Virus genome (UHGV): UHGV-0071665
Direction: 5' to 3' (one strand)
DNA length: 10,901 bases
Source of the DNA: a virus
In this document: positions 1 through 10,901 of the stretch, piece after piece
Position numbering within the stretch: the first letter of the stretch is position 1
How the letters are laid out: each line of letters begins with the position of its first letter
Position numbers and translations under genes: made by a program
Notes under the pieces: generated by a model
Database searches by the model: none
Told to the model about the DNA's origin: nothing
Seen by the model: the letters and a program-made list of their open reading frames with translations, nothing else

Positions 1-25
1 TTAGAGAACGTGCGAGGAAAACAAG

Positions 26-196
26 GTGATTGACCAAAATCGAAGTTACGAACAAGGAAGTGTCGAGCGAGCTTTAACGTGCGCTAACTACGGTCAGAAG
101 CTGCATGTGCTGGAAGTTCACGTGTGTGAGCACTGCTGCGCAGAACTGATGAGCGATCCGAATAGCTCGATGCACGAGGAAGAAGACGATGAATGA
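26..196 (+). CDS. ninF: NinF-like small protein (56 aa, GTG start)
   Basis: ORF below the track's size cut-off, translated by hand: VIDQNRSYEQGSVERALTCANYGQKLHVLEVHVCEHCCAELMSDPNSSMHEEEDDE. Resembles lambda NinF as I recall it. GAGGA at 14-18 sits 7 nt upstream of the GTG. The stop overlaps the next gene's start. Confidence 0.55.
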   Translation: MIDQNRSYEQGSVERALTCANYGQKLHVLEVHVCEHCCAELMSDPNSSMHEEEDDE

Positions 197-911
197 GTTA
201 ATAAATGGCAATGCCATCAAAATGACAAGCATTGAAATCGCTGAGTTGGTTGGTAAGCGTCATGACAATGTGAAACGTACCATCGAAACGCTGGCTAAAA
301 ATGGTGTTATCCGGCTTCCTCAAATTGAGGTTTCCGAAAGAATCAATAACTTAGGGTTCAATGTTCAGTACGAGCATTACGTCTTCGAAGGCGAACAAGG
401 TAAGCGAGACAGTATTGTCGTTGTTGCCCAGTTGTCGCCGGAATTCACCGCTCGCCTTGTTGACCGCTGGCGAGAGCTTGAAGAAGCTGCGGTTAATATC
501 CCCAAAACGCTACCAGAAGCGTTGCGCCTTGCTGCTGATCTTGCTGAGCAGAAAATGCAACTGGAAAACCAGCTCGCAATTGCCGCACCTAAAGTTGAGT
601 TTGCCGATCGCGTTGGCGAGGCCAGCGGAATTTTGATTGGAAACTTTGCAAAGGTTGTCGGTATTGGTCCAAACAAACTGTTTGCGTGGATGCGCGATCA
701 CAAAATCCTTATTGCTTCAGGTTCCCGGCGCAATGTGCCAATGCAGGAATATATGGATCGCGGCTATTTCACAGTGAAAGAAACAGCGGTCAATACAAAT
801 CACGGAATACAGATATCGTTCACCACAAAAATCACCGGGCGCGGTCAACAGTGGCTGACCAGAAAGTTGCTCGATAACGGAATGCTGAAAGTAACAGGAG
901 AGGCTGCTTAA
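189..911 (+). CDS. Phage antirepressor, Rha-type N-terminal domain plus KilA-C/ANT C-terminal domain
   Basis: 240 aa ORF. N-terminus (SIEIAELVGKRHDNVKRTIETL) looks like a Rha regulatory domain; C-terminal half (VEFADRVGEASGIL...NKLFAWMRDHKIL) looks like a KilA-C/ANT domain. Sits where ninG is in lambda; stop overlaps the next start (TAATG). Confidence 0.7.
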   Translation: MNELINGNAIKMTSIEIAELVGKRHDNVKRTIETLAKNGVIRLPQIEVSERINNLGFNVQYEHYVFEGEQGKRDSIVVVAQLSPEFTARLVDRWRELEEAAVNIPKTLPEALRLAADLAEQKMQLENQLAIAAPKVEFADRVGEASGILIGNFAKVVGIGPNKLFAWMRDHKILIASGSRRNVPMQEYMDRGYFTVKETAVNTNHGIQISFTTKITGRGQQWLTRKLLDNGMLKVTGEAA

Positions 912-1201
912 TGGCTAACCTACGCAAAGAAGCGCGCGGCAGAGAATGCCAGGTACGTATTTACGGCGTATGCAATGGCAACCCTGAAACTACAGTTCTG
1001 GCACATTACCGGATGGCTGGAATTTGCGGAACGGGAATGAAGCCTGACGACCTGATCGGCGCATGGGCTTGTAGCGCGTGTCACGATGAAATCGACCGAC
1101 GCACCCATAATCTCGACAACAAAGACGCCAGGCTTTACCACCTCGAAGGCGTGATCAGGACGCAGGCGATACTGCTGAAGGAGGGGAAGATTAAGTCATG
1201 A
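911..1201 (+). CDS. ybcO: DUF1364 / YbcO-like putative nuclease
   Basis: 96 aa with the Cys/His pattern RGRECQVRIYGVCNGNPETTVLAHYR...ACSACHDEIDRR typical of YbcO from DLP12-type prophages. Start overlaps the upstream stop; its stop overlaps the rusA start. Confidence 0.8.
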   Translation: MANLRKEARGRECQVRIYGVCNGNPETTVLAHYRMAGICGTGMKPDDLIGAWACSACHDEIDRRTHNLDNKDARLYHLEGVIRTQAILLKEGKIKS

Positions 1202-1560
1202 ACGAATATCAGTTTGTGCTTCCATACCCGCCGTCGGTGAATACCTACTGGCGAAGACGGGGAAGCCAATACTACATCAGCGATAAAGGCCAGAAATACC
1301 GAAAAGACGTTCAGCAAATCATCCGCCAACTTAAGTTAGACATTTTCACCAAATCACGACTCCGCATCAAAGTCATCGCAGACGTTCCAGACTCCCGCCG
1401 CCGCGACCTCGACAACATCCTGAAAGGTTTACTCGACTCCCTTATCCACGCCGGATTTGCGGAAGACGACGAGCAATTCGATGACATTCGCGTAATTCGT
1501 GGCGTGAAAGTACCAGGCGGACGGCTTGGAATAAAAATCACCGAACTGGAGAACGTATGA
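1198..1560 (+). CDS. rusA: RusA Holliday junction resolvase
   Basis: 120 aa with the RusA signature (PYPPSVNTYW...DVPDSRRRDLDNILKGLLDSL...GGRLGIKITEL). ATGA start/stop overlap with neighbours on both sides. Confidence 0.9.
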   Translation: MNEYQFVLPYPPSVNTYWRRRGSQYYISDKGQKYRKDVQQIIRQLKLDIFTKSRLRIKVIADVPDSRRRDLDNILKGLLDSLIHAGFAEDDEQFDDIRVIRGVKVPGGRLGIKITELENV

Positions 1561-1751
1561 ACGCCACAATTCAAACGATACCAGAGCTTCTTATCCAGAC
1601 ACGAGGCAATCAGACCGAAGTGGCAAGGATGCTTTCCTGCGCAAGAGGAACAGTGCTTAAGTACAACCGAGACAGCAAAGGCGAGCGTCACGTAATAGTT
1701 AACGGCGTCCTGATGGTCAAACAGGGCAAGAGGGGAAGACGATGGGCATAA
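1557..1751 (+). CDS. ninH: NinH-like small DNA-binding protein
   Basis: 64 aa; TIPELLIQTRGNQTEVARMLSCARGTVLKY...VIVNGVLMV matches lambda NinH as I recall it. Overlaps rusA stop and Q start. Confidence 0.75.
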   Translation: MNATIQTIPELLIQTRGNQTEVARMLSCARGTVLKYNRDSKGERHVIVNGVLMVKQGKRGRRWA

Positions 1752-2230
1752 GAGAACTAAACCTCACCAAAGAGCAGCACGAGTGGCTGAATGGCTGGCT
1801 TGAACTGTGGGGGGCATGGGTTTATTCAGGTCGTCTTGAAAAGCGCATGAGCAGCGTAATAGCGAAGTTCATGGAGAGCGTAGAGCCGGGAAGAGTTATG
1901 ACAAGGCCAATGTGCAATGATGATGATGGAATGTTGATTTCTCAGGTCGTCGATTCCGTCATGTACATTGACAAGAAAGCCTTTGGCATCCTCCTCAGCT
2001 ACTACGCCCATGGATCTTCCAAGCACGCCATTGCATCTTACTATCATCGCGTCGCAAGACCTCGCAAGATGTTATGCCGGGGCGGAGGGCGCATTCAAAA
2101 ACCATCGCTCGCAACCTGTCGTCGGGAAGTTGACGAAATCCTCAATGCCTCGTTGTTTATGATTTACCCGGTTCTGGATAGTGCGTTTAAAAACCGGAAA
2201 CGTGTAGAGAAAATTAAACATGTAGCATAG
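1742..2230 (+). CDS. Late-gene antiterminator, Q family (not lambda-Q type)
   Basis: 162 aa ORF immediately after ninH and before a promoter-like sequence and hairpin terminator, the position Q occupies in lambdoid phages. Cys/His-containing C-terminal half. Family assignment rests on position and general resemblance. Confidence 0.6.
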   Translation: MGIRELNLTKEQHEWLNGWLELWGAWVYSGRLEKRMSSVIAKFMESVEPGRVMTRPMCNDDDGMLISQVVDSVMYIDKKAFGILLSYYAHGSSKHAIASYYHRVARPRKMLCRGGGRIQKPSLATCRREVDEILNASLFMIYPVLDSAFKNRKRVEKIKHVA

Positions 2231-2236
2231 AACGTG

Positions 2237-2267
2237 TTGACATCATTGAGCAAATGAGCAACACTAT
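2237..2267 (+). promoter_or_regulatory. Candidate late (PR'-like) promoter
   Basis: Perfect TTGACA at 2237-2242, 7 nt after the Q stop. The -10 is poor (aacact / cactat at 17-19 bp spacing), so the call rests mainly on the -35 and position. Confidence 0.25.
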
Positions 2268-2274
2268 TCGCATA

Positions 2275-2320
2275 AGCTGCCGTTAGTGACTCTTAAGTTG
2301 CAACGGTGGCTTTTTTATTT
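2275..2320 (+). terminator. Intrinsic terminator-like hairpin with T tract (tR'-like)
   Basis: Stem of about 10 bp (2275-2284 with 2302-2311, two G-U pairs) around a 17-nt loop, followed by ttttttattt at 2311-2320. Confidence 0.45.
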
Positions 2321-2395
2321 GGGTCAGTCGTATAAAGGTCATTACGGAAGGCTGTTAACCTTCTTATCGTGGTTCGAGTCCACGCTATCCCGCCA
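2321..2395 (+). tRNA. tRNA-Asn (anticodon GUU)-like gene, possibly degenerate
   Basis: Hand-folded cloverleaf. Anticodon arm gaagg/ctgttaa/ccttc (anticodon GTT); T-arm cgtgg/ttcgagt/ccacg; 3' end ctatccc-g-cca; D-arm with GG in the loop. Acceptor stem has two adjacent mismatches (positions 4-68 and 5-67). Confidence 0.5.
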
Positions 2396-2400
2396 AACAT

Positions 2401-2424
2401 GCTGGTTTAGCTCCAATGGTAGAG
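2401..2424 (+). other. Truncated tRNA-like 5' fragment (acceptor strand plus D-arm only)
   Basis: gctggtt-ta-gctc-caatggta-gag looks like tRNA positions 1-24, starting 5 nt after the preceding tRNA. No anticodon arm, T-arm or matching 3' acceptor strand follows; the sequence runs into the HNH ribosome-binding site. Confidence 0.3.
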
Positions 2425-2431
2425 GTGGTAA

Positions 2432-2857
2432 ATGCCGAGCAAAGATTACTATCTTAATCGAAGGGCTAGGCTTGCTAAGACCGTGGAAAAGTTGGGTGGT
2501 CGTTGCGCGAGTTGCGGATCCGAATATTCGCTTCAGTTTGACCACATAGACCCTTCCACCAAATCAGCAAATGTAAGCGAGATGCACTATCACTCAGATT
2601 AGGTGTTTTATGCTGAGGTTGAAAAGTGCCAACTACTATGTTCTGCATGCCACATTCAGAAAACCAAATTTGACCTTAGCTACTTAGTAGCTGGTGAGCT
2701 GAATGGTATGAGCAAGCTAACAATGGACAGCGTCCAGTTCATCAGAGAAAACTACATTCCACGACATAAGGTTTATGGAGCCAGAGGGCTAGGGAGAATG
2801 TTTGGTGTAACACATCAAACAGTGCTTTCAGCCTTAAATGGCGAAAGCTGGAAATAA
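2432..2857 (+). pseudogene. HNH endonuclease ORF interrupted by an in-frame amber codon (TAG 2600-2602)
   Basis: Hand translation from ATG 2432: MPSKDYYLNRRARLAKTVEKLGGRCASCGSEYSLQFDHIDPSTKSANVSEMHYHSD, then TAG, then the same frame continues as the track ORF 2603..2857 (VFYAEVEKCQLLCSACHIQKT...). Together the halves carry the HNH signature (CxxC, DH, then LLCxxCH). GAGG at 2422-2425 precedes the ATG. Confidence 0.6.
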
Positions 2858-2867
2858 GCTGCGCGTC

Positions 2868-2894
2868 AGAGGTTCGATTCCTTTGCCCGCTCCA
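2868..2894 (+). other. Orphan tRNA T-arm-like motif followed by CCA
   Basis: agagg/ttcgatt/ccttt forms a T-stem-loop, followed by gcccgct-cca. No matching D or anticodon arm upstream, since that sequence is the HNH coding end. Could be a tRNA remnant or chance. Confidence 0.25.
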
Positions 2895-2900
2895 GTAAAA

Positions 2901-2945
2901 GCTTTCCAGTCTGCGATGATGGGTTCCCCGGAGTGACTGGAAAGC
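2901..2945. repeat. Perfect 11-bp inverted repeat around a 23-nt loop
   Basis: gctttccagtc (2901-2911) and gactggaaagc (2935-2945) are exact reverse complements. No T tract follows. Confidence 0.6.
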
Positions 2946-3274
2946 GACCTGGTTTTGAATGGGCGCTGCTTTTTGCAAAATTGCTGTGTGAAAATACTGA
3001 CCTTTGGGTTCAGCGCTCATCCAAAAGCATCACGTGAATTCACCAACGCTCATGTACTCTCCAGGAAACAATAAGTGATTCTGAAAAGTTCCGGTTAGAT
3101 ATTGCCCCGGTCACCGGATGATTTTATCTTTTGGTTCGTGGTGAATCCCCCTATGCGGCGGGGCGTCCAGTCAAACTTTTTTGTCCAGGTTTGTTTGCGC
3201 GGAACTAGTCGGCTGGGGCTGTTCCACCGGGAGGCACCCGGCGCCACCTCCTTGACGGTATTGTTATTTTTCAT

Positions 3275-3301
3275 GCCTGTTCGTCCGAGCAGGCTTTTTT
3301 T
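3275..3301 (+). terminator. Rho-independent terminator
   Basis: 8-bp GC-rich stem (gcctgttc / gagcaggc, one G-U pair) with a 4-nt loop, followed by seven T (3295-3301). Confidence 0.7.
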
Positions 3302-3711
3302 GCCCGCATTATCTTCATTGAAAACTGGCAACTCAGAGAATCATCCAAATTAAAAAAGCAGCAACGAGAGCGATTACTAATACATTCTTCGCTTTTTCTC
3401 TTCTGCTGGCCTTCACAAAAGGATTCACTATCCGGCAGTGGCTACACACAAGTGATTCTGGGTTAATTAACTTTCCGCAGTAGGGGCAGGGCTTGATAAT
3501 CATTGGTACTAATTAAGTTGTGAGAACGTAGTCTCATTTAACCACATTTATCGAGTTGTTTTACTAATGGTCTAGTTATTTCAGACATATTCATCAATTT
3601 CAGGCTCACGGGAATCATCCGCTACGTGCTTTGTTGATAAATCCAGCCCGTGAAGCCTGACCCTTTTCAAACACACACACAGCACCATCCGGAAAATCGG
3701 AGGTGAGGCCT

Positions 3712-4035
3712 ATGAAAATGCCATACAAACAAGATTTCATCGCTGCGCTACTTGCCGCCAAGGAGCAGGGTATTGGTGCAATGCTGGCTTTTATCATGGC
3801 GTATCTGCGTGGTCGCTATAACGGCGGCGCGGTAACAAAAACGCTAATTGATGCGCTGATGTGCGCGATGATTGCCTGGTTCGTTCGTGACCTTCTGGAC
3901 TTTATCGGCCTGAGCAGCAACCTCGCCTACATAGCCAGCGTCTTTATTGGATACATCGGCACCGATTCGATCGGCAATCTTATTAAAAAACTTGCAGCAA
4001 AAAAGGCGGGAGTTGACGATGCAAACCAGTCCTGA
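3712..4035 (+). CDS. S: Class I holin, lambda S-like, with dual-start motif
   Basis: Near-collinear with lambda S as I recall it (MKMP...[11 protein letters not shown]...[11 protein letters not shown]...SNLAYI...GYIGTDSIG). Met-Lys-Met start at 3712/3718, GGAGG at 3699-3703. The track's GTG at 3703 is an in-frame alternative. Confidence 0.85.
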
Positions 4036-4468
4036 CGGAATTGCTCTGATAAAAAAATTTGAAGGTTGTCGGCTGACTGCTTACCCCGACCCCGGAACGG
4101 GAGATGCGCCGTGGACCATCGGCTATGGCTGGACCCATCCGGTTGACGGAAAGCCAGTAAAGCGCGGTATGACTATCGACCAGCAAACCGCTGACAGGCT
4201 TCTGAAAACAGGGCTTGTTGGTTATGAGAATGACGTGCTGAAAGTTGTCAGGGTGAAGCTGACACAAGGCCAGTTCGACGCACTGGTGTCGTTCGCTTAC
4301 AACGTTGGGTCGCGTGCTCTTTCCACATCTACACTGCTGAAAAAGCTGAATGCTGGCGATATAAAAGGCGCGGCAGATGAATTTCTGCGCTGGAATAAAT
4401 CAGGCGGAAAGGTGATGCCGGGGCTCACGAATCGCCGCAAGGCAGAGCGAGCTCTGTTCCTGTCATGA
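4019..4468 (+). CDS. Endolysin, GH24 (T4/P22 gp19-type lysozyme)
   Basis: FEG...YPDPG...WTIGYGWT catalytic region and a C-terminus ([14 protein letters not shown]) matching P22-type lysozymes. Start placed at ATG 4019, with an SD and overlapping the holin 3' end, rather than the track's 3947, which lies inside the holin. Confidence 0.85.
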
Positions 4469-4932
4469 TTAGCGCACTGGTTAAGCGTTACTGGCTGCAG
4501 TTGCTGGTGCTGGCGTTAATCGGCGCACTGGCTTTCTTCGTGAACCACTACCGCGACAACGCCATCACTTACAGAGACCAGCGCGATAAGGCCACTGAGA
4601 AACTCCTCCTGGCGACCGCCACCATTAAAGACATGCAGACCCGCCAGCGTGATGTCGCTGCACTGGATGCCAAATACACCGGAGAACTGGCTGATGCGAA
4701 AGAAACCATTGAGCGTCTGCATAGCGATGTCATTGCTGGCCGTAAGCGCCTGCAAGTCGCCGCCACCTGTGCAAAGTCAACGACCGGAGCCAGCAGCATG
4801 GGCGATGGAGAAAGCCCAAGACTTACAGCAGATGCTGAACTCAATTATTACCGTCTACGAAGTGGAATCGACAAGATAACCGCGCAGGTTAACTACCTGC
4901 AGGAATACATCAGGACGCAATGCCTGAAATAA
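4465..4932 (+). CDS. Rz: Rz-type inner-membrane spanin
   Basis: 155 aa with an N-terminal transmembrane anchor ([18 protein letters not shown]) and a charged, coiled-coil-like periplasmic domain. ATGA overlap with the endolysin stop. Confidence 0.8.
4694..4879 (+). CDS. Rz1: Rz1-type outer-membrane lipoprotein spanin, embedded in the +1 frame of Rz
   Basis: Within track ORF 4649..4879: [20 protein letters not shown] is a lipoprotein signal with lipobox, followed by a proline-rich mature part ([14 protein letters not shown]). GGAG sits 8 nt upstream of ATG 4694. Confidence 0.7.
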
Positions 4933-4963
4933 TTTTTTTGCAAATCACAAAGTCCATTTAATG

Positions 4964-4987
4964 AGCCTCGCGATGCGGGGCTTTTTG
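4964..4987 (+). terminator. Intrinsic terminator (first of a tandem pair)
   Basis: gcctcgc / gcggggc stem with a 3-nt loop, followed by ttttt. Confidence 0.6.
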
Positions 4988-4993
4988 CAATAA

Positions 4994-5018
4994 ATGCGTA
5001 CCGCAACGCATGTTTTTT
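4994..5018 (+). terminator. Intrinsic terminator (second of a tandem pair)
   Basis: atgcgt / acgcat 6-bp stem with a 6-nt loop, followed by g + tttttt. Confidence 0.6.
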
Positions 5019-5133
5019 ACACCGAACCTGCCCCTTTGGAATGGGCCTTTGAGGATACCAGTTAGTGCTGGCGAGCCTCGGTGGGCTGGTTTCCTGTGCG
5101 GCAAAGGTTCATTTCAAAGAGTAGGTACACGCT

Positions 5134-5631
5134 ATGAAATCATTAACCCTCTTCAATCAACCAATTCGTATCGGTGAAGATGGCATGATCTGCCTCACTG
5201 ATATGTGGAAAGCTAGTGGTAAAAGTGAATCTGAATCGCCTTACCACTACCTGCGAAACAAGCAGACCAAAGAGTTCTTAGCCGAGCTGGAGAAAAACCA
5301 CGAATCTGTGGTTTTTACTGAGCGCGGTGTACACGGTGGAACATATGGCGGGAAGTTTGTTGCTTACGATTATGCGGCTTGGTTAAACCCCGGGTTCAAG
5401 TACGCGGCCTATAAAGTCCTCGATGACTACTTCACCGGAGAACTTCAGCATCGCAACAGCTTAAGTGCGCAGCTCAACATGAAATGTCATGAGTTTGACC
5501 AGAAGAAAGACATGGCGAGCTTCTGCGGACAAGGGCTGGCAGCATGGCGCTATACGAAGCCAGTGTTGGTCGCTGAGATTAACTCCCTGGCTAACCAGCT
5601 GCAGATTACGATCCCCGGGCTTCCGGGATGA
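5134..5631 (+). CDS. KilA-N domain protein
   Basis: 165 aa; the N-terminal pattern IRIGEDGMICLTDMWKASGK...EFLAEL...GG.YGGKFV..D.A.W..P matches the KilA-N fold signature as I recall it. Confidence 0.65.
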   Translation: MKSLTLFNQPIRIGEDGMICLTDMWKASGKSESESPYHYLRNKQTKEFLAELEKNHESVVFTERGVHGGTYGGKFVAYDYAAWLNPGFKYAAYKVLDDYFTGELQHRNSLSAQLNMKCHEFDQKKDMASFCGQGLAAWRYTKPVLVAEINSLANQLQITIPGLPG

Positions 5632-5885
5632 GTGATCGTGTCATTGAATGCGCCTCCAGAGCGGGGCGCGACTTCTCAGAGTTCATGAAAGGCGAGAAGG
5701 GCATGAGGGAAGCATTGGCCTCGGTGGATGAGTTTGGCGAGCAGCTGCGCCTCAACGGCTGTGTCAATCATCACTTTGTTAGCTACATGATGCGGAACTC
5801 GATCATGCAGGCATTCATGGACATGGCAAAAGCCGAGAGGAAAGAAGAGCGCCGGCGTAAGCGAGCGGAAGCAAAAGCGAAGTAG
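5628..5885 (+). CDS. Hypothetical small protein with a basic C-terminal tail
   Basis: 85 aa ORF, ATGA-coupled to the KilA-N gene; C-terminus KAERKEERRRKRAEAKAK. No family recognised. Confidence 0.45.
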   Translation: MSDRVIECASRAGRDFSEFMKGEKGMREALASVDEFGEQLRLNGCVNHHFVSYMMRNSIMQAFMDMAKAERKEERRRKRAEAKAK

Positions 5886-6237
5886 CCATTACAAAGCCCA
5901 TCTACGGGTGGGCTTGATAATGAAACCGTGATTTACATCCCCACAATCCGGGTATGTAAAAGATAGTTCAGGCGAGAACAGATTTAACTAAATCTGTGCA
6001 CCACCAGTTACGGCAGTACCACGAAGCAACCCAAGCCAGTAAGTGGGGAAATAACACTGGCAGCCACTGAAAGATGAACCTCCAGCCTTATGGCAAAAAA
6101 GATTCTTTGTGGTGGCGGGCTGATGGAAAGACATCGGTTATTGCAGAGGCCATTCAATGAGTGGTCTCGACAATGGCTTATACCCTGCACGGGATAACTT
6201 AACTGATATCCCTTTTAACGGATAAACGGAGCCAACA

Positions 6238-6393
6238 ATGGCAAAGCTCACCGACAAACAAGAGCTGTTTGCCCGTGAGTACCTGAAAGATTTAAACGCC
6301 ACACAGGCAGCTATCAGGGCGGGTTGGGCAAAAGCTCAACAACATGCCGTATTACCGCGCGAAACAATACGCGCAGATGCTTGGCATCGATGA
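6238..6393 (+). pseudogene. Terminase small-subunit N-terminal stub (51 codons)
   Basis: ORF below the track's size cut-off, translated by hand: MAKLTDKQELFAREYLKDLNATQAAIRAG, then unrelated sequence (WAKAQQHAVLPRETIRADAWHR) and a stop. The first part matches the conserved N-terminus of small terminase subunits as I recall it. Good SD (GGAG, 8 nt spacing). Its 3' end overlaps the next ORF by 50 nt. Confidence 0.55.
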
Positions 6394-7981
6394 AAACACG
6401 CTGATGGCGATGCGGCGCGGCATGAATGGCTTTACCGCCGATTACCAGTCGATGCTGCAAAAGACAGGGTTCAACGCTGATAAAGCGGCTGTTCAGTCCA
6501 ACAAATTCATGACGTCCATGCGCGGGCTTACGTCGCTGTTCGGCATCATGCGGGACAAGATCGGCTCAAACCTCGCTGGTGGCCTGGCTGGTTCGCTGGA
6601 CAGCCTGCGGCGGCGCATCCTCGACAATTTCCCGAAGATTGAAGAGACGCTGACCAGAGTTATTAAAGGCGTGATCTGGCTTGCGAACGCATTCACGAGA
6701 ATGGCGTGGCGGCTGATACAGGGCGCTGGCTCTGTCATCGACTGGTGGAAGCGTCTTGACGATGGCAGTAAAAATCTGCTGAAAATATTCGGTGCTCTAC
6801 TGGTCGCATGGCGTCTGCTTAATTCTGCGTTCCTGAAATCCCCGATTGGAATTATCACCACACTGATTCTGGCGATCGGATTGCTGTACGACGATTACCA
6901 GACGTGGAAAGAGGGCGGTAAAAGCCTGATTGACTGGTCCAAATGGCAGCCAGAAATTGAGCAGGCAAAGAAGGTGTTCAAGTGGCTGCGCGATAAGTTT
7001 CTGGAGCTCAAGGACAACCTCGGCGGCTGGAAAAATACGCTCACCATCCTGTTTGGCTTTCTGGCTGGTGCGAAGCTGGTCTCCATGCTCACTGGCATCG
7101 GGCGACTTGTCGCCGGATTTATGGGGCTTGGTAAGGCAATTGGCGGCTCTATTGGTGGGCTGGGTAAGCTGGCGCAGGGGATCGCACAGCTGGCAATCAA
7201 GAATCCATGGTTGCTTATGTTCATTCCTGCCAACAATACGCCGACCACCAGTGAAGAAATGGCGTCGATTGGCGGTATAGGCAGCAATATCGTACCTGAA
7301 AGGCAGCAGGCATATGAGGCGCTGAGAAAGGAAAATCCCGGCAAAGACTTTTTCACTGATGAGCAAATCCAGCGAAAAATTCAGGAGATGGGACTGGAGC
7401 CGGAGCAGCGAGCGCAGTCGGTTAAGCGACCTCAGGCGACGGCCCAGGGCAAGGTATTGCTCGACTGGATGGGGCCAATGTTCAATAAACTGGAGTCGCT
7501 TTATCAGCTGCCAGCTGGCCTGTTGAAAAGCGTGGCGATCACCGAGTCGGGTGGTAACCAGTTCGCCATATCCGGCGCAGGCGCGAAAGGACTGTTTCAG
7601 TTTATGGATGGCACGGCGCGCGACATGGGCCTGCGTGGGAATGATGTATTCGACCCGGAAAAGTCAGCTCAGGCAGCCGCTAAGTACCTCAGCCAGCTGT
7701 TGCGGCAGAACGGCGGAGACCTTAGCAAAGCACTGGCATCATATAACTGGGGGATCGGGAATGTTAAGCGTTATGGAATGGGGCTAATGCCGCAGGAAAC
7801 GCGCAACTACATTCCGAAAGTGATGAGCAATATGCCCACCAGCGCCCCGGTGATTCAGCAGGAAACGAACATTAACATCCACGGCGTTTCCGATCCGCGC
7901 GAGGCTGCCCGTTTGACTGTTGACCGTCAAAAGGGCGTGAATTCACAGTTAACCCAGCAACTCCCCGCAGGACCGAGATAA
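6344..7981 (+). CDS. Tape-measure protein, C-terminal portion, with lytic transglycosylase (SLT) domain; probably 5'-truncated
   Basis: 545 aa with Gly-rich hydrophobic stretches (GIGRLVAGFMGLGKAIGGSIGGLGKLAQGIA) and an SLT-type motif (ITESGGNQFAISGAGAKGLFQFM...AAKYL...ASYNWGIG). First in-frame ATG has no convincing RBS, and the frame is open upstream only to 6296. Confidence 0.7.
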   Translation: MPYYRAKQYAQMLGIDENTLMAMRRGMNGFTADYQSMLQKTGFNADKAAVQSNKFMTSMRGLTSLFGIMRDKIGSNLAGGLAGSLDSLRRRILDNFPKIEETLTRVIKGVIWLANAFTRMAWRLIQGAGSVIDWWKRLDDGSKNLLKIFGALLVAWRLLNSAFLKSPIGIITTLILAIGLLYDDYQTWKEGGKSLIDWSKWQPEIEQAKKVFKWLRDKFLELKDNLGGWKNTLTILFGFLAGAKLVSMLTGIGRLVAGFMGLGKAIGGSIGGLGKLAQGIAQLAIKNPWLLMFIPANNTPTTSEEMASIGGIGSNIVPERQQAYEALRKENPGKDFFTDEQIQRKIQEMGLEPEQRAQSVKRPQATAQGKVLLDWMGPMFNKLESLYQLPAGLLKSVAITESGGNQFAISGAGAKGLFQFMDGTARDMGLRGNDVFDPEKSAQAAAKYLSQLLRQNGGDLSKALASYNWGIGNVKRYGMGLMPQETRNYIPKVMSNMPTSAPVIQQETNINIHGVSDPREAARLTVDRQKGVNSQLTQQLPAGPR

Positions 7982-8583
7982 TGGATATTTTATCAGCGAT
8001 TTTTCGCCAGCAATCCCGGCGAATTGGCCTGCTGATCCCCAGCGTGGTCGTTTCCGAAAAGCATTCTGATGCGCTCGAAATTACTGAGCACCCGGTGGAG
8101 AAGCCAACAACGAATAGCGCGTCGGGTTTCATCGCCGATCATGCGTATAAGCGCCCCAGCGAAGTCACGATGGAATGCGGCTTCGCAGGTGGCGGTTCGT
8201 TGCTGGACTTCATTGATACATCGTCAATCGGCCTCAGCGCCGGACTTAGCCCGAAAGAGACCTATCAGCAACTACTGGATCTCCAGTCCTCTCGGGTGCC
8301 GTTCGATGTAGTGACCGGAAAGCGGGTTTACAGCAATATGCTGGTGCGAGCCATCGAGGTGACAACGGATAAAACCAGCGAGAACGTGCTGAACTGCACG
8401 CTTACCCTGCGTGAAGTGATCATGTCGCAGACGCAGAGCGTTAGCGTTGCAGATAAATCAGATATGCAGGATGGCGTCAGCACATCGGCGGTGCAGAATT
8501 CCGGGATGAAATCCACTACACCGCCAAACGAATCCTTGCTGAGCCAGCTGGGCGGAAGCGTTACATCAGCATTCGGGGGATGA
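7981..8583 (+). CDS. Putative tail-tip or baseplate protein (family not recognised)
   Basis: 200 aa ORF; start overlaps the tape-measure stop (ATAATG). Assigned by position only. Confidence 0.45.
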   Translation: MDILSAIFRQQSRRIGLLIPSVVVSEKHSDALEITEHPVEKPTTNSASGFIADHAYKRPSEVTMECGFAGGGSLLDFIDTSSIGLSAGLSPKETYQQLLDLQSSRVPFDVVTGKRVYSNMLVRAIEVTTDKTSENVLNCTLTLREVIMSQTQSVSVADKSDMQDGVSTSAVQNSGMKSTTPPNESLLSQLGGSVTSAFGG

Positions 8584-8584
8584 T

Positions 8585-8890
8585 ATGCAGTTTAACGAAA
8601 TACCGCTTTCTCCTGACAATCAGCAGTTCCGCGTTTTGCTGGGCAATACCACGTATACACTCAGGATCATCTGACGTGATGCGGCTGGCTGGATTATGGA
8701 CGTGATGGATAGCGGCGGTGCCGCGCTTCTCTCTGGCGTACCTCTACTGACCGGCGTAAACCTTTTACGACAATATCCACAGCTTGGCATTGATGGCGCG
8801 CTGGTGGTGGCGACCGATAAGGGCGCACCAGACGAGCCCACCAAAACCAACCTCGGCACATACAGCCACCTCATTTTCGTACAGGAGTAG
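8585..8890 (+). pseudogene. Small tail-associated ORF with an in-frame TGA (8672-8674)
   Basis: ATG 8585 is 2 nt after the upstream stop with a GGGGGA SD. The frame reads MQFNEIPLSPDNQQFRVLLGNTTYTLRII, then TGA, then continues in the same frame (RDAAGWIMDV...) to TAG 8890, 3 nt before the next gene. The track shows only the distal part (8696..8890). Confidence 0.45.
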
Positions 8891-8892
8891 AA

Positions 8893-9960
8893 ATGTCTCT
8901 TAACTGGATGCGCCATTTTGAGCTGCAACTGTTGGACCAGAACGGGCAGGGCGTTTCCCTGTCTGACTTTAAGGTCACGTTCCAGATCGAGTGGGCAGAC
9001 ACACGCTGGCCACGCGTGGCGAACGTGAAAATTTACAACCTTTCGACCGATACCACGAACAAGATACTGGGGCAGGAGTTTGCAAAAATTCGCATCATTG
9101 CCGGGTATGACGGTATTGCGCCGGATGTTGATGCGAGCCAGGTTGGTGTCGCCCGGGAGATTTCACCAGACCAGGTAGGGCAGGTGAACGGTCAGAACTA
9201 CGGCCTGATATTTGACGGTGATATTCGCTTCACCGTCACCGGGAAGGACAACATCACCGATTCCTGGGTGCTGATTCAGGCCATCAGTAACCACGAAGCG
9301 TTCCTCTACGCGACTACCATCACCACGCTTGCCGCTGGTTATACCGTTGCGGACCTGCACCGGGCGACTATGCAGGATTTCAACGCGTTCGGCGTGACGC
9401 AGGGCATTACCGGTGACTTTCCTGATACCGTGTTTCCTCGTGGCCGTGCGATTTATTCATCCACCCGTAACGTGATGGATAATATTGCTGCGCAGTGCAA
9501 AGCGACATGGCAGCTGGTGGATGGTCAGGTCCAGATGGTGCCGGAGGATAAATATATTCACGAAGCCATTGTGTTGAATGCCGATACTGGCCTGATCGGT
9601 ATGCCGCAACAAACGATGGGCGGCGGAGTAAACGTGCGGTGCCTGATAAACCCAAACATCCGTATTAATGGTCTTATCCAGCTCGATCAGGCTTCGGTGT
9701 ACCGCGCCGCGCTCGGTAATAGCGAAATAGCACAGTCGCCCGGTCGCATCACCGAAACAGAAGAGAACGGCAACCGCGTACTGACCGGCACAACGTCACA
9801 GGCTGCCAGCATTGCGACAGATGGCGTTTATATCGTCAAAGCTATCGATTATACTGGTGACACCAGAGGTCAGGCGTGGTACATGGATTTGATGTGTTTT
9901 GCGCGTGGGGCTCGTGACCTGATTAGCCAGTCGACTATAGCTCGCTCAGGAGGAAATTAA
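8893..9960 (+). CDS. Putative tail-tip or baseplate hub protein (family not recognised)
   Basis: 355 aa ORF with a CAGGAG SD upstream, tightly packed after the small ORF. Assigned by position in the post-tape-measure block. Confidence 0.45.
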   Translation: MSLNWMRHFELQLLDQNGQGVSLSDFKVTFQIEWADTRWPRVANVKIYNLSTDTTNKILGQEFAKIRIIAGYDGIAPDVDASQVGVAREISPDQVGQVNGQNYGLIFDGDIRFTVTGKDNITDSWVLIQAISNHEAFLYATTITTLAAGYTVADLHRATMQDFNAFGVTQGITGDFPDTVFPRGRAIYSSTRNVMDNIAAQCKATWQLVDGQVQMVPEDKYIHEAIVLNADTGLIGMPQQTMGGGVNVRCLINPNIRINGLIQLDQASVYRAALGNSEIAQSPGRITETEENGNRVLTGTTSQAASIATDGVYIVKAIDYTGDTRGQAWYMDLMCFARGARDLISQSTIARSGGN

Positions 9961-10851
9961 GTGGGTACAAATAAGAACGGAATTCGATATAGCGCACTTT
10001 TTCTTTCCGGGTTGCTCTTATCCGGGGGCGCGAGTGCAGGCTTTAATTCCGCGCAGAACGCTGAGTACAAAAGACGTCCAGGATGGCAGCCGATAGTAAT
10101 TTTATCGACAGATGATTGTCAGACATGGAAATCTAAAGGGAAGTCACTAATTGACTGGAGTGGCGAGATCTGTGGTCCTGACGGGTTGATTAAGGCAATC
10201 AATAAAAAGCCGGAGAATATACCAGCTTTTTATGCTGCATATCATGAGTACGGCACAGGTGGAGTTAGGGCTATCGATGTAAGAGATAATTCTCAGCTAA
10301 ATTATCTCAATTTTGTAAATGATTTAGCTAAGAAACTTTCTTCTTCGGCTGTTGTATTAAAGATTTATGATGATTATATCATTGATAGAAAACCCATGGG
10401 GCTTGCAGAGGTTTCACGAGAAAATTTTGTAAAACAGCTAAATGAGTTATCGCTGAAGCAACCTGCCATCTATCAAAAAATGAACGACGTAGCCAAGGCT
10501 GATTACGAGAAAAGTAGTAATGTTCACAGTAACGAAAAGCTTGGCGTGAATTACAAAACAGTCTGTGGTCCTTATACGATTGATCTGTCTTCTGCTGATG
10601 GTTGGGCCAGAATTAATGGCGCAAAACCAGAGACGCAAAAAATTAGCCCAATCGGCTCTGGTGGTAGCACCAAAGGGGAACCGGATAACATCAAGATGGA
10701 GTGGATGGCTGCCACTAATCAACCCGGCCGCTGGGTTGGGCTTGAGTACATCAAGCGCAACGGAAAAGCTATTCTCAACGCACAGTGGTTGCAGGCCAGC
10801 ATAGACGCGCCGCGCCAGTATGCAACATACGACTGCCGAAAAGTAAAATAG
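9961..10851 (+). CDS. Secreted/periplasmic protein with Sec signal peptide; moron-like accessory gene
   Basis: GTG start with a strong AGGAGG SD 7 nt upstream. N-terminus MGTNKNGIRYSALFLSGLLLSGGASA|GF is a classic signal peptide with an AXA site and no lipobox Cys. Four Cys in the mature part. Central part about 33% GC (10261-10460) against about 51-57% at the ends. Followed by a hairpin. Confidence 0.6.
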   Translation: MGTNKNGIRYSALFLSGLLLSGGASAGFNSAQNAEYKRRPGWQPIVILSTDDCQTWKSKGKSLIDWSGEICGPDGLIKAINKKPENIPAFYAAYHEYGTGGVRAIDVRDNSQLNYLNFVNDLAKKLSSSAVVLKIYDDYIIDRKPMGLAEVSRENFVKQLNELSLKQPAIYQKMNDVAKADYEKSSNVHSNEKLGVNYKTVCGPYTIDLSSADGWARINGAKPETQKISPIGSGGSTKGEPDNIKMEWMAATNQPGRWVGLEYIKRNGKAILNAQWLQASIDAPRQYATYDCRKVK

Positions 10852-10868
10852 CCCGCCAGATAGGCGGG
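10850..10868. terminator. GC-rich hairpin after the last gene, possibly bidirectional
   Basis: gcccgcc / ggcgggc 7-bp stem with a 5-nt loop. No T tract on the + strand; on the - strand the hairpin is followed by a T-rich run (ctattttactttt). Confidence 0.4.
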
Positions 10869-10901
10869 CATGCGTCAAAAATATTGAGCTTTAATTATAA
10901 T

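Follow-up and report, generated by a model that had tools for sequence, protein, structure and literature searches.

In T5-like phages the HNH endonucleases F-TflI/II/IV are encoded in the tRNA region, and group I introns, some of them with endonuclease ORFs, are found in the anticodon loops of bacterial and phage tRNA genes. Homing endonuclease genes reportedly pass through a cycle of gain, decay and loss, as set out in the model of Goddard and Burt. The tRNA cluster of bacteriophage T4 contains SegB, a GIY-YIG homing endonuclease whose recognition site includes the conserved T-psi-C motif (PMC2330249), and I-TevIII of T4 is described as a defunct homing endonuclease (PMC2790892).

The locus analyzed here contains an HNH ORF interrupted by an amber codon and is part of a DNA stretch of 10,901 nucleotides (UHGV virus genome UHGV-0071665), which in its entirety is referred to below as the window. 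Like segB, the HNH gene is a free-standing endonuclease gene among phage tRNA genes with presence/absence polymorphism in related phages; a recognition site that includes a conserved tRNA-gene motif and inheritance that depends on integrity of the gene would be further points in common. Unlike the HNH protein, SegB belongs to the GIY-YIG family, and its gene lies between tRNA genes and interrupts none of them. The activity and homing of SegB were demonstrated experimentally whereas those of the HNH protein are predicted, and the hosts of segB are virulent T-even phages whereas those of the HNH gene are temperate lambdoids. With I-TevIII the HNH gene shares mutational inactivation of a homing-type nuclease gene in an insertion that nevertheless persists, and several independent truncations within the same family are a further likeness to defunct homing genes. 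However, I-TevIII is encoded within an intron and mobE can mobilise it in trans, and no helper endonuclease is evident for the HNH gene.

The F-Tfl genes have the catalytic domain and the location in a phage tRNA cluster in common with the HNH gene, but the C-terminal domains and the hosts differ and the F-Tfl genes are intergenic. A tblastn search also gave 44–45% identical N-terminal matches in large Escherichia and Serratia phages, where they are annotated as 'putative homing endonuclease'. Group I introns of tRNA genes resemble the HNH cassette in being inserted in the anticodon-arm region; in contrast to them, the cassette has no ribozyme, consists essentially of the ORF and is accompanied by the deletion of 12 tRNA nucleotides.

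The analysis described below indicates that the HNH ORF very probably represents a free-standing HNH gene of the homing type that was inactivated when a C to A change at position 2601 converted Ser57 to an amber codon. The codon itself is of little importance: the mutation is a plain nonsense one, the gene is of an already known type, and the ORF should be annotated as a pseudogene, not as evidence of suppression or of an alternative code. Of modest value is the anatomy of the locus, which would represent a clean, datable case of a selfish nuclease gene invading a dispensable phage tRNA gene and then decaying.

Prophage surroundings of the HNH ORF

The window covers the genes for late regulation and lysis in a lambdoid prophage. 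The order within it is antirepressor, YbcO, RusA, NinH, Q of the phage-21 type, pR'/tR', tRNA-Asn, HNH ORF, sRNA, holin, lysozyme and Rz. The surrounding features referred to in the text are as follows.

1742–2230, + strand: Q antiterminator gene, phage-21 type (Pfam Phage_antitermQ, 87 bits; 489 nt, as phage 21 Q; TAG stop)
2237–2320, + strand: late promoter pR', Q-binding element and terminator tR', as predicted from 99% identity to the annotated phage 21 region 39499–39694
2321–2395, + strand: tRNA-Asn(GTT) (ARAGORN; Rfam tRNA, 51 bits)
3113–3305, + strand: STnc100-family sRNA, context only (Rfam RF02076, 71.7 bits against a gathering score of 47)
6238–6325, + strand: first ~29 codons of a small-terminase gene (Pfam Terminase_2 positions 1–31 only; broken at ~6323–6325)

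The positions of the pR' −35 and −10 elements, the Q-binding element (QBE) and the terminator are predicted ones, carried over from the phage 21 annotation. Since pR' and tR' are placed 5' of the HNH ORF, the latter would be included in the Q-dependent late transcript. The tRNA-Asn-like gene that the initial annotation had recognized ahead of the ORF is indeed a tRNA-Asn(GTT). It carries a private G to A substitution at 2387, in the 3' acceptor strand, which turns the C5-G68 pair into a C5-A68 mismatch, and its predicted MFE is −17.8 kcal/mol versus −21.6 kcal/mol for the phage 21 allele. The U4-U69 mismatch of the same tRNA is already present in phage 21. The STnc100 match is full-length and ends in a terminator-like hairpin; it has the tRNA remnant on one side and the holin gene on the other.

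The truncated terS is joined to an SLT-domain protein and a Dit-like and baseplate module (6238–6344). BLAST analysis of 5900–6700 revealed a break at query positions 424–426, no complete E. coli genome was found to span the terS/SLT junction at ~6323, and the window lacks genes for large terminase, portal, head and tail. The junction could be explained either by a deletion in a defective prophage or by a chimeric contig produced in assembly. The HNH copy looks like one residing in a defective prophage, and both the truncation of terS and the mutation in the acceptor stem of tRNA-Asn fit with decay.

Reading frame, active-site motif and amber codon

The HNH ORF extends over 2432–2857 on the + strand and comprises 141 codons in one frame (translation of 2432–2860), which reads MPSK...CASCGSEYSLQFDHIDPSTKSANVSEMHYHSD*VFYAEVEKCQLLCSACHIQKT...NGESWK* (asterisks, stops). 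The first stop is an in-frame amber codon at 2600–2602 and the second is the terminal TAA at 2855–2857; the initial annotation had placed the end of the ORF at 2860, which is 3 nt too far. The Shine-Dalgarno sequence noted there was confirmed as GAGGTGG, 5 nt 5' of the ATG. The ORF is divided as follows.

2432–2602, + strand: N-terminal HNH fragment, 56 codons and TAG (CxxC zinc pair C25/C28, D37-H38 catalytic dyad)
2600–2602, + strand: premature amber codon (A2601 is C in all intact relatives, giving TCG, Ser57)
2603–2857, + strand: C-terminal HNH fragment, 84 codons and TAA (KCQLLCxxCH with C70, C73 and H74, followed by a three-helix HTH-like DNA-binding domain)

The frame is 96–99% identical to an annotated 141-aa HNH endonuclease (WP_001568783.1), and as a coding sequence it lies far beyond chance. 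The protein also matches PHROG 4234, 'HNH endonuclease' (E = 1.8e-21). When Ser is restored, the 141-aa protein scores 23.4 bits with Pfam PF01844, above the cutoff of 21.4, whereas the N-terminal and C-terminal fragments alone score 13.5 and 13.4 bits, both below it. The proposal that a whole HNH signature is encoded in one frame and that the TAG divides its catalytic core was thus borne out. In alignments of 20 and 36 HNH sequences C25, C28, D37, H38, C70 and H74 are invariant and C73 nearly so. All elements of the superfamily motif, namely the catalytic His after a beta strand, the metal-binding His in a helix and two CxxC pairs, are present, and they are split by the TAG after residue 56: C25-x-x-C28 and D37-H38 are on its 5' side and C70-x-x-C73-H74 on its 3' side. 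In the AlphaFold model of a 96%-identical protein (P0001, pLDDT 91) residue 57 is at the start of a short helix that has the DH strand on one side and the Cys/His helix on the other. In the model a low-confidence linker at about residues 81–90 leads to the C-terminal domain, which consists of three helices and stands as a separate unit.

Because the stop lies between the catalytic Asp-His strand and the Cys-x-x-Cys-His helix, the translated product stops at residue 56, and consequently neither a complete beta-beta-alpha-metal active site nor a four-Cys zinc site can be formed. This demonstrates that the TAG allele encodes at most a 56-aa N-terminal fragment without half of the active site. A GTG codon (2603–2605) directly follows the TAG, which makes synthesis of an 84-aa fragment by termination-reinitiation conceivable. 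Such a product has an exact match in one contig, Logan SRR11185245, where the ORF was called by the gene caller, and it would contain the domain that is modelled as independent. It could be argued from this that the TAG creates two functional pieces, either a split HNH enzyme that re-associates or an independent 84-aa HTH protein that binds DNA and might, for instance, occupy the target site. We consider this extremely unlikely, since no Shine-Dalgarno sequence precedes the GTG, neither piece contains the whole zinc site (C25, C28 / C70, C73) or the whole catalytic motif, and the allele, present in only two near-identical sequences, shows no sign of selection.

The initial annotation left a choice between a fresh pseudogene, a sequencing error and an ORF dependent on amber read-through, and suggested alignment with intact homologues and a search for the same TAG in related prophages. 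The alignment gave a sense codon opposite the TAG throughout. In all other close copies, about 30 near-identical sequences from E. coli, Enterobacter, IMG/VR and metagenome contigs, this codon is TCG (Ser), and the TAG is therefore explained by a single C to A change at 2601. The complete genomes of E. coli KL53, NCTC 13148, L6-21 and PEC422 contain the same locus at 96–99% identity, with an intact, annotated 141-aa HNH gene and, in the DNA alignment, TCG opposite the TAG. Among the ORFs extracted from close copies TCG was present in 24 of 26, and TAG only in the window and in the Logan contig (L011). We retrieved 17 prophage contigs from IMG/VR and found TCG in all 14 whose ORF could be extracted automatically; the IMG/VR scan contained no match to the TAG allele. 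Enterobacter and other loci reached through the HNH protein also have TCG, as do all four of the metagenome contigs that matched a pattern with N at the variable base. The exact pattern of either allele had no match in GTDB contigs, a set that holds one genome per species and is hence uninformative on this point. In distant homologues (34–57% identity) the position is variable, with S, R, K, D, E or T and never a stop. The TAG is thus not a conserved feature of related prophages, having been seen outside the window in one non-identical Logan contig only.

That contig, SRR11185245, shares both the TAG and the private T139S with the window, from which it differs over 706 nt in 1 nt (G instead of A at 2480). 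The predicted 56-aa N-terminal product is identical to DAE77802.1, 'MAG TPA: HNH endonuclease [Caudoviricetes sp.]', and an exact look-up of contigs encoding the 56-aa fragment returned none. As two non-identical sequences carry the TAG, it is probably a real and recently inherited allele, common to a small lineage, rather than a one-off error. An error in sequencing or assembly, with TCG as the true codon and an intact HNH gene, would account for a single-base difference from about 30 relatives. The window is probably a metagenome-assembled contig, since its 56-aa product corresponds to a 'MAG TPA' entry, it also contains the suspicious terS/tail junction, and it could stem from samples related to those of the Logan contig, so that a systematic error is conceivable. 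Nevertheless, we regard this explanation as very unlikely: SRR11185245 was assembled separately and shares the TAG and T139S, yet it differs at 2480, and a C to A substitution is not a typical homopolymer or indel artefact.

Neither a conserved stop nor a suppressor tRNA or avoidance of TAG, as would be expected for read-through, was found. Three ORFs of the window are ended by TAG, namely Q, 5628–5885 and 9961–10851, and Q has its normal length. On the basis of this stop-codon usage, in which TAG serves other ORFs of the window as a normal stop, an alternative genetic code was rejected. The only tRNA that ARAGORN detected in the window is tRNA-Asn(GTT), and no suppressor tRNA is present there. 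Programmed or host-dependent read-through would provide the full-length enzyme only in suppressor hosts or at a low level, for instance to limit toxicity of the nuclease. Only two points favor it: the frame 3' of the TAG is fully open and 99% identical to active-looking copies, and the base after the TAG is G. However, any nonsense mutation that arose very recently would leave the downstream frame open. With a sense codon in every homologue examined, no suppressor tRNA in the window and TAG serving as the normal terminator of Q and other genes, we regard the probability of such read-through as close to negligible. Sense codons in the homologues together with a non-conserved TAG are also the outcome that the initial annotation had named in advance as refuting it. 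Of the three possibilities raised initially, it is the fresh pseudogene that is supported, as the window differs at this codon from intact TCG copies by one nonsense substitution.

Intact copies of the HNH gene are under purifying selection (median dN/dS ~0.20 over 60 pairs). The protein is widespread: its 90% cluster has 59 members, one of which is present on 301 contigs of E. coli and Enterobacter. Compared with the closest intact copy, the TAG lineage has three changes, A17T, S57* and T139S, none of them synonymous; these fit with relaxed constraint but are too few to demonstrate it. Other copies have been broken independently, giving a frameshifted 94-aa variant and fragments of 124, 87 and 79 aa. 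In E. coli ECONIH5 (L006, 1593–1800; also in strain C 236-04A) the 5' fragment of the tRNA-Thr gene described below and the first ~95 nt of the HNH ORF are kept, after which the sequence jumps to a lambda-type holin region, identifying this as an independent deletion remnant of the HNH cassette. The family therefore displays the mixture of selected intact and degenerate copies that is expected of a homing gene.

Insertion of the cassette in tRNA-Thr(UGU)

A tRNA-Asn gene and then a tRNA-Thr(UGU) gene follow 3' of Q in phage 21 and Sf6 as well as in hundreds of prophages of E. coli, and the similarity of these sequences to the window stops at 2424. Comparison with them divides the region as follows.

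2401–2424, + strand: 5' fragment of tRNA-Thr(UGU), phage-21 type (acceptor strand and D-arm, identical to phage 21 tRNA positions 1–24)
2425–2854, + strand: inserted cassette of ~430 nt, nearly all HNH ORF, replacing tRNA-Thr positions ~24–35 (occupied versus empty sites)
2855–2894, + strand: 3' part of tRNA-Thr(UGU), Enterobacter-phage ENT1 type (anticodon-loop U36 through T-arm)

The truncated tRNA fragment seen ahead of the ORF in the initial annotation corresponds to the first 24 nt of phage 21 tRNA-Thr(UGU); ARAGORN finds no tRNA in 2401–2424. A second tRNA fragment (2855–2894), which had escaped notice, is located directly after the ORF. The sequence TAAGCTGCGCGTCAGAGGTTCGATTCCTTTGCCC starts right at the HNH stop codon and matches exactly the 3' part, from U36, of the tRNA-Thr of ENT1 and close relatives; the exact match between 2855–2894 and the ENT1 tRNA-Thr extends over 35 nt. 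Judged from these alignments, the HNH gene is inserted within tRNA-Thr. The suggestion of a free-standing HNH gene in a phage tRNA cluster was consequently right in spirit, but the gene does not merely follow tRNA remnants; it is located inside tRNA-Thr and flanked by its two halves.

At the insertion point 12 nt, ACGGCAGCCTTG, corresponding to approximately tRNA positions 24–35 (the end of the D-arm through the second base of the anticodon), are swapped for the ~430-nt cassette. The borders of the ORF make use of the tRNA sequence on both sides: AGAG at the end of the 5' fragment, in the D-stem, forms part of the HNH Shine-Dalgarno sequence, and the HNH stop TAA (2855–2857) is U36-A37-A38 of the anticodon loop. 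The last ~10 nt of the 3' part in the window have been recombined onto the 3' end of a tRNA-Gly (CTCCA) and HK639-like downstream DNA, with 92% identity to the corresponding tRNA-Gly end and downstream DNA of HK639. Enterobacter-type loci retain the whole 3' end of tRNA-Thr and the ENT1-type downstream sequence. In copies of the Enterobacter asburiae type (L019–L022, L028, L032) the 3' end of tRNA-Thr, ~40 nt past the ORF stop, is GGCACACAG and not GGCACCAG; in these the CCA end of the dead tRNA-Thr half has started mutating.

The joined tRNA-Thr halves do not fold as a cloverleaf, and the acceptor strands in the window are not complementary. Since the acceptor halves cannot pair and the loss of 12 nt has removed two anticodon bases along with the 5' half of the anticodon stem, splicing cannot restore tRNA-Thr. 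A permissive Rfam scan of 2200–3400 gave no intron family, and a group I intron was rejected on the grounds that there is no ribozyme, that the ORF fills the insert and that 12 tRNA nucleotides are missing. A tRNA hidden in the 3' end of the HNH ORF, as found in relatives, was also considered and rejected: the bases before the TAA form no anticodon stem, and ARAGORN finds nothing there.

The same 12-nt replacement at the same position was observed in every occupied locus, which constitutes the precise presence/absence polymorphism expected of a homing gene. An uninterrupted ENT1-type tRNA-Thr is present on 86 IMG/VR contigs; of these empty sites at least 25 have the left flank of occupied sites and at least 34 the right flank. 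The tRNA gene ahead of an occupied site is tRNA-Asn, tRNA-Gly or tRNA-Phe, and empty sites occur behind all three. The junction of the cassette is identical in two diverged alleles of tRNA-Thr, the phage-21 type, present in the window, KL53, L011 and L023, and the ENT1 type, present in the remaining occupied loci. The insertion destroys the tRNA-Thr sequence that is the presumed cleavage target.

Proposed mobility of the HNH family and phage tRNA genes

Association with tRNA genes extends beyond the lambdoid prophages. Two 57%-identical homologues are encoded by unrelated phages with large tRNA arrays, and in both a Thr-like tRNA 5' fragment ending after the D-arm is followed by a Shine-Dalgarno sequence, the ORF and TAA, immediately after which there is an intact tRNA-Thr(UGU). 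We analyzed 62 homologue loci and found that the ORF abuts or overlaps a co-oriented tRNA gene in 20. In 13 of these (L040, L043, L057, L058, L068, L072, L077, L085, L086, L093, L099, L100 and L101) the 3' end of the ORF overlaps an intact, co-oriented downstream tRNA gene by 1–39 nt, and the other seven ORFs end 0–40 nt upstream of a tRNA gene. Six of the 13 overlaps are of 10 nt and involve tRNA-Lys, and in L057 the stop codon of the HNH homologue is inside the anticodon loop of a tRNA-Tyr. From these coordinates, same-strand overlap of a protein gene with a tRNA gene seems to be a habit of this HNH family. No description of same-strand overlap between HNH ORFs and tRNA genes was found, nor was one of an HNH gene inside the lambdoid tRNA-Thr gene in the literature searched; the paper on the epsilon34/P22-like genome notes just Asn and Thr tRNA genes at the corresponding position.

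From the presence/absence polymorphism and the family context we infer homing activity with tRNA-Thr as its target, and the following scheme may be suggested. The cassette is carried within tRNA-Thr(UGU) in the Q-dependent late transcript of lambdoid prophages, where the D-stem would lend part of the ribosome-binding site to the HNH ORF and the anticodon loop its stop codon. The intact enzyme would cut uninterrupted tRNA-Thr alleles of co-resident phages, and repair of the break would copy the cassette in. In the carrier the cutting site would be destroyed by the insertion itself. Once fixed, or stranded in a defective prophage as the copy in the window probably is, the gene would escape selection and decay.

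It could be supposed instead that the intact gene is a non-mobile housekeeping HNH gene of the phage, for example for a terminase-associated packaging factor or a nuclease directed against competing DNA, that landed once in the tRNA cluster; its loss in the window would still be simple pseudogenization. Mosaic recombination among lambdoid phages could spread a single ancient insertion across different flanks, and few E. coli genomes have the cassette (4 of the 843 that carry the region), while an efficient homing element would be expected to be commoner. However, the gene is not adjacent to terminase genes, and its presence or absence is confined to one exact position of the tRNA, at which empty sites are numerous. 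Most of the related phages lack it, showing that it is dispensable. The identical junction in two diverged tRNA-Thr alleles and the location of one third of the family, in unrelated phages, next to or across tRNA genes also argue against a non-mobile gene, which we find rather unlikely.

For the homing-type gene preferred here, a broader proposal can be made tentatively, with a likelihood that we place slightly short of even: the HNH lineage, apparently undescribed, may home straight into phage tRNA genes without an intron, using conserved tRNA gene sequence as its target. If this is true, HNH genes would shape the tRNA repertoire of both temperate and virulent phages. A family with reading frames set against or across tRNA genes may account in part for the uneven tRNA content of lambdoid prophages, in which Asn only, Asn-Thr or Asn-Gly-Thr is found, and it could supply endonucleases that recognize tRNA-gene sequences.

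A different HNH gene was observed in the same interval of a similar prophage. In E. coli UTME-3 (L005, 1724–2236) an unrelated 170-aa HNH gene is located between pR' and a tRNA-Asn/tRNA-Thr/tRNA-Gly cluster. The interval between Q and the lysis genes seems to be a hotspot for endonuclease genes.

Follow-up and report, generated by a model that had tools for sequence, protein, structure and literature searches.

The locus examined here raises the question of why a gene for a small terminase subunit should run directly into the end of a tail tape measure gene, and whether such a join is the scar of a deletion in a prophage, an assembly artefact, or an arrangement with a function. It lies in a stretch of 10,901 nucleotides labelled as virus genome UHGV-0071665, the whole of which is hereafter called the window. 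The original prediction, made from the sequence alone, regarded the join as a deletion junction in a cryptic prophage, and this was supported here by the mapped breakpoint, the intact relatives, the att sites and further lesions in the same element. We consider it highly probable that one illegitimate recombination event produced the join, by deletion of approximately 11.6 kb from a lambdoid prophage that was integrated at att-lambda and carried a SEN34-like module. The features at the join are as follows.

6238..6393, plus strand: stub of the small terminase subunit gene (terS), an ORF of 51 aa in which codons 1-29 (6238-6324) are native and codons 30-51 are out-of-frame tape measure DNA.
6323..6325: deletion breakpoint, the trinucleotide GTT, a 3-bp microhomology common to the terS and tape measure sides, located by three-way alignment and megablast.
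6323..7981, plus strand: remnant of the tape measure protein (TMP) gene, consisting of codons 142-693 and the stop codon of a 693-aa TMP with an SLT domain; codons 1-141, the start codon and the ribosome-binding site are gone.

The terS stub still has the native Shine-Dalgarno sequence (GGAG) in front of its ATG at 6238, and its 29 native codons are followed by 22 out-of-frame codons, which read ...WAKAQQHAVLPRETIRADAWHR up to the stop codon TGA at 6391-6393. The Pfam family Terminase_2 (PF03592) matched residues 4-34 of the product with positions 1-31 of the 141-position profile (E=3.8e-11), and PHROG 51 'terminase small subunit' also matched (E=2.5e-13). Together with the alignment, these matches bore out the description of a terminase-like frame that keeps a conserved N-terminus and then reads unrelated sequence to a stop at 6393. 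The break had been placed near ...AIRAG, and indeed the last native terS codon, G29, occupies 6322-6324, and homology ends at 6325. The flank up to 6325 showed 96.4-96.7% identity to the intact terS loci of SC407 (L002) and ET650 (L007). The solved DNA-binding domains of small terminases (4zc3 and 2cmp; chains of 63-68 residues) align with approximately residues 3-47 of an intact 196-aa relative. Compared with this range, the 29 native residues of the predicted product showed that less than the full N-terminal helix-turn-helix DNA-binding domain is left. The oligomerisation core and the C-terminal region are also missing, as the product has 51 aa compared with 183-196 aa in intact relatives. 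Judged from its predicted product, the stub is not a functional terS.

On the other side of the join, the GTT at 6323 corresponds to codon V142 of the 693-aa protein (...FTGVGQKLNNMPYY...). The TMP frame has an in-frame stop upstream at 6293 and its first in-frame ATG at 6344, giving a 545-aa ORF (6344-7981) that overlaps the stub by exactly the 50 nt claimed for it (6344-6393). This ORF covered positions 195-658 of the 673-position profile of PHROG 2276 'tail length tape measure protein', whereas the full-length 693-aa relative covered 19-658, and the C-terminal lytic transglycosylase (SLT) domain was complete (Pfam PF01464, E=2.1e-25, residues 379-479). These results confirmed the identification of the ORF as the distal part of a tape measure protein; the N-terminal region of the family profile is not covered, codons 1-141 being missing. 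The structure 9b45 in the PDB, 'gp41 Tape measure protein', matched the remnant over the stretch of the SLT domain. The surroundings of the remnant are those of a TMP gene on one side only, as the Dit-like, plug and hub genes are present downstream while the pair of chaperone genes expected upstream is replaced by terS DNA. Functional translation of the remnant was rejected, since no Shine-Dalgarno sequence precedes any of the in-frame starts (ATG at 6344, 6377, 6404 and 6410). Translation by coupling to the stop of the stub at 6393, from the ATG at 6404 or 6410, is conceivable but unsupported. The remnant as predicted is not a functional TMP. The closest relative of the right arm was locus L008 (GCA_000703985.1), which aligned with 6323-10901 at 98.95% identity and without gaps, and in which a complete 693-aa gene follows those for sheath, tube and chaperones.

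The breakpoint was determined by DNA comparison with intact loci, as had been proposed for this region. Megablast searches of 5426 complete E. coli genomes, with positions 5900-6900 and the whole window as queries, gave thousands of matches. Among the matches listed, all left pieces reaching the breakpoint ended at 6323-6325 in the context of 'terminase small subunit', and all right pieces started at 6323 in the context of 'transglycosylase SLT domain-containing protein'. A three-way alignment of the window with the intact terS of SC407 and the intact TMP gene of YZ22PE67 (L001) resolved the switch to the 3 bp. The window reads ...ATCAGGGCGGGTT followed by GGGCAAAAGC; the intact terS has the same ...ATCAGGGCGGGTT followed by ACAGCGAGAAG, and the intact TMP gene has ...TTTACTGGCGTT followed by the same GGGCAAAAGC. 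The homology on the terS side thus ends at 6325 and that on the TMP side starts at 6323. As only the GTT at 6323-6325 is common to both sides, we infer that the recombination was illegitimate, that is, independent of homology. An exact 41-nt junction probe (CAGCTATCAGGGCGGGTTGGGCAAAAGCTCAACAACATGCC), validated on the window and six loci, had an expectation of 0 in shuffles. This value, together with the identities of 96.5% (left) and 99% (right) between the junction flanks and the intact genes, indicated that the junction is not a product of chance.

Intact relatives with both sides of the junction contain approximately 11.6-11.8 kb between the breakpoints, a stretch of some 15 genes that begins with terL and ends with the tail chaperones. 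The distance between the equivalent breakpoints is 11,645 bp in ET650 (positions 25918 and 37561) and 11,807 bp in YZ22PE67. The ET650 prophage has, in order, the KilA-N gene, an 85-aa gene, terS (25831-26385), terL and the genes for a DUF1073 portal protein, a minor head protein and a DUF2213 protein, and continues with cement, DUF2184 capsid, connectors, DUF3383 sheath, DUF3277 tube, chaperone, TMP (37144-39149) and baseplate. Salmonella phage SEN34 (Brunovirus), an isolated temperate myovirus, has terS at 1-630 and 'tail tape measure protein' at 11538-13547 with the homologous breakpoint at 11955, and the break falls at nt 418-424 of the homologous TMP genes. SEN34 and the related E. coli prophages of ET650, YZ22PE67 and SC407 share with the element the structural module and its order (terS, SLT-domain TMP, Dit-like protein, plug, hub, baseplate J), but they are intact, with 11.6-11.8 kb present at the place of the scar. 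Neither the 5426 complete E. coli genomes nor a set of 50,697 phage records yielded a relative with the terminase-to-TMP order of the window, and a 120-nt junction probe likewise gave no spanning match in either collection. We also sought a single parent near-identical in both arms and found none; L008 was read for 10 kb upstream, a distance that stops short of terS.

The junction was nevertheless on record elsewhere. The exact 51-aa stub protein was found on 10 contigs, and the junction itself was recovered in contigs from four samples, ERZ28810828 (50 kb, 44x) and ERZ773116 (0.9 kb) from ENA and SRR30861120 (9.9 kb) and SRR31716339 (2 kb) from Logan. Three of them (ERZ28810828, SRR30861120 and SRR31716339) matched the window with 100% identity through the join, and the ERZ773116 contig showed 99.4% identity with all three mismatches located upstream of the junction. 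These data bear on the possibility that two prophage fragments were joined by the assembler. Prophage regions are rich in repeats, the overlap at the join is just 3 bp, and all known copies of the sequence come from short-read and metagenome assemblies; on the other hand, the identical junction came from four samples processed by different pipelines, including the 50-kb contig at 44x, and a k-mer assembler would not be misled by an overlap of 3 bp. Misassembly is therefore very unlikely, and we give a chimera of this kind almost no credence; the concern about an artefact was answered, as judged on assemblies, by the identity of the junction among independently assembled contigs of the four samples.

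The junction is very rare. The 41-nt probe gave 0 matches each in IMG/VR, JGI metagenome contigs and GTDB species representatives. As all copies are essentially identical, the event appears to be recent, with no sign of retention by selection. In one contig of low coverage (L006, 1.8x), this junction is preceded by a gene of the Rha type, which takes the place of the KilA-N and 85-aa genes; either the left arm recombined later or the contig is a chimera.

Gene calls and Pfam searches identified the window as the late region of a lambdoid prophage. In addition to the features at the join, it contains the following.

26-196: ninF (gene call).
189-911: roi/ant-like gene (gene call).
911-1201: ybcO (gene call).
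1198-1560: rusA (gene call).
1557-1751: ninH (gene call).
1742..2230, plus strand: antiterminator Q, 162 aa (PF06530; RefSeq homologue 'antiterminator Q family protein').
2237-2242: promoter-like TTGACA, just 3' of Q.
Approximately 2270-2320: hairpin and T-run, 3' of Q.
2321-2395: tRNA-Asn.
2432..2857, plus strand: pseudogene of an HNH endonuclease, interrupted by an in-frame TAG at 2600-2602.
3712-4035, plus strand: holin (Pfam Phage_holin_3_1), ORF intact.
4019-4468, plus strand: endolysin (Pfam Phage_lysozyme), ORF intact.
4465-4932, plus strand: Rz spanin (Pfam Phage_lysis), ORF intact.
Approximately 4694-4879: Rz1-like lipoprotein ORF embedded in Rz, its start inferred from the lipobox LAVSAC in the ORF 4649-4879.
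5134-5631, plus strand: KilA-N/ORF11CD3 gene (Pfam).
5628-5885, plus strand: 85-aa gene; no further intact gene precedes terS, and the KilA-N and 85-aa genes follow each other as they do in the intact ET650 prophage.
7981..8583, plus strand: Dit-like baseplate protein, 200 aa (Pfam PF21821, E=7.7e-31), intact and equally long in the relatives.
8585..8890, plus strand: baseplate plug (Pam3_gp18-like) pseudogene, W30 changed from TGG to TGA at 8672-8674.
8893..9960, plus strand: baseplate hub, 355 aa (PHROG 196 'baseplate hub', E=8.8e-85), equal in length to its relatives.
9961-10851: 296-aa ORF (gene call).

The exact 85-aa protein of the left flank was found only in the remnant lineage. The lysis cassette was retained with intact ORFs and Q is present, in line with the claim that a Q-driven lysis cassette had been kept. 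The TTGACA and the hairpin with T-run after Q are the putative pR' and tR'. A consensus promoter scan returned fewer sites than in shuffles. Genes for large terminase, portal, capsid, sheath, tube and chaperones were detected neither in the window nor between the attL and attR cores, and the stated absence of the head module (terL, portal, capsid, tube and chaperones) thus held for the whole element. The term 'tail-tip genes' needs refinement. The retained genes are those for the baseplate and tail fibres of a SEN34-like myovirus, so that the sheath has been lost as well as the tube.

The source element is approximately 18.7 kb long and located at the att-lambda site of E. coli, between ybhC and ybhB/bio. 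The 50-kb contig of ERZ28810828 runs from host genes through the element to host genes again, and the lambda att core GCTTTTTTATACTAA is present at position 1540 of L003 and position 16492 of L012. The left flank contains ybhC with 99.4% identity to E. coli, and the right flank contains ybhB-bioA-bioB-bioF-bioC. Inside the left boundary, only the C-terminal end of a lambda-type integrase (...REWDKIEIK and the stop codon) is left; the homology to the intact int stops at L003:2075, and a 193-aa gene follows. A DnaB-like helicase, aligned to residues 6-313 of a 458-aa homologue and cut at the Walker-B motif 'ILVD', lies directly against ninF where the window begins. A blastn comparison between the left end of L003 and lambdoid loci was unproductive, and proteins were compared there instead. 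Beyond the window, genes for a DUF4236 protein, spike, sheath initiator, baseplate J, wedge, tail fibre and fibre chaperone are followed by the lambda P-arm and the second att core (L012:16492).

The element contains at least three deletion junctions, namely truncated int/193-aa gene, truncated helicase/ninF and truncated terS/truncated TMP, and two nonsense mutations, in the plug gene (8672-8674) and the HNH gene (2600-2602). The former gene encodes 101 aa in intact relatives and was called as 61 aa here; in the latter, TCG was changed to TAG, whereas the homologue in E. coli KL53 has TCG and an intact frame of 141 aa. No repressor, cro, cII or immunity region was called in the element. Chromosomal integration bounded by att sites, the loss of genes needed for virions, replication or excision, and pseudogenes made by point mutations together support its classification as a cryptic lambdoid prophage.

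The boundaries of the element are also relevant to the possibility that the join arose by recombination between two partners, each the source of one arm, whether two prophages of the same cell or a resident prophage and an infecting phage. In the complete genomes, the left and right arms match best in different strains or prophages, L006 shows that the left arm can vary, and lambdoid phages readily exchange DNA with defective prophages (PMC3945230). A single attL/attR pair, however, bounds the element together with the fragment of the lambda-type int and the P arm, and intact prophages hold both arms in the same order approximately 11.6 kb apart. That the arms find their best matches in different genomes can be ascribed to lambdoid mosaicism. 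An internal deletion is more parsimonious and the outcome is equal either way, so we regard an origin from two prophages as improbable.

A further consideration was whether the arrangement had been selected, for example as a domesticated free SLT transglycosylase or as a baseplate/fibre complex combined with a lysis cassette. The downstream baseplate and fibre ORFs are intact with lengths equal to those in intact relatives, the SLT domain is complete, and the lysis modules of cryptic prophages can have host phenotypes (PMC7918800, PMC3105296). Against these points, the baseplate plug gene has a nonsense mutation, no Shine-Dalgarno sequence precedes any start of the TMP remnant, the join is out of frame, the junction is absent from the 5426 complete genomes, IMG/VR, the JGI metagenomes and the GTDB representatives, and the copies are all essentially identical. 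A selected functional configuration accordingly seems extremely unlikely. Hardly better are the prospects of a more specific version, in which the Q-controlled lysis genes, the SLT domain and approximately 10 baseplate and fibre ORFs would be kept as a muralytic or receptor-binding complex released by lysis, or as a host-range cassette to be captured by superinfecting SEN34-like phages; we rate it as only slightly less remote. A tailocin was ruled out, as there are no sheath or tube genes between attL and attR. The reading as a satellite or PICI was set aside; the int and helicase genes are incomplete, and only a stub of terS is left.

The preferred explanation, an internal deletion in one prophage, would have required a single step. 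The parent prophage would have carried a SEN34-like (Brunovirus-type) structural module for a contractile tail, and a crossover through the GTT between terS codon 29/30 and TMP codon 142 would have removed the rest of terS, terL and the genes for portal, head morphogenesis, scaffold, cement, major capsid, connector, tail terminator, sheath, tube and both tail-assembly chaperones, along with the first 141 codons of TMP. The join is out of frame, with terS reduced to a gene for a 51-aa peptide and the TMP remnant left with neither a start nor a ribosome-binding site of its own. The junction itself would be functionless, representing one step of ongoing prophage decay. From its gene content, the element is predicted to be unable to form particles or to package DNA. 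Given Q, the late promoter probably still transcribes the lysis cassette and the baseplate and fibre genes, and Q could also come from a superinfecting phage of matching Q specificity. Autonomous induction is doubtful because pR and the immunity region are gone. It has been shown experimentally that DLP12, Qin and Rac donate DNA to lambdoid phages by homologous recombination (PMC3945230), and by analogy the present remnant may likewise be able to donate DNA to incoming lambdoid phages by this route.

The relevance of these results is chiefly to annotation, and they open no new question. A sequence labelled as a virus in public data is in fact a non-viable prophage remnant of approximately 18.7 kb in the E. 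coli chromosome, and the public record of the 51-aa ORF, DAE77790.1, bears the title 'MAG TPA: Terminase small subunit [Caudoviricetes sp.]'. Pipelines that use terminase as a marker of phages or of their completeness would be misled by the stub.

Besides its SEN34-like relatives, the element resembles two known systems. Like the R-type tailocins, it is a phage-derived cluster that has no head genes and contains a lysis cassette with baseplate and tail-fibre genes. R-type tailocins, however, need sheath, tube, chaperones and a full TMP; the element has lost the first three and keeps only part of the last, and its plug gene is disrupted by the nonsense mutation. DLP12 of E. coli K-12, present in 74% of strains (PMC6379469), is the textbook parallel, from which the present scar departs only in details. 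DLP12 is also a lambdoid remnant, of approximately 20 kb, and has retained the nin region (ybcO, rusA), the Q homologue quuD and holin-lysozyme-Rz/Rz1, followed by remains of the packaging genes that overlap a distal tail gene, with the head and tail-shaft genes gone. Its order is ybcO, rusA, quuD, essD, rrrD, rzpD/rzoD, ..., nohD, aaaD and tfaD, in which aaaD is a 309-nt terL pseudogene overlapping the tail-fibre assembly gene tfaD, and pseudogenes are present in both elements. The two differ in the break, as DLP12 keeps the small terminase gene nohD whole and breaks in terL, whereas the present element breaks in terS codon 29/30. They also differ on the right side, which is a lambda-type side-tail-fibre assembly gene in DLP12 and a SEN34-like myovirus TMP with baseplate genes here. 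DLP12 is located at argU and has many IS elements, while the present element is located at att-lambda, is rare and appears young. The locus described here is an ordinary and well-known form of prophage decay, and adds one more cleanly mapped case in which decay mediated by microhomology leaves the lysis and tail-end genes behind, comparable to DLP12 of K-12.

The DnaB-like helicase gene immediately upstream of the window was truncated at the Walker-B motif, leaving 339 aa compared with approximately 458 aa, and the remnant adjoined ninF. This join is a further deletion junction, located at the same place as the start of the window. The following features of L003, the 50-kb contig carrying the whole element, lie to the left of the window.

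L003:1540-2100, lambda attL core and the neighbouring lambda-type integrase fragment, outside the window
L003:2748-3767, DnaB-like helicase remnant directly upstream of the window (junction at window 1-25)

The similarity of the integrase fragment to intact int genes ended at L003:2075, and no xis, recombination, immunity or O-type replication genes were detected in the element on L003.

Two genes inside the window were interrupted by in-frame stop codons.

2432-2857, HNH endonuclease gene between the antiterminator gene Q and the holin gene, with an in-frame TAG at 2600-2602
8585-8890, baseplate plug gene (Pam3_gp18-like), with a nonsense change of W30 from TGG to TGA (stop at 8672-8674)

The plug product consists of 101 aa in intact relatives. 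The HNH homologue of E. coli KL53 has TCG at the position of the TAG, forming an intact 141-aa gene within a surrounding stretch of 99.5% identity.

The junction of the small-terminase stub (terS) with the tape-measure remnant was also carried by L006, a contig from ERZ773116 with 1.8x coverage, in which a Rha-family regulator gene replaced the KilA-N and 85-aa genes upstream of the junction (region L006:1-415). Three mismatches to the window were grouped at window 6165-6171, the point of the homology switch. Either the left arm recombined once the deletion had formed, or L006 is a low-coverage chimera. The stub (6238-6393) and the truncated tape-measure protein are on deposit under 'MAG TPA: Caudoviricetes sp.' (DAE77790.1 and DAE77787.1), and a defective chromosomal remnant has therefore been listed as a virus genome.

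Two other ORFs were found in the window.

3333-3503, minus strand, 56-aa ORF flanked by a hairpin resembling a terminator (3275-3294) and by the holin gene
9961-10851, 296-aa ORF between the baseplate hub and DUF4236 genes, with a signal-peptide-like N-terminal segment

The 56-aa product has two CxxC motifs and a hydrophobic C-terminal segment. The 296-aa product had no Pfam match, and its PHROG match (3443, a family of unknown function) was confined to the C-terminal 100 residues. The 296-aa ORF was present in some of the intact relatives (L008-L013), while the E. coli prophages YZ22PE67 and ET650 had a shorter gene instead; it may be a moron.

The region immediately 3' of Q contained the following elements.

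2237-2395 region, TTGACA promoter-like site followed by a hairpin with a T-run
2321-2395, tRNA-Asn(GTT) downstream of the promoter-like site and hairpin

ET650 carries tRNA-Asn and tRNA-Thr at the same position, and the order of elements after Q is like that of a pR'/tR' unit of lambdoid phages that includes a phage tRNA.

What the first reader, a model, noticed from the sequence alone, without database searches (positions are those of the whole stretch)
10111..10161. Peptide motif DDxQTWKxxGKSLIDWS shared between the tape-measure protein and the secreted protein, with different codons
The tape measure (6890-6940, LYDDYQTWKEGGKSLIDWSKW) and the secreted protein (10111-10161, STDDCQTWKSKGKSLIDWSGE) share 14 of 21 residues, far beyond chance for unrelated proteins. 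The DNA is only about 60% identical and both serines use different codon families (AGC vs TCA, TCC vs AGT). That points to protein-level constraint or old homology rather than a recent copy. The secreted protein could carry a tape-measure-derived module, for example to mimic or compete for a tape-measure binding partner.
Basis: seen in the sequence. Interest (0 to 1): 0.6.

Follow-up and report, generated by a model that had tools for sequence, protein, structure and literature searches.

The report
Tape-measure motif shared with exported lipoprotein
The best-conserved 17 residues of this phage family's tail tape-measure protein also occur in an exported accessory protein encoded 3 kb downstream; the match is real and kept by selection, and its likeliest but untested use is to interfere with entry of related phages.

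Summary
In detail: DDYQTWKEGGKSLIDWS (6890-6940) and DDCQTWKSKGKSLIDWS (10111-10161) share 14/17 residues but only 32/51 bases. No other protein pair in the window exceeds 8/17, and 300 shuffles reach at most 10/17.

The tape-measure copy is the most conserved block of its family. It is kept in about 50 enterobacterial loci and in Acinetobacter phages, whatever lytic domain follows it.

The second protein is an exported, mostly lipidated accessory protein. It has a signal peptide, a helical N-domain that holds the motif between two conserved cysteines, and a small beta-barrel (phrog_3443). Most relatives carry only the barrel at this position. The N-domain is rare and low in GC (0.39 against 0.54), and it is under purifying selection (dN/dS 0.05-0.13). 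It also occurs in 356-aa lipoproteins on integrase/primase islands. Profile comparison matches the two families only at the motif.

So this is old, selected, motif-sized similarity, not a recent copy. My best guess (about 0.35) is interference with tape-measure-dependent entry, that is, superinfection exclusion by mimicry. The main rival is a shared fold or envelope-docking element with an unrelated role.

The window's prophage is itself defective: an 11.6-kb deletion truncates the tape measure, and the plug gene has a nonsense codon.

The parts
6890..6940 (+). Tape-measure signature motif DDYQTWKEGGKSLIDWS. It lies directly after a hydrophobic segment (SPIGIITTLILAIGLL) and before an amphipathic, charged stretch.
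   Evidence: for the sequence. It is the most conserved 17-aa block in 27 family members (0.87 against 0.56 overall). It is kept in Acinetobacter fragments P0052-54 and is found in 111 phage records. The low-confidence AF2 model puts a helix ending at TWK, a loop EGGKSLID, and a helix from W198.
6344..7981 (+). Remnant of the tape-measure gene. The ORF starts at internal Met149 of a 693-aa protein. It contains hydrophobic segments, the motif and a C-terminal SLT lytic transglycosylase domain (aa 379-479).
   Evidence: phrog_2276 tail length tape measure, E = 5.8e-144. Pfam SLT, E = 2e-25. 97.8% identical to aa 149-693 of the L001 tape measure.
6238..6393 (+). Small-terminase N-terminal fragment. 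Its frame runs out of frame into tape-measure DNA. The deletion junction is at 6323-6325.
   Evidence: Pfam Terminase_2, profile positions 1-31 only. Window 6001-6325 matches L001 65-390 and window 6323-6600 matches L001 12001-12278, so 11.6 kb of head, neck, sheath, tube and chaperone genes are missing.
9961..10851 (+). Gene for the 296-aa exported accessory protein. GTG start, preceded by Shine-Dalgarno AGGAGG at 9948-9953. It abuts the stop codon of the hub gene.
   Evidence: 18 homologues, 43-99% identical. dN/dS 0.05-0.13. GC 0.44 against 0.54 for the tail genes.
9961..10041 (+). Signal peptide. In 15 of 19 homologues it ends in a lipobox (V/L-S/T/A-G-C). In this copy codon 23 (10027-10029, GGC) encodes Gly instead of Cys, leaving an A-S-A|G signal-peptidase-I-like site.
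   Evidence: Alignment A1, L001 ORF, sequence. The cleavage type is inferred from the sequence pattern only.
10063..10515 (+). All-helical N-domain (aa 35-185) with no Pfam, PHROG, NCBIfam or PADLOC family. It is the rare, low-GC (0.39) part of the gene.
   Evidence: AF2 model, pLDDT 73-97 across most of the domain. No family hits. Only 15 cluster representatives among 1.84 billion proteins. No fold relatives found.
10111..10161 (+). The motif copy DDCQTWKSKGKSLIDWS. It forms the end of helix 42-57 plus the start of loop 58-72.
   Evidence: Invariant D51, D52, C53, G60, W66, C71 in A1.
10117..10119 (+). Cys53 codon (Tyr in the tape measure). It is invariant in the family. Inferred to form a disulfide with Cys71 that would staple the motif loop in the periplasm.
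   Evidence: Conservation.
10171..10173 (+). Cys71 codon, invariant; the inferred disulfide partner of Cys53.
10555..10842 (+). C-terminal eight-stranded beta-barrel domain (aa 199-294) with conserved Cys202 and Cys292. It equals the small secreted protein that occupies this position in most related prophages.
10851..10869 (.). GC-rich hairpin (7 G-C pairs) immediately after the stop codon. In L001 it lies between this gene and a convergent DUF4236 gene.
7981..8583 (+). Dit-like baseplate protein (context).
   Evidence: Pfam Dit_like, E = 7.7e-31.
8585..8890 (+). Baseplate plug gene, inactivated by a TGG>TGA nonsense codon at 8672-8674 (context: prophage decay).
8893..9960 (+). Baseplate hub gene (context). 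The accessory gene follows it directly.
   Evidence: phrog_196 baseplate hub, E = 8.8e-85.

Best explanation
Shown: the 17-residue stretch is the signature of a tape-measure family of temperate enterobacterial and Acinetobacter myoviruses. It lies at the end of a hydrophobic helix and runs into a Gly-Gly turn. The same stretch occurs in the helical N-domain of an exported, usually lipidated, accessory protein. That protein's gene is low-GC cargo placed directly after the baseplate hub gene, and it is fused to a small periplasmic beta-barrel that all relatives carry at this position. Both copies are held by purifying selection, and the similarity is limited to the motif.

Inferred mechanism: an infecting virion ejects its tape measure into the periplasm, where its two hydrophobic hairpins enter the inner membrane. 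The long charged loop that begins with the motif would then stay on the periplasmic side. There it would contact a partner, which could be another tape-measure chain, a tail-tip protein or a host envelope factor. The resident element's exported protein would display the same motif, probably held by a Cys53-Cys71 disulfide. It would occupy that partner or intercalate into the tape-measure assembly, so that related phages cannot complete DNA entry. That is superinfection exclusion by molecular mimicry.

The descriptive part I hold at about 0.9. The exclusion-by-mimicry mechanism I hold at about 0.35.
For: The match is far beyond chance.

The tape-measure motif is the most conserved block of its family. 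It survives where the flanks fall to about 35% identity and where the C-terminal lytic domain is swapped. This implies an essential contact rather than filler.

The other protein has a strong Shine-Dalgarno sequence and a signal peptide, and most homologues have a lipobox without Asp at position +2. It therefore acts in the periplasm, where only incoming tape measures are met; virions assemble in the cytoplasm (established phage biology).

It has moron features. GC drops to 0.36-0.45 between hub and gpV. A convergent small gene and a hairpin follow it. The slot has variable content, including tandem arrays of 4-7 barrel paralogues.

dN/dS is 0.05-0.13 with saturated dS. The ORF is intact in this window although the prophage has lost 11.6 kb and its plug gene.

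The N-domain is otherwise found only in 356-aa lipoproteins about 1.2 kb downstream of the integrase of integrase/primase islands. Several of these islands are inserted in prophages of this same family.

In both AF2 models the motif is helix end plus Gly loop.

There is precedent for envelope proteins that block tape-measure-dependent entry: Ltp of TP-J34 (title cited) and HK97 gp15.
Against: There is no functional evidence of any kind.

No convincing promoter of its own was found; the one 9/12 match is at background frequency. The gene abuts the hub gene, so it may be expressed only late with the tail genes rather than from the repressed prophage.

The conserved Trp, Leu and Ile of the motif may simply pack into the N-domain's hydrophobic core, and so be conserved for folding rather than for display. 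I could not read the model's coordinates.

Homologues predicted to be sorted to the outer membrane would sit far from an inner-membrane-embedded tape measure.

The periplasmic location of the tape-measure loop is inferred. The tape-measure model has pLDDT 40.

Remote N-domain members match the motif less well (9-10 of 16; P = 3.4e-4). That is unexpected if mimicry of an invariant target were the family's purpose.

No PADLOC hit.
Confidence: 0.35

Rival explanations
1. The motif is a shared structural or envelope-docking element with no functional link to the tape measure. It is an old helix-end plus Gly-turn module, either homologous or exchanged long ago. It would serve folding, or docking at the membrane or peptidoglycan surface next to an anchor: a transmembrane helix in the tape measure, a lipid anchor in the lipoprotein. 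The exported protein would do something else for the host or the element.
For: Similarity is confined to about 20-40 columns and vanishes when the motif is masked. In both proteins the motif is close to a membrane anchor in sequence. It is rich in Trp and Lys, which are typical interfacial residues (general knowledge). The N-domain model is a compact helical bundle with high pLDDT around the motif, which is compatible with buried hydrophobic residues. Remote members keep only the skeleton DDCxTYKxGGxS..W.
Against: 14/17 identity between otherwise unrelated proteins of the same element is extreme for a generic structural turn. Neither the 1.84-billion-protein search with the N-domain nor the PDB sequence searches found any other protein family matching these regions at significance; a motif-only match would fall below that threshold, so its absence elsewhere was not directly tested. 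The N-domain is found only on this phage family and on islands, several of which lie within that family's prophages.
Confidence: 0.3
2. The protein works for its own phage during lytic growth. It would be a late periplasmic factor co-expressed with the tail genes. Possible roles: neutralising stray tape-measure or lytic activity, preventing progeny from injecting into already infected or lysed cells, or preparing the envelope for release.
For: The gene abuts the hub gene on the same strand, with a Shine-Dalgarno sequence but no clear promoter. The barrel-only version is syntenic in nearly every relative, including sequenced phages. That pattern looks more like a core accessory gene than a sporadic moron.
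Against: The N-domain, which carries the motif, is sporadic: 4 of 5426 complete E. coli genomes against 2568 that match some part of the surrounding 5-kb tail-gene region. It has foreign composition. The same N-domain travels on non-phage islands fused to a different C-domain. The ORF stays intact in decayed prophages, such as the window.
Confidence: 0.15
3. The motif is a recent copy or gene conversion from the resident tape-measure gene.
For: The two genes are 3 kb apart on the same element.
Against: Only 32/51 nt are identical. 7 of the 14 conserved codons differ, and two differ by serine codon family. There is no flanking nucleotide similarity. Motif GC is 0.39 against 0.53. The motif is present in N-domain homologues that lie far from any tape measure.
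Confidence: 0.02
4. The match is a chance resemblance or a low-complexity repeat.
For: None beyond the short length of the match.
Against. The motif is not repetitive, and it is conserved in register in both families.
Confidence: 0.01

Closest known systems
Ltp, the superinfection-exclusion lipoprotein of Streptococcus thermophilus phage TP-J34 (Bebeacua et al. 2013, Mol Microbiol 89:152, cited)
   Same: A prophage-encoded, lipid-anchored, helical extracytoplasmic protein whose identified target is the tape measure of incoming phages. It is the nearest functional analogue of what I propose.
   Different: Ltp comes from a Gram-positive host. It consists of helix-turn-helix-like repeats (own knowledge). 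There is no sequence or fold similarity here. Ltp is not reported to copy a tape-measure motif. No exclusion has been shown for the present protein.
HK97 gp15 moron (Cumby et al. 2012; summarised in PMC3594210)
   Same: An accessory gene with deviant composition inside the tail operon of a temperate enterobacterial phage. Its envelope-located product blocks DNA entry in a way that depends on the incoming phage's tail. It has bacterial homologues outside prophages.
   Different: gp15 is a small inner-membrane protein of the YebO family with its own promoter and terminator. The present protein is a 296-aa exported two-domain protein with no clear promoter and no similarity to gp15.
T5 Llp and T4 Spackle (Llp: PMC9586334; Spackle: own knowledge)
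   Same: Phage-encoded periplasm-facing proteins that protect the infected or lysogenic cell from related phages. Llp is an outer-membrane lipoprotein. Spackle is a small secreted inhibitor of the tail-borne lysozyme.
Host-like motifs embedded in mycobacteriophage tape measures (Piuri & Hatfull 2006, PMC1796659)
   Same: Short motifs inside tape-measure proteins that resemble secreted or cell-wall proteins encoded elsewhere. This is a precedent for motif-sized sharing between a tape measure and an exported protein.
   Different: Those motifs are enzymatic peptidoglycan-hydrolase modules shared with host proteins, and they are dispensable for viability. The present motif is 17 residues, non-enzymatic, nearly invariant in its family, and shared with an accessory protein of the same phage.

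Membership tests
Tail tape-measure protein (phrog_2276 type, myovirus with DUF3383/E217_gp31-like sheath) | Sequence membership over the full length | tested here: met
   phrog_2276, E = 5.8e-144 for the window ORF and 7e-213 for the full-length L001 protein.
Tail tape-measure protein (phrog_2276 type, myovirus with DUF3383/E217_gp31-like sheath) | Gene position after the tail tube and assembly-chaperone genes and before the Dit/plug/hub genes | tested here: met
   Met in the intact relatives L001, L039 and L040. In the window the upstream genes are deleted.
Tail tape-measure protein (phrog_2276 type, myovirus with DUF3383/E217_gp31-like sheath) | Complete, translatable gene | tested here: not met
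   The window copy lacks codons 1-140. The remaining ORF begins at an internal Met, behind an out-of-frame terS fragment.
Bacterial lipoprotein | Lipobox [LVI][ASTVI][GAS]C at the end of the signal peptide | tested here: not met
   The window copy has L-S-G-G; Gly23 replaces Cys. 15 of 19 homologues and nearly all 356-aa relatives read (14 viral-contig copies; P0019-P0022, P0025, P0030, P0031) do have the Cys. The family is therefore lipoprotein, but this copy is probably a soluble periplasmic form.
phrog_3443 (small secreted phage protein, function unknown) | Profile match to the family and synteny after the hub gene | tested here: met
   aa 198-296, E = 3.4e-34. Syntenic homologues in about 30 loci.
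Ltp-type superinfection-exclusion lipoproteins | Sequence or fold similarity to Ltp (HTH-like repeat domains) | tested here: not met
Ltp-type superinfection-exclusion lipoproteins | Blocks DNA injection, with escape mutations in the tape measure | not testable with these tools
   Needs plating, DNA-entry and escape-mutant experiments.
Moron (independently acquired accessory gene in a prophage) | Base composition different from the neighbouring genes | tested here: met
   GC 0.44 for the gene and 0.39 for the N-domain, against 0.54 for the tail genes.
Moron (independently acquired accessory gene in a prophage) | Own promoter and terminator; expression from the repressed prophage | tested here: inconclusive
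   There is a hairpin after the stop codon. Only a 9/12 promoter-like match lies inside the hub gene, at background frequency. Expression cannot be tested here.
Known anti-phage defence proteins (PADLOC-DB) | Profile match | tested here: not met
   No hit for the 296-aa protein or for the 356-aa relative.

The most novel reading that the evidence does not exclude
The N-domain is a decoy. It would be a disulfide-stapled periplasmic copy of the invariant tape-measure signature. Prophages and satellite-like islands would deploy it to poison tape-measure assembly, or to titrate the tape measure's envelope partner. This would give broad exclusion of a whole family of myoviruses that cannot easily mutate the motif. 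It would be the first case of superinfection exclusion by mimicry of a tape-measure segment, and it would also point to the function of that segment.
Probability: 0.3. Interest if true: 0.75.

Novelty: new variant of a known kind. Interest (0 to 1): 0.5.

Why it matters
What tape-measure proteins do after ejection is poorly understood, and so is which of their segments contacts what. This work identifies a nearly invariant 17-residue signature in a widespread tape-measure family that includes Acinetobacter and Klebsiella phages of therapeutic interest. It also identifies an exported protein that carries the same signature.

If the exported protein competes with the tape measure, it offers an easy handle on the motif's partner, through pull-downs and escape mutants. 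It would also explain a resistance determinant that could limit the host range of such phages.

If it does not compete, the finding is still a clean example of motif-sized sharing between a virion protein and accessory cargo. It also defines two uncharacterised protein families and an annotation gap: in the complete E. coli genomes that carry the gene it is mostly unannotated, and in the one record inspected it is called a pseudogene fragment.

Tried and rejected
- Serine codon families as evidence for convergence: rejected. Ser12 flips between AGC and TCN within the tape-measure orthologues themselves.
- Co-occurrence of the exported protein with motif-bearing tape measures: uninformative, because every tape measure of the family has the motif.
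- Co-variation of the two motifs within a locus: not testable, because the tape-measure motif is almost invariant.
- A wider homology between the N-domain and the tape measure, including the weak second blastp HSP against the start of the SLT domain: rejected. The GKVLLDW stretch there is not conserved in the family, and profile comparison finds nothing once the motif is masked.
- Internal repeats of the motif in the tape measure (GSVIDWW at aa 129-135): only the WW and L are conserved, so this is not a repeat of the motif.
- Pfam, NCBIfam, PHROGs and PADLOC on the N-domain: no hits.
- P0028, a 3135-aa fibre-like protein that matched the N-domain in 8 stretches: judged a compositional repeat artefact after reading the sequence.
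- Word-indexed protein search with the tape-measure segment: returned only fragments. They were still useful for showing motif conservation in Acinetobacter.
- Literature search for the motif strings: no paper found.
- Structure prediction of the tape-measure segment: low confidence (pLDDT 40), so it was used only for local secondary structure.

Full report
**1. The observation**

ORF 6344-7981 contains DDYQTWKEGGKSLIDWS at 6890-6940. ORF 9961-10851 contains DDCQTWKSKGKSLIDWS at 10111-10161. Fourteen of 17 residues are identical, against 32 of 51 bases. Seven of the 14 conserved codons differ, and both serines switch codon family. No similarity continues into the flanks at either the DNA or the protein level.

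Pairwise blastp gives E = 3e-6. Among all 136 pairs of the window's 17 plausible proteins, the next-best 17-residue match is 8/17. Three hundred shuffles of the second protein give 6-10/17.

**2. What the first protein is**

It belongs to a tape-measure family (phrog_2276, E = 5.8e-144) and has a C-terminal SLT lytic transglycosylase domain. The best complete relative is an E. coli prophage beside the bio operon (L001). Its gene order is terS, TerL, portal, head genes, sheath, tube, chaperone, a 693-aa tape measure, Dit-like protein, plug, hub, the 296-aa gene, a convergent DUF4236 gene, then gpV, gpW, gpJ and the fibre genes.

The window differs from L001 by an exact 11.6-kb deletion. Window 6001-6325 matches L001 65-390, and window 6323-6600 matches L001 12001-12278. 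This joins terS codon ~29 to tape-measure codon ~141 at a 3-nt overlap. The 'tape measure' ORF here therefore starts at internal Met149, behind an out-of-frame terS stub. The plug gene also carries a TGG>TGA nonsense codon at 8672-8674. The prophage is defective.

**3. The motif within the tape-measure family**

I compared the window copy with 26 tape measures from GTDB genomes and one phage. Residues 181-203 form the most conserved block of the protein: mean column conservation is 0.87, against 0.56 overall. The consensus is (D/E)DYxTWKEGG(K/Q)SLIDWxKW.

The block is kept when the C-terminal lytic domain is SLT and when it is a different 'RNNNPGNI' module. It is kept in Acinetobacter fragments that are only ~35% identical elsewhere. 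tblastn finds it in 111 phage records: 86 Acinetobacter, 11 Klebsiella, and records from Escherichia, Salmonella, Hafnia, Yersinia and Providencia. A further 22 viral-contig loci show the same. No Pfam model covers it, no solved structure is related, and no paper contains the string.

The motif follows a hydrophobic segment (SPIGIITTLILAIGLL) and opens a ~46-residue highly charged stretch that ends at two more hydrophobic segments. A low-confidence AF2 model (pLDDT 40 overall, 50-69 around the motif) ends a helix at TWK, puts a loop at EGGKSLID, and starts a new helix at W198.

Position 17 (Ser) is variable in the family, so the real shared core is DDxxTWKxxGKSLIDW.

**4. What the second protein is**

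The gene starts at GTG 9961, seven bases after AGGAGG, and abuts the hub stop codon. The product has three parts.

- Signal peptide. Fifteen of 19 homologues have a lipobox Cys at position 23, followed by Ala, Thr or Val rather than Asp. The window copy and its 99% identical cluster have Gly23, leaving an ASA|G site. An intact prophage (L040) carries that same variant.
- N-domain, residues ~35-185. It is an all-helical domain (AF2 pLDDT mostly 80-97) with no family in Pfam, NCBIfam, PHROGs or PADLOC and no fold relatives. The motif is the end of helix 42-57 plus the start of loop 58-72. It is bracketed by invariant Cys53, which is Tyr in the tape measure, and Cys71.
- C-domain, residues 199-294. 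It forms an eight-stranded barrel with two more conserved cysteines and belongs to phrog_3443, E = 3.4e-34.

**5. Distribution of the two domains**

In most related prophages and in 20 sequenced phages, the gene after the hub is only the barrel: a 113-136-aa secreted protein. Serratia aquatilis (L006) has seven tandem paralogues and Pseudescherichia vulneris (L012) has four.

The N-domain is rare. It has 15 cluster representatives among 1.84 billion proteins. It occurs in no record of the 50,697-phage collection. It occurs in 4 of 5426 complete E. coli genomes, whereas 2568 genomes match some part of the surrounding 5-kb tail-gene region.

Its DNA has GC 0.39, against 0.505 for the barrel part of the same gene and 0.54 for the tail genes. 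The N-domain therefore looks like a later insertion into the barrel gene. The gene evolves under strong purifying selection: dN/dS is 0.05-0.13 with dS near or at saturation. At 82% protein identity between window and L001, it is far more diverged than the flanking tail genes, which are 97-98% identical.

**6. The N-domain family outside this slot**

Its other members are ~350-375-aa lipoproteins with a different C-terminal domain that ends ...WAGMARVYSSRGY.

- In Kosakonia (L014) the gene lies beside smpB, with an IS fragment nearby. A near-identical copy occurs in Phytobacter (L015), whose surroundings I did not examine.
- In 14 viral contigs a 356-aa copy occurs. In the one contig I examined gene by gene (L058), it lies inside a ~12-kb insertion that carries a P4-type integrase and a DUF927/Toprim primase-helicase.
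- In the contigs that retain recognisable phage genes, the lipoprotein gene lies between genes of this same phage family, at different places: portal|MCP, gpW|gpJ and MCP|Dit.

These remote members carry (D/N/E)DCxTY(K/R)xGGxS(L/V/F)(F/L)xW, which is 9-10 of 16 positions of the tape-measure consensus.

Profile-profile comparison aligns the post-hub family to the tape-measure family at the motif with 94% probability, E = 9e-8. It aligns the island family to the same columns, in register, with P = 3.4e-4. With the motif columns removed from the tape-measure alignment, nothing remains (P = 0.2-0.26).

The resemblance is therefore a deep feature of the N-domain family and is strictly motif-sized. 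It is strongest in the copies that live next to the tape measure.

**7. Interpretation**

A recent copy or gene conversion is excluded by the nucleotide data. The serine codon-family argument does not separate convergence from old homology, because Ser12 flips between AGC and TCN among tape-measure orthologues themselves. Both remain possible. What is secure is long-standing selection on the same peptide in two proteins carried by the same family of elements.

Virions assemble in the cytoplasm and the second protein is exported. It could therefore meet a tape measure only when another phage injects into the cell. That fact, the moron-like features, its retention in a decayed prophage, its place about 1.2 kb downstream of the integrase on a mobile island, and the precedents of Ltp (target: tape measure) and HK97 gp15 together make interference with tape-measure-dependent entry the best single hypothesis. 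I put it at about 0.35.

The mechanistic steps are all inferred: a periplasmic location for the tape-measure loop, a Cys53-Cys71 staple, and competition for a partner or intercalation into the tape-measure assembly.

The main rival (0.3) is that the motif is a fold or envelope-docking element and the protein's job is unrelated. A late, pro-phage periplasmic role (0.15) is also open, because no independent promoter is evident.

**8. Comparison with what is known, and novelty**

The protein is not a sequence or fold member of any known exclusion family. It resembles Ltp, HK97 gp15, T5 Llp and T4 Spackle only in logic.

Motif sharing between a tape measure and exported proteins has a precedent in mycobacteriophage tape measures. 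Those motifs are enzymatic and host-derived.

I rate this as a new variant of a known kind, namely prophage accessory envelope proteins, with moderate interest. The signature motif and its mirror image are real, undescribed and experimentally tractable, but their function is unproven.

Noticed in passing
window 6001-6600 (junction 6323-6325): An exact 11.6-kb deletion relative to the intact E. coli prophage L001 (L001 391-12000). It removes TerL, portal, head, neck, sheath, tube and chaperone genes and the first ~140 codons of the tape measure. terS codon ~29 is fused out of frame to tape-measure DNA at a 3-nt overlap.
   Followed up: yes
window 8672-8674: The baseplate plug gene (8585-8890) carries a TGG>TGA nonsense codon at codon 30. 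This is a second sign that the prophage is decaying, while the exported-protein gene stays intact.
   Followed up: yes
window 10027-10029: The lipobox cysteine of the family is Gly (GGC) in this copy and in its 99% identical cluster (81 member sequences), which includes an intact prophage (L040). This implies a switch from lipoprotein to a soluble periplasmic form. Another homologue (P0007) has Tyr at this position.
   Followed up: partly
L006 8362-13274; L012 629-2846: Tandem arrays of paralogues of the small secreted barrel protein (phrog_3443) after the hub gene: seven copies in Serratia aquatilis and four in Pseudescherichia vulneris. This looks like a diversifying accessory family.
   Followed up: no
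L058 7387-19355 (also L057, L060, L062-L064, L069): A ~12-kb element carries a P4-type integrase, a 356-aa N-domain lipoprotein about 1.2 kb downstream of it, a second integrase fragment and a DUF927/Toprim primase-helicase. Across these loci the 356-aa gene lies between genes of the same myovirus family at different positions (portal|MCP, gpW|gpJ, MCP|Dit). In Kosakonia (L014) the same lipoprotein lies beside smpB. The element may be a satellite-like island; its ends and att sites were not determined.
   Followed up: partly
tape-measure alignment, window aa 300-500 (window 7241-7843) against L002-L004, L007, L009, L010, L028, L031, L032: The C-terminal lytic module of the tape measure is swapped among close relatives: an SLT domain in some, and a different module with an 'RNNNPGNI' signature in others. 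The N-terminal part and the motif stay conserved.
   Followed up: no
L001 15639-16529 (NZ_CP143627) and hits H117-H119: In 3 of the 4 complete E. coli genomes that carry the gene, no annotated feature lies under the match to the N-domain. In the one record inspected in detail (NZ_CP143627), only the 3' end is annotated, as a pseudogene 'missing N-terminus', although the full 296-codon ORF with GTG start is intact.
   Followed up: partly
window 2432-2857: Two adjacent same-frame ORFs (2432-2602 and 2603-2857) together read like one HNH endonuclease (…DHIDP…, …LCSACH…) split by an in-frame stop codon at 2600-2602.
   Followed up: no
window 1-6243: The left part of the window is a lambdoid/P22-like late-control and lysis region: Rha/Ant-like protein, RusA, Q-like antiterminator, holin, lysozyme, Rz and KilA-N protein. 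Window 5900-6243 is 95-99% identical to HK620, Sf6 and JEP4-type phages. It is joined to a myovirus structural module, so the parent phage was a mosaic.
   Followed up: partly

What the first reader, a model, noticed from the sequence alone, without database searches (positions are those of the whole stretch)
9961..10851. Signal-peptide protein with a low-GC core at the end of the tail block: candidate moron or lysogenic-conversion gene
It has a strong SD, a GTG start, a classic cleavable signal peptide and four cysteines (likely periplasmic disulfides). GC content is mosaic: the central 300 bp is about 33% GC inside flanks of about 51-57%. It replaces the further tail genes expected after the tail-tip block, consistent with horizontally acquired cargo. 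I could not assign a family.
Basis: partly seen in the sequence, partly recalled or inferred. Interest (0 to 1): 0.55.

Follow-up and report, generated by a model that had tools for sequence, protein, structure and literature searches.

The report
Exported two-domain prophage baseplate-locus protein
This is a real, conserved gene for a protein exported to the cell envelope, sitting at a variable cargo site in the middle (not the end) of a prophage baseplate gene block; it most likely helps the lysogen keep out related phages, but that role is untested.

Summary
The ORF 9961-10851 (GTG start, AGGAGG Shine-Dalgarno, 296 aa) is real and under strong purifying selection (dN/dS 0.06-0.08). The signal peptide, four conserved cysteines and the GC dip are confirmed (0.34 overall; GC3 0.17-0.30 against 0.62-0.65 in neighbouring tail genes).

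The "end of the tail block" reading is wrong. In near-identical intact prophages the gene lies between the baseplate hub and the spike, and the baseplate and fibre genes follow. The window simply ends there.

The protein is a fusion of two uncharacterised modules:
- **N-domain (aa 33-195):** helical, with no solved-structure match. Otherwise found in about 350-aa lipoproteins on integrase/primase islands.
- **C-domain (aa 196-296):** an eight-stranded beta-barrel (phrog_3443). On its own it is a short periplasmic protein at the same site in many enterobacterial myophages, with six tandem copies in one Serratia prophage.

Most relatives carry a lipobox cysteine. This allele has Gly23 and an ASA|G signal-peptidase I site instead.

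The N-domain contains a segment (DDCQTWKSKGKSLIDWS) matching the most conserved motif of the phage's own tape-measure protein (profile-profile E 2.7e-8).

Best guess, untested: a periplasmic superinfection-exclusion factor. The window prophage itself is defective.

The parts
9948..9953 (+). Shine-Dalgarno AGGAGG, 7 nt upstream of the GTG start. The hub gene stop TAA (9958-9960) abuts the start codon.
   Evidence: Read directly from the sequence.
9961..10851 (+). Complete coding sequence, 296 aa plus TAG stop. It encodes an exported two-domain protein.
   Evidence: ORF list. 18 full-length homologue clusters down to 44% identity. dN/dS 0.06-0.08 in both domains.
9961..10038 (+). Signal peptide, aa 1-26, with predicted signal-peptidase I cleavage at ASA|G.
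   Evidence: n/h/c regions seen by inspection. Homologues carry a lipobox at the same place.
10027..10029 (+). Codon 23, GGC (Gly), where relatives have the lipobox cysteine (TGC). This allele has lost the acylation site.
   Evidence: 14 of 16 homologues with an N-terminus have Cys here. The near-identical Citrobacter freundii allele P0022 reads LSGCASAG, whereas the window, P0001, P0024, P0026 and P0033 have Gly.
10057..10545 (+). N-domain, aa 33-195: all-helical, no known fold. It holds the low-GC core (GC3 0.17-0.30 for codons 91-165, nt 10231-10455).
10096..10221 (+). Segment aa 46-87 that aligns to the central conserved segment of the phage tape-measure protein. The core motif is DDCQTWKSKGKSLIDWS at nt 10111-10161, bracketed by C53 (10117-10119) and C71 (10171-10173).
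   Evidence: BLASTP E 2e-6. hhalign probability 95%, E 2.7e-8, with a reversed control at E 0.4. A weak hit to the tape-measure-related phrog_3824, E 0.034. DNA identity is only 37 of 75, so this is not recent recombination.
10546..10848 (+). C-domain, aa 196-296: an eight-stranded beta-barrel of family phrog_3443, with C202 (10564-10566) and C292 (10834-10836) near its two ends.
10691..10901 (+). 3' end of the gene plus downstream DNA, shared at 85-95% nucleotide identity with prophages that carry only the short barrel gene. A recombination joint lies at about 10690 (codon 243-244).
   Evidence: Megablast hits start at query positions 727-772. L001 against L008: codons 196-243 are 99.3% identical and codons 244-296 are 86.8%. 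GC3 rises to 0.67-0.73.
10851..10869 (.). GC-rich hairpin (7 bp stem, 5 nt loop) between the convergent genes. The T-tract is on the minus strand only.
   Evidence: Terminator scan. Fold of -19.3 kcal/mol, z-score -3.9.
10875..10901 (-). 3' end of the convergent DUF4236 gene, cut by the end of the window.
   Evidence: Placed by alignment to L004, where the gene is at 10915-11205 on the minus strand and matches PF14020 at E 1.8e-20.
6890..6940 (+). The matching motif DDYQTWKEGGKSLIDWS in the window's own truncated tape-measure protein.
   Evidence: It is the most conserved central segment across 27 tape-measure proteins.
8893..9960 (+). Baseplate hub gene directly upstream (phrog_196, related to E217 gp41).

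Best explanation
**What is shown.** The gene encodes a non-structural protein exported by the Sec pathway. It sits at a variable cargo site between the baseplate hub and spike genes of a temperate myophage group with E217/Pam3-type tail genes in Enterobacterales.

It is a fusion of two modules. One is a helical domain otherwise found in about 350-aa lipoproteins carried on integrase/primase islands. The other is the small periplasmic beta-barrel that is the usual occupant of this site.

Most relatives have a lipobox cysteine and no Asp at position +2. By the standard sorting rule they would be outer-membrane lipoproteins facing the periplasm. The window allele has Gly in place of that cysteine. 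It is probably released as a soluble periplasmic protein after cleavage at ASA|G.

**What is inferred.** The protein most likely acts in the periplasm as a superinfection-exclusion factor. It would intercept the tail tip of incoming related phages after adsorption and block channel formation or DNA entry.

The favoured sub-mechanism uses the N-domain segment that copies the most conserved tape-measure motif. That segment would either bind the incoming tape-measure protein or compete for its partner. The barrel would supply a second, rapidly diversifying binding surface.
For: Export and reality of the gene:
- Signal peptide and lipobox.
- Conserved full-length family and dN/dS 0.06-0.08.

Domain make-up:
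-.

Position and variability of the site:
- Fixed position after the hub in all relatives sampled.
- The hub-to-spike gap varies from 0.4 to 5.0 kb.
- Six tandem barrel paralogues plus an insertion sequence occupy it in Serratia aquatilis. This pattern fits arms-race diversification.

N-domain in other mobile elements:
- N-domain lipoproteins lie in accessory regions of other mobile elements. One lies downstream of a D5-type primase gene in an island whose counterpart (L019) lies 3 kb from smpB. Another lies between an integrase and a repressor.

Tape-measure-like segment:
- Supported at sequence and profile level, and also in the non-tail 350-aa family at E 4.3e-5.
- In the tape-measure protein the motif lies in a polar loop between two long hydrophobic stretches.

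Precedents:
- HK97 gp15, a tail-operon moron that blocks genome entry in a tail-dependent way (PMC3594210).
- TP-J34 Ltp, a lipoprotein whose target is the tape-measure protein (Bebeacua et al. 2013, as cited in PMC3952083).
- Exclusion lipoprotein genes inside the structural clusters of mEpimmI coliphages (PMC11893012).
- T4 Spackle, a periplasmic inhibitor of the tail lysozyme (PMC7677548).
Against: - No experiment and no homology to any characterised exclusion protein. Pfam, NCBIfam and PADLOC give nothing. A PDB sequence search gives nothing. Fold searches return only generic barrels.
- The gene abuts the hub gene with no detectable promoter. It may therefore be expressed late with the tail genes rather than from the repressed prophage.
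- The tape-measure motif is almost invariant, so co-variation between it and the N-domain segment could not be tested.
- The shared segment is an integral, confidently modelled part of the N-domain fold. It may reflect old common ancestry rather than functional mimicry.
- The window allele has lost the lipid anchor, so its activity may differ from that of the family.
Confidence: 0.4

Rival explanations
1. Host-fitness or lysogenic-conversion factor unrelated to phage exclusion. This would be an envelope protein like lambda Bor or Lom, or a ligand-binding barrel, that changes surface properties, stress tolerance or nutrient capture of the lysogen.
For: - It is exported, disulfide-bearing, horizontally mobile cargo.
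- The gene is intact in a prophage that has lost its head and tail-shaft genes and has a nonsense codon in the plug gene.
Against: - It is strictly linked to one position in the baseplate module of one phage group.
- The barrel is amplified in tandem inside a tail module.
- The N-domain shares a segment with the phage's own tape-measure protein. None of this is expected for a host-directed factor.
- Neighbouring hub and Dit genes are also intact in the remnant, so retention proves nothing.
Confidence: 0.2
2. Late lytic-cycle helper made together with the tail genes. It could be a periplasmic inhibitor that restrains the transglycosylase domain of the tape-measure protein. It could be a factor that stops progeny virions from wasting themselves on lysing cells and debris. 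Or it could be an accessory to envelope disruption.
For: - Same strand as the tail genes. The start codon abuts the hub stop, there is no promoter above chance, and there is no plus-strand T-tract after the hairpin. Co-transcription with late genes is therefore the simplest reading.
- Every tape-measure protein annotated in these loci, including the window's, carries an SLT domain.
- T4 Spackle is a precedent for a periplasmic inhibitor of a tail lysin (PMC7677548).
Against: - A complete holin, lysozyme and Rz/Rz1 cassette exists elsewhere in the window, so no lysis function is missing.
- There is no similarity to known lysozyme or transglycosylase inhibitors in the fold searches.
- N-domain lipoproteins also occur on islands that have no tail genes.
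Confidence: 0.2
3. Virion structural or tail-assembly protein of the baseplate.
For: It lies inside the baseplate gene block, on the same strand, and is translationally adjacent to the hub gene.
Against: - A Sec or lipoprotein signal peptide is conserved across long and short forms. Virions assemble in the cytoplasm.
- There is no hit to any structural family.
- Copy number at the site varies from one to six.
- The composition is foreign.
Confidence: 0.03
4. In this window the gene is an inert remnant. Loss of the lipobox cysteine in a defective prophage would mark the start of decay, and only the C-terminal 101-123 aa called by annotation pipelines would matter.
For: - The C23G change.
- The prophage has a deletion from terS into the tape-measure gene, and two nonsense-interrupted genes.
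- RefSeq and other submitters often annotate only a 123- or 101-aa product.
Against: - The Gly23 allele occurs in intact prophages on at least 43 contigs and in several slightly different variants. It still has a good ASA|G site.
- Purifying selection covers the N-domain (dN/dS 0.07).
- The 123-aa product would lack any signal peptide, whereas all short natural forms have one.
Confidence: 0.07

Closest known systems
HK97 gp15 (tail-operon moron; superinfection exclusion)
   Same: - An accessory gene inserted among tail genes of a temperate enterobacterial phage, with composition unlike its neighbours.
- The product goes to the envelope.
- gp15 blocks genome entry in a way that depends on the incoming phage's tail region (PMC3594210).
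   Different: - gp15 is a small inner-membrane protein related to YebO, with its own promoter and terminator.
- The protein here is a 296-aa exported two-domain protein with no sequence relation to gp15 and no detectable promoter. Its function is untested.
TP-J34 Ltp (lipoprotein exclusion factor that targets the tape-measure protein)
   Same: - A prophage-encoded lipoprotein (true of the family here) exposed on the far side of the cytoplasmic membrane.
- Its proposed target is the tape-measure protein of the incoming phage (PMC3952083, citing Bebeacua et al. 2013).
   Different: - Ltp is from a Gram-positive siphophage, sits in the lysogeny module, and has a different fold.
- No sequence or fold match was found here.
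- The link to the tape-measure protein here is a shared sequence segment, not a demonstrated interaction.
Cor, T5 Llp and the mEpimmI Lpp lipoproteins (receptor-linked exclusion lipoproteins encoded in or near tail genes)
   Same: Small exported or lipidated proteins encoded within structural gene clusters that exclude the same or related phages (PMC11893012, PMC9586334).
   Different: - Those act by blocking an outer-membrane receptor, are much smaller, and lie near receptor-binding genes.
- This gene lies next to the hub and spike rather than the fibre genes. It shows no similarity to them.
T4 Spackle (periplasmic inhibitor of the gp5 tail lysozyme)
   Same: A signal-peptide-bearing, helical periplasmic protein from a myophage that neutralises a cell-wall-degrading tail component of superinfecting phage (PMC7677548). 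The phage here also carries a wall-degrading (SLT) domain in its tape-measure protein.
   Different: - There is no sequence or fold similarity.
- Spackle is a 97-residue early gene product.
- Inhibition of the SLT domain was not tested here.
PHROG family phrog_3443 (unknown function)
   Same: The C-terminal 100 residues are a clear member, at E 3.4e-34.
   Different: Typical members are 110-122 aa: a signal peptide plus the barrel only. This protein has a 160-residue helical domain inserted between the signal and the barrel.

Membership tests
Sec-dependent secreted protein (signal peptidase I substrate) | Basic n-region, hydrophobic h-region of 10-15 residues, and small residues at positions -3 and -1 before the cleavage site. 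| tested here: met
   K5 and R9; YSALFLSGLLLSGG; A24-S25-A26|G27. Judged by rule only, because SignalP was not available.
Bacterial lipoprotein | Lipobox [LVI][ASTVI][GAS]C at the end of the signal peptide. | tested here: not met
   - The window allele reads L-S-G-G, with Gly23 where the cysteine should be.
- The family does meet the feature: 14 of 16 homologues with an N-terminus have S/T/A-G-C, and none has Asp at +2.
- The near-identical allele P0022 has the cysteine.
phrog_3443 | Significant full-length match to the family profile. | tested here: met
   E 3.4e-34, protein residues 198-296 against profile positions 21-114 of 115. The match covers the C-domain only.
Moron (as defined for HK97 gene 15) | Own promoter, allowing expression from the repressed prophage. 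| tested here: inconclusive
   - There is no intergenic space, because the GTG follows the hub TAA directly.
- One weak promoter-like site lies inside the hub gene (9827-9855).
- Counts are not above shuffles: 3 found, 2.3 expected.
Moron (as defined for HK97 gene 15) | Own terminator. | tested here: inconclusive
   A strong hairpin lies at 10851-10869 (-19.3 kcal/mol), but its T-tract is on the minus strand, where it serves the convergent DUF4236 gene.
Moron (as defined for HK97 gene 15) | Composition unlike the flanking genes, and an inserted position between genes that are otherwise conserved neighbours. | tested here: met
   - GC3 of 0.17-0.30 against 0.62-0.65.
- The content of the hub-to-spike gap varies from 0.4 to 5 kb between relatives.
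- No relative with an empty site was sampled.
Ltp-type exclusion lipoproteins | Sequence or fold similarity to TP-J34 Ltp. | tested here: not met
Ltp-type exclusion lipoproteins | Blocks DNA injection by binding the tape-measure protein. | not testable with these tools
   Only indirect evidence: a segment shared with the tape-measure protein.
Lytic transglycosylase / GH23 (SLT) domain, active or degenerate | SLT fold with a catalytic Glu-Ser motif. | tested here: not met
   - A weak BLASTP alignment to the SLT part of the tape-measure protein (E 0.003) was not reproduced by hhalign.
- The aligned position is Lys, Gln, Arg, Ser or Ala and never Glu.
Avidin / calycin-like eight-stranded barrels | Eight-stranded up-and-down barrel, plus family-specific ligand-binding residues. 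| tested here: inconclusive
Tail fibre, baseplate or assembly proteins | Homology to a structural family and a cytoplasmic location. | tested here: not met
   No structural family in Pfam, PHROGs or NCBIfam. An export signal is conserved in long and short forms.

The most novel reading that the evidence does not exclude
The hub-to-spike gap of these myophages would be a dedicated, fast-evolving exclusion-cassette site.

The long-form protein would work by molecular mimicry. It would display in the periplasm a disulfide-stapled copy of the tape-measure protein's most conserved loop. That copy would act as a decoy, either co-assembling with the incoming tape-measure protein or titrating its envelope partner, and so abort DNA entry.

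The same helical module carried on satellite-like islands would then be a defence aimed at this whole phage group.
Probability: 0.15. Interest if true: 0.7.

Novelty: new variant of a known kind. Interest (0 to 1): 0.45.

Why it matters
- **New exclusion families.** If the exclusion role holds, two uncharacterised protein families would join the short list of envelope-level exclusion systems in Gram-negative bacteria. One of them has no match among solved structures.
- **A handle on DNA entry.** The work would identify which part of a myophage tape-measure protein is vulnerable during DNA entry, a step that is poorly understood.
- **A place to mine.** It would mark a recognisable variable site in a widespread group of enterobacterial prophages where such genes can be found.
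- **An annotation fix.** Public annotations often call only a signal-less 101- or 123-aa fragment of this gene, which hides the exported two-domain protein.

Tried and rejected
- **Recent DNA exchange as the source of the tape-measure-like motif.** Rejected: nucleotide identity is only 37 of 75 over the motif.
- **Known families.** Pfam, NCBIfam and PADLOC gave no hit for the protein or for the 356-aa relative. A PDB sequence profile search gave nothing. Foldseek against the PDB gave nothing below E 0.1.
- **Second word-indexed protein search with the N-domain alone.** It returned only one fragment from 25 candidates and was uninformative. The exhaustive profile search replaced it.
- **Co-variation between the N-domain motif and the cognate tape-measure motif.** Could not be assessed, because the tape-measure motif hardly varies.
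- **Promoter scan.** Not above chance.
- **Deposited phage genomes.** None contains the N-domain; all 19 tblastn hits cover residues 195-296 only.
- **Literature.** Searches for DUF4236 and for SEN34-like phages gave no functional data on this locus.

Full report
**The observation**

The ORF is at 9961-10851 on the plus strand, 296 codons plus TAG. It starts with GTG, 7 nt after AGGAGG (9948-9953) and directly after the TAA of the upstream gene.

The N-terminus has a basic n-region, a 14-residue hydrophobic core and A-S-A|G. The four cysteines are C53, C71, C202 and C292.

GC falls to 0.34 at 10201-10500, the lowest value in the window. The dip also shows at synonymous sites. GC3 is 0.17-0.30 for codons 91-165, 0.67-0.73 for the last 55 codons, and 0.62-0.65 in the neighbouring tail genes. 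The descriptive part of the finding is therefore correct.

**Where the gene lies**

The genes upstream of it in the window are:
- a tape-measure protein with an SLT domain (6344-7981);
- a Dit-like baseplate protein (7981-8583);
- a plug protein of the Pam3 gp18 type;
- a hub protein of the E217 gp41 type (8893-9960).

The exact 296-aa protein is encoded on many public contigs, in 68 blocks of the collection. Window 6323-10901 is 99% identical to one of them, L004.

In those intact prophages, and in E. coli EC2001 (82% protein identity), the gene is followed by a reverse-strand DUF4236 gene. Then come the spike, sheath initiator, baseplate J, wedge, fibre and fibre-assembly genes.

So the gene sits in the middle of the baseplate module. 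The window merely ends 50 bp after it.

**The gene is real and full length**

Eighteen clusters of 283-299 aa homologues align end to end down to 44% identity.

Against the E. coli EC2001 and Enterobacter bugandensis copies, dS is about 1.2-1.3. dN/dS is 0.07 in the N-domain and 0.06 in the C-domain.

Public annotation often calls only a 123- or 101-aa C-terminal product. That product would lack a signal peptide, whereas all natural short forms have one. I regard the short calls as annotation errors.

**Two modules**

*C-domain (aa 196-296).* Only residues 198-296 match a known family: phrog_3443, function unknown, E 3.4e-34.
- In Klebsiella, Escherichia, Salmonella (SEN34), Citrobacter, Serratia and Pantoea phages and prophages, the same site holds a 110-122 aa protein. 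It consists of a signal-peptidase I signal followed by this domain.
- The AlphaFold2 model shows an eight-stranded barrel.

*N-domain (aa 33-195).* It is all-helical.
- Modelled alone it reaches pLDDT 91.4 and pTM 0.84.
- An exhaustive profile search of 1.84 billion representatives finds only 20 clusters.
- Most of these are 350-374 aa lipoproteins in which the same domain is followed by a different C-terminal domain ending in WAGMARVYxxRGY.
- These proteins lie on mobile islands. In L020 one lies downstream of a D5-type primase gene, with an H-NS paralogue beyond it. In the related locus L019 the lipoprotein lies 3 kb from smpB. In L056 another lies between an integrase and a repressor.
- No deposited phage genome contains the N-domain.

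**How the mosaic arose**

Prophages that carry only the short gene share window 10691-10901 at 85-95% nucleotide identity, and nothing upstream of that.

Between two long-form copies, L001 and L008, codons 1-243 are 99-100% identical and codons 244-296 are 87% identical. The GC3 jump falls at the same place.

The hub gene is far less diverged than this gene: dS 0.30 against 1.2.

The simplest account is homologous recombination with one end in the hub gene and the other in the conserved 3' half of the barrel gene. That exchange swaps in a cassette carrying the signal, the helical domain and the first half of the barrel. The low-GC core is the body of that imported domain.

**Lipoprotein or not**

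Fourteen of the 16 homologues that include an N-terminus have S/T/A-G-C at residues 21-23. None has Asp at +2. By the standard Lol sorting rule (established knowledge) that predicts outer-membrane lipoproteins facing the periplasm.

The window allele has GGC (Gly) at codon 23. A C. freundii allele that is otherwise nearly identical has Cys.

The Gly allele occurs in several slightly different variants and on at least 43 contigs, including intact prophages. It is therefore neither a sequencing error nor confined to this remnant. With ASA|G it should be released into the periplasm.

**The tape-measure-like segment**

Residues 51-67, DDCQTWKSKGKSLIDWS, match DDYQTWKEGGKSLIDWS in the window's own tape-measure protein at 14 of 17 positions.

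| Comparison | Result |
|---|---|
| BLASTP, target against the tape-measure protein | E 2e-6 |
| hmmscan of the target against the tape-measure-related phrog_3824 | E 0.034, same residues |
| hhalign, 14 N-domains against 27 tape-measure proteins | probability 95%, E 2.7e-8, 42 columns |
| Same, with the tape-measure alignment reversed | E 0.4 |
| hhalign, non-tail 350-aa lipoprotein family against tape-measure proteins | E 4.3e-5, same register |

Further points:
- In the tape-measure protein this is the most conserved central segment. It is nearly invariant from Pantoea to Klebsiella. It lies in a polar loop between two long hydrophobic stretches.
- A regular-expression scan of plus-strand ORFs in the window and 39 loci hit only tape-measure proteins and N-domain proteins.
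- Nucleotide identity over the motif is only 37 of 75, so this is not recent DNA exchange.
- Whether it reflects old common ancestry or functional mimicry cannot be decided here.

**A variable site**

The hub-to-spike gap ranges from 0.4 to 5.0 kb in 27 loci. In Serratia aquatilis it holds six diverged barrel paralogues and an insertion sequence. Pseudescherichia vulneris has two. Tandem amplification and divergence of a secreted binding module is what one expects of a conflict-driven function.

**Mechanism**

Shown:
- an exported, non-structural, two-domain protein at a variable cargo site;
- purifying selection across the whole ORF;
- modular recombination;
- a segment shared with the tape-measure protein.

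Inferred: a periplasmic superinfection-exclusion role.

I put about 0.4 on exclusion in general and about 0.15 on the specific decoy or mimicry version. The rivals are:
- a host-directed conversion factor (0.2);
- a late lytic helper, favoured by the abutting start codon and the lack of a promoter (0.2);
- inert decay in this remnant (0.07);
- a structural role (0.03).

**Comparison and novelty**

The protein behaves like the known class of envelope-located accessory proteins encoded among tail genes. It is a member of none of the characterised families. I rate it a new variant of a known kind and of moderate interest. The most unusual element is the tape-measure-like segment.

**State of the window prophage**

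The prophage is defective.
- Left of 6323 the sequence is the first ~28 codons of a terminase small subunit (PF03592). It is joined to codon ~142 of the tape-measure gene. The terminase large subunit, portal, capsid, sheath, tube and chaperone genes are therefore absent.
- The plug gene has TGG changed to a stop at codon 30.

The target gene is nevertheless intact and identical to the copy in intact prophages.

Noticed in passing
window 6238-6344 (junction at 6322/6323): A deletion joins the first ~28 codons of a terminase small-subunit gene (PF03592, E 3.8e-11) to about codon 142 of the tape-measure gene. The large terminase, portal, capsid, sheath, tube and chaperone genes are missing, so this prophage cannot make virions.
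   Followed up: yes
window 8585-8890 (stop at 8672-8674): The baseplate plug gene (Pam3 gp18 type) carries a premature stop at codon 30, where the intact relative L004 has Trp.
   Followed up: yes
window 2432-2857: Two ORFs in the same frame (2432-2602 and 2603-2857) are separated by one in-frame stop. Joined, they match the HNH endonuclease family (23.3 bits against a cutoff of 21.4). This is probably another nonsense-interrupted gene.
   Followed up: partly
window 10875-10901 (minus strand); L004 10915-11205: A convergent 96-aa DUF4236 protein with a C-terminal hydrophobic tail accompanies the target gene in 12 of 27 loci that could be scored. Its function is unknown. It shares the GC-rich hairpin as its terminator.
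   Followed up: partly
L011 4389-9277 (Serratia aquatilis): Six diverged tandem copies of the short periplasmic barrel gene, plus an insertion-sequence transposase, lie between the hub and spike genes.
   Followed up: partly
L001 12506-12877; clusters: RefSeq and other submitters frequently annotate only a 123- or 101-aa C-terminal fragment of this gene, starting at internal Met174 (123 aa) or at residue 196, annotated as Met (101 aa). This drops the signal peptide and the whole N-domain.
   Followed up: yes
L019 5887-6957, L020 5923-6993, L056 5866-6936: A family of 350-374 aa lipoproteins (N-domain plus a C-domain ending WAGMARVYxxRGY) has no Pfam, PHROG or PADLOC match. They are carried on integrase, primase and repressor islands, one of them (L019) 3 kb from smpB.
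   Followed up: partly
window 3333-3503 (minus strand): A 56-aa zinc-ribbon protein with a C-terminal membrane helix is encoded on the opposite strand. It lies in a second low-GC patch (0.385-0.425) between the Q/HNH region and the holin gene, and is another possible moron.
   Followed up: no
window 4649-4879 within 4465-4932: An embedded +1-frame ORF inside the Rz gene has a lipobox (LAVSAC), as expected for an Rz1 outer-membrane spanin. With the holin (3703-4035) and lysozyme (3947-4468), the lysis cassette looks complete.
   Followed up: partly
P0079 (836 aa): A protein made of eight repeats of about 100 aa matches positions 16-52 of the N-domain profile in every repeat (E 1.1e-7). Its origin and meaning are unknown.
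   Followed up: no
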